Source: Eledone cirrhosa (taxonomy: Eukaryota). Taken from it: DNA of 64,000 nt. The stretch lies in the NCBI GenBank assembly GCA_964016885.1, contig OZ024740.1, positions 219,666,001-219,730,000 of the forward strand, written 5' to 3'. Of this stretch, positions 1 to 64,000 are shown piece after piece. The notes under the pieces were generated by a model. The model searched no databases, was not told where the DNA came from, and saw only the letters and a program-made list of their open reading frames with translations. Position 1 is the first letter of the stretch; every line of letters begins with the position of its first letter. The translations under genes and the position numbers were made by a program.

Positions 1-344
1 ACTTTTATATTATTAGCCTGTTCGCTATCATATTTTTGCCTGTGATTTTCAGTTATTTCAAAATATAATCCAGGATTTAGAGAGATGTTGTTATATAACT
101 TTTTCATTATTCAGCTGGTGTTTAGAACATAGCTTATCAAAGATTCTTACCTAAAGCTATTATGGAAGGTTTTTAGATAAATATAACCACTTTAAAACAA
201 ACAGCTTTGTATCATAGAAGCAACGAATGACTGATAGCCTGTTTTGTATTTCTACAGTAAGAATTCAAAAATACAGAATTCATTTCTCAGTAGTGGCTGC
301 TGGCCACTTCTTTTGTGCTTAAGGATATTTCACCTGGTCTTCTT

Positions 345-725
345 CATCATCATCATCACCGTTTTACGTCCGTTCTTCCATGCTAGCATGGGTTAGACGG
401 GTTGTCCTGTTGTGGGCAGTGTCCAGTCGGCTGACCTTGTCTTGCTCATATGGGAACTGATTCTGGCTTGATTTCTACAGCTGGATGCCCTTCTTAACAC
501 CAACCTCATTTACAGTGAGTGCTGGGTGCTTTTTTTGCCGTGGCACCTACACGACCACTTTGCAGTGGAATGATAGGGACCCCAGTCCTATCATCTCATT
601 TCTACAGCTGAGTAAACTGGAGCAATGTGAAATAAAGTGTCTTGCTCAAGGAAATAACACATCACCCGGTCCGAGAATTGAACTCACAACCTTTCGATTG
701 CAAGCCCAATGCTCTAACCACTAAG
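345..725 (-). mobile_element. tRNA-derived SINE (CORE-like + Meta-like body, RTE-derived tail)
   Basis: tRNA-like head (A box tagtggttaga, B box gagttcaattct), ccttgagcaagacacttt segment, ggaagggcatccagctgtagaaa segment and (GAT)n tail. Many near-identical copies in the window. Confidence 0.85.
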
Positions 726-860
726 ATCTCCCAAATGCAGAGTCAGGATCGAACATTATTCAATCGTTCCTTGAGCTAATCGGCAGTGAAACATATGTAA
801 TATGTAATTAAATATTTATATGATGCAATACCGATTTGTTGTTCCCATTTATTATTATTA
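726..860 (+). mobile_element. Truncated copy of extended-stem-II hammerhead element
   Basis: cagagtcagg (738-747), ccttgagct (769-777) and GAAA-CATATG-TA (788-799). The CUGANGA half is lost at the SINE junction. Confidence 0.55.
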
Positions 861-874
861 TTATTATATATATG

Positions 875-1197
875 GCAATTAATTGTCAGAGTCATTAGAA
901 TGTTGGATAGAGTGCTTTTGGTATTTGTTCTTGCTCTCTGCTCTCTGTGTTCAAATCCCACTGAGGTCAACTTTGCTTTTCATCTTGTCGACGTCAATAA
1001 AAAAGAAGTACCAGTCTAGTACTGGGGTCAATTCTTCCTCTATATCTCTTTCTCACTTTCTATCTTTCTATGGAAGAAATCTGCTGTACTCAGGCCTGGA
1101 GAGGGATGGGCTCCAACAGGCTTAAAATTCCCAAGAGACACTGTATGCCACTATGGTGCCCCTATGACTCTATCAGGAGTTACAGTACCATACCATA
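875..1197 (+). mobile_element. Nin/Deu-domain SINE, long-tail variant
   Basis: gttcaaatccc B box, then aggtcaactttgcttttcatc...gtaccag. The tail ggaagaaatctgctgtactcag...ggagttacag recurs at 13193-13520 and inverted at 54395-54500. Confidence 0.65.
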
Positions 1198-1216
1198 TGT
1201 AAATATATATATATAA

Positions 1217-1269
<53 letters not shown>

Positions 1270-1393
1270 GAGGTGAGTTCTATTGTAGTACAATAAAGCA
1301 ATGCAGATATCGGATAAGAAGCACTCTACAGTTTGTAGGACTGGAGTATACATAATATATAAGAACAAAAGATGGTTAAAAGAGTTCCATGTA

Positions 1394-1460
1394 TTTTATT
1401 ATGCGCATTTCAAAAACAAATATCATCATGCAATAATATTTGTGTTTTCATCAGATAAAA
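1394..1460 (-). ncRNA. Minimal type-I hammerhead ribozyme motif
   Basis: Minus strand reads UUUUAU CUGAUGA aaacacaaauau...auauuuguuuuu GAAA UGCGCA UA AUAAAA. This gives a 6-bp stem I, an ~11-bp stem II and a palindromic stem III. It sits in a ~260-bp segment between (TA)n runs. Confidence 0.75.
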
Positions 1461-1546
1461 CAGGAAGACATGATATGAAGATTAAAAAACACTTGTGGAT
1501 AGTGCAGTTTTAAATCAACATATGATATATATATATATATATATAT

Positions 1547-1740
1547 ATCATCATCATCATCATCATTTTACGTTCGCTTTTCCCTGCTTGCAAGGGTGGG
1601 ACGGGAACTGATTCTGGCTTGATTTCTACAGCTGGATGCCCTTCCTAACACCAACCTAATTTACAGTGAGTGCTGGGTGCTTTTTTGCCGTGGCACCTCC
1701 ACGACCACTTTGCAGTGGAATAATATGGACCCCAGTCCTA
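1547..1740 (-). mobile_element. SINE, 5'-truncated (same family as 345-725)
   Basis: Same body sequence, tail and (GAT)n as the other copies. Confidence 0.8.
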
Positions 1741-2379
1741 TATATATATATATATATACATAAATACATAAACAGAGAAAGCTATTAGCGATACTCCGAA
1801 CAATTTCCAACTCACTCAACAAACATTAGGAAATACCGGAGTATATTCCTAATTAAACGTTTGGGGTGCTAACTATATTGTATTGTGTGGATAATCGGCT
1901 GTATTAGTTTATATGAGATATATTAAAATCTCATACATATATATATAAAGATTGTTGGTTCAGAGGAGAGAGATTATGAAGAGAAAGAAGACAGTTGGAA
2001 TTAGAGTGAGGGATGGCTGATGGTGATGCCATGGGAAAAGAGTGTTTTGTTCTCTCAGCATGTAGTGCCAATGATTTCCATAGAAACAGAAGACAGGAAA
2101 AAAAAACAAAATGATGTGTTAACACAACTCACCACAAGTGGGTGAGGGAATATAACATCTCACACTATTGTTTTGTCTTTTGGTGAATGGTACTAATTAA
2201 CTTTAGATGATGGTTCTATAATTTTTAGCAATCTTGCTAATAAAAGGCTCTTATGTAGAATGTTGTTGATTGTATTGTGGTGTAGGATAATTACATTATT
2301 CACTTAACATGAAAACAATGTCTACCATCTTTGTTGCAAATCTCGTCACATTTGTTCTCTATGTTATTGTTGTTGTTGT

Positions 2380-2671
2380 TACTACTACTACTACTACTAC
2401 TAATAATAATAATAATAATAATACTATTACTACTACTACTACCACCACCATCACCACCATCACCACTAAAACCACCACAACCACTACTACTACTACCACC
2501 ACCACCACACCTACCACCACCATGACCACCACAACCACAAACACCACTACAACCACCACCATCACCCCCACTACTACTACTACTACCACCACCACCACAA
2601 ACACCACTACAACCACTACTACTACTACAACTACTACTACCACCACCACCACAACCACAAACACCACTACA

Positions 2672-2706
<35 letters not shown>

Positions 2707-2775
2707 CACCGCCACCCCACGATCACCACCACAACCTCAAACACCACTACAACCACCACCTCTACTACTACTCAT
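2380..2775. repeat. (ACT/AAT/ACC)n trinucleotide repeat tract
   Basis: Direct inspection; explains the poly-Thr/poly-Val ORFs. Confidence 0.95.
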
Positions 2776-2902
2776 GAATCCGTGGCATCAAAAATGTTGA
2801 CAGTTTCATTAATTATAGCTGGAAATTATTTTCTTAATTTAAAAAATTGTTTGAAAATACTGTTTTCTATAGCATATAATATACTGTACACCCATACAGA
2901 CA

Positions 2903-2957
<55 letters not shown>

Positions 2958-3199
2958 ACATAATTTTAGAATGTATCAATTTTATTGTGATGCAAAAGGC
3001 AACACAGCTCGATTTATCTAGGATAGTCAGTCATCAAAATATATATGTCTCATTTGAAATAATACAGCCAACTTTCCACGCAATACTTTTAGTTAGCACC
3101 CCAAACACATAATTGGGAATATAAGCACTTATTTCCTAATGTTTGTTGAGTGAGTTGGAATTTGGCCGGAGTATCGCTAAAAAGCTTTCTCCGATATTG

Positions 3200-3240
<41 letters not shown>

Positions 3241-3243
<3 letters not shown>

Positions 3244-3720
3244 CAGAAGGGATATTCAATTTGTTGGTAATTCAACAAATATAAATGTTTATAACTGATT
3301 CAGAGCACTCAACAGGTTTTCTGGGGTATAATATTCAATGGTATTGAATAAATGGAAACTATATTTATAAAACCATATTTATTCTATTATATATATTTCA
3401 AGGGTACCAAAACTTTGGTACGCTATCATCAGATAAAATACGAAGTGTGTTTTATAAATTTTGACATTACCAAGGAAAGTATACCTTAATGGTTCAAGTT
3501 TTCCTTGGATATACATAATATACCTTAACGGTTCAAGTTTTCCCTAAGGAAAACTTGAACCGTTAAGGTATATTTTCCTTGGTTATGTCAAAATTTATAA
3601 AACACACTTCGTATTTTATCTGATGATAGTGTACCAAAGTTTTGGTACCCTTGAAATATATATATAATAGAATAAATATGGTTTTATAAATATAGTTTCC
3701 ATTTATTTAATATCATTGTG
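3241..3720. mobile_element. Fold-back Penelope-like pseudo-LTR derivative with two hammerhead motifs
   Basis: Arms about 3335-3540 and 3549-3718 are near-perfect reverse complements and homologous to 40141-40320 and 43927-44090. HHR on - at 3380-3440 and on + at 3612-3674. Flanked by (TA)n. Confidence 0.8.
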
Positions 3721-3776
3721 TATATATATATATATATTTGAAAAGGTTCTATACAAAAACAGTGATTATAGAGAAA

Positions 3777-4591
3777 AGGTAAAATTAGAAATAGCATGGA
3801 AAATATATTTAAGGGTCTGTTTTCCTTTTACTTTTTTTTTTTCCTTTCTTTGATCCGTTAAAGTGGCATTATTGAAAAAATGAGAGGGACAATTCTTTTT
3901 AAAAAAAGAGTTTTATAATGTATATAAAGTATATAAAGTATATAAAGTGTGGTTAGAAAAAGCTATCTCACTTACCGCTTTTCATAGGCGCCGCTAAATC
4001 CCATGGCTGGTTTCTCCTCTTCCACGTGCGTTCAACTCATTAACACCCAGGAGCTGCCAAACTCGCGTCCACACCGTTCCTACTCACCACTAGAGAGAGA
4101 CCGATCTGCTGGCCCTTCCAGTCGAGCACCCTTCCGGCCTAGCACCCTTCCGGTCAAGCACTCTCCCGGTCAAGCACTCCCCAGCTTCCGGCCACCGCAC
4201 ACCACACCATACCCACATAAAGTATTACCGGTTTCAATGTATTAGTAAAGTTCACCTTAGCAAATGTTGAGTATTGCAATTAAAAAGAAAAAACTAAAAA
4301 TTAAAGATTTAAAATTAAGTGTTGAGGTAAATTTTTTTCACCTTCCTTGTTGAGAAGGAGACTGGAAAAAAGTTTTTAATCCTTATTAATTCTTTTTAAT
4401 TGTAATACTCAACATTTTACTAATACATCGAAACCGGTAATACTTTATATACTTTATATACATTATAAAACTCTTTATTTTAAAAGAATTGTCCCTCTCA
4501 TTTTTTCAATAATGCCACTTTGACGAATCAAAGAAAGGAAAAAAAAGAAAAGCAGACCCTGAAATAATTTTTCCATGCTATTTCCAATTTC

Positions 4592-4594
<3 letters not shown>
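3777..4594. mobile_element. Fold-back element with nested inverted repeats
   Basis: About 3777-3945 is the reverse complement of about 4440-4594. Inner inverted pair at about 4222-4290 / 4390-4443. GC-rich insert at about 3950-4220. Confidence 0.65.
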
Positions 4595-4682
<88 letters not shown>

Positions 4683-4683
4683 A

Positions 4684-5570
4684 CAGGGTGTGGACGATAT
4701 TTGTTCACAAGATTACTGTCTAGGAAAAAAAATAACACAGTAGTTTTATTTTTTAAGATATATTTATCAAACTTGGGTCTGTTTGTCTTCATGACTTGTT
4801 CTTTCGATCTCACTCAATAAACCTGCCATTGGCTTTGATGACGGCCTCAAGGCGGCCTCGGAACCTGCTACAGGCCTTCGTCACTGTCCCCCGACTTAGG
4901 CCCCTAAAGGCACTTGTGATCCTGGCCTTCGGATCGTCTTTCGTATTGCAGCTAGATCTGTTGGTGTCTCATTTCACTGTGCCCCACACAAAGAAGTCGA
5001 GAGGGTTGCAGTCAGGCGAGCTGGGAGGCCAGATGTCAGGTGAAGTGTGGTCGATGAAGTTCTCTGACAGCCAGGCTTGGGTCTTTCGGCTGGTATGGCA
5101 GGGCGCTGAGTCTTGCTGCCACACGTACGCCCTACCTGCAGCTACCTGGTCGATCCAGGGCTTTACTACCTCGCTCAGAACGCAGATGTAGCCATCAGTA
5201 TTCAGCTTGAAGCGTTCTGAAGGCGTCAGCTCGGGCATTCTGAAGGCGTCAGATCGTCGATCATGTATTTTCCTCTCTGATGTTGCTTCGTAGTCGAATC
5301 CTGAATCTTCCAATTCCTTTCTGATCTTTTCCACCATTCTCCTGCTGATGCTGAGAAAGTCTGAAATTTCCTTATTTGTCCTCCCGGCGTGCATTACAAG
5401 AAGAACTCCGTGTCTCTTCCACAAATTTGGAGGTTCAAAATTATTCATAATCAATTATTCTGAAAATAAATAATGGAAATATAGTCATTGTTTTTATGAA
5501 GACAAGAGTGACAACGGAAGTAAAAAAAATTTGCTGTTGAAAATTGCTAACAAATATCGTCCACACCCTC
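4684..5570 (-). mobile_element. Tc1/mariner superfamily DD37D (maT-like) transposon, internally deleted
   Basis: TIRs cagggtgtggacgatatttgtt / aacaaatatcgtccacaccctc in a TA context. ORF 4969-5454 has an HTH-like N-terminus and WQQDSAPCH...WPPSSPDCNPLDFFVWG, with 37 residues between the second and third Asp. Confidence 0.9.
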
Positions 5571-5712
5571 TATATATATATATATATAATTGGTGTTGGA
5601 TGCTTAAAGCGTCCGTATGCGGTAGGGCGTTTGAGCACTCGATGCTCTCATAGAGCAGAGTATGATATCACAAAAAAAGGAGAATCAGTGTTGCGACGAA
5701 TGGAATTTATTG

Positions 5713-5808
5713 GACGTATTACAATCGTTACTCTGGCGACCAGCTCGAGGCACGATCAATGTGATGATCGAACCTGACTCTGAAAATTGCAAGGTCCTCA
5801 GATACGTC
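5713..5808 (-). ncRNA. Hammerhead-like motif with extended stem II
   Basis: GACGUAU CUGAGGA [63 nt] GUAA CGAUUG UA AUACGUC, then caauaaa. Perfect 7-bp stem I; one substitution in the GAAA core. Confidence 0.65.
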
Positions 5809-6102
5809 TTAATTCTACATACATATATATATAAGGGCGGTGCCCCAGCATGGCCTCAGCCGGATGCCTATTACAGGTAAAAGAGTATATATATACATAT
5901 ATATATATATACATCCAGCCGTAGAAAACCCGCCAGACAGTCCTATACGAGCAAGACAACCACTCTTGCCTCAAGTGGGAAAACTCCCATCCAAACCCAT
6001 CCAAGCGTGGAATATGGACGTTAAACGATGATGATGATACAAAGTGTTAAAACGATCAAATTTTAGTCTAGAACATTTATTTGCTGACAATTGTTTACAT
6101 AT

Positions 6103-6162
<60 letters not shown>

Positions 6163-6166
<4 letters not shown>

Positions 6167-6355
6167 TGTCTCTACTTTAGGCACAAGGCCAGCAATATTA
6201 CAGTGCATTACTGGTACTTTATTTTATCGACCCCGTAAGGATGAAAGGCAAAGTCAACCTCGGCGGGATTTGAACTCAGATCGTAAAGGGACGTAACTAT
6301 GCTGGAAAGCATGGCGTCCGACCCTCCACTGATACTGCCAATCCACCACCCTTAA
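6163..6355 (-). mobile_element. Nin/Deu-domain SINE
   Basis: ctgagttcaaatcccgccgaggttgactttgcctttcatccttacggggtcgataaaataaagtaccag and an (ATT)n tail. Further copies at 8183-8378, 12230-12415, 12868-13070, 15200-15365, 17193-17376, 46683-46875, 60406-60790. Confidence 0.85.
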
Positions 6356-6360
6356 TAAAG

Positions 6361-6985
6361 ATAATAATAATAATAATGCTTTCTTTATTAACCACAAGGG
6401 TTTACACAAAGTAGACATTAAGGACAGTACAGGACAATACAGGACGGTACAATGGCATTTCTGCGTGTAAAAAAACATAAAACAGAGGATGTAACAAAAA
6501 AAGAACAATGAAAAATTCCCCAATAGGGGGGAGACTTCCGAGGGCCATCGTGGAGAAAGCCCATTAAAAAAAAGCCATGGTGACCCTGACCACCAGGGCA
6601 AGTGCCCTCTCCCAGTTTTCCACCTTTAATTTACAGGCACATACTCAGAGTAGGTCCACTCACTCGGGCCATTCTTGCCTCTCTCACCCATCTTTCAACA
6701 AAAAGCTGGGAAGAGAGCACTTCCCTCTCTACCCTGATTTTCCTTTTCAAATGAAATTTGAAAAAGTTAATCAGGGCATCACCGAAGAGGTAAGTGCTCG
6801 TCTTCAGCCCTTTCAGACGTGTCCACCATACTATCTCTTTCGCCATGGCCACCAGACAGATAAAAACTGCCTGCCCTTCCCGGCTAAAGGAAGAGGGCGG
6901 GGCAATCCTCACGATGGGCTCAGCTGATAGCCCGATCCGTTCTACACGCGACAGCAGGTGTTCGACATAAACCCACAAGTCAGCA
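6361..6985 (-). mobile_element. L1/Tx1-clade LINE 3' fragment
   Basis: ORF 6631-6978 (AMAKEIVWWTR...INFFKFHLKRKIRVE...FVERW) resembles a Tx1/L1 ORF2 C-terminus. 3'UTR ends in aataaa plus (TTA)n. Confidence 0.6.
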
Positions 6986-7020
6986 ATGCTCAGGTTAAGC
7001 CTTCATTACGTTTATTGATT

Positions 7021-7105
7021 GGTGACGTGCGTTTCACAATTGATCAGCTCAAGGTTTGATCTGTATCGATCTGGCCTGACTCTGAAATCAAAAGCTCGTC
7101 GGACC
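7021..7105 (-). ncRNA. Hammerhead-like motif with extended stem II
   Basis: GGU CCGACGA [60 nt containing cagagucagg...ccuugagcug] GAAA CGCACG UC ACC, then aauaaa. GUC cleavage triplet; one substitution in CUGA. Confidence 0.6.
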
Positions 7106-7201
7106 TCTGTTGTAGTAATGACAGCTCTACACCTCGCTACTGACGAATCTAAACATTGAGTGCTCACCTGGGTGAACCTACAGCAACTTCACGTTACACT
7201 A

Positions 7202-7274
<73 letters not shown>

Positions 7275-7962
7275 TGTTCAAGGAGACAACAAACAGAGGT
7301 ACAAAAAGTCTTATTAGTTTCATACTTTATATTGGAAAGAGGAAAGAAAGTTCAATGCTTCCGGCTTAAGCCCTTCTTTAGGAGTACAAATAGAGACAGG
7401 ATCACAATGGAGAAACAGAAAGAATGTCCAGTAAAGACACAAAAAACAAAAATGAAAATGGAAAACAAAAAAGTCGTTATATATATAGTTATTTTCAATG
7501 TTGCTAATTAAGAAGTCCCTTTCCATATAATGATGGACCTCTGGAATAGCAACATCAATAATAAGTCCATCTCCATATCATTAGGTTGTATTGCATAAAA
7601 TGTTGTGTGAAATATTACGCAAGGGTATCATTATGTAATAAAGACTGATATTACAGATATGCTTATAACAGTAAATTATATAATAAAGGAAACTATGGTA
7701 ATCTAGCCTTCATATTCATTATTATTGTACATTCACAATGGGATGATTCATCTAGTCCCTGCTAGCATAGAAAATGGATATTAAATGTTGATGATGATGA
7801 TGATGATGATGATATACTCCATCATTACTACCCAGGTGATCCCAAATCACCATTAGAAAGATGCCTACGATGATGGATGCTTGATCCTGCTTATACCATC
7901 ATTTATTAATTGGAGTGCTGTAAATGCAACCCAACTACCAATTAATTAACATTTAATAACAC

Positions 7963-8116
<154 letters not shown>

Positions 8117-8182
8117 TAACAGTTTAAGCAAAAAATTGGATTTTAGTCTTCACATTTATTATTATTATTACTATATATATAT

Positions 8183-8378
8183 AAGGGTGGTGGGTTGGTA
8201 GTATCGGTAGAGAGTCGGATGCCATGCTTTGTAGTATAGAGTTACGGCCCTTTATGGTCTGAGTTCAAATCCCGCCGAGGTTAACTTTGCCTTTCATCCT
8301 TACGGGGTCGATAAAATAAAGTACCAGTAATACACTGGGATAATTGCTGGCCTTGTGCTAAAAGTAGAAACAATTATT
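8183..8378 (+). mobile_element. Nin/Deu-domain SINE
   Basis: Same family as 6163-6355. Confidence 0.85.
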
Positions 8379-8395
8379 ACTATATATATATATAT

Positions 8396-9514
8396 ACTAG
8401 ACCGAAAAATGCGGGCGCATGTGTATTAATATTCTTAAATAATAATAAACCCGGAAAAGTACAGGACAAGTAGAATTAACTCTTAAAATATTGAAGCTGG
8501 AATTTGAATTTGATGAATTTAATGTACAGTAAAATTAGCAATGCCAAGAGATAATAAGAAATAATAATGTATTAGGGATTTATTAGATATTAAGTCATCA
8601 GTTTGCCTAAGTCAGCAATCACCATTTTGCCAACCAAATGCAATTAATGTCATCAATCTTTTTTACATAAATTGTCAGTTCATTTAAGTTGTCACTATTT
8701 TTTGTCCCTTTAGTGGGTTAATTATACTGTATTACTTTAAAAATTGACATTAAAAATTAATTTAAATTAATAGTAAAAAGTAATGAGCTAAATTTTGCAT
8801 AAATTGTCATCATATTAAAATTATTAATCTAATTTCATTTTAAAAAAAGTTAAGCCAAAATTTCTCAAGATCGAATTACAGTTGACTCTCCCTAATTGTC
8901 AACGCCATTTTTGGCCCAACTTTTATTTTTTTGTGACTCTCCCTAATTGTCAGTCATTTTTACAGTTCCTTTGAGTGACAATTAGAGATAGTCAACTGTA
9001 TTTCAAAAAGAAAATTTAGTGATCAAGTGCAATATCATTCTGATTGATAATCTGGATTACTGTTCCTTTCTTATGAGGAAACAGAGACTATCTTTTAGAG
9101 ATTAGCACCAAAGATTAACTAGGCCATTCCTAATGAATGAAGGTGATTTCTAGATCGTTTCTAATTATTTAATTAATAATTAAAGTAAAAAATTATCTTG
9201 GTTGTCTTTAGGTCATTCTTGTGTTATTCTAAATCTATCCATGAAAGAGCTAGGAATGACCATTCCACATGCCAGTGCCGAAACGCTGGCACAGAAATAC
9301 CTGCACCGAAACGTCCTGTTCCATGACATCTTAACAACCTTTACCTCCTTGTGATTAAGTGTGATGTCATAGGCTTATTATTGTACATTTAATTCATCAA
9401 ATTCAAATTCCAGCTTCAATATTTTAAGAGTTAATTCTACTTGTCCTGTATTTTTCCAGGTTTATTATTATTTAAGAATATTAATACACATGCGCCCGCA
9501 TTTTTCGGTCTAGT
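8396..9514. mobile_element. Element bounded by ~133-bp inverted repeats resembling Helitron 3' ends
   Basis: 8396-8528 is the reverse complement of 9382-9514. Each arm ends outward in the hairpin atgcgcccgcat followed by ttttcggtCTAG|T. Confidence 0.65.
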
Positions 9515-10883
9515 CCCCTTTTTTTTAAGGCATTGCAGCAAATTATTTTATTGAAATTACCTTGACCATTTGCTAAGGCATTTAGAATTCTTTTTTCATC
9601 AATAAAAATTAACTTTTCATTTCAATATTTCTATAAAATCCAAAATATTAAAATTGAAAAGGTATTTTGTAGAATATAATCAATAGAGACATTTGCTTTT
9701 CTGAACACCCTTACTACAAGACTTCAGGTGTCCCATAGAGACAAAGCTATAATTGACTATACTCTAATGATCAATTTAGAGTTTAACTTAACAAGTGAAG
9801 TTATTAAAGATGCTAGAAAAACAAGCAATTAAAATAACTGAGTCAAAAATAAATAAAATAAAGTAGTAAATAAAATACCAATAAACTGAGCTCAAATTCA
9901 ACAATAATTTGTCCATAATTAGCAGTTAGTCCAAAATATCAATGTCCTCCTGACTAATTTCTTTATCATTATTTTCATAAGGTTGGCCAGGTGTTGAATT
10001 TTTGCATTTACATTCATCATTTTGACAATCCATACTTTCAAAATCATGACATCTCAATACATATAATGGAACATAGTCAACAGTATTCCTTTTAAAGAAA
10101 AAGTGCTCATTAGTGAAAGTATGGTACAAATGTTGTCCCCAATAAACAGCCAAAAGTCCTTTTTTTTCAACAAAATTATTAACTGTTCTGGCAGTATTTT
10201 TGATTTGTTTGAGCATGAAGTTTCTAATGCCCAAAGCAAAATTGTATGCTAGAGTAACTTTGTTTAGTCCTTTCTTATAATTTCTTCTGCTATTGTTCTT
10301 TTTTTTTTAAATTTAGTTAGTTTGTGAAGAATTAACAGTTTCACTTTCGACCAGACATAACTATCGATAATGTTTATTTGAGTTACTTAAGGGAAACTAC
10401 TTAGTACAGCTACGATGGATTTATACTAGAGTTATGTCCCTTAGCGTTACTCCTCATCTGATTTCGTCACTTAAAGTCACACAACTCGATTTCTATGGCA
10501 CCAATCTTTTTTAATATTGACAAATTTCGATTCAGCTTATCGAGTTCTATCTACTGAGATAGGTAGCATTAAATTACATTCGAAATTTAAAAAGTTATGA
10601 TGAGTCAAAGTCAATGAGGTACCTTATCCTCCACTATTTGACCACACATATTTTAGCATAACTTTTTTTCTACTGACCCAAATTTCAATTTCCTTATACC
10701 AAAATGTAGCCTGGGATGAGTCCATTCTAGTGCAAAAAAGCTGATCAAATTTGGTTGAGAACTGAATAAGTGACAAGTTCTAGAAGTGGCTGTCGTTGGG
10801 AAAAAGTTGACCTTAAGAATATTATTCACACACTACTGTGTGTGAATGATATATATATATATATTTATTATTATTATTATTAT

Positions 10884-12210
10884 TCTTTGAGTCTCAGTCA
10901 TTGATGTTATTTAACTGGAAGTTTGTTGAAATGAATATCAAGCCGCTACCTGCGGCCTCAGATATTCAGGACGTATCGGAGGGTTCTTGCTGTTCCTAGC
11001 AAGCATGCCTTTTGAAGTGTTCCAAAAAGCGGGGCTGGACTAATCTTCTTTAACCATCCTTGGAAACTCTTTGAGATAGTACCTAGTGCACCTATGACAA
11101 TTGGGACGACCTTGACTTCATGGCAGTTCCAAATCCTTTTTACCTCCCACTTTAAGTCCTGGTATCGGTTAATTTTCTCCCTCTCCTTTTCTTGCAATCT
11201 CGTGTCTAATGGGCAGGCTACATCTACAATCAGGCACGATCTTTTTTCCTTGTCCAAAACCACCAGGTCAGGCCTATGTGTTCTAATTTCTTGTCCGTCT
11301 GTATCCTAAAATCACATAGCACCTTCACCTGATCGTTTTCTATCACCGACTCTGGCTTATGCTCAGACCACTTCTCAGAATGTGGTAAATTGTTTACTTT
11401 GCATAGGTGCCAGTGGATCACCCTGCCTATAACATCATGTCTCCAGCCTTTATAGTGAGTCTGGGCTGGGTGTTTACACTTGGATACAATGTGAGCCACA
11501 GTCTCCTCTCTCTCTCTCCACAGATCCTACACAGTGGGCTAGCCTCCTCCTTGTAAATATGGTGTTTCACCCACTTCGTTCTGAGAGCCTGCTCTTGCAC
11601 AGCCATTAGCATTCCTTCTGTAGCCTTTTTAAGGTCTCCTCTCTTTAACCAGTTCCATGTCTGTGGATCTCTAAATTCAGTTTTCTTAAAGAAGGTACTA
11701 TGAAGGGGTTTTTCATGAAGGTTGCTCTTCCTCCTTGTTGTTATTTCCTCCTTGGACATCCCCTGGTCTATTGTCTTCTCCTTCAGTACAATTTTGAGCA
11801 TTGGCTCCCTACTGTCAGTCACGTATTTGTGCAGGTTGTTTTTCTCCATCTGAACACAGTCCTCTATGCTGATAAGACCTCTTCCACCTTCAGATCTCTT
11901 TAAGTAGAGTCTATCGACATCACTCCTCTTGTGGAACATGTTGTAGATAGTCAATAGCTTCCTAGTCTTCCTATCCACTTCTTTTTGTTCAGCAACATTC
12001 CATTTCAAAATTCCCGCACTGTACCTAATAATAGACACAGCTCAGGAATTCACTGCACTTATGACATTCCTACTATTTAGATGTGATTTTAATACGCTCC
12101 TTATTCTCCTAATGAACTCAGATCTTATCAATTCCTTCATTTTTTTTGTTCTTGATGTCATCTGCCTCCAAAACACCTAAATATTTGTATCCTTCTTCAG
12201 TGTCAATTTC
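10884..12210 (-). mobile_element. R4/Dong-clade non-LTR retrotransposon, 5'-truncated, frameshifted
   Basis: ORFs 11427-12038, 11230-11499 and 10958-11263 give RLYLKRSEGGRGL, a CCHC finger (CRIC...HIVSKC) and a restriction-like endonuclease (PD..DVACP..KEREK..YQDL; LQKACLLGTAR). (TAA)n lies on both sides, the known Dong target. Confidence 0.85.
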
Positions 12211-12229
12211 ATTATTATTATTATTATAA

Positions 12230-12415
12230 TTGGCAGTATCGGTAGAGGGTCAGACGTCATGCTTTGACGCATAGAGTTACGGCCCTTTCCATTCTGAGTT
12301 CAAATCCCGCCAAGGTCAACTTTGCCTTTCATCCTTACGGGGTCGATAAAATAAAGTACCAGTAATGTACTGGGTAATTGCTGGCATTGTGCCAAAAGTA
12401 GAAACAATTATTATT
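12230..12415 (+). mobile_element. Nin/Deu-domain SINE
   Basis: Same family as 6163-6355. Confidence 0.85.
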
Positions 12416-12867
12416 ATTATATATACTATATATACATATTATTATTATTATATATACTATATATATATATCTTTACACAAGTATATATATAAAGATGTCC
12501 AACTGATACCAAGTTTTGCTCTATGAAAGAATTAACAGAGATCAATTTATTCAGAGAGTAATATAATCATATAAATATAGGAAATTAATTATTGAATTTC
12601 TTTATTACTTTAGAAAATGTTCCTTAAATATCTTGTATAACACTTCATATTAATTGTATCATCTTTTCTTTCTCTTCATTAACGAGATTCCTCCCTCTTT
12701 GAACAGTTTCAAAACTCACTACAACTCACTGACAGTTATTCTCCCACACTTGCTCACTTTTATTACCATTCTCTTACTGTCACTCACATTCTTTTGTTTG
12801 ACAGCCACCTACTTCCACACTATCCAGCAAATAAATACACATTACAAATTATTATATGTAGATTACT

Positions 12868-13150
12868 TCAGTAGAGAGTCGGACGCCATGCTTTGCAGAA
12901 TAGAGTTACGACCCTTTACGGTCTGAGTTCAAATCCCGCCGAGGTTAACTTTGCCTTTCATCCTTACGAGGTCGATAAAATAAAGCACCAGTAATGTACT
13001 GGGGTCGATTTAATCGACTTTCGCCTCCCCCCCAAATTACTGGCCTTGTGCCTATACTAGAAATCATTTTATGTAGATTACTATAAAATAAAGTACCAGT
13101 AATGTACTGTCTAATTGCTGGCCTTGTGCCAAAATTAGAAACAATTATAT
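12868..13150 (+). mobile_element. Nin/Deu-domain SINE with duplicated tail
   Basis: Family match. tatgtagattact occurs three times around it (about 12855, 13070, 13148). Confidence 0.8.
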
Positions 13151-16016
13151 GTAGATTACTATTGTTAACATTTTCTAAGACTGGGTCTTTGAATTGGCAC
13201 AGTCATTAGAACGTCACATAGATTGCTTGGGAGTATTTGATTTGGTTCTCTATTCTACGAGTTCAAATCTCATTGAGATCAACTTTGTCTTTCATCCATT
13301 GAAAGTCAATATAAAAAATACCAGTCTTGTACTAGGGTCAGCTCTTCCTCTGTATCACTTTCTCACTTCCATTCTCCTACTCTGTCTATCCTTCACTGGG
13401 AGAAATCTGCTGTATTCAGCCCTGGCCAAAAATTGGGTTCTGGCAGGTTTAAAGAAATTCCCTATAAATACCATATGTCAATACAGTTCCTCTACAACTC
13501 CCCCAGGAGTTACAAGACCATATATACATACATACACGTCACATAAATACCAATAACAGAGTTTTCCCTTTAAGCCTTCCTTTAATTAAATTGAGACTTT
13601 CTAGGAATTAAAAACAATGTTTTGCTGAGAAAGAAGTGAGAGGTGCCTACTGAGAGTGGCCTCTACATGGTTATTTGACTTGGTAGAAATAGCAAGCAAA
13701 TTTTTCTCAAATCACATACTACTATTTTAAAAAGGGAATAATACATCAGATGGAATGAAATGGATCACCATCAGTTTTGACAACTGTTTCAGTTGTTTGA
13801 TCAATGGAGAAACCTGCTTGTGAAATTAGCATGCAAGTGGCTGAGCATCCAAAGACAATTATAACATTAATGTAATTCATGACATATGTGACAAGTTTGG
13901 TCCTTTGAAGTCCATCCAATAGGCTTCAAAATAGTTTTCTGTTACTCAGTTTTACTCACAAAGCTTGGGTTAATGCAAGGCTATAGTAAGTGATTATTGC
14001 CCAAATGCCACACAAGAGGGTTGAACCTGGGATCTTATGATTGGGAAGCAAACTTCTTAACCATTTGGACATGCTGTGGCTTTAATATAAAAGCCAAGTC
14101 CAAGTATATTAAATAAAGAAGGAGTATGAAAGAGAGAGGCAATGCTTGGATGAGGTGAAGGAAAAGCTAGGTTTAAGAGGAATCTGATGTGGTGTGCAGG
14201 AGAGAAGACTGTGTTGGTCTGGACATATGATGCACATTATCGATGATTGATAGGTGAAGAGATGCCAGGAAATTCCAGTGGAGAGATGCCATGCTGAGAA
14301 GGACTCATCCAACCCTTTCAAGCATGGAAAAAATCGGATGTATAAATGATGATGATGATATGAAAGTAAAGCTAATTACTGTCTAAGCAACAGAGATAAA
14401 CTTAGACTCCGGGAAGTATCTTAGCTGATGTGATTGTTTGTACAGTAAATGATGACATGTGAACATAGAATATACATATGGTGAAGATGTTTGCTTCATA
14501 ATCACAAGATTCCTGGTTCAATTTCACTATGTGACATTTTGGGCAAGTGTCTTTTAGCATAGCTTTAGGTCGACCCAAACTTTGTGAGTGAATTTGAGTA
14601 GATGGAAACAATGTGAAAATCTGTCAAAGGGATTATACCTGTAATTTTCTGTTGCTGAATCTTCCTGTGAATTATATAAAAGATACACCCCTACAATACA
14701 GGATGGACTGCACCTGTTATTCAAATGTCCAGCTTTATCATACATTCTGACATGCTGAATCTCACTGAGAATTATGTTATGGGTACACATGGCTAAAGAG
14801 TACTCAAACCACTTACACTATTATACAAGATGGACTGTACCTGTAATTCAAGGGATCAGTTTTATAATACACTGAGTCTCTTTACATTAAATGTACACAT
14901 GACTGAGGAATACTCAGCCACTGATATTATAATTTTATAAGTATGTTGTTTGTTGGTCAGACAATAGGAACATTTAATGGAGAAACTAATGGAGGTCCAT
15001 TTACAATGATCACATCAGTTATCTCCTTTAGAGCCTTTATTTTTCTGGTCCCAACGTTGGACATGTATGCATGGTTTCATAGCTCCTGGGGGCATCTTTT
15101 AAAACCTGGCAGGAGCCATCTCCTTTACAGGTCTGAATAGAACCAATGTCTTCCAGAGAAGGATATAGAGAGTGAGGGAATGGAAGTTAGAAAGAGTTAT
15201 AATCAACCCCAGTATTAGACTGGTACTTTTTTTTTATTGGCCTCGAATGGATGAAAGGCAAAGTTGACCTCGGCGGGATCTGAAATCAGAGAGCAGAGAG
15301 CAAAAACAAATACCACAAAGCATTCTATCCAATGTTCTAATGACTCTGCCACTCCACCATCTTAATATTGGACAATATAATCTCAAATTCTCAAATACAT
15401 TGTCAAAAAAAAAAATGGGTGATTGTAGCTGGATCCCTTTGATCAGTGCCTATCAGTACTTCAGTCAAGAGCTAAGAAAGTCAATGAAGGACCCATGAAT
15501 ATCTGAGAATCCTTTGAATAAAGGCCCTCAGCTCCACTGAAATTTAAGATGAGCTCTGATGATAGAGAGGGCACAAAACAGTGTTGTTTCACCTCATAAA
15601 ATTCATCTCAAGGCCCCTGCCATTGGTGATAGGTATAGAATGGTCTCGATCGTAGATCTGTTCAATGAAGACTAATCTAGCTCTGAATAATATCAACTAT
15701 ATTTTATTTTCTCTTAACCTTTGTTGTACCAAACTATCTAATTGCCCATGGTTCTATGATACAAAACTGTTTTTTATCTGAAAATCTTCCATCATAATTG
15801 AATCTTTGTAATGTTTTGCTCCAAACACCGACTCAATAATGAAAAAATTAGTTATTTTATTAAATCTCTCTAAATTCTTATTTTCAAAACTATTTGAAAA
15901 TTATATCTCATAACTTTTATTAGAAACATGGTAGTGAAAGGATGAAAGGAAATATGTTTCTACTTTTTTTTCTTATATTCAATTTCTGTACAAAATTTCA
16001 TAATCTTTTCTTCCAG

Positions 16017-16224
16017 CTCTACATGCAGCCGCTCTCTCTGGTCACTCTTCTACTGTGAAACTTCTCCTGGAGAATCGTGCTCACATCAATGCAACAAATT
16101 TGATGAAACATACACCATTATTACGTGCCTGTGAGATGGGTCATACTGATGTTGTCCAGTGTCTGATAGAATGGGATGCTAGAGTGGATATGTTTGATCA
16201 AGATGGACATTCTCCCTTACATTG
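16017..16224 (+). CDS. INVS: Inversin-like ankyrin repeat protein, internal exon A
   Basis: Acceptor ttttcttccag|CT and donor TG|gtatct. Translates xLHAAALSGHSSTVKLLLENRAHINATNLMKHTPLLRACEMGHTDVVQCLIEWDARVDMFDQDGHSPLHW, which matches my recollection of vertebrate inversin (ALHAAALSGHVSTVKLLLEN...MKHTPLFRACEMGH...DQDGHSLLHW). Confidence 0.92.
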
Positions 16225-16289
16225 GTATCTTCTTTCAAATTCTTTTTGTTTTTTATTCTGACATATTGGCATTTGTTTTCCATATTATT

Positions 16290-17725
16290 ATATCTCAACT
16301 GGTCTTGTGTCATGCCTGTGTAAGAAATATCATGTTCTCAGAGCTGACTTAACTTTGTGTCTATATAAGTAATATGTTTCAGCAGGCCTTGTGTCTGTGT
16401 AAGAAATACGTTCTTAGAGCTGAACTAGCCTTGTAATATCATATTTCAACTGACCTTGTGTCTATGTAAGTAATACATGTTCTCAGAGCTGAACTATCTT
16501 TGTGTATATATTTAACTGGCTTTGCGTCTGTGTAAATAATATTATATTTCAACTGACCTTGTGTCTATGTAAGAAATATTATATTTTAACTGTCCTTGCA
16601 CATACTATATAAGTAATATCACATTTCAACTGGCCTTGCACCCACTATATACGTAATATCACATCTCAACTGGACTTGTGCCATGTCTATGTAAGGAATA
16701 CATTTTCTCAGAACTGAACTAGCTTTGTGTTGGTATAGGGTAAAGGGTAAATACCCCTTTTTATCATGAATGACCATGGGATTTGCACCTAGAAAGTTCC
16801 CCTCCGAGGCACAGGTTCAGGCCAGGTTGTTTGAGGAAGACCAGCAGTCACCCCTCTCCGTGCCCCACATGTTGTCCAAGGAAAAGGCAATGGCCAATAC
16901 TGCTTGACACTAACGACACTGCAACTCATTTCTACAACTGAGTAAACTGGAGCAACGTGAAATAAAGTGTCTTGCTCAAGAACACAATGCAACAAAGCCC
17001 GGTCTGTGAATCAAACTCACAACCTCTCAATTGCAAGTCCAATGCTCTAATCAATAAGCCATGCATCTAGAGTGCTGATATAAGAATATCATATTTCTAC
17101 TGGTCTTGCATCTGTGTAAGAAATACATTTTCTCAGAGCCTTTTGTCCTTATAAGTAATATTGTATTTTAACTGGCCATGAGTCTGTATAAATAATTGTT
17201 TCTACTTTAGGCACAAGGCCAGCAATTACCCAGTGCATTACTGGTACTTTATTTTATCGACCTCGTAAGGAGGAAAGGCAAAGTCAACCTCGGCGGGATT
17301 TGAACTCAGATCGTAAAGGGACATAATTATGCTGGAAAGCATGGCGTCCGACCCTCTACCGATACTGCCAATCCAATCAGAGATGAACTAGCCTTGTCTC
17401 TATGTAATAAATAATATATTTCAACTGGCCTTGCATCTATAGAAGTAAAATCTCATTTTATCTGGCCTTGTGTCGGTGTAAAACATAAGTTCTCAGAGCT
17501 GAAGTAGCTTTGTGTCTATGTAAGTAATATATTTTGAGTGGCCATAAGTCTATATAATTGATATCATGTTATCAGAGCTGAACTAGATTTGTGTTGGTAA
17601 AAGAAATATGTTTCAACTGGCTATGCATCTGTATAAGAAATATCATGTTTTAACTGGCCTTGTGTCTATATATCAGAGCTGACCTAGCTTTGTGTCTATA
17701 TACTTAATATTATACTTCAACTGAC
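16290..17725 (+). repeat. Degenerate ~35-40-bp minisatellite interrupted by two SINEs
   Basis: Recurrent tttcaactggccttgtgtctatgtaag(t/a)aatatcat and ctcagagctgaactagc units. Confidence 0.75.
16740..17065 (-). mobile_element. tRNA/CORE-like SINE with alternative tail
   Basis: Head and ttgagcaagacactttatttcacgttgctccag match the main SINE; the 3' region differs and ends in ttaccct repeats. Confidence 0.7.
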
Positions 17726-18989
17726 CTACATGCTTCAAATGGCCCTGTGCATCATCATGCCATCCTCATTTTTATATCTATTTCTCTGTGCTGCCATAGG
17801 TTGGATGAGGCATTTTGGAGGCAGATTCTCCACAGCTTAAATGTCCATCATGACACAAACCCATATTTTTATTTCTAAGTATAGTATATACCACTCATTT
17901 TCATTGTGCTACTAAGCTTCAGGAGGTATTGTTTATTGAGGAAATAAACAAACATTACCACTTGCCTCAAATGGTGTCCTTAAGAAAACACACAGACACA
18001 TACACATTCTCATACAAATATTTTGAAAATAACCAAACATTTGGAGGAATTTAATAAAATGAAGTTTTTCATTAGTAAGCTGATATTTAGAACATTTTTA
18101 AAGAAAAAATTATAAAATAGAATTATGTTGAAATTTAACATAAGGACAAACATTTTAGAATCAGCAGTTTTGTGTCATAAATCCAGGCAAGTTTCAAATG
18201 GGTCAGTTAACTATGGAGACAACACAATATCAATGTTATGGACTGTTTAACTACATATTACAGCATATCTGCACAGTCATTAAGCTTAGATTGTATGTAT
18301 GGACCCACATCTCCTGATGGAGTCATTGGGGTGCTACTGTAACATAAATCATGTCTTGGGCACATTAAACCTGGTGGTGCCCATCCTCCTTCCAAATCTA
18401 AGCACAACCAATTTCTTTCAGAGAAAGAGAGAGAGAGAAAAAGAGAGAGAGAGAGAGAAGATCAGACCCACTAGTGGACAGATACTGTTTTTTAATCAAC
18501 CCAAAAGGATAAAGGGTGTAGTTGATCTCAATTGAGTGCAAAGACCTGGAACACAATCTATCTGACATTCTAAAGACTCTGACAATTTGCTCACTGTTAA
18601 GCTTAGATTAAGAAATATAGTATATCTCCATTTATTAAAGTTTTAATATTTTACATAATGGTTTTGACAGAGAAGAGTTACACCTGGAGGCTCCCTTCAA
18701 TGACAGAGAACTAGGTATGATTAAAATGGCCTCCAGTACTAGAGAAGCTATGACATAGATTTAAGGTTAACATATATAGACAGATTGCCTACACACATAC
18801 AAGCACATGTATATATATATATATATATATATGTGTATGTTTGTATGCATGTGTGTATGTATGTGTAAGTGTGCTATTATATACATATGTGTCTGTTTGT
18901 TTAGATAGGATCAACTTGATTAAATAGTGGAAATATTTCTGAGATTACTGTATTATTTCTTAAAGAACTGTTTCAAAACTATATTGTAG

Positions 18990-19070
18990 GGCAGCTCTCG
19001 GAGGACATGCTAATATTTGCCAGATTCTTATAAGTTATGGCATTGAACCAAACAGCCAAGACCGCTTAGG
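18990..19070 (+). CDS. INVS: Inversin-like exon B
   Basis: tattgtag|G ... GG|gtatgt. Phase-2 join completes the Trp of exon A; AALGGHANICQILISYGIEPNSQDRLG (inversin as recalled: AALGGNADVCQILIENKINPNVQDYAG). Not in the ORF track. Confidence 0.9.
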
Positions 19071-19376
19071 GTATGTACTTGATTTCATTATAATTGAATT
19101 CTCAGGAATATTCAATATTAAATGCTAGTATCACAATTTTTATGCCATCTTTATTACTCTTGCATTTTATGATACATAGTTATATATAAACTGTGTTGAA
19201 TGAAAACAAACTAATATATAGATGTATATCATCATCATCACGTTGCTATTCCCACAGTAACATGGGTAGCATGGGACTTTTTGAGGCAATGTTTTACATG
19301 TTTTACAGCTGGATGACCTTCCAGACACCAATGTAATAAGTCATTTTTTACAATATATATATATATGATCATCATC

Positions 19377-19695
19377 ATTATTCATTTCATTTCATTTTTT
19401 TACGTCCGCTTTTCCCTGCTTGCAAGGGTAGGACGGGAACTGATTCTGGCATGATTTCTACAGCTGGATGCCCTTCCTAACACCAACCTCATTTACAGTG
19501 AGTGCTGGGTGCTTTTTTGCCGTGGCACCTCCACGACCACTTTGCAGTGGAATGATAGGGACCCCAGTAAACTGGAGCAATGTGAAATAAAGTGCCTTGC
19601 TCAAGGAAACAACACATCACCCGGTCTGAGAATTGAACTCACAACCTTTCAATTGCAAGGCCAATGCTCTAACCACTAAGCCATGTGCCTCCATG
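19377..19695 (-). mobile_element. SINE (main family)
   Basis: Head, body and RTE-type tail. Confidence 0.85.
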
Positions 19696-19973
19696 TATAT
19701 ATATATATACATATATATATTTCATCATATTCATATATATATTTCATCATATATATATGAAAAGATTCAGGACCCTGACGGCTGAGCTCAGGCCGTTTTG
19801 ACAGCTAGATCTAAACTAAAGTGCTAGTATTCCACACCCTATCTGATATATTCAATCTCGCCTCAAGTGGGACAAAACCGTCCAACCCATGCTAGCATGG
19901 AAGATGGACGTTAAAGGATTATGATGATGACGATCATCATCATCATCATCACCATCATATATATGTATATATT

Positions 19974-20778
19974 ATACATGGCAGTGAGACATGGGCATTA
20001 CGTGCAGAGGACCTGCGCAGACTGGAAAGGAACGAAGCATGCATGCTCCGTTGGATGTGTAATAGTAATATACGTGAACGGCAAAGCATAAATGAACTAA
20101 GTGAGAAATTAGGAATAAGCGGGATCAGATGCTGTTTACTTGAGAGAAGACTATGTTGGTATGGTCACGTGATGTGCATGAAAGACGAGAGCTGCATAAA
20201 AAAGTGCAGGGCAATCAAAATTGATGATAGTTATGGAGTAGGTAGACCCAGAAAAACCTGGGACGATTTGATAAATTCCGACCTTACACACTTGCACTTC
20301 TCTAAGACAATGTCACTGGACCGAGAGCTTTGGCACTACGCTGTAATACAGAAGACCCGCCTTGCCTATGTACAAAGTGAAACCTACAGTCAGTAGGCAC
20401 CTCTTAACCAAATATACACCCCAATCTACTACCCCTACCCTATCCTCCCACTCCCACCAGCACCACCCTCTCTCTGTAAAGTTGGTACCACAACATCCAG
20501 TCCAAATAAATGAGATCGAGATCGTGTAGGTGTCATGACAAAAAAAAAAAAACAGTCCACGCTGTAATGTGGCCGTGTAGGTAACACGGTAAAGTGTTCC
20601 CAGTTCCACACTGTAAATGTGGTCGTTGTTAGGAAGGGCATCCAGCCATAGAAAACCTGCCAGATAGTCCTATATGAGCGAGACACGGTCACCCGACCAA
20701 CCTTGCCTCAAGTGGGACAACTCTCGTCTAACCCATGCTAGCATGGAAGATGGACATTAAACGAAGATGATGATGATG

Positions 20779-20780
<2 letters not shown>
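19974..20780 (+). mobile_element. RTE LINE 3' fragment
   Basis: LHGSETWAL...MLRWMC...RRLCWYGHVM...GRPRKTW followed by the 3'UTR and (GAT)n. Confidence 0.85.
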
Positions 20781-20829
<49 letters not shown>

Positions 20830-21184
20830 TATATATATCATCATCATCATATATATATATATATATAATGCACAAATACCAAAGATGAAATATGAAGACA
20901 TTATTTATGCATGAGAAATTGTGGAATTACATTGAGCTTGAAACTTTATTGACATAACTCTTTTATTTACCTAAATATTTACTCTTCTGGTGTGTGTGTG
21001 TGTGTGAGTGTATCTGTGTGTGTGTGTGTGTGTGCTAATGTTTAGAGGATTATAAATATCAACAAATTGAAAGACTCAATAGTGGCAGCAGAGTAAAATT
21101 TGTTATACATCTTGGATTGACTGAGACTCAGAGTTTTGTTAATTCAGCCTACATGAATCAGCTACAGAAATTAAGCATAATATA

Positions 21185-21578
21185 GAGGCACATGGCTTAG
21201 TGGTTAGAGCATTGGCCTTGCAATCAAAAGGTTGTGAGTTCAATTCTCAAACCGGGTGATGTGTTGTTTCCTTGAGCAAAACACTTTATTTCACATTGCT
21301 CCAGTTTACTCAGCTGTAGAAATGAGATGATAGGGACTGGGGTCCATATCATTCCACTGCAAAGTGGGTGGTCGTGGAGGTGCCACGGCAAAACAGCACC
21401 CAGCCCACACTGTAAAGTGGACGTGTAGGCACCATGGAAAAAAAAGCACCCAGCACTTACTGTAAATGAGGTTGGTGTTAGGAAGGGCATCCAGCTGTAG
21501 AAATCAAGCCAGAATCAGTTCCCATCCCACCCTTGCAAGCAGGGAAAAGTGGACGTAAAATGATGATGATGATGATGA
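21185..21578 (+). mobile_element. SINE (main family), full length
   Basis: gaggcacatggcttagtggttagagc head through to gtggacgtaaaa(tga)n. Confidence 0.9.
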
Positions 21579-21587
21579 AAATAGGTG

Positions 21588-22220
21588 TATATACTATATG
21601 TTTATATACAATAAACTTAAGGGAGCCTTGATATCAAAGAAAAACTATTTTAGCAAATCTCCCTTATGTTTCTTGTTTAGAAACATGTAGTATATTGTTT
21701 CAAATACACCCCTATCATGCTTAACACTATCTTAATGCTACTGCCAATTAATTATAACCAGCCAAGTTTGCACTGTATGCAAATGAGCATTACCAGCTGA
21801 TGTTCATCATACAAAATCTATATAGGCTCTAGACCAGGCATATCAAACATGAGGGTCCTCCGAGAGCCACATGGGTTTCATATGTGGTATCTGAGGGCCA
21901 CACATGACAATTGCGCACATTTTATGAAGATAAGACATGCTTGTGCTGTAAAAACCTTTGTGTGGGCCGCAGGTGTGCTTGTAAAGGGCCGCATGCAGCT
22001 TTGGACTATTTCCATGTCAGTAGCAGTGGAGTGAATGTTAGTGATGAGGGATTAACGAATCTTGAAATAGCTGTCTGGCATTCTCAATGGCTACAGAGAT
22101 AACTCTGACATGTTCACAGAGCAAAAGAGAGGAAAAAAATTTTTTAAAAATGAAAAAAATATTTTTTTCTCTCATAGCGAGGCTTCCTTATGTTTATTGT
22201 ATATAAACATATAGTATATG
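21588..22220. mobile_element. MITE with ~40-bp TIRs containing a hAT-like fragment
   Basis: tatactatatgtttatatacaataaacttaagggagcct / aggcttccttatgtttattgtatataaacatatagtata. Internal caggcatatcaaac...gggccgc (about 21835-22000) resembles hAT-Charlie MITE ends. Confidence 0.55.
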
Positions 22221-22269
22221 CTTTCATATATACCCAGCATTTGAAGCACTATAGCTGGATAATTAAGAA

Positions 22270-22660
22270 GGAAATTAACATAGATGGGATGCATTTTATG
22301 TCTATGCCAAAATGGATATGTCTAATGCCCTTTTCCTAATGACACAACTACAGATGTACTTAGCAAAGAACAAGCTATTCCACCAATATGTCACACGGCC
22401 ACCCCATGTCATGCTATAAAAACCACATAAAACAGATGAAGAACACCAACATTGACCCTAAGTCTTGGGAACAACACATAGAAGACAGAACAGCATGGTG
22501 TCATCTTATCAAGATTGATGCAAAACAATTTGAGGAAAATCACTAGAGAACTAATGAGAATACAAAGCTGACCTCTACTGACCATTAGCTGTGACCTGTG
22601 TGGACAATTTTTTCTTTAAAAAATCAGCCTTGCCAGCCACCTGAGACACTGTCATGGAGA
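22270..22660 (+). mobile_element. Degraded RTE (BovB-like) 3' end
   Basis: Remnants IDPKSWEQ..EDRTAW and a C2H2-like CDLCG...LASHLRHC. Confidence 0.5.
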
Positions 22661-22774
22661 AGAAAATAGAAGAGATGGAAAAATATATATATTCATTCAA
22701 TGTCTAAGTGTTACTTAGACATTAGATAAATATTTACACTCAACTTTTTATTACATACGTCAATCATACACAGA

Positions 22775-22842
22775 TATACATATATATAATTATATGTATG
22801 TATATATATATATATATATATATACATATATTTATATATATG

Positions 22843-22874
<32 letters not shown>

Positions 22875-22900
22875 TATATACAGATATACATATATATAAA

Positions 22901-22978
<78 letters not shown>

Positions 22979-23035
22979 CACACATACATATATATATATA
23001 TATACACATACATACTTACATACATACATATATAT
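22775..23035. repeat. Compound (TA)/(TACA) microsatellite
   Basis: Direct inspection. Confidence 0.95.
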
Positions 23036-24544
23036 TGTGCTTATTCATAGGAACGAGTGTATTCATAAACTGAATAAAGAACTCTCTACTTTAAGAAGTA
23101 GTGTCAAATATATTTATTTATTGATTTATATATTCGCTTACAAATTTGTTTCAATCGTTATTGATTTCTTTGTAGCTAATGAGAAAAAACTTGTTAGTGA
23201 ATTAATAATATAGGATAAAAAGTAGAAAAGCAAAGAGAAAAAGAATGTAGAAATGCTATAGTGTGAAAATATGGGAATAGAATGAAGCTGAGGGTGGAGA
23301 TAAATTCGAAATCTATTGGTCAACTATAGATTTAAAATTGATGACTGAAAGTAAATTTGGAAAATCAAAAATAAAAAAATAAAAAAAATCTCCATTAAAT
23401 ATTTTATAATAGAAGTGTGTAGCTTTATGGTAAAGGTGTTGTACTTACAATCATATTGTTGTGGGTTTGATTCCTGGACTGGATTATGTGTTGTGTTCTT
23501 GAGCAAAACATTACATGTCACATTGCTCCAGTATATTCAGCTGAAAATGAGTGCCAGCAGTAGCGGGGGATTTAACTTTGCAATGGACTGGCACACTGTC
23601 CAGGGAGCATTTTTTTTATTCTTAGTTGCTTAATGCCATGGGAAACCAGGATAAACACCAGCCTGATGAGCTTCTGAGCTTGAGACAGACTTTAAACTTT
23701 GGGAATATTCTGTACAGCGACAAGTTTGTTTTCCACCTATGAAATTCAACAGTAGAATTATGTTTAAAATTTAATAGCAGTAATTGGAGAAATATCAGGT
23801 GTAACTGTTATTCTGATATAGATATATACATATATATATTATTGTTTATATTTGTTTCATTGATATCTAATACACACCTCATTAATATCATTTTTTATGT
23901 ATGTATTTTTTCATACTTGTATTAGCTAGAAGGGTCTTTTCCATTACATCTTTCCATTTGTTGTGTTCTTTTGTCATCTCTTTTCTGAAGTTCAGCATCA
24001 TGCAATCAGTTTTCACCATGTTTTCCGCTGCTTCCTTCCTCGTGTAACTCCTGGCACTTCTTTATCAAACTTTTGTCGTTTTTATGCATGACATGTCTAT
24101 ACTTTATCAATTATCTCTCTTGTACACAACTCCTGATTCCTCTTATATATAGTTTTTATTTCAACTCAACTGAACTTCATCATTCATACACATTCAGCAG
24201 AGTATGATAGCTTCATTTGTTTTGACCCTTCATATACCATCATCATCATTATCACCATTTTTATGTCCGTTTTTCCATGCTTGCATGGGTAGGATGGATC
24301 CTTTTCAACACAGCATCTCCCCATTTGCCACATTCCTTCATCATCTCCTCTCTGAGTCTCAGCGATTTGAAATCAGCTTTCACTACCTCTACTCAGGTCT
24401 TCCTTGTTCTAAATCTTCTGCAGCTTCACTCCATTGGGATTTCCTGGGATTTCTTCACCTATCAGTCATCATCCATGCTCATCACATGTCCGTACTAATG
24501 CAGTCTTCTCTCTTGCACACCACTTCATATTCCTCTTAAGACTT

Positions 24545-27500
24545 CAGGCTTCTGGAATTCTGCAACGCCTATGACATGTTGACATGTAACACAAACTTCA
24601 AAAAACCCGACAACCATCTGATCACCTATAGATTAGGGGAGCATTCTAGTCAGATAGATTTTATTCTCATCAGAGGAAATGATAGACGGTTGTAAACACA
24701 AAAGCCTTCCCTGGTGAGGAATGTACCTCCCAACATAACTTAGTTGTCAGTGACCTCACTGTCAAAACTAGACTTGAAAACAGAAGGCAACCTGGAGAAG
24801 AAAGATCTGGAAGCTGAAAAACCCCTCAGCCAGTAACAGATTTAAAGATATTCTACTTGACGCCTATGACAGTAAAGAACAGATAGAGACATTCAATGTA
24901 GAAGAGCACTGGGAGTTCCTAAAAATTAACTTACTAAAAGTGACAGACGAGATCTGTGGTTGGAGCAAGTCCACAGGGAGGAGGAGAGCGACTTGGTGGT
25001 GGAACAATAAGGTAGATGAGGCAGTTAAAGCTGAGAGACAGGCATGGAAAGAATGGAAGAATGGGGGAAGCAGAGTACATTACATAGAGACCAGGAGGGA
25101 AGCTAGGTGACAAGTATACCTAGCTTGAAGGGAAGCAGAGATAGAAAATTCAAGCATGTTTTGCAACAAGAGGACCAGAAACAGGAGGTGTTCAAGATCG
25201 TGAGGCAGTGTGTCAGAGAGAGTTGTGATGTTATTGGAGAGAAGTGTATCTGGAATGATAAAGGTGAGCTTGCCCTCACAAGTGCCAAGAAGAAAGCTGC
25301 GTGGAAGAGCCATTAAGAAAGATCACTAAATGAGGAGAATGCATGGGAAAAAGAGACCCTACTCCAAGCGGACCCTATAGAGGGGCCAGCAGTACAAGTC
25401 AGCAGCAGTGTAGTAAGTAAGGCAATCAAAGATATGAAGACAGAGAAGGCAACCGGTCCATCGGGTATAGCTGCCGAGATGCTGAAAGCATCTGGGTCGG
25501 TAGGTCACACCATAACCACACGTATTGTTAACCAGGTAATACAAGAGGGTGTCATACCAAATGATTGCTGCAGCAGCATCATTGTCAACTGCTACAAGAG
25601 TAAAGGTGATGCACTAGATAGAGGTATGAAGATGATGGACCAGGTCATGAAAGTAACAGAAAGAGTTTTAGAAGAGGTTATTTTTTAGGATGCTCACCAA
25701 TTTAGAACGTGTATTTTCGTTGAGAGTTATATGGGTTGTAATGAATGTTTATATTTGTTTGTGTATTGTATCACAGAGAGTAAGCGACAAAACAGTTCAA
25801 GGGAATGTTGTGACAAATATCATCATATGACATTACAACGTTTTTTGATATATAATTTATTTACAAAGATGAGAAGTTGAGTTAGCTGTGAGGACATGTC
25901 ATAAGAAATGAAATAAAACAAATTAAGATGCTGTAAAAGAATACGCAGACCTATGGCTAAAGTTAGAAACCACGGCCATGGTAATTATTTAGGGTTACAT
26001 TTTGGAAAGTTTGTTGAGCAAAATCAAGAGATGTTTACCTTGGCGGTGTCGAGCTGCAAGAGAGAGATTTTCGAAGGGAAACAGGAATTTTTCCCTTTGA
26101 GTGAGGGTTGAATTACATCTTACGCCGGTAGTGATTGGCTGAACTGAACCAAACAACATACGGAGAATGTATTCAAGAGCCATTAGAATGTAGGTCACTA
26201 CAGAGTTATAGCAAAGTTGATTAGGGACCGGGTAAATCTAGATGAGATGCAATTTGGATTTGTACCAGGAAAAGGCACCACTGATGCCCTCTTCCTTGTG
26301 AGGCAGTTACAGGAAAAGTACCTAGCTAAAAGTAAGCCGCTCTACCTGGTATTCGTCGATCTGGAAAAAGACTTTGACAGAGTTCCCCGTGCTATAATCT
26401 GGTGGGCTCTTAGAAAATTAGGAGTAGATGAATGGCTTGTGAAAGCTGTATAAGCCATGTATAGAGGAGCAGTCAGCCAAGTTAGGGTTAGCAATTACTA
26501 TAGCGAGGAATTTAGCATACAGGTTGGTGTCCACCAAGGCTCTGTTCTTAGCCCTCTCCTGTTCATCATAGTCCTGCAGGCAATAACGGAGGAGTTTAAG
26601 ACCGGATGCCCATGGGAACTCCTATATGCAGATGATCTCGCACTTATAGCTGAATCTATGGTGGAACTAGAGAAGAAATTCCAAACATGGAAGCAGGGTC
26701 TAGAAAGAAAGGGGCTCAAAGTCAACCTGACAAAGACTAAGGTTCTTGTAAGTAGTCGAGAAAACAGAACCCAGATCCCCTCAGGGAAATGGCCTTGCTC
26801 AATATGTAGGAAAGGTGTAAGTAGGAACTCCATCCTCTGCCCCAAATGCAAACTATGGGTACACAAGAGATGTAGTGGGATCTCAGGAAGCTTAACTAAG
26901 AATGTAGGCTTCACATGTAACAGCTGTGCTGGGACAGCAAGCAGCAATCGGCCACAGGAAACAAGCACCACCAAACTTTGGGAGGGCTCTGTAGAAACAG
27001 TAGACAGCTTCTGCTACCTAGGTGACTGAATTAGCAGTGGAGGTGGGTGTTCAGAAAGTACAATAACTAGGGTAAGAACGGGATGCAAGAAGTTCAGGGA
27101 GCTACTGCCACTATCTCAAAATGGAAGGCAGACTGTATGATGCGTGTATCCGAACAGCAATGTTACATGGTAGTGAGACCTGGGCACTGAAGGTGGAAGA
27201 CTTACGTATATTAGAAAGAAATGAAGCCTGCATGCTCCGATGGATGTGTAATAGTAATATACGCGAACGGCAAAGTATAAACGAACTGAGAGAGAGACTG
27301 AGCATTAGAAGAATCAAATGCTGTGTGCAGGAGAGGGGGTTGCGTTGGTATGGACATGTGATGCGTATGAAGGATGACAGCTGCATAAGAAGGTGCAAAG
27401 CACTAGAAGTCGATGGAAGCCGTGGAGTGGGGAGACCCAAGAAGATCTGGAATGAGGTGAAAAAAGCTGACCTTACCCAATTGCACCTCTCAAAGGCGAT

Positions 27501-27885
27501 GACACATGACCATGAACTTTGGCATCACGCATTAATACAGAAGACCCGACTTCCCACGGGAACAAGCCGAAGCTGAAGCATATAGACAATATGCCCACAC
27601 CCCATCCCACTGCAAAGTGGTCATGGAGGTGTCACGGCAAAACTGCACCCAGCCCACACTGTAAAGTGGACGTGGAGGTGCCACGGAAAAAAAGCACCCA
27701 GCACTCACTGTAAATGAGGTTGGTGTTAGGAAGGGCATCCAGCTGTAGAAATCAAGCCAGAATCAGTTCCTGTATGAGCAAGACAAGGTCAGCCGACTGG
27801 ACACTGCCCACAACAGGACAACCCGTCTAACCCATGCTAGCATGGAAGAAGAGACATAAAACGGTGATGATGATGATGATGTTGA
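24545..27885 (+). mobile_element. RTE LINE, long degenerate copy (APE end, RT, PHD-like finger, 3'UTR)
   Basis: SQIDFIL, TWWWN, QFGF..GKGTTDA, FVDLEKDFDRVPR, GVHQGSVLSPLLF, LLYADDL, CSICRKG..WVHKRCSG, WYGHVMR and GRP, with stops and frameshifts. Interrupted at 25667-26202. Confidence 0.92.
25667..26202. mobile_element. Probable solo LTR inserted into the RTE
   Basis: Removing it restores the RTE codons GAA AGA GTT ATA (ERVI). 4-bp TSD GAGT at 25663-25666 and 26203-26206. Termini T(T)TAG...CTACA, i.e. TGTAG...CTACA with one change. Confidence 0.65.
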
Positions 27886-27889
27886 TGAG

Positions 27890-28215
27890 CATGGCAGCTT
27901 CCATGGAGGAATAAGGGTCCTACCTTCTTTCCTACTCACTAGCACTTTAGTTTTAGCTAAGTTTACTCTCAGACCTTTTGATTCCAAGTTCTGTTTGCAT
28001 AGTTGAAACTTAGTCTCTAGTTCTTTTATGGATTCAGCCATAAGGATCAGGTCATCCATGTAAAGAAGTTCCCATGGACGACCTGTCTTAAACTCCTGTT
28101 ATGGTCTGGACGACTATGATGAATAGCAGTGGGCTAAGAACCAAGCCCTGATGGACTCCTACTTGAACCTTGGATTCCTCACTAAATTCACTTTCTACTC
28201 TCACTTTACTGACTA
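27890..28215 (-). mobile_element. RTE RT fragment
   Basis: GVHQG..LSPLLF, WELLYMDDL, LRVNLAKTKVL. Confidence 0.75.
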
Positions 28216-28689
28216 GAAATATGTCTAGTTATAATTGTATGTTTGGAAACTGGATTGTTTCATAATATCCAAAAGGTTGTGTACAACCAACTTTTATACA
28301 AATTACTAAGTCTAAAATAATAAAATGGTAGTTAGGATAGTCTGAAGTGTCAGACGTGTTAGAATGGTGATGCTGTTCTTGATGATGATGAGATTTTTGT
28401 TAAGTATTTAGTAATAGTTCTGCTTTGAAGTTAATCAGCAAGAACTTTGACATATACTGAGAAATTGAGATAAGCTTACGACCAGCTGCAAATTTGTTAT
28501 TTACTCATGTATAAATAAATATACATGCTTGTAATTTTACATGTTACAATCATTAATAAATAGCTATCTTAATAATGAGATAATAGCATATAATATATTC
28601 ATAATAAAAAATATCAATACCAACTATAACATTAACAATAATAACATCACTACACTGTCACTAATATTATAGTAGATAAAGCGAAACAG

Positions 28690-29040
28690 ATGAGAAAATT
28701 ACACCAAATACAGTAGACTTACAAATACCTAAATAAATTAGACAAGTTACAACACACACAAATAAAAGAAAAGGTTAGAAAGGATTATAGACATATTAGA
28801 TTGATATGAAATACAGAGATAAATGGCAAAAATAAGGTCGTAGGCATCAATACTCAAGCCGTTGTTGTAATAAGTTATAGCTATAATGTTTAATGTTCTC
28901 AACTGAATATCAATACATTAACAAGATTAGGAAAACAAGAAAAATAATGACTGCATTTAGAGGGCATCATAAAAAAAACAGAAAGATTATATTTACCAAA
29001 AATATAGAGAGATAGGGGCTTTCTGCAACTAGCAAATTGT
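28690..29040 (+). mobile_element. Highly degraded R4/Dong-like fragment
   Basis: GKNKVVGINTQAVVVISYS...RKIMTAFRGHH...RLYLP remnants. Confidence 0.45.
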
Positions 29041-30028
29041 AAAATATCTAGTAAAATCAGAAACAGAAATTAATGATTTCTTTATATAAAATAATACAAA
29101 TATGATCAAAATGAAGAACTGTCTTATATATATATCAACATCATCCTCATTATTGTTTTTACATCTACTTTTTCTATGGTGACATGAGGTGGATGTGAGT
29201 TATTGTATTCTACATCCAGAAGCTCATCTTCATGCTAAACCTTACTTATTTATAAATAAAGTACTTTTTTTCCACTGGTCTTCACAGTCAAACACTGAAA
29301 TGTTGAACATCTTGCTTATGTGGGATGTAAACAAACATCCCCACTGTCCATGCAGTCACAATGTGAAGACACTTGCTTAAGGTGCTATACAGTAGGCTCA
29401 AAACCTGAAGCTTCCATTGAGGATAATAATGACAGCTGTATAAAAAGGTGCAAGGCGATCAAAGTTGATGGAAGCTACAGAGTAGGTAGACCCAGGAAAA
29501 CCTGGGACGAGGTGATAAAAGCTGACCTTGTGCAACTGAACCTTTCAAAGACAATAATACAGGATCAAGATCTTTGGTGACACTAAATCATGACACTAAA
29601 TTCTAACTGATGTCACAGTTCACTCAGTTGTAGATAAATAGGTACCTGATCTTCTGCCTGCTGTGAGTATCCAGGTTTTTAGAATATGTACACCATATCC
29701 TTAAATGTGACTAAAAGGGTTGGTGTAAGTAAGGGCTTCCAGCTATAAAACATTGTCTTAAAATACCTGTCCAATTTATGCCAGCATAGAAAAGTGGGCA
29801 TAAAAAAAAACCATGATGACGATGATGATTTTAACTGTTTAACCCATGCTAGCGTGGAAGATGGACGTTAAACGATGATGATGATGATGATGATGATGAT
29901 TAGGTGATTCAGTAGATTTATGGTTTACTGAGGAACGTACCAATATTAGCAGTCTATGCTATAACAGACTGTATATATTAAGAAGAACAAAACAAGGTTT
30001 CACATCGAGGTTTTTATTGATTAGGCTC

Positions 30029-30113
30029 AGTTACGAATGTTTCACAGATGGATGGCTTAAGATCCATATTAGTGTTAGAGACCAGACTCCCGCCTCAATC
30101 TCCTCATCAGACT
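30029..30113 (-). ncRNA. Hammerhead-like motif with extended stem II
   Basis: AGU CUGAUGA [60 nt, ggagau...aucugu] GAAA CAUUCG UA ACU, then aauaaa. Intact core. Confidence 0.6.
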
Positions 30114-30222
30114 TGTTAATCAAGCCAAACTAGAATCTCATCATTTTGTTCTTTTTATTATACACACACACACACACACATATATATATGTATATATATA
30201 TGTATATATATATATATATAAA

Positions 30223-31178
30223 TCATCATCATCATTGTTTAACGTCTATCTTCCATGCTAGCATGAGTTAGATGGGTTGTCCCATTTGAAGCAAGTTGGG
30301 TCAGGTGACCATGTCTAACTCATATAGGACTGTTTCTGGCTAGGTTTCTACAGCTGGATGCCCTTCCTAATGCCAACCACATTTACAGTGTGGGCTGGGT
30401 GCTTTTTGTCATGACACCTACACGACCACTTTACAGCGTGGGCTGGATATGTTTTGTTCAGTGTAAGGGTGGTGTGGACAGAAGTGGGTGGGGATATAGT
30501 AGTTAGGAGTTACTTACTAGGTGTATGTTTGAGTCTGTATGCATGGAAAGGCATGTCTTTTGTATTACTGCATAATACCAAAGATCTCGATCCTGAAAGG
30601 TTCAGTTGCACAAGGTCAGCTTTTATCACCTCATCCCAGGTTTTCCTGGGTCTACCTACTCCATAGCTTCCATCAACTTTGATCGCCTTGCACCTTTTTA
30701 TACAGCTGTCATCCTTCATACGCATCACATGACCTTACTAATGCACTCTCCTCTCTAGCATACTGCATCGATTCCTCTCTTAGTTCATTTATACTTTGCT
30801 GTTAATATATTTTACTATTACACATCCATCGGTGCATGCATGCTTCAATTCTTTCCAGTCTTTGTAGGTCCTCTGCACACAGTGCCAGGTCTTACTACCA
30901 TGCAACATTGCTGTTCGTATGCATGCATCATACCCTTTATTTTAAGGGGAAAACCTTTTGTAGCTAGTAGTGGTAGTAGCTCTCTGAACTTTCTCCATCC
31001 TGTTCTTACTTTGGCTACTGTACTTTCGGAATATCTTCCTCCACTACTGACTACATCACCCAGGTAACAGAAAGAGTCAGCTATTTCTATAGCACCATCT
31101 GTACATTTGAAGGAGCAAGTGTCTTGTGGGCACTTGCTACTTACTGTACCTGAGCATCAGCTGCATATAAAGCCTACT

Positions 31179-31180
<2 letters not shown>
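30223..31180 (-). mobile_element. RTE LINE 3' fragment
   Basis: Homologous to 26900-27880. Confidence 0.8.
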
Positions 31181-31264
<84 letters not shown>

Positions 31265-32939
31265 AGAGGTTGATGTTGTGGGAAAGTCATAAAGGCTGAC
31301 ATGTTGCTATTGAATATTTAATTTATTAATAATTCTAACACATTTCGTTTCAACTGTATGTAACTATGATGGTCTAAATTGATGATTATAAATTACTTTA
31401 CACTACACTGGAAGATGTAGATATGTACACAGTAAATATGGAACATAAGCTCTGGTAACAGAGAGATGTGATAAGAACAAAGATGTCAAGAAAAGCCTCT
31501 GTGTTGGCCATTACTAGAGAAATCTGACACCAAGATGAAGGGGACACAAAGAAAAAACCTAACACTGACTGAGAAGCGTACAAGTCATAGCAGATATATA
31601 TCATCATCATCACCATAAACATCATCATCATCATAAGCACCAAAATCATCATCATTATAAACATCATCATCATAATCAACATCGTCATCACCAACATCAT
31701 TATCAACATCATCATCAATTTCATCATGATTTTATATCTGTTTTCCATGCTAGGTTGGATGGGTTATCATGTTCCGAGAAAGAGCAGACAGGTCATAGTG
31801 ACCTCATCTTGCTCATATGTGCCATTATATGTCATGGTTTCTACATCTGGATGCCCTCATAATGCCAACCACTTTATAGTGTGTCTTACACCAATCATAT
31901 ATCATCACCATCATCTTCATCACCATCATCTTCATCACCATCATCTTCATCACCACCGTTTAACGTTCATTTTTCCATGCTTGCATGGGTCAGATAGGTC
32001 GTCCACATCAAGGGACAGGTCTGACCAGGATTGGCCATGCCGTACCTTGCTCTGACGGGACTGTAAATTTGGCTGGGGCTTACAGCTGAATGCCCTTCCT
32101 AACACCAACCACATTTATATATATATTCGAAAGTGAAATAGAAGCATTGAAAAAAATTTGAGATTCATTTTATTCTTCATAAAAAGTTGAAACCCTAAAT
32201 TTTTAGCCATTTACACATGAACATTTCATCACACATTGTGTCACAATGTAAAAGGTTTGTTTCTGCTTGCTTTCGTCTTTTCCTGGCATTTCAACTGAAA
32301 TTTCAAGATTTTTTCTATATATTTTCAAAACCAACCAGTCTACCTTGTCAAATGGTTGTTTGTGTACCACGATAAAAAGCACCCAGTTCACTCTGTAGAT
32401 GGTCATGCTGGTGCCATGATGAAAAACCACCCAATCCATTCTGTAAGATGGACATTTTGATGCCACAATAAAAAGCATCCAGTTCACATTGCAATGTAGT
32501 TGGCATTAGGAAGGGCATCCAGCCATAGAAACTAAGTTGTAAACGGTTCTGTATGAGCAAAACACAGTCACCTGAGCAGACTCATCTCATAATATGACAA
32601 CCCCTTTAACCTTTGCACATGTAGAAAATAGATGTTAAAAAGTGATGATGATGATTATGATATTTTCTTGGTCTGTGAATTGAATTTAAGATGGCTGTTA
32701 TAACCTGTGGGAAAATAGCTTCTGTTGCTATTCTCTCATGATTTATATTTGTCGTGTGTTATGTAATTTGTCTTTATACTTACTTCAACATATTTTACTT
32801 TGAGAAGGTTTTAAATGGTTGTACATTAAGTTTTAAAAATGAATAAAAATCTTGTTTATTAATCAAACACATTGTTGAAGAAATCCAAGTTTTTATAAAC
32901 AAACAAAAAGAAAAGACAGATTTCAAATTTATATATTTC

Positions 32940-33348
32940 ATCATTCATTCATCATTTTACATCTGCTTTTCCCTGCTTGCAAGGGTGGGACTTGACCTTC
33001 TCTTGCTCATACGGGAACTGATTCTGGCTTGATTTCTACAGCTGGATACCCTTCCTAACACCAACCCCATTTACAGTGAGTGCTGGGTGCTTTTTTTCCG
33101 TGGCGCCTACACGTCCACTTTACAGTGTGGGCTGGGTGCTTTTTTGCCGTGGCACCTCCACAACCACTTTGCAGTGGAATGATAGGGACCCCAGTCCTAT
33201 CATCTCATTTCTACAGCTGAGTAAACTGGAGCAATGTGAAATAAAGTGTCTTGCTCAAGGAAACAACATATCACCCGATCCGAGAATTGAACTCACGACC
33301 TTTCGATTGCAAGCCCTATGCTCTAACCACTAAGCCATGTGACTTCAC
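32940..33348 (-). mobile_element. SINE (main family)
   Basis: Head, body and tail. Confidence 0.85.
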
Positions 33349-33384
33349 ATATACATATATACATTATGTGTATATGTATATGTA

Positions 33385-33930
33385 GAAAATATCTGTAGAT
33401 GTGAAAAAGGAAAATGGAAAACAATGCTCAAACAGGAAAAGAGATAATATATCATGTTATTTATTTATGTTCATATACAGAACAAAAGTGCTATATAATG
33501 TTTCAAGGTCCAATATCTCCAAAATGTAAGAGGGATAACATTTGTAGCCTAATCTTCAGGTGCTTAATCTGGAGATATGGTCAATATTGGGCCTTGAAAG
33601 CTTAGGTAGCACTTTTGTTCCGTGTATGAGTATAAATAAATAATATAATATATCAGCTCTCTGCCTGATTCAGTACTGTTTTCCATTTTCCTTTTTCACA
33701 CCAATACCAAGAGATGGCAAAATGATGGACCTGTTATTTTTCTCTAAAAACATTTTTTCAAATTCCACACGGCCCATCTCTTCAATCTTTCTAATTTCCC
33801 ATTCTTTCTTCTGATGAAGGGCTAGTGTCCGAAATGTTAAGGCCCTCTTCCTGCTGTTTCAAGCATTAACCTGATATATTCTTTCCATATACTGTACTGA
33901 TTGTGTTGTTATTTCTGTTTATCTTTTACA
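33385..33930. mobile_element. Fold-back element with hammerhead-like motif
   Basis: Arms about 33400-33493 / 33608-33701. UCUU CUGAUGA A GGGC uagu GUCC GAAA UG UU AAGG at 33807-33842 (+). TA-rich flanks. Confidence 0.55.
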
Positions 33931-34599
33931 TACATATATATATATATATATACAATATATGTTGGTGAGGAAAAGGGCCCAGCCCACACTGTAAAGTAGT
34001 CATGTAGGTGTCATGTCAAAAAAGCACCCAGCACACACTGTAAATACAGTAGGCATTAGGAAGGGCATCCAGCCATAGAAACCAGGCCAAAATCAGTTCT
34101 GTGTGAGCAAAACATGGCCCTCTAACCTGGATCTCTCAACAGGACAGTCCATTCTACCCATGCTACCATGGAAAATGAATGTTAAACAATGATGATGTAT
34201 ATATATAAAGATCACTACAATCATTGTAACATATATTATCTATGCTCATAATAACCCATGCTTACATGGGTTATTATGAGCCTAGATAAGTGAGATGGAC
34301 ACATCTTGCTCACACAATCTGCTTTTGCCTTGGGTTTAGTGGATTGGATGCCCTACCTAATGCCAAGCATATGATAACATGAACTGGGTGCTTTTTGTCA
34401 TGTATATTATTGGGATGTGTGCATGTATTATATATATATATATATAGAAGTGGTTACACAACAGTTAGTTCATCATACCGAGAACAATTGTTTCACCTTA
34501 GTGGTGTAACCACTTCTACCTAACTCGTCCCATGGACTGAGTGCTCTACCACTACGGATATTACCTTCCAGTGTTCTACCACTATATATATATATATAA

Positions 34600-35242
34600 T
34601 CATCATCATCACCTTTTATGTCCATTCTTCCATGCTAGCATGGGTTAGATGAGTTGTCCTGTTGTGGGCAATGCTAGGTCAGGTGATCATGTCTTTCTCA
34701 TACAGAACTGATTTTGACTTGGTTTCTACAGCTGGATGCCCTTCCTAACACCGACTTCGTTTACAGTGAGTACTAGCTGCTTTTTACCGTGGCACCTACA
34801 TGACCACCTTACAATGTGGACTCGGTGATTTTTTGTTGTGACACCTACACGAATGGGGAAGGGGGTGGGGGGCATACTGTAAATATGATTGAGCTTTGGC
34901 TTGTACTCGTGGGGAGTCAGGGCTTCTGTATTACTGCGTAAAATCAGAGGTCTCAGTCCTTTGTCATCGCCTTTGAGACTGCACTTGGTCAAGATCAGTT
35001 TTTTATCACTTCATCCTGGGTCTTCATGATAACATGAACACTAAGGTTTCCATTAACTTTTAGCGCTCGGCATCTTTTTATGCAGCTGTCATCTTTCATA
35101 TGCATCACATGTCCATACCAATGTAATCTCCTCTCCTGCACACACCATTTGATTTCTCTTATGCCTAGTCTCTCTCTCAATTTGTTTATGCTTTGCTGTT
35201 CATGTATATTACTATTACACATCCATCAGAGCATGCAAGCTT
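34600..35242 (-). mobile_element. RTE LINE 3' fragment
   Basis: RRLHWYGHVM ORF remnant plus 3'UTR; runs into the assembly gap. Confidence 0.8.
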
Positions 35243-35442
35243 NNNNNNNNNNNNNNNNNNNNNNNNNNNNNNNNNNNNNNNNNNNNNNNNNNNNNNNNNN
35301 NNNNNNNNNNNNNNNNNNNNNNNNNNNNNNNNNNNNNNNNNNNNNNNNNNNNNNNNNNNNNNNNNNNNNNNNNNNNNNNNNNNNNNNNNNNNNNNNNNNN
35401 NNNNNNNNNNNNNNNNNNNNNNNNNNNNNNNNNNNNNNNNNN
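35243..35442. other. Assembly gap (200 N)
   Basis: Direct inspection. Confidence 1.
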
Positions 35443-35815
35443 CAATTTCAAGTATCCCACGTTCATCCCCGCATCAAAATACATACCTACGTCAAATTTC
35501 ATTTGAACCGGACAAATTTCGTAAATATCGATTTTTGCCTCTTGTGATCCAATTATCGATTTTTCGAAAATTTAATGTAGCACACGTTAATCCCCGGATC
35601 AAAATACACACCTGCGTCGAGTTTCATCGGTTTTTGAAAATATCGATTTTTGGCTTCTGGGGTCCCGATTATCGATTTTTCAAAACTTTCAAGTAGCCTA
35701 TTCCACTCTACGCGTTGAGTTTTATATATGTGTGAGGTTTGATGAAAATTGGATGAACGGTGTAGCATGCAAGTTGGGAACACCAAACAATGCCATCTTC
35801 ACTTTATATATAAGA
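35443..35815 (-). mobile_element. Helitron-like non-autonomous element, 5' end with ~120-bp internal tandem units
   Basis: Minus strand begins A|TCttatatataaagtgaagatgg. Repeated atcaaaataca..cgtc..tttcat..atatcgattttt units. A second copy lies at 36605-36894. Confidence 0.55.
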
Positions 35816-35832
35816 TATATATATATATATAT

Positions 35833-36170
35833 ACGATATTAATAAATGGAAACTATATTTATAAAACCATATTTATTTCATTATACATATTTCAGGGATA
35901 CCAAATTAAATTATGGTATGCCTTCATCAGACAAAATACAATATATAACAGTTTTACAAATAAGCTTTGTAAAACTGTTATATATTGTATTTTGTCTGAT
36001 GAAGGCATACCATAATTTAATTTGGTATCCCTGAAATATGTATAATGAAATAAATATAGTTTCCATTTATTAATATCGTATATCTACTCCAAATACTTGT
36101 CGAGTGCTTTATATCAGTTATAAAATATTTACTTGTTGTATCCCAACAATTTTAAATAGAACTTTTGCAT
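35833..36170. mobile_element. Fold-back Penelope-like pseudo-LTR derivative with two hammerhead motifs
   Basis: Near-perfect palindrome centred at about 35963. HHR on - at 35874-35938 and on + at 35988-36052 (UAUUUUGU CUGAUGA aggcauacca..ugguaucccu GAAA UAUGUA UA AUGAAAUA). Homologous to 40141-40260 and 43927-44090. Confidence 0.82.
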
Positions 36171-36289
36171 ATATATATATATATATATGTGTATGTGTAT
36201 ATACATACATATACATATATATATAGAGAGAGAGAGAGATTCCTGATGATTTCTAAAGAATGAAACAGTTCTAGTCCTGTAGAATCTCA

Positions 36290-36338
<49 letters not shown>

Positions 36339-36440
36339 GTATGTATATACACATACACACATACACGCGCATATATATATATATATATATACATACACAC
36401 TCACATATATATATATATATATATACACACACATATATAT

Positions 36441-36479
<39 letters not shown>

Positions 36480-36604
36480 TACATACATATATACATCACT
36501 ATATATGTGTGTGTTTATCTATCTATGTATTTTATCAGCAGGCAGGAGGTGTGGCTGCGCCAGTGAGGTGGAAGAGAGGGAAAGAGAGTAAGTTAGAGTT
36601 GTCC

Positions 36605-36894
36605 TGATTTTTGCCTCTGGTGATCCAATTATCGATTTTTCGAAAATTTAATGTAGCGCACGTTTATCCCCGGATCAAAATACACACTTGCGTCGAGTTT
36701 CATCGATTTTTGAAAATATCGATTTTTGGCTTCTGGTGTCCCGATTATCGATTTTTCGAAATTTTCAAGTAGCCTATTCCACTCTACGCGTTGAGTTTTA
36801 TATATGTGTGAGGTTTGATGAAAATTGGATGAACGGTGTAGCATGCAAGTTGGGAACACCAAACAATGCCCATCTTCACTTTATAGATATAAGA
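36605..36894 (-). mobile_element. Second Helitron-like 5' end copy
   Basis: Nearly identical to 35530-35815. Confidence 0.55.
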
Positions 36895-36912
36895 TATATA
36901 TATATGTATATA

Positions 36913-36960
<48 letters not shown>

Positions 36961-37234
36961 GTGCTAGGTTGAGCATTTTTTCCTTTTCCTTTATCTACGG
37001 ATATCCTATATATATCATCATCATCATCGTTTAACGTCCATATTCCACGCTTGCATGGGTTTGGACGGGTGTTTTCCCACTTGAGGCAAGAGTGGTTGTC
37101 TTGCTCGCATAGGACTGTTTGGCGGGTTTTCTACAGCTGGATGCCCTTCCTAACACCAACCACATTTACAGTGTGGAACTGGGAGATATAATATATATAT
37201 ATATATATATAATATATATATATATTATATATAT

Positions 37235-37326
<92 letters not shown>

Positions 37327-37379
37327 ATAAAAGTAAATAGAATCAAAGTACTGTTGCAGCATATATAAAAATGTTATTG

Positions 37380-37469
37380 GCATATTACAATCATTTCAAT
37401 ATTGATCAGCTCAGGGTAGATTCATAATAACCAGGGCCCATCTCTTTCTCAACAACTTGTCAGATTTGC
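37380..37469 (-). ncRNA. Hammerhead-like motif with extended stem II (decayed)
   Basis: GCAAAU CUGACAA [59 nt containing cugagcugaucaa] GAAA UGAUUG UA AUAUGC. Confidence 0.5.
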
Positions 37470-38354
37470 AGGTTTATAAGTACAAAGATACATTCAAACT
37501 GTGTGTGTGTGTATATATATATAATATAGGAATGAAAAATGGCGTGCTGTGTTGTTGCAGAGAGGGAGTGAGTGAAAGTGTGAGGAAGAGGCTAGCCGAG
37601 AGAGGGTGACTAGCAGAGGGGGAGAATGAAAGTAAGAGGGAGAATGAGTGAGAAGGGGGAGAGAGAAAGAGGATAGAAGTAAGGGAAGAGAAAAAGACAG
37701 GTCACAGCAAAGGGGAAAGCATATAGGAATGAAAAATGGCATGCTGTGTTGTTGCGAATGTGATACATATGAAGTAAAAATTAGAAAGAGAAGCCTGGAC
37801 TATCCATCATCAGTGATCTACTAACCATCATAGGTATTTCTTCACATTAAAGATCAGATACCTCAGAGAGATTTGAACAACTTCTGTCTGTCACAATATA
37901 TGTGGGTGTGTGTTTGTGTGAATGTATGGCGTTCCATTTGCTATGCTGTATGTGACTGTATGTGTATGTTTGTGTAAATGTATGTGTGCTTGTGTGAATG
38001 TATGTCTGAGTGTGTCCATGTTTGCCCATTTATATTTATATACTCATACATATAAATACATGCATATGCACATACACACATGAACACAAATATACACAAA
38101 TGCATCTGTGTGTTGAAAAAAATTCTAGTATATATATACATGTATTATATTACGGGGTTGATAAAATAAAGTCCCAGTAATGCACTGGGTAATTGCTGGC
38201 CTTGTGCCTAAACTAGAAACAATTATATTATATTATATGTCAATATATTATATAGTTGATTAATATTTCTACTTCTCCAAGTTTCAAATGTATATTATTT
38301 CATTTCAAGGTTTTCTTTCTTAGTTCTTTATCTGTGACACTCTCCTTGTCATTA

Positions 38355-38760
38355 CTATCATCATCATCATCACTATCATCAACACCAACAACACCACCAC
38401 CACCATCACCAACACCACTAACACCACCATCATTACCACCACCACCAACACCACCACAACCACCACCATCATTACCACCACCACCACCACCATCAACAAT
38501 ACCATCACCATCATCAACACCACCATCATTAGCACCACCACCACCGCCACCACTCACCATCATTACCACCACCAACACCAGCAACACCACCAAGACCACC
38601 AACTCCACCACCAACACCACCAACTCCACCACCAACACCACCACCACCATCACCACCATCACCACCACCACCACCACCAACACCACCATCACCACCAACA
38701 GCACCACCAACACCACCAACACCACCACCAACACCACCACCAACACTACCACCACCACTT
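38355..38760. repeat. (ACC/ATC)n tract
   Basis: Direct inspection. Confidence 0.95.
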
Positions 38761-38807
38761 ATTGTTCCATGCATGTTGACAGAATTGTCATATTGTCAAC
38801 ATCTAGA

Positions 38808-39310
38808 CAGTATCTGGTTGGACATGTGGACAAGATAAACTATCTGTCGTAAGGAACTCACACACACACACACACATACATATACATGTACCCACACAGA
38901 CACAGACATATGTATACATATACATACATACATGCACACACACACACACAGTCATACATATGCACAGTCATACATATACCCACACAGACACATACGTGCA
39001 CACACACACAGACACATACAAGCATCCACACATACAAGCACCCACACATAAATGCACCCACACATACATGCACACACACACACACATGCATACATATGCC
39101 CATACATACATATACCCACACAGACACACATGTACACACACACACACATACATGCACCCACACATACAGTATCTGGTTGGACATGTGTACAAGATAAAAT
39201 ATCTGTAGTAAGGAACACACACACATACACACACAGACACACATACATACACATGCACCCGCACATACATGCACACACACACACACACACACACATACAC
39301 ATACATGTAC
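38808..39310. repeat. CA-rich tract with a 50-bp unique unit duplicated at 359-bp spacing
   Basis: cagtatctggttggacatgtg.acaagataaa.tatctgt.gtaaggaac at 38808 and 39167. Confidence 0.85.
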
Positions 39311-39733
39311 GCCCACCACACATAGATGGGCTCTAGCATGCACTTGAGTATACATGTAATGTGTTGTATGTATTGTAATATGTATTTGTTATTTGCAATG
39401 TAATATGGAAAGAAAACCAATTTTCAGATCAAGTGAGTCAATCATTATTGAGGATGATACATGGAGTGTTGTATTGATTTTAGTGGGACCAGAGAGGAGA
39501 AAGGATTGGAAAATGGGAAATGCAAACAACTTGTATACTATTTGCTGAAGTAGAGTAGAGGACTATATACTCTGTGGTTAAGAAGTTTGATTCACAACCT
39601 TATGGTTTCAGGTTCAAGCCAATTATCTCCAACTATCTTCTACTACATAGTCATGGGTTGGTCAATATCTAGTGAGGAAAATTTGGATGATAGAAATTGA
39701 GCTGAAGACTATTTTATATATATATATATCTAT

Positions 39734-40120
39734 CTAAGGCGGGTAAAATTCCCGAGATCCATGGACGAGTTCTCTCCAGCGGTCTATGTCCCTCATTATC
39801 GCTGCCATGTCCTGCATCTCCAACAGACCAGTGTCTGTCCTTAGGGCATCAACATATGTTAACCTTGGTCTTCCTCTTCTAGTGTGTCCATGTAGGGGCT
39901 CCCAAAGGAGGACTGAGTGCAATGTCAACTCTGGATGTCGGTGAGCATGTCCAGCTAACCTCAGTCTCCTCTAATGTAGGCGGGAAGCCGCTGGAATTGG
40001 TTGAGGACTTCCTGTATTTGGGAGCAAAGATGATGTGGTTGAGAGGAAGAGCAAGGCCTGGGCGGCGTGCCACAGCTTGAGATCGGTGTGGAAGTCGGAC
40101 CTTCGTAGAGACCTGAAAAT
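39734..40120. mobile_element. RTE-clade LINE (family 3), 5'-inverted insertion
   Basis: 39734-39972 is the 3' end on -. 39974-40120 is an upstream part of the same family on +, by comparison with 49879-50735. Confidence 0.75.
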
Positions 40121-40183
40121 ATATATATATATATATATATACAATATATTAACAAATAGAAACTATATTTATAAAACCATATT

Positions 40184-40249
40184 TATTTTATTATACATAT
40201 TTCAAGGGCCACCAAGGCAAATTATGGTGTGCTTTCATCAGATAAAATA
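40184..40249 (-). ncRNA. Minimal hammerhead ribozyme in the Penelope 3' pLTR
   Basis: UAUUUUAU CUGAUGA aagcacacca..ugguggcccuu GAAA UAUGUA UA AUAAAAUA. Same strand as the PLE ORF. Confidence 0.8.
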
Positions 40250-42784
40250 CAATACAGATTTGTTTTATAAATAAATATTGACATACCCTGAAAAAAGACA
40301 ACCTTAACGGTTGGAGCTTCCAGGATAGTGGAGATATTACATTTATTGAGGGTGATAGAAAATTATGATTGAGTATGCAAATGAGTGTCCGAAAGATTGA
40401 AAAGTTAACGGTTTATTTAAATTAAACTGTTGTAAGAAGGTGATATGTGATGGAGAGAGAAAAAAAGGAGCGATTACACATATTTTTGACAGTGAAAATA
40501 TTGTGAAGAGTGTAAGTATATTTTTAAGTGAGAGAAGATATTAGTTTTAAAGGACAAATAGAGCGTAAGTATATTTATTGAAAGGAGAAATGAAGAAAAG
40601 AATAGCATGGAGGAATAATATTTATAATGCAGGATTCGTTATGTTTTGATTATAATATTTATAATGATAGGTTGAAAAATTAGATTAAAGATTTAATTTA
40701 ATAATTAGTTTAAATGTATATGTTAAGGATTATAAATAATTAAAAAATATATATTATTTTACATTAGAGCAAATCTAGTATAGTTTATTTTATTAAAAGT
40801 TGTAAGTCAAAAATTTAAAACATCCAAATAATTCTAAATTTATGGAAAATTTTCGAGAGTTTACAAAAGAATAACCACTTAGTTATTTTATAAAAACAGT
40901 AAGGGAGCGTAAAGGAATTTATAAGTGATATTTTTAGATGACTCTAAGGATTAAATGCTATAAAGTTAAGAAGTTAAATTTTCAATCTTAAGAATATAAT
41001 TAGAACATGAACCTTATGTTATTTTATACGAAGTCACAAAATTTACTTGCTATAAAGTTAAAACATTTAAAAAAAAAAAAAATTTTCTTAAGAATATATT
41101 TAAAGCATAAACCATAGGTTACACCACATATATATATAAAAAATCATATGTTTTTCACATATATATAAACATTTGGATATACATATTAAAAACGTTTGAA
41201 AATATAATAATATAAAAATATAGTTTTTTTCTATATTTTTCAAAGGAATTTTCAAAAGATTTTCTTAAACCCTTCAGTAAGTTTTTCAAGAAAAAAATTT
41301 TCCTTAAAGGAGTTTCAAGCAATCATATAAAGTAATTTTATAATCTATCGATAGGTGTAATAATAAATTAAGTTTATGAATCATATATGGATATAGAAGA
41401 CATTTTATATATATATTTAAAAGTTGAATTTAAACGATGTTTGCAAGAACTAAATAAATTGTTTCTCAAATTAATAGAGTTCTTACTTTTTAGTATAAAG
41501 AATATTTCTTCGACACAAAGGGAACAATTTTTGGATAAAGCAGTGTATGAAGGAGCTTTGGAGATAATATTCCAAAGTAAAGAATAGTTAATGCTCTTTG
41601 ATTTCAGGTCCAATAGTAAGTTAGATAGAGAAGTTGAAGATTGTTTACCTATATTCGTAAAAGAACATTTGTGGTTATTAAAACGGGACTTGAAGTCTGT
41701 GGAGGTAGAGCCTACATAATTAAAGGAGTTTACATTTGTTTTAACATTACAATTGTATACTATATTTTTAACTAAACAATTATTATTTAGAGGACAGTTA
41801 GATTTATTTCTACAATTACATTTATCTAAATTTAAATTACTGGGAGCCGTAACATTATATTGGATATTGCTAGGGGTATTAATGCTATTCTGGTTAGGTT
41901 TTAAGTTTCTATTATTAATTCTATTAATATTCTGCGCTAGATTCATAGTTGTGGAATATGAGAGTTTAATAGTATGTCTATTAAATATTGAGTAATATCT
42001 GTGTATTCTAGGAATGCATTTATCTAGAGCTTTAAAGAATAATAGGAGTTTTAATACTTAATGAGAAAGGGGGAGCGAACCATAATATATTTCTAGTTCT
42101 AATTTTTCTTTTGGTTTTCGAGTTAGTGTAAGGTTTTCTATTATAATATTTATAGTTATGATTAGTTGGCATATCCTTATTATCAATGTATTTAATTTTA
42201 TTACTATAGCCTGCTCTACCTAACGCTTCATTATAATATTGTGCCTTATCTTCAAATATATTTTTATTAGCTGAAATTCTAGAAATACGTTGCTGCACAG
42301 AATTTACAATAGTGTTTTTAACGGATCTGGGGTGATTGGAATTAAAGTTAACATAGTTTAGATTCTCATTTATTTTATGAAATGGATAATAAAGATCAGT
42401 GTTAAGGTTTAAAGTTACATCTAAAAAATTAACTCTTTTATAATTATTCTCTACTTCTACTTTAAGATTAAAGCAATTAAAAAATTATATAATTTCTTTT
42501 CTTTTCCTATTTATTTCACAATTATTATTATTTTCTATAAGTAATAGCATATCGTCACGATATAAACCACCGGTCATCTCTGGTATTTTCCTATGTAAAG
42601 TATTGTTAATAAAAAGCCTCACAAGATCCGTTATTTATGCCGAGTCGGATGATCCCATAGTAATATCAAAATTATTATCTCTGTCTGCTCTAGTCCAGAG
42701 GTGGTTGTTAAATTTAATTAATGTTTTACGTGCAGTTAAGATAATGTGCATTTCATTACTAGTTAAATCTGTATATTTAAATGT

Positions 42785-43086
42785 CTGTGAGTTCAATTCT
42801 CAGACCGGGTGATGTGTTGTTTCCTTGAGCAAGACACTTTATTTCACATTGCTCCAGTTTACACAGCTGTAGAAGTGAGATGATAGGACTGGGGTCCCTA
42901 TCAATCCACTGCAAAGTGGTCGTGGAGGGGCCACGGCAAAAAAGCACCCAGCACTCACTGTAAATGAGGTTGGTGTTAGGAAGGGCATCCAGCTGTAGAA
43001 ATCAAGCCAGAATCAGTTCCCGTCCCACTCTTGCAAGCAGGGAAAAGTGGACATAAAATGATGATGATGATGATGATGATGATGAT
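42785..43086 (+). mobile_element. SINE inserted into the Penelope RT
   Basis: Main SINE family; interrupts the RT reading frame after LLNKAL. Confidence 0.85.
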
Positions 43087-44104
43087 GTAAGGGCTTTATT
43101 AAGTAGATTAGGAGTGATAGATGAATAATAATTAGTAATATCCAATTGAATAAATTTATTGTTATGCTTATATTTAAAGTCCTTAAACCAGTTGAAAACT
43201 TCATTAGTCCCATTCCATAATTCTAAATAAGATATTTCCTTAAGTTGTGGTATGATTCTATCTAAAATATTCTTGCTAAGTATGCCAAGATCCGATTTAG
43301 ATGGTGCAATCAATCTAACTGGTAATTCAATTTCAAAATTTCTTTTATGGTCCTTCATATTAATTTTTGGTTTCCTAGGTATGAAGGGTTGAGTCCTATT
43401 TTCGATGCCTAATTCCTGCATTATATAAGAAGCTTCTGTATTTAGTTTTTCAAGGTCATCATTGGTTGCTCTTTTGTAATTCTTCCTTAATTCCTTCAAT
43501 ATAAGATCATTGTAATTATCCTTTTGCATTCCATAAAGATTGTTGATTTTATCTGATTTAACTAGAATTTTTTCCGGTAATCCTGCCCTACGAAGTGGTT
43601 TTTCTTAAATTTAATGCTTTGCATGATAGAGATAATCTCATTTTCAAATTCCATTAATAGTTTGTTGGAAGGTGGATTCTTTTTGGATTTGAAGATTCTA
43701 TCAAGATTGGAAATATTTTCTTTCACATCAGATTTATCGAAATGAAAAGCACGCCATCTGAGTCTTCTTATAAATGAGTCCGATTTTTCTGAGTTGTTTT
43801 AGAAAGTCCTTATTCCTAGGTAAAGGTATGTCTTTTAGAGAAGAGATCTTAAAGAATTCCATTTTTAATCAGTTATAATTTAAAGTGCTCAACAATAAAG
43901 GAGCAAAATATATGCAGAGTAATTTTGAAATATGTATAATAAAATAAATATGGTTTTATAAATATAGTTTCTATTTGTTAATATATTGTATATTTACTCC
44001 ACTAAACTGTTGAGTGCTTTACATCAGTTATAAAAATGTTTAAGCTTGTTGAATCCCAACAAATTAAATATAACCTCTGCATATATATATATATATATAT
44101 ATGC

Positions 44105-45192
44105 AGAGGGTTCGGTCCTCAGCCCGCTCTTGTTCATTATAGTCCTCCAAGCCATAACAGAGGAGTTTAAGACTGGCTGTCCATGGGAACTTCTCTATGC
44201 TGACGATCTGGCTCTTATGGCAGAATCAGTAGAGGAGCTAGAGAATAAATTCCGGCTATGGAAACAGCAGTTGGAAGCAAGAGGACTGAGAGTAAATCTA
44301 GCTAAGACAAAAGTGTTGATGAGTAGAAAAGAGGACAAAACCCTGATTCCGTCAGGGAAATGGCCATGTTCGATATGCAGAAAAGGAACTGGCATAAATT
44401 CTATAAAATGCACACAATGTAGGTCCTGGGTACACAAGAGATGTAGCGGGATAGCAGGCAAACTAACAGGTAGGGAGAACTATGTATGCAGTAGATGTAC
44501 AGGGAAATTAGACAGTAGAAGTCGCACTGATAGACACATTTTTCAAATGCGAGAGGGCGCTATAGAAGTGGTGGATAGCTTCCGGTACCTAGGAGATCAG
44601 ATTAGCGTGGGAGGAGGGTGTTCCGAGGCCATAGTATCTAGAATAAGGACGGGTTGGAAGAAGTTTAGGGAGCTGCTTCCTCTGTTGACGAAGAAGGGTT
44701 TCTCCCTGCGTACGAAAGGCCGGTTGTATGATGCCTGTGTGAGGAGCGCGATGCTGCATGGTAGTGAGACATGGGCAGCTACCGCAGAAGATATGCGACG
44801 GCTGGAGAGAAATGAGGCAAGCATGCTCCGTTGGATGTGCAGTGTAAATGTGCGTGAACGACCCAGCATAAATGTGTTGAGAGAGAAACTGTGTCTGAGA
44901 GGGATAGAATGTAGTGTACGGGAGAGGAGACTGAGGTGGTATGGACATGTGATGCGCATGGAGGATGACCGATGGGTGAAGAAGTGCCAGGAAATGCCAG
45001 TTGAAGGAAGACGTGGTAGAGGTAGACCACGAAAAACATGGGCGGAGGTGGTGAGAACAGACCTCAGATCATTGAAGCTCACGGTGGAGATGACGAGGGA
45101 CCGTGACGAGTGGAGAGATGCTGTGCTGAATAAGACCCGTCCCACCCTTGCAAGCAGGGAAAAGCGGACGTAAAATGATGATGATGATGATG
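44105..45192 (+). mobile_element. RTE LINE family 2, 5'-truncated, open ORF (young)
   Basis: Uninterrupted frame from GSVLSPLLF through YADDL, the PHD-like finger, WYGHVMR and GRPRKTW to the stop at 45173, then (TGA)n. Confidence 0.93.
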
Positions 45193-45465
45193 ATATATAT
45201 AACCAAAAGTTTAACAATACGGATGTTTAGATATTTAATTATTTAAATTTTTAACAGTTATCTACTTATTTGTTTATATATTTTACTTGTCTTTATATAT
45301 ACTTATTGTATTTTTTTATACACGTTTTCCTACATACCCTTTCAATTATATGTAGTTTGTCATGTTACTACTTACGGTATATAAATATTGAGTTTTGTCA
45401 TAATTAATCACTGCCAAAACTGAAATTGAACCATCAGCACAGTTGAGGTATGTCAGACATCAATT

Positions 45466-45523
45466 TATTTTATCTGATGAGGACGTACTGATGAAACAGC
45501 TCAGAAATATATATAATAAAATA
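45466..45523 (+). ncRNA. Hammerhead-like motif with irregular stem II
   Basis: UAUUUUAU CUGAUGA ggacguacugaugaaacagcuca GAAA UAUAUA UA AUAAAAUA. 8-bp stem I, but stem II closes poorly. Confidence 0.55.
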
Positions 45524-45640
45524 TATTTGATCACATGAATGTCTATATTTATTAATATTTTGAAGTAATATATATATATAAAATAATCTTCAGCACAATT
45601 TCTATCATTCAAATTTTCCTCACTAGATATTGACCAACCC

Positions 45641-45706
<66 letters not shown>

Positions 45707-46276
45707 TAAAATATGTCTATAGAATCACCAGATAAAATATATACCATTTCCTCTCCCAATTACCATAATTAACCGTATAAAAAATCGATTAGACCAAGCT
45801 ATAAGAATAAAGGCTTCTATGAAGAAATCTCCGACAAATAACCGAAAGCAGCCCTTCGCGTCAGTTGCGACGGAATATTTATCGAGTATTTCGACAGCGT
45901 GTATGAATCGACCAGATATACAGTCAACTAAACAGAATTAGGTGTAAAATAAACTAGGAGAAAAGTGAACATATTTAGTTACCTCTACCATGGTTTCGTC
46001 CGCATTTTAAGATAGCATTGGACACCTAGAGCACCGGACTCTTCAGGAAGTTAGCTCAAATTTAGACAATAAATTTTCCAAAGTGATCGCGCCAAGAATA
46101 CATTCAAAAATGGCTAAGAATCGTGACGTAGCAGCGGTCAGGTTAGAAAGGATGTGAATAGTTGCTTACGGCTGGTGGCTTATTGCTAGAAAGCGCAGCA
46201 CAATACAGCCAAAATTTTATCTCAACCTTACGGGAGATTATTACATATAAAGGTTTACATATATATATATACATAT

Positions 46277-46612
46277 GGAGGCACATGGCTTAGTGGTTAG
46301 AGCATTGGCCTTGCAATCGAAAGGTTGTGAGTTCAATTCTCAGACCGGGTGATGTGTTGTTTCCTTGAGCAAGACACTTTATTTCACGTTGCTCCAGTTT
46401 ACTCAGCTGTAGAAATGAGATGATAGGAACTAGGGTCCATATCATTCCACTGCAAAGTGGTCGTGGAGGTGCCATGGCAAAAAAAGCACCCAGCACTCAC
46501 TGTAAATGAGGTTGGTGTTAGGAAGGGCATCCAGCTGTAGAAATCAAGCCAGAATCAGTTCCCGTCCCACCCTTGCAAGCAGGGAAAAGTGGACGTAAAA
46601 TGAAAAATGAAA
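46277..46612 (+). mobile_element. SINE (main family)
   Basis: Full head-to-tail copy. Confidence 0.9.
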
Positions 46613-46909
46613 TGAATATATATATATGTGTGTGTTTTGCAACAGGTCACTTTGTGGCTCAATGAAGAGTTAATAAATTAAATAATTGTTTCTACTTTTT
46701 GGCACAAGGCCAGCAATTATCCCAGTACATTACTGGTACTTTATTTTATCGACCCTGTAAGGATGAAAGGCAAAGTTAACCTCGGCGGGAATTGAACTCA
46801 CATCGTAAAGGGACGTAACTATGCTGAAAAGCATACTCTAACCCTCTACCGATACCTGCCAATTCACCACCCTTAATAAATTAAATAAATTAAATAATCA
46901 GAGCTATAT

Positions 46910-46961
<52 letters not shown>

Positions 46962-47033
46962 TATATTTTGAGAATAAACTCTCAGTCGTTTACAATAATT
47001 AAGCTCCAGGAAGGGGCTCTTCCGAGCAGTTAA

Positions 47034-47213
47034 ATACATTTAAAGTATATGATAAACACGAAATGTGTTTACATTGCAATATAAGCTTGTCTTTATCGAC
47101 TTGTATCGAGACAGACAAATTGTATTCACTTTTATTAGTTTATTTCATTAATAGCTAACTTTGTCTGTTGCAATGTAAACACATTTCGTGTTTATCATAT
47201 ACTTTAAATGTAT
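47034..47213. repeat. Fold-back, ~46-bp perfect arms
   Basis: atacatttaaagtatatgataaacacgaaatgtgtttacattgcaa and its reverse complement. Confidence 0.85.
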
Positions 47214-47226
47214 ATATATATATATA

Positions 47227-47402
47227 AATGGCTTCTACAGGACTAGAAATGTTTCATTCATATAAAATTATTAGGAATTCCTAATGATTTCATACAAATG
47301 AAACAGTTATAGTCCTGTAGAAGCCATTTCTATATTTAATAATGATGTTTACACTCTACTAATGTACTGAGTACCTTTTTTAACTGTGGTCACCCCTGAT
47401 TT
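47227..47402. mobile_element. Short fold-back element family (also 56961-57140; half copy 36240-36292)
   Basis: aaatggcttctacaggactaga...atcattagg / cctgatgatttcatacaaatgaaacagttctagtcctgtagaag.catttc, plus a shared tail gagtac..taactgtggtcacccctgat. Confidence 0.7.
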
Positions 47403-47404
47403 TA

Positions 47405-47765
47405 CTCATGATCATCCTCATCATCATCACCGTTTTACGTCCATTCTTCCATGTTAGCATGGGTTAGATGGGTTGTCCTGTTGTGGGAAGTGCCCATTCG
47501 GCTGACCTTGTCTTGCTCATACGGGAACTGATTCTGGCTTGATTTTTACAGCTGGATGCCCTTCCTAACACTCATTTACAGTGAGTGCTGGGTGCTTTTT
47601 ACTGCGGCGCCTACAACATGACCACTTTACAGTAGGAAGGGGTGGAGCCATACTGTCTATATGCTTCAGTTTCGGCTTGTACCCGAGGGAAGTCAGGTCT
47701 TCTGTATTACTGCATAATGCCAGAGGTCTCGGCCTCTGTCATCGCCTTTGAGAGGTGTAATTGGA
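47405..47765 (-). mobile_element. RTE family 1 3' end
   Basis: Homologous to 27480-27880. Confidence 0.75.
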
Positions 47766-47809
47766 CATATATAAGTGTGTGTATGTGTGTGTGTATATAA
47801 TAATAATAA

Positions 47810-48935
47810 TGATGATGATGATAATGAAATTATTGTGTAGTGCTCAGGTGCACTATAACTCATCAAAGGTGCATGTATAGTACATACAATAATGTACAAA
47901 TGTCAGAAAAATGACCATTGTATGAGTCATGATATACATGTGTGTGTGTGTGTGTGTGTGTATGGAGGGGGGGATATCAGGTGTAGTGTTGGCAAATTTC
48001 AGGAAGCATGGAGGTTTTAAAGGATGCAGTGTCTCGACAGCTAACAACTGATGCAGGTAGTTTGTTCCATGCTTCAGCAACTCTGAGTGTGAAAATATGT
48101 TTCTGAAAGTCATGGGAGCTGTGCTGTTTTCTGACTTTGTTGGCATGCCCATGTGTGTTAGACACATGGAAATCAAAAAGGTACTCAGGGTTGTTGTTGG
48201 CAAGATGGTTAATCATTTTGTGGGTGTTTACCAAGTCAGTTGCCAGATGTCAGAGCTTCAATGTATCCATGCCCAGGAAGCAAGGTGTTCTGAGTATGGT
48301 AGATGCCTGATGGAGGGTATTTGCTTGGTTGCACGTCCCTGAACAGTTTCCAGGAGGTCGATGTTTTGAGCAAGATAGGGGTTCCAGACTGGTGATGCAA
48401 ATTCCAAGTGTGGCCACATCATAGCTATATACAGCTCTAAATAGATAGTGGAGAGCAGCTGACAAAGGTCTTGCTGAGTGATGCCAAGACACCTTCGGCC
48501 TTCTTGACAATTTTAGAGACGTGCTTCATCCAACGCAAATCACTGCTGACAGTATTGCCCAGGTCACGTTCACAAGAAGACTTCTTGATATTAGTGTTGT
48601 GAAGGGAGTATGTGGGCACTGGATTTTTCTTCCCAAAATGCATAGTGGTACTCTTGTCCACAGCCAACATGAGGTGCCAGTCTGTGATCCATTGTTGCAT
48701 TGTGTCCATGTCTGATTGCAGGAAAGATCTATAGTGTTTAGGATCTGTCCTTTTTATCTCAAGGTACAGCTTGATGTCATCTGCATATTTCAGTACTGTG
48801 GCATTCTTTAAGTTGGCATTTATGTCATTAATATATGCCACAAACAAAAGGGGACCAAGAACAGATCCCTGTGGTACACCAGATGACATCTCATTTGGTG
48901 AGGAATGCTGTCCTAGAACTGTGACTACCTCTCTT
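47810..48935 (-). mobile_element. CR1-clade LINE 3' fragment
   Basis: SGVPQGSVLGPLLF, KYADDIKL, ERDLG and FTLRVAEAWNKLP, with frameshifts. Confidence 0.88.
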
Positions 48936-49815
48936 CGACTTATATATCTATATATGTGTATATGTGTGTATATATATATATATTGTCATCATAATCAACA
49001 CCATATAGTGTCTATATATGTAAATGTGTATGTGTGTGTGAGCATGTGTGTGTCCATGCATGTGTTAACATCTACACTACTTAAAATTCGGTGCTGTATC
49101 TCTAATGTCTTGTAAATTAAGAAGTTCAACAAATAAATATTGATGAAATAAATATGAGAGGGTAAAAGTAAATATACTAATGGAGATATTATCAGCTATT
49201 ATCTTGAAACTGGAGCCATAGCAAAACCACAATCCAATAACTGAAACCAATAAAAAAGTACTGTTAATTTCAGTTTAGCATTATAATATACCAAATTATT
49301 TACATTTCCCATCTCCCCAGCCATTCTCTCCTGTTCCTATTAAAATCAATATGTCATTCCACATATCTTCCCAAATGATGATTGACAGTCTTGATCCAGA
49401 AAGCTTCGATTTTTCTTCCATGTTGTAGTGCAAATAACCTATATATACTACATAATACAATACACTGCATGTATGTTCATATGCATGCTTGAGCATGCAT
49501 ATGTGTAAGTCAGTGTGTTTGCATGCATGTGGAGGTCTGTATGCACATGCATTTGTATAGGCCTATGCATCTCAATATACTTTACTACTAGTATTTCATT
49601 ATATATATATATTTAATATAGTATTGAGTACCTTACTTACTGTGGTTACCCCAGATTGAACCCGGGATACACACACATATATATATGTATATATATATAT
49701 ATATAACATAGAGAGAGAGTGTGTGTGTGTCTGTGATACTAAGACCGGGGGGACCATGTGAGCTCTCGATACAGAGGGAGATGCAAAGTGGGTTTAGAGA
49801 TATGTAAAATCCCAA

Positions 49816-49848
<33 letters not shown>

Positions 49849-49878
49849 CTATATAAATGAGTATATCTATCTATCTAT

Positions 49879-50735
49879 CTAGGGCAGGTAAAATTCCCGA
49901 GATCCATGGATGAGTTCTCTCCAGCGGCCTCTGTCCCTCATTATCGCTGCCATGTCCTGCATCTCTAGCAGACCAGTGTCTGTCCTTAGGGCATCAACAT
50001 ATGTTAACCTCGGTCTTCCTCTTCCAGTGTGTCCATGCAGGGGCTCCGACAGGAGCACTGAGTGCAGTGTCAACTCTGATATCGGTGAGCATGTCCAGCT
50101 ATCCTCAGTCTTCTCTGTGTCACTTTTGAGCTGACTTTTGGGATACAGCTCTGAGTTTTTCATCCTCAGTGTATACTGACTAATGTTCAGAGCCATCCTC
50201 AGCATTCTCGTGTAGCACCCATCCACCATCTGAGTGAGTTTCTTGGTCAGTGTCCAAGTCTCAGACCCGTATAGCAGCACAGACTCCACTACAGCAATGA
50301 AGAGGTGGATCTTCAGGTCTTTACGAAGGTCCGACTTCCACACTGATCTCAAGCTGTGGCACGCTGCCCAGACTTTGCTCTTCCTCTCGACCGCACAATC
50401 TTTTGTATTCCCAATCCTTGCTCCCAACAGGAAATCCTCAACCAATTCTAGCGGCTTCCCGCCTAAATTAGTAATCCCCTCTGGCTTCTCAACATTCTCT
50501 ACCAGATATTTTGTCTTAATCTCATTCATTCTCAGCTCCACACTCATCGACACAGTCTCAACCTCCTGCATCAAATCCTCTGCCTCCTTCACTGTATTTG
50601 TCACCAAAACTATGTCGTCGGAAAATTCAGCACCCAATATCTTTTTCGCCTTAACTCTCCTGCTCTGAGCTGGTGCTACAGTAAAGCCAGAGTCCTGGTG
50701 TTTCTCCAGTGCAAGGCACATACAATAGTCCACTA
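49879..50735 (-). mobile_element. RTE-clade LINE family 3, 3' fragment
   Basis: EFSDDIVL, GL/ELRMNEIKTK, ESVLLYGSETWTLT, YTRMLRMAL, GRPRLTYVD. Confidence 0.85.
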
Positions 50736-50756
50736 CGATGTGCATATATATATATA

Positions 50757-51545
50757 TCATCATCATCATCATCATTTTACACCCGCTTTTCCCTGCTTGC
50801 AAGGGTGGGATGGGTCTTATTCAGCTCAGCATCTCTCCACTTGTCACGGTCCTTCGTCATCTCCACCGTGAGCTTCAGCGATCTGAGGTCTGTTCTCACC
50901 ACCCCTGCCCATGTTTTCGTGGTCTACCTCTACCACTTCTTCCTTCAACTGGCATTTCCTGGCACTTCTTCACCCATCGGTCATCCTCCATGCTCATCAC
51001 ATGTCCATACCACCTCAGTCTCCTCTCTCGCACACTCCATTCTATCCCTCAGACACAGTTTCTCTCTTAACACATTCATGCTGGGTCGTTCACGCACATT
51101 GACATTGCACATCCAATGGAGCATGCTTGCCTTATTTCTCTCCACCCGTCGCATATCCTCTGCAGTTGCTGCCCATGTCTCACTACCATGCAGCATCGCG
51201 CTCCTCACACAGGCATCATATAACCGGGCTTTCGTACGCAGGGAGAAACCCTTTGTCATCAGCATAGGAAACTGCTCCCTAAACTTCTTCCAACCCATCC
51301 TTATTCTAGATACTATGGCCTCGGAACACCCCCCCCCCTCCCATGCTAATCTGATTTCCTAGGTACCGGAAGTTATCCACCACTTCTATAGCACCCGCCT
51401 GCATTTGAAAAATGTGTCTATCAATGCGACTTCTACTGTCTAAGTTCCCTGTACATCTACTGCATACATATTTCTCCCTACCTGTTAGTTTGCCTGCTAT
51501 CCCACTACATCTCTTGTGTACCCAGGATCTGCATTGTGTCCATTT
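50757..51545 (-). mobile_element. RTE family 2 3' fragment
   Basis: Reverse-complement homolog of 44400-45190. Confidence 0.88.
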
Positions 51546-51949
51546 TAATATATATAGATATATATATATACACACATACATATATATTTGAAGAGATTAT
51601 AATTTAAGTTTAAGTGCCGAATCTCTGCTGTCACTCTTTCATGGGATCTTCAGAAAGTGAGTTTAAAATCTGTGATGCACATATAAACATATCTGTGCTT
51701 AAACTTATAATCTTTCCAAATAAATAAACATTTGCTCTATGGTTCTATATGTGTGTAATAAGACTTTATGTAATTCTATCTCTGTTTTTGTCTTTTTTAA
51801 TATTGAACTATATATATATAGTGTAGGTGATTCAGTGAATTACTCGTGATGGTACCAAAATAAGCACTCTATGCACAGGCAGAGTGAATATATTAAGGAA
51901 AACAATGAACTTTCGTTCATATGTCGGTAGATTTTTACTGTGTATCGAT

Positions 51950-52026
51950 CTGTTAAGCATGTTTCGCTAAAGGTCACCCAGAGATATTAAAAACCCAATT
52001 GCATTATTAATTTGCTCTTCAGACTG
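51950..52026 (-). ncRNA. Hammerhead-like motif with extended stem II (decayed)
   Basis: CAGU CUGAAGA gc[50 nt total]gc GAAA CAUGCU UA ACAG. The host segment shares the end sequence taggtgattcag with the 29900-30150 segment. Confidence 0.45.
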
Positions 52027-52892
52027 GTGATTCAACAAAATATGTATAATCTTTATTATGGCCAAGTGATGAATCTTGCTACTCTGGAGCTTCACATGTG
52101 TATTGACAGGATCATGAATTAAAAGTCAGTCTTGTCAAATGATCTTGTGAGTAAACAGGTGAAACTCCAGAGTAAGAAAACACAACACATAGCTATAATA
52201 AATAATTCCATTCATCTCTACTTTAGTATTGAGTACTCATTCTCACATCCATTAACACCACATATATATATATATGTCGTCATCATCATCATTTTTACAT
52301 CCACCTTTCCATGCTTGTATGATTTAGACAGGTCTTTTAAGCACAGCCTCTCTCCAATCGTCGTGTAAGCTTCAGTGGTTGGAAATCCTCTCTCACCACC
52401 TTCACCCAACTCTTCTTTGGTCTTCCTCAACTGTGGCATCATCCTACTGGGATTTCCTAGTATACCTTAAATTAGTATATAATTGCTCCAAATTCTTTAT
52501 TTCTTGAGCTGCTCACACTGTGACTGGTATTTCACCCCTCTTTCTAGCGGAAATGACATCAGTCTTGTTTGTATCTGCCGCCACAGGTTAAACGTTATTA
52601 CACTCTTGGATCCTGGCAGATACAGATAAGTATTGTACTCTATACTCTATGGGAATTTTGTTTAAAGACGTACATTCCTCTGATTATTGATTCACATCTC
52701 CCATAACTTTACCAAAATCTATAGTTAGTGATCAATGATCCATTGCTTAGATCAATTTTAGTTATGGTTCCAAGAATCATGAAATGGAACCATAAAACAT
52801 TTTCCACATTGAAGTACGAATTTTTTCTAAATATTATGTACTTTATGTGTGTACAAAATACTATATGTTTCGCAAATGATATATATTTGAAT

Positions 52893-52926
<34 letters not shown>

Positions 52927-52960
52927 CGTACATACTGATTCACTTGTATATACATACATA

Positions 52961-53304
52961 TATCATCATCATCATCATCATTTTACGTCCGCTTTTCCCT
53001 GCTTGCAAGGGTGGGGCGGGAACTGATTCTGGCTTGATTTCTACAGCTGGATGCCCTTCCTAACACCAACCTCATTTACAGTGAGTGCTGGGTGCTTTTA
53101 TTCCCGTGACGCCTCCATGACCACTTTGCAGTGGTATGATATGGACCCCAGTCCCTATCATCTCATTTCTACAGCTGAGTAAACTGGAGCAATGTGAAAT
53201 AAAGTGTCTTGCTCAAGGAAACAACACATCATCCGGTCTGAGAATTGAACTCACAATCTTTCGATTGCAAGGCCAATGCTCTAACCACTAAGCCATGTGC
53301 CTCC
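52961..53304 (-). mobile_element. SINE (main family)
   Basis: Full copy. Confidence 0.9.
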
Positions 53305-54018
53305 ATATATATATATACATGTATATATATAATATATATACGTACATACTGATTCACTTGTATATACATACATATATATACATATATATATACATGTATA
53401 TATATAATATATATATATACGTACATACTGATTCACTTGTATATACATACATATATACATATATATATACATGTATATATATAATATATATATATTAGTT
53501 TAACACCTATATATATATATATTCATGTATGTCTTTACACTTCTTTGAAGAAATATTAATCATTTCTGTGGGTGTAAGTGCCAATAACTGTCGATTGTAT
53601 GAGAAAAATGTTCAACAAACAATAAAAATGCAATAATCCAGAGTAACTTTAACATATTTTGCTAAACATTGTCAGAGATTTATATTTTTTCATGATGCCA
53701 TAGCAAAACAAAATGAATAAAAAGCATACATAAAATAATAATAATGATAATAATTGTTTCTACTTTTTTCCTTTTTTTATTTTTTTTAATAATATTAATA
53801 ACAATAATAGTAATAATAATAATTGTTTCTATTTTTCTTTTTTTATATAATTTTTGTACTCTTTTTTCTGATGATAATAATAAAAATAAAAAAAATAGTA
53901 AAAATAATACTAAAAATAAGCAGAGCTGTAAATTTCTTAGATTTTTATTTTGTGATGTTTACATTGGACATTGGTTGATTGAATATGCTTGAATGTTATT
54001 ATTTTTGCTCTTTGTCAG

Positions 54019-54115
54019 GAGAACTGCGTTACAATGTGCAGCATACGGTGGCTTTGTGAATTGTATGTCCATGTTAATGGAACATATGGCTGACCCGAAT
54101 GTGCAAGATTTTGAG
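54019..54115 (+). CDS. INVS: Inversin-like exon C
   Basis: tttgtcag|G ... GAG|gtaaa. Phase-2 join with exon B; RTALQCAAYGGFVNCMSMLMEHMADPNVQDFE (inversin as recalled: RTPLQCAAYGGYINCMAVLMENNADPNIQDKE). Confidence 0.92.
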
Positions 54116-54155
54116 GTAAAAAATATATAAATATATTTAAATAAATACATACACC

Positions 54156-54230
<75 letters not shown>

Positions 54231-54509
54231 ATGTGTGTGCATGTGTGTGTGTGTGCATGGGTGTGTGTTTATACAATATATATATATACTGTGTATATAT
54301 ATACACACACACAATGAGTATATATGAATTCATTGTGTGCGTATATATTGTACATATATACATATACTTATATATATATAATATATTATAATATATATGG
54401 TATGGTCCCGTAAGTCCTGATAGAGTCGTGGGGGTACTGTATTGACATACACCATTTCTTAGGCATTTTAAGCCTGGCAGAGCCCATCCTTCTCCAGGCT
54501 TATAATATA

Positions 54510-54952
54510 AGATCCTCCTCTTCATTGCTGTAGTGGAGTCTGTGCTGCTGTACGGGTCTGAGACTTGGACACTTACCAAGAAACTCACTCAGATGGTGGA
54601 GGGGTGCTACACGAGAATGCTGAGGATGGCTCTGAACATTAATCAGTATACACTGAGGATGAAAAACTCAGAGCTGTATGGGAGCATCCCAAAAGTCAGC
54701 TCAAAAGTGACACAGAGGAGACTGAGGTTAGCTGGACATACTCACTGACATCCAGAGTTGACACTGCACTCAGTGCTCCTGTGGGAGCCCCTGCATGGAC
54801 ACACTGGAAGAGGAAGACCGAGGTTAACATATGTTGATGCCCTAAGGACAGACACTGGTCTGTTGGAGATGCAGGACATGGCAGCGATAATGAGGGACAG
54901 GCCGCTGGAGAGAACTCGTCCATGGATCTCGGGAATTTTACCCGCCCTAGAG
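54510..54952 (+). mobile_element. RTE-clade family 3, 3' fragment
   Basis: ESVLLYGSETWTLT...RLRLAGH...GRPRLTYVD. Confidence 0.85.
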
Positions 54953-54977
54953 ATATATATATATATTTACTTATATT

Positions 54978-55009
<32 letters not shown>

Positions 55010-55386
55010 TCTATATATATATAGTTGAACAAATAAAACAAAACACAGGGATGCAGAAATACAGTATTATTAATGCGTGTATGTGTGTTAATGAAAGCAT
55101 CTAGCCACAGAAAACTTGCCAGACTCAGCTTAGTCAAAAAGATGATGACATCCCTAGAGCTGGTGTCAAGACAAAATGTACTGTATACTGTGTAGAGTGC
55201 AGGAATCTATGTAAGCAAGATGTGGCCCTGGCTCATCTGAAAGAGCAGTGGTTTCGATTAAGTACTGACTTGGTTTATGACAACCCACCCAAACTTTACA
55301 AAGTGGGAAAATTAATGTTGGTGCTATTAAGTTAGACATGGCCTGGGTCATTACTGGCCGAAACCTATCAAAGTTATATATATATA

Positions 55387-56730
55387 TCATCATCATCATC
55401 GTTTAACGTCTATCTTCCACGCTAGCATGGGTTAGGCGGGAATTGTCCCACTTGAGGCAAGATTGGTTGTCTTGCTCGTATAGGACTATTTGGCAGGTTT
55501 TCTATGGCTGGATGCCCTTCCTAACACCAACCACATTTACAGTGTGGATTGTGTGTTTTTTTGTTGTGACACCTACACGACCTCATCAGTTTGGACTGGA
55601 TGTTGTGGTACCAACATAACTTTACAGAGAAAGGGGTGGTGTTGGCGGGAGTGGAAATATGGAGCAGGGGTAGTGGGTTGGGGTGTATATTTGGTTAAGA
55701 GGTGCCTACTGACTGTAGGTTAACTTTGCACGTAGGGAAGGCGGGTCTTCTGTATTACTGCGTGGCGCCAGAGATCTCGATCCAGTGACATTATCTTAGA
55801 GAGGTGCAAGTGTGCAAGGTTAGAATTTATCATGTCATCACAGTTTTTTCTGGGTCTACCTACTCTGTAACTCCCATCAATTTTGATCGCCCTGCATTTT
55901 TTATACAGCTGTCGTCTTTCATGCGCATCACGTGACCATACCAACATAATCTTCTCTCAAGTAAACATCTGATCCCTCTTATTCCTAATTTTTCACTTAG
56001 TTCATTTATGTTTTGCCATTCATGTATATTACTATTACACATCCAACGGAGCATGCATGCTTCATTCCTTTCCAGTCTGCACAGGTCCACTGCACACAAT
56101 GCCCATGTCTCACTGCCATGTAACATTGCTGTTCGTATACAAGCATCATAATATAGACATATATATATACATATACATAGACACACACATATATGTATAT
56201 AATAAAATAAAGATACATATATCATCATCATCATCATCATTTAACGTCTATCTTCCATGCTAGCATGGGTTTAGACGGGAATTGTCCCACTTGAGGCAAG
56301 ATTGGTCGTCTCGCTCATATAGGGCTGTCTGGCAGGTTTTCTACGGCTGGATGCCCTTCCTAACATCAACCACGTTTACAGTGTGGACTGGGAGGTTACC
56401 TACACGGCTACATTACAGCGTGGACTGTGTTTTTTTGTTGTGACACCTACACGACCTCATTTATTTAGGACTGGATGTTGTGGTACCAACATAACTCTAC
56501 AGAGAAAGAGGTGGTGTTGATGGGGTTGGGGGTGGGGTAGTTGAGGTAGTGGGAGGGGGGTGTATATTTGGTTAAGAGGTGCCTACTGACTAGGTTTCGC
56601 TTTGTACTTAGGCAAGGTGGGTTTTCTGTATTACTGCGTAGCGCCAAAGATCTCGGTCCAGTGACATTGTCTTAGAGAGGTGTAAGTGTGTAAGGTTGGA
56701 ATTTATCAAATCGTCCCACGTTTTTCTATG
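55387..56730 (-). mobile_element. Two tandem RTE 3' fragments
   Basis: 55387-56150 and 56220-56730 are homologous to 19974-20780. Confidence 0.8.
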
Positions 56731-57221
56731 TGTGTATATATATACTCATCATACACTGTACATGTGGTTGGTACTAGGAAAGGCACCCAACCATAGAAAA
56801 CCAGTCAGAAACATTCCTATATGAGCGAGACACAGTCACCTGACCCAACTTGCCTCAATGGGACAAACCTGTCTAACCCATGCTAGCATGGAAGATAGAC
56901 CTTAAACGGTGATGATATATATATGTGTGTGTGTGTGAGTGTGTGTAGGTCTTGAGTGAAATCAGGGGTAACAACAGTTAAAAAAGTACTCAATACATTA
57001 GAAGAGTGCAAACATCATTAACTAGTATAGAAATGGCTTCTACAGGACTAGAACTGTTTCATTTGTATGAAATCATTAGGAATGCCCTGATGATTTCATA
57101 CAAATGAAACAGTTCTAGTCCTGTAGAAGTCATTTCTATAGTAAATAATATATATGTATATATATATGAATGTATATATTAAATAATGGTATATACTGTA
57201 TATATTTATATATATATATAT

Positions 57222-57850
57222 ATAGTAATATACGCGAACGGCAAAGCATAAATGAATTGAGAGAGAGACTGAGCATCAGCGGAATCAAATGCTATGTGCA
57301 GGAGAGGCGGTTGCATTGGTATGGACATGTGATGCGTATGAAGGACAGCTGCATAAAAAGGTGCAGAGCACTAGAAGTCAATGGAAACCGCGGAGTGGGG
57401 AAACCCAAAAAGAACTGGGATGAGGTGATAAAAGATGACCTTACTCAATTACACCTCTCAAAGGCGATGATACACGACCGTGACCTCTGGCGTCACGCAG
57501 TAATACAGAGTACCTGACCTCTCATGGGTACAAGCTGAAGCATATAGACAATATGCCCCCACACCCTCCCACTGCAAAGTGGTCGTGGAGGTGCCACGGC
57601 AAAAAAGCACCCAGCCCACACTGTAAAGTGGATGTGTAGGCGTCACGGAAAAAAGGACCCAGCGCTCACTGTAAATGAGGTTGGTGTTAGGAAGGGCATC
57701 CAGCTGTAGAAATCAAGCCAAATCAGTTCCTGTATGAGCAAGACATGGTCAGCCGACCAGACACTGCCCACAACAGGACAACCTGTCTAACCCATGCTAG
57801 CATGGAAGAACAGATGTAAAACAGTGGTGATGATGATGTTGATGATGATA
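57222..57850 (+). mobile_element. RTE family 1 3' fragment
   Basis: Homologous to 27250-27880. Confidence 0.85.
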
Positions 57851-58441
57851 TGTGTGTGTGTATATATATATATATGTATGTATATATGTATATATACACA
57901 TACATATATATATACACATACATATATATATACACACATATATATATATATATATACACATATATATATATATATTATATATACACATACACATATATTA
58001 CATGCTAGTTTTGTATTTTGTTCAGATGTACAGTGTTAGTTTTTGTTTTTGTTTTTTCATATTTGTTTGTTTGTTGTTGATTGTTTTTTCATATTGGAAG
58101 TTATATTGGAAATATTGATCTGCCCAATTTATCAGTTTGTGTTTATTCACGTGTGATGTCTTTTCATAAAACTACAGCTTTGTTACCTGCTGGTGTACTG
58201 CCAAAGGCTTCTCCCCGCTCCTGCCGACATTGCCACCTACCCACTTTCCCCCCTAACGTACCTGGAATGAAATTTTACACTTCAATCTACTATGAAAATA
58301 TCAGATTTCTATGGAAATTTCAATAAATTTGTGTAAACTTAAATTTCTCAGAGTTATAAATTTTTATTCCAAGTAGTATTAACTGGATCATCTCTCACTC
58401 CCTCTCACACCCTTCCTCTTCCTCTCACTCCCTTCCTCTTC

Positions 58442-58493
<52 letters not shown>

Positions 58494-58859
58494 ATACATA
58501 TAAATACACGCACACACACACACATATATATAATGTTTCACTCATGCAAGCATGACAAATAGATGATGATGATGATGATTATGATGATGATATACCCTCA
58601 GTCACACATACACACAGACAATCACACATACATACACATATACACACACAAATTCACACACATACTTACACACAGAGGCAAGAACACACATACACAGATT
58701 AGTAATGTAGTTCATTACTTTTACATTTAAGTACTTTTCTATTACTTCAAGTTCTTTGCCAGAGAAATATTTGCCAGATGGTTTATAAATGAAATGTTTT
58801 AAAACATCAGTAATGTTGGAATGAGTTTTTTTAAACACGGTTTTTTAAACAAGAAAAAT

Positions 58860-59250
58860 ACTGCATTACTCTTGAAGTACATTTGGCAGAAAATATATAA
58901 GAGAAGCTTATCTACATCTTATTGTTTATTCTGGATAAAGCAACCACATTCCATAATGGTTTAAATCATTGCCACTTATGCTTCTTCACTGAAAAAATAC
59001 AATTTAATACTGAACCAATCATGAACATAAAACAGAACTGTTTTCCATTTGTAGACACAATGTGAAATACTGGAGGTTTCTTTTTAGGGAAACAGTCATA
59101 ACACCAATGACATCATACATTACATGTTATGGGGTCATCTTGTCTTTTACCTTCTCAACTACTACCAAAGTTCTCTGAAGTCACTGTGTCCAATATCCTG
59201 AGTGTCAGTGTGATGTAATGGCATGGAAGTAACCGTAGTTACTCAACATG
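58860..59250 (+). mobile_element. Decayed Penelope-like endonuclease C-terminus
   Basis: NGLNHCHLC...EK...FSICRH remnants parallel the CSLC..E..CKHR tail of ORF 41374-41946. Confidence 0.4.
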
Positions 59251-59253
59251 TAT

Positions 59254-59352
<99 letters not shown>

Positions 59353-60405
59353 AGATTTCTATATATAGAAATATATATAGAATGAAAACTTTGTTAAACT
59401 TTGATAAGCTGATATATCATAGTGCTGGCACAAAATATTTCAATTTTAGTTCTCCCCTCTTCCTCCTCCACCACCACCAAAGAAAAACATATTGGATTAG
59501 CGATTCTAGATATGCTCACCTATATATCAATGAAATGAAACACGTGTCAGTTATGTAATAAATGTTAATCCTTCAACTGTGAAATTGGTGTATTCATGTG
59601 CTTTATTAATTAATATATATATATATATCATAATCACCATGCTGTGAAGTGGTTGGTGATAATACACACACACACGTGTTAGATAACATATTTCAGAGCT
59701 TTCCCTATCAACGTTGGCACATTGAAATGCAAAGTGAATGAAAGAAGAGAGAGGTAGATAGATGTTTGTTGTGTAGAATAGGAGAGATGGAGAAAAGTCT
59801 TGGCCAGACCTCTTACAGTGAAAGAATGTCAGTACAAACTCTTCTGGATAGGTAACGATGAAGAAGTAGGTGATGTGGAAATAATGTTAGCAGAATAATG
59901 TTTAAATGGAGTTATTGAATTAGTTTGAATATCTGACAGAACTTTTAAACCTGGTCTAATCATTGGCAATACATCTATCATCTCTACTTATACACCACAA
60001 TTAGGATTGACCAATGGGCAAAAGAATCAGTTACATGAGGTCCTTTTCAGACTATCTCAAGGCATATTAAGCAGCACTAACATGACTACAATGTTGTTCA
60101 CAGTAGCTATGGGTTTGATTTTGCGGAATGAAGAGAGCAATCAAGACTTCTGGAGTTCTGTAATGTAAATTAGCTAACCAGTGTCAACACCAACTTCAGG
60201 AAACCATCCAGCAATTTGATCAGCTACCAATCTGACAAAATCTACAAACCAGATTAATTTCATTTTTATGATAAAATGTGTTAGGCAGATGACCATAAGT
60301 ACTGAAGCTCTCTTTCGAAAGAAGAACATACTATCCAACAAAGACAAAGAAAAAAAAGAGCAGATGTAAAAATGATGATTATGATGAAATACTTAAAAAA
60401 CAATA

Positions 60406-60792
60406 ATAATTGTTCCTGCTTTTGACACAAGGCCAGCAATTATCTCAGTGCATTACTGGTACTTTATTTTATCGACCCTGTAAGGATGAAAGCGAAGTTA
60501 ACCTCAGTGGAATTTGAACTCAAACCGTAAAGGGCCATAATTCCATGCTTCAAAGCATGGTATCCGACCCTCTATCAATACTGCCAATCCACCGCCTTTT
60601 AAAATAATTGTTTCTACTTTAGGCACAAGGCCAGCAATTACCCAGTGCATTACTGGTACTTTATTTTATCGACCCCGTAAGGATGAAAGGCAAAGTCAAC
60701 CTCGGCGGGATTTGAACTCAGATCATAAAAGGACGTAACTATGCTGGAAAGCATGGCGTCCGACCCTCCACCGATACTGCCAATCCACCGTC
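60406..60792 (-). mobile_element. Two tandem Nin/Deu-domain SINEs
   Basis: Two head-to-tail family matches. Confidence 0.85.
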
Positions 60793-60999
60793 TTTTAAAA
60801 TAATAAGTTGTAAAATAATAATATTTAGTTATGAAAGGAAAAATGATATATCTCGTAAGGGTGCCATCATTATATATAAGAATTTATAAATGCAATATTT
60901 TTATTCTAGTTGAACTACCTTAACATTTTTAAACTTTCCATCCTTTATTAGATTAACAGGCAGCACCTCAGATATCTAATCAGCCTGTTATTCATGTAG

Positions 61000-61620
61000 G
61001 ATTTATTTTATATTTGTTAGGTCTGGATGAAGGAGCAGTGCCCATGGCCTTCACAAGCCCTCCAGTACCAGAGGGATTGATTTTGTTAATGTTTTCCTTA
61101 AACTTTCTGTAGGAAAGATATAAGCAAGGAGGGAATTCCAGAGCATCAACATTCTGGGGAGGAAGGATAGTGCAAGGCCTAGAAAGTTAGACACAACATG
61201 GTTAATGAAAGGAGGAGAGACCAATTATTTAGGAGTGTCTGAAGGGAAGTGGCATGAGTGTAGCAAGCTCTGAGAAATAGGCTCTATTGCTGTAGAGGTA
61301 GAACAGGCAGAGGGAGAAAACAGTATGTCTGTGAGTGAAGGGCTGAGGATGTTTTTGTAATTTACTCACCCCAAGCAAGATGATAAAACCACTAAAATGA
61401 AAGGAGTTACTGAGAAGGGCAAAAGACAAGGGAGGGTGAATATAATTCAAGGAGAGAGAAGATGACAATTGGTGTGACTTTTAAATTCAAGAAAGTAAGA
61501 AGCTGGAAGAGAATTCCATAGGCAAGATGTGCAAGGGAAGTAACTATCAGAATAGGATTTGCAATTGCATTTAAGAACTTCATCTGCAAATCTGGTGTTT
61601 CATTTTGCAGCAAACTGTAG
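61000..61620 (-). mobile_element. Degraded CR1/L2-group LINE 3' fragment
   Basis: SFLPRMLMLWNSLL-type terminal motif and NRAYFSELA remnant. Confidence 0.4.
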
Positions 61621-61904
61621 AAGGTAGCTTGAACTCTCTCTATAAAAGTAACTTGGAATCTCTCTATATAGGAAATATTTATGTTAAATATAGATTTAAT
61701 ACAAAATCTGATAGATTTTCACCATTTAAAATCTCTAAGCCTTTTTAATCCCTAAATATTTTTAACTGCTCATATATTTTCTCTTCAAAATAGCAATTAT
61801 ATTTATTAAAACAATATTTGACCGTATTATGGAAAAAAAAATGCATGTAAATGTTTGTTATAACGATATTTGTTTTAAATTTCTTTGATATTTCTTTACT
61901 TTAG

Positions 61905-62011
61905 GGGAAAACTGCCACTCATTGGGCTTGTAGGCGTGGCCATCTGGATGCAGTAAAACTTTTAATGCAATATGGAGCCTTACCAAATTATATGGACTTC
62001 ACTGAAGATCG
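61905..62011 (+). CDS. INVS: Inversin-like exon D
   Basis: ttactttag|GGG ... CG|gtatgt. Phase-0 join with exon C; GKTATHWACRRGHLDAVKLLMQYGALPNYMDFTEDR (inversin as recalled: GRTALHWSCNNGYLDAIKLLLDFAAFPNQMENNEER). Confidence 0.9.
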
Positions 62012-62545
62012 GTATGTCTTGGTTTATTATAGTCTTCTGTATTTCACTAAGTAGTCATTACTGTCATTATTCTTACATTCTTTGATGTTTAGATCCACTA
62101 AAAACAGACAAGACATTCCTTGTGTGATCATCACCAGCCACCATTATCTTCCACCACATTTATTATCATCATCACTAACTTCAACATCATCATCATCACT
62201 AACTTCAATATCATCATCACTAACTTCAACATCATCAACAATTACCATTATCATCATCCATCATCATCATCATCATCTCATCCAATATTCTCAACACCAT
62301 AATTTCTATTGCCACCATTTTCAATATCTTTATCGTCACTATCTTCCATCACTTTCAACATCCTATTCTTCCTTCTGCTCCTCCTCCTCCTCATCATCAT
62401 CATCATCATCATCAACATCATCATTGTCATCATCATTACCATCTCCTCCATCAACACTGGAATTTCATCAGTCTCATGTTCCGTACATCATCTTAATAAG
62501 TCTATCTAACATTGATACAAGGTCAGTAATTTGGGGGAAGGTGAA

Positions 62546-63158
62546 TCATCATCATCATCATCACCGTTTTACGTCCGTTCTTCCATGCTAGCATGGGTTA
62601 GACGGGTTGTCCTGTTGTGGGCAGTGTCTGGTCGGCTGACCTTGTCTTACTCATACGGCAACTGATTCTGACTTGATTTCTACAGCTGGATGCCCTTCCT
62701 AACACCAACCTCATTTACAGTGAGTGCTGGGTGCTTTTTTTCCGTGGTGCCTACACGTCCACTTTACAGTGTGGGCTGGGTGCTTTTTTTGCCGTGGCAC
62801 CTCCACGACCACCTTGCGGTGGGGGGTGTGGGGGCATATTGTCTCTATGCTTCAGCTTCGGCTTGTACCCGTGGGAGGTCGGGTCTTCTGTATTACTGCG
62901 TCACGGTCGTGTGTCATCGCCTTTGAGATGTGTAATTGGACAAGGTCGGCTTTTATCACCTCATCCCAGGTCATCTTGGGTCTCCCCACTCCGCGGTTTC
63001 CATCGACTTCTAGTGCTCTGCACCTTTTTATGCAGCTGTCATCCTTCATACGCATCACATGTCCATACCAGCGCAACCGCCTCTCCTGCACACAGCATTT
63101 GATTCCTCTTATGCTCAGTCTCTCTCTCAATTCATTTATGCTTTGTCGTTCACGTATA
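62546..63158 (-). mobile_element. RTE family 1 3' fragment
   Basis: RRLRWYGHVMR...GRPK ORF 62852-63130 plus 3'UTR. Confidence 0.85.
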
Positions 63159-64000
63159 TGAATGTCTGTTATATTTGACTGGTACTTTATTTTATCAACC
63201 TGTGTGGGGCATGTGGCCTATTAGTAAAGGTGTTGGACTTATAATCATAATGTTGTGGCTTACATTCCTCGACTGGGTTGTTTGTTGTGTTCTTGAGCAA
63301 AACACTTCATTTCATGTTGCTCCAGTATACCAAGCTGAAAATGAGTACCAGCAATAGCTGGGGGTTTAACCCTGTGATGGACTGGCATCCTGCCCAGGGG
63401 GGAGGGGGGGTTTGTTCTCTCAGTCACTTAATGCCATGGAAACTGGGATAAGCCCTGGCCAGGATGAGCCTCTGGGTTTGAGACAGACTTTAACCCTGCG
63501 ATGGATTGGTGTCTTGTCAAGAGGGGGAGTCTTGTACTCTCAGTTACTTAATGCCATGGAAACCGAGATAAGCACTGGCCTGATGAGCCTCTGGCTTGTG
63601 ATAGACTTTTGGGAGATGAAAAGCAAAGACAACCTTAGCAGGATTTGAACTCAGAATGTAGAAACACAAAACTAAATGTTGCAATGCCTTTTTTCAGACA
63701 CCCTACTGAAAATCTACCACCCTAATAATCATCTTAGTAATGAAGAGGCTAATTATTTTATTAAATTCCTCAAAATTTTTAATGATTTTCAAAATAAATT
63801 GAAACACACAGGTAGTATATTTTATTAGAAATATAGTAGTGAAAGGAATTAAACATGTAGAATCATCACCAACATCATTTTATGTATGCTTTTCTATTCT
63901 GGCATGGGTTGGGTGGATCATTACAGATCAAGTCAGTATTTAATCAGAGAAATTATTAAGGCTGCTATAGCTGGAGGCCCTTCCTAATATCAGCCATTGT

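Follow-up and report, generated by a model that had tools for sequence, protein, structure and literature searches.

The window, a 64,000-nt stretch of contig OZ024740.1 (positions 219,666,001 to 219,730,000) from the octopod Eledone cirrhosa, contains six dispersed segments that carry a hammerhead motif with a greatly lengthened stem II (Table 1). The segments lie at the coordinates given in an earlier note on this DNA, and a chance origin is excluded by their many relatives in the genome and by their covariance model scores. Used as queries against the 3.0-Gb assembly, they returned 3847, 785, 1142, 768, 334 and 1015 first-look candidates (40 of each were scored), which are not copy numbers; each of the six families has hundreds to thousands of candidate matches in the genome. 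A covariance model built from the relatives scored the window segments at 85.7, 74.6, 61.4, 56.6, 54.2 and 25.7 bits, the 7021 copy being a member of its training set. The earlier note had regarded the segments as six copies of one family. However, the 20-30 best relatives of each query gave six different majority sequences, indicating that the segments represent six distinct repeat families, which we designate after their window copies.

Table 1. Coordinates of the six segments and their parts in the window
Feature	Position	Strand
F726 3' end, truncated in or just before the core	724..847	+
F726 loop strands	741-744 / 772-775	+
F726 GAAA	788-791	+
F726 ATTAAA	807-812	+
F5713 3' end with tail (short end ~5665, tail end ~5588, then (TA)n)	5588..5818	-
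F5713 hammerhead	5713..5808	-
F5713 core	5795-5801	-
F5713 rod	5732-5794	-
F5713 loop strands	5776-5779 / 5744-5747	-
F5713 GTAA (for GAAA)	5728-5731	-
F7021 3' end, 5'-truncated PLE pLTR with long-armed hammerhead	6994..7121	-
Inverted copy of the F7021 optional tail, abutting the 5' end, then (TA)n; typical PLE inverted partner	7122..7203	+
F7021 hammerhead 5' core CCGACGA	7096..7102	-
F7021 60-nt stem II rod	7036..7095	-
F7021 loop strands (AGUC / UGAG)	7078-7081 / 7048-7051	-
F7021 GAAA, stem III hexamer, UC cleavage doublet (7024-7025) and stem I 3' arm	7021..7035	-
F7021 AAUAAA (7011-7016), lying in extended stem I's internal loop, plus helix Ib 3' strand	7003..7016	-
F7021 helix Ib, paired strands	7003-7009 / 7115-7121	-
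F30029 3' end with tail	29899..30141	-
F30029 core	30104-30110	-
F30029 loop strands (mutated)	30085-30088 / 30056-30059	-
F30029 GAAA	30040-30043	-
F37380 3' end; core (CTGACAA) and loop both decayed	37329..37499	-
F51950 3' end with tail; intact core, 11-nt deletion in rod 3' arm	51821..52040	-

The CUGANGA...GAAA layout that the earlier note attributed to all six copies was found in five of the six family majorities, but every window copy departs from the canonical form. The 726 copy lacks both CUGANGA and the 5' arm of stem I, similarity to its family starting at about position 724. GTAA replaces GAAA in the 5713 copy, the core of the 37380 copy reads CTGACAA, the 30029 copy has TAAG in its loop, and the 51950 copy has lost 11 nt from the 3' arm of the rod while keeping an intact core. 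The CCGACGA core (U4C) of the 7021 copy is the majority form of F7021 (22 of 30). These changes to core, loop and rod bear out the suspicion that several copies may be dead. Among 145 collected copies, which are the best-scoring matches and not a random sample, the core is intact (U4C allowed) in 100 (by family 21/30, 23/25, 11/25, 18/25, 13/20 and 14/20). The AAUAAA-like signal described downstream of the ribozyme reads AATAAA in three of the six window copies, but ATTAAA, AATAAC or AGTAAA in the other three.

Other minimal-hammerhead-like motifs, with stem II regions of 12-42 nt, were also observed in the window, some as inverted pairs, at 3432(-)/3620(+), 35930(-)/35996(+), 1454(-), 46046(-), 45474(+), 36243(+) and 57087(+); all of these are likely other PLE 3' ends.

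The segments as ends of Penelope-like elements

The six segments are almost certainly the 5'-truncated 3' ends of related families with the hallmarks of Penelope-like elements (PLEs). Copies have common 3' ends and staggered 5' ends, forming a truncation ladder that runs into the ORF. The 3' ends cluster at about 42 nt (F7021), 49 nt (F726) and 57-62 nt (F51950) past the cleavage site, and those of F5713 at 51 nt (without the tail) or 131 nt (with the tail); the corresponding value for F37380 is confounded by an internal TA run. A TA or TTA run lay no more than 200 nt from the cleavage site in most of the collected copies (129 of 145), upholding the (TA)n association noted earlier, and an inverted partner was present within 400 nt upstream in 39. 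These patterns of ends, tails and inverted partners agree with the PLE signatures set out in the relevant parts of PMC8557442.

The earlier note had given the size of the host segments as about 200-250 bp. They are not stand-alone elements of that length, as longer copies extend upstream into a 3' UTR of 1-1.9 kb and a PLE ORF. A search for longer copies joined to a PLE ORF, as the note had proposed, yielded ORF pieces upstream for F5713, F7021 and F30029. In six independent longer copies of F5713, the endonuclease (EN) lies 1.7-1.85 kb upstream of the ribozyme, separated from it by a 3' UTR of about 1.8 kb. For F7021, ENs were found 1.0-1.3 kb upstream (loci L178 and L189), and another copy (L198) likewise has an upstream Hydra-type EN piece; for F30029, a Hydra-type EN piece lies 0.85 kb upstream (L093). 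No EN was detected upstream of F726, F37380 and F51950, or of four further lineages described below (F157, F216, F238 and F168), for all of which only short copies were examined.

One locus, L193, contains a near-full pLTR-ORF-pLTR copy of F5713 with two ribozymes about 4.8 kb apart, in the order ribozyme and tail, ORF, 3' UTR, second ribozyme. Its ORF, which is interrupted by frameshifts and stops, contains RWR, DQT and reverse transcriptase (RT) motifs, a CxCX5C linker and, at its C-terminus, an EN of GIY-YIG type that has CxxC and CxH near its end but no CCHH. Motif comparison showed that in L193 and in other F5713 copies the RT is followed by the C-terminal GIY-YIG EN in one reading direction; a Pfam search with six broken ORF fragments gave no significant match. 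The (TA)n preference, tail, inverted partner and pLTR tandem are all present.

These features agree with those given for the Hydra clade of PLEs, including Hydra-1_Obim, in the sections of PMC8557442 that describe it: a C-terminal GIY-YIG-type EN, a linker of the CxCX5C form, (TA)n targets, a 3'-terminal type I hammerhead, an optional tail and an inverted partner, with motifs that resemble RWK and DKT. The ORF fragments also align by eye with the Hydra alignment in the supplement of that paper. There are differences, however. The unit of about 4.8 kb exceeds the Hydra-clade length of generally <3 kb, a figure that is descriptive and not strict; the 3' UTR measures 1-1.9 kb and stem II 59-63 nt; and the RWK and DKT positions of the clade read RWR and DQT in L193, the sole long copy, and RWR and DKI in a related element of the window. 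Among the top matches to the associated RT, the named protein relatives are from Argonauta and Octopus. Of the two alternatives raised in the earlier note, retrozyme-like or pLTR-derived, the pLTR derivation is supported; a single family of short retrozyme-like elements is not, the segments being, most probably, truncated pLTR ends of autonomous Hydra-clade PLEs from at least ten lineages.

An EN tree of 27 fragments from this genome only (28 were tried, one being dropped for too little sequence), built on a short and partly overlapping alignment, joined F5713 and F30029 with support of 92.5/98, and adding F7021 to them was weakly supported (35.6/80). Together with families that have stem II regions of 31 and 36 nt, all three form one clade (98.7/98). 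The ENs of F5713 and F7021 are 39-41% identical. The related element in the window, at 43900-40180 (-), is a near-complete Hydra-type PLE (RT, linker, EN and a 3' UTR of about 1.2 kb) with another repeat inserted; its terminal hammerhead, at 40241, has a stem II of 31 nt, and the EN tree places the element as sister to the rod families.

A Neptune or Naiad host for F7021, suggested by locus L021, was considered and rejected. None of 24 other loci with that RT carries the F7021 ribozyme, and the RT is that of a Neptune-type family which has a 3' UTR of its own, L021 being a chimera. At L021:600-1620 the Neptune-type RT fragment is fused directly to an F7021 3' end, which suggests template switching between PLE clades. 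An abundant Neptune-type PLE family (L107-L130) was also observed, in whose 3' UTR lies a short motif resembling a hammerhead, its 5' core being atypical.

A predicted hammerhead with a rod-shaped stem II

All six family majorities form a predicted type I minimal hammerhead in which stem II is a rod of 59-63 nt. The layout is the same in 6/6 majorities: stem I, CYGANGA, 13-15 nt, AGUY, 3 nt and a 19-22-nt hairpin, followed by 3 nt, YGAG, exactly 12 nt, GAAA, a hexamer, UH and stem I'. The rod is composed of about 9 bp (the 4th pair often mismatched), a 2-3-nt 5' bulge, 3 bp, the AGUY/YGAG internal loop, 3 bp and a variable apex, and it folds in each of the six majorities with z scores of -1.1 to -3.4 against simple shuffles. 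The insert pattern cag-AGUC-agg...ccu-YGAG-cug reported in the earlier note recurred in the family majorities and in an alignment of one sequence per lineage, and the majorities likewise support its description of the motif as a minimal hammerhead of type I, in which stem III is palindromic and stem II contains a conserved, structured insert. The core (C3U4G5A6N7G8A9 / G12A13A14A15.1 / U16.1-H17) is canonical in five of the six majorities. F7021 has U4C, a change described in a part of PMC3088659 as considerably lowering activity in vitro, yet leaving it sufficient in a viroid.

Four further lineages (F157, F216, F238 and F168, from L157, L216, L238 and L168) were found in flanking or sampled DNA, bringing the total to ten. 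Both copies of F168 observed have AAUC in the loop, and at L168:2785-2885 the end of the core is altered as well. U4C cores (CCGA..) recur in several unrelated families, at L168:2785-2885 and L242 and, in the type with a 20-nt stem II, at L202, L205, L224 and L234.

With one sequence per lineage (n = 10), 85.1% of 228 cells were paired and double changes were found in 16 of 23 pairs. Neither the covariation score nor the fraction of paired cells was matched in any of 500 shuffles, and pairing in slid controls was 27-40%; the shuffles take no account of relatedness, and the structure was drawn from the same sequences as were scored. A 21-sequence alignment agreed with this result. Covariation supports the pairing of stems I and II, stem I covariation having been pointed out in the earlier note and being evident here both at the family level and in the one-per-lineage alignment. 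The stem III pairs are invariant and therefore uninformative in this respect. As dimers, the stem III majorities self-pair in five of the six families (-5.8 to -13.3 kcal/mol), and that of F30029 does not (+0.3 kcal/mol). Folding of monomers placed a hammerhead-compatible fold 0.4-8.4 kcal/mol above the minimum free energy in 10/10 lineages.

We compared the parts of the structure between the six families. The two loop strands had identities of 0.92 and 0.87, the 5' core 0.83 and the loop-adjacent helices 0.58-0.82; values were 0.43-0.50 in lower stem II, about 0.5 in stem I and 0.31-0.38 in the apex. Thus, the loop is as conserved between families as the catalytic core, although the F5713 and F7021 ENs are only about 40% identical; its invariance is inflated, because the lineages were partly gathered by the loop motif itself, through the choice made in the earlier note, the pattern search and the covariance model (R1). 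RNAalifold favors UC-GA pairing in the loop, which would reduce it to AG/G plus one bulge; double changes are absent from these pairs.

A feature absent from the earlier note is a second helix (Ib) formed on stem I by its distal flanks, with the AAUAAA-like word in or beside the intervening internal loop. The mean pairing energy of the distal flanks was -7.2 kcal/mol within families versus -4.6 kcal/mol across families (permutation p 0.0007), for flank windows that were picked after the pairings had been inspected. Unlike the stem II loop, this internal loop differs between families in both sequence and size.

The published Hydra hammerheads in File S2 of PMC8557442, an octopus family included, have stems II of 3-7 bp with loops of 3-10 nt in the entries compared, and three 10-letter probes from the 3' side of the loop were absent from the supplement of that paper. 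Two spike-moss PLE-X motifs classed there as non-canonical have loops of about 30 nt and provide some precedent for an enlarged stem II loop. With the minimal type I hammerheads of metazoan PLEs, as characterized in the pertinent parts of PMC4209133, the rod families share the CUGANGA/GAAA core, a palindromic stem III (here a predicted dimer), an open stem I and many divergent families per genome. In contrast, a helix II described there as large has 6-8 bp, compared with a multi-helix rod with an internal loop here, and stem I here has a second helix. The 'HHR_half_core' entries of File S1 of PMC8557442 are also similar: for eight Naiads, including two cephalopod ones, the halves of the core are given as 35-50 nt apart. 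Naiads are a different PLE clade, the File S1 entries propose no structure, and the comparison is by description only; these cases may be long stem II hammerheads of a similar sort.

The rod hammerhead is not the only long design in this genome, which abounds in minimal hammerheads of the PLE type. A descriptor scan of 464 kb returned 54 minimal hammerhead matches with stem II regions of 14-91 nt, a few of them due to chance. Hydra-type ENs precede ribozymes with stem II regions of 11, 12, 31, 36, 59 and 101 nt, and motifs without a linked EN have stem II regions of 39, 79-81 and 91 nt; the AGUC/YGAG loop is absent from all of them. Long stems II have therefore arisen in several forms, the AGUY/YGAG rod being one lineage among them, and because other long designs are common, the expansion of stem II is less singular than the conserved loop. 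Several of these designs occur in three independent loci each: 79-81 nt at L472:907-1027, L190:2100-2219 and L202:9194-9311, and 91 nt at L163:22-151, L437:6761-6891 and L235:44-173. The 59-nt design was observed at L199 and the 101-nt design in a second element at L472.

Within a 1.0-Mb sample of the genome, the covariance model detected six clear copies of the rod together with about three fragments, which extrapolates, from that sample only, to very roughly 20,000 rod copies genome-wide; the window is about 10 times denser. Parts of the elements also occur in tandem arrays, namely a satellite of about 2.9 kb at L092 (G000:C3:170870444-170873300), with 50-bp units from the 5' half of the F30029 hammerhead, and a 52-bp array at G000:C12:21418280-21419560 whose source is the F5713 3' UTR. 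As the earlier note had expected of standard hammerhead descriptors, an Rfam search of the window and eight loci gave mainly microsatellite-driven miRNA matches, with no hammerhead or hairpin family among the matches listed. Weak tRNA-like Rfam matches (28-29 bits) at window positions 21193-21250, 46286-46343 and 53238-53295 are probably the heads of tRNA-derived SINEs. Exact-pattern scans returned 29 metagenome and at least 120 viral-contig loci; these were treated as chance matches because the best model score was 18.4 bits (100 of 149 scored), and the scans would miss U4C families because the patterns required CTGA. A literature search found no description of the long-armed structure, and unnamed consensus entries may exist in Repbase or Dfam.

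Possible role of the stem II loop

For the explanation as a whole, in which the segments are PLE 3' ends with a predicted hammerhead whose rod and conserved AGUY/YGAG loop likely form a binding site for the element's RT-EN, we put the chance at somewhat better than even. For the loop taken by itself, protein docking, most simply of RT-EN, is the role we tentatively assign, at slightly below even confidence. As the loop is invariant, the rod is of constant length and no RNA partner of equal constancy is visible, a protein site fits best.

The pLTR-ORF-pLTR transcript would carry two hammerheads that pair through their palindromic stems III, and intact families probably cleave as dimers. Such cleavage would be slow and probably protein-assisted, as reported for other PLE hammerheads: those of metazoans work weakly and as dimers according to sections of PMC4209133 and PMC6765202, and that of an anole PLE cleaves only in the presence of the protein, its cleavage being dispensable for insertion, in the part of PMC11167929 that deals with it. 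Reverse transcription would start on uncleaved RNA about 42-62 nt (short end) or about 130 nt (tail end) downstream of the cleavage site; since insertions hold 42-130 nt past this site, uncleaved RNA would be the template. For the anole PLE, the same portion of PMC11167929 reports that RT starts internally at two sites bounding the tail and that the template is mainly uncleaved RNA. Once bound, the rod would assist in choosing the template and setting the start points, and premature stops of copying would leave thousands of ends of 120-250 bp. In a tandem, a further product of cleavage would be a 5' end that lacks a cap and lies about 200 nt ahead of the ORF, with the rod staying on the upstream product; self-cleavage alone is reported, in the passages of PMC13725137 on fungal and plant systems, to permit cap-independent translation. 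The loop is no general requirement of the RT, because sister Hydra families transpose with stems II of 11-36 nt that lack AGUY/YGAG.

The loop could instead make a tertiary RNA-RNA contact, a role that we regard as rather unlikely. The long stem II would dock beside the extended stem I and speed cleavage, and docking might also govern whether the AAUAAA, in or next to the internal loop of stem I, is accessible. Both arms are extended, the loop is fixed 12 nt from GAAA in 6/6 majorities, and contacts between stems I and II are a known accelerator of natural hammerheads in the account given in part of PMC3088659. However, the stem I internal loop varies by family in sequence and size while the stem II loop is constant, so that no invariant RNA partner is visible. 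The stem I-stem II contacts of known hammerheads, moreover, lie nearer to the core.

It is improbable that the rod is a largely neutral expansion that need only stay paired, with the constancy of the loop resulting from shared ancestry and ascertainment. The Hydra-type families and unlinked motifs with other stem II lengths, all without the loop, speak for such an expansion, and variation inside the families resembles decay after insertion. Against this, compensated changes occur in the helices on either side, whereas the loop itself varies no more than the catalytic core does, across ENs that are only about 40% identical.

We give very little credence to a second reactive site, in which the loop would resemble loop A of the hairpin ribozyme and be cleaved or ligated between A and GUC, with a substitute for loop B supplied in cis or in trans. 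Such a nested ribozyme within a hammerhead would offer a second way to cut or circularise RNA in tens of thousands of copies, and it is equally doubtful. We take the 4x4 layout and the U+2 and C+3 of the loop to match loop A, and GAAAC lies downstream. G+1, G8 and A9 also match in nine of the ten lineages (F168 lacks G+1), and A10G is a natural active variant that loop A tolerates, as stated in the relevant part of PMC8216279. However, the G11:C-2 pair is inverted (C:G) in 10/10 lineages, the geometry differs, and RNAalifold pairs UC with GA within the loop. Loop B (A22-A24, C25, A38, U41, U42 and helices 3-4) is absent by inspection, its 3' strand not being found by eye, and no hairpin match appears among the Rfam matches listed. 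With G11:C-2 inverted and loop B absent, the structure is not a member of the hairpin ribozyme class. SECIS and kink-turn readings of the loop were also rejected, as the order of motifs in these two elements does not fit and neither is among the Rfam matches listed.

It is most improbable that the short copies form a non-autonomous retrozyme family of their own that is copied by way of small circular RNAs. The majority of collected copies are indeed short, and metazoan non-LTR retrozymes (PMC7229834), which are reported to derive from PLE pLTRs (bioRxiv 10.64898/2026.07.22.740005), share a type I hammerhead, short copies and PLE ancestry. However, retrozymes are non-coding tandem units with fixed ends, whereas the segments here are truncated ends of coding elements, without a fixed 5' end or head-to-tail unit arrays of the whole motif, on a ladder that reaches the ORF and with the inverted partners and tails of PLE insertions.

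From sequence comparison, the predicted rod hammerhead is a real feature backed by covariation, and it seems to be a variant of the PLE hammerhead, carried by Hydra-clade elements of octopods, that has not been described before. PLE hammerheads are reported to cleave poorly in vitro. A separable conserved module, consisting of the loop and two long arms, provides a mutational handle on the role of the 3' structure, with which an RT-EN binding site, a tertiary accelerator and a poly(A) switch could be separated. Hammerheads with a long stem II form a large class that escapes both descriptor and Rfam searches, which bears on claims that some PLE clades lack hammerheads and on counts of ribozymes in cephalopods.
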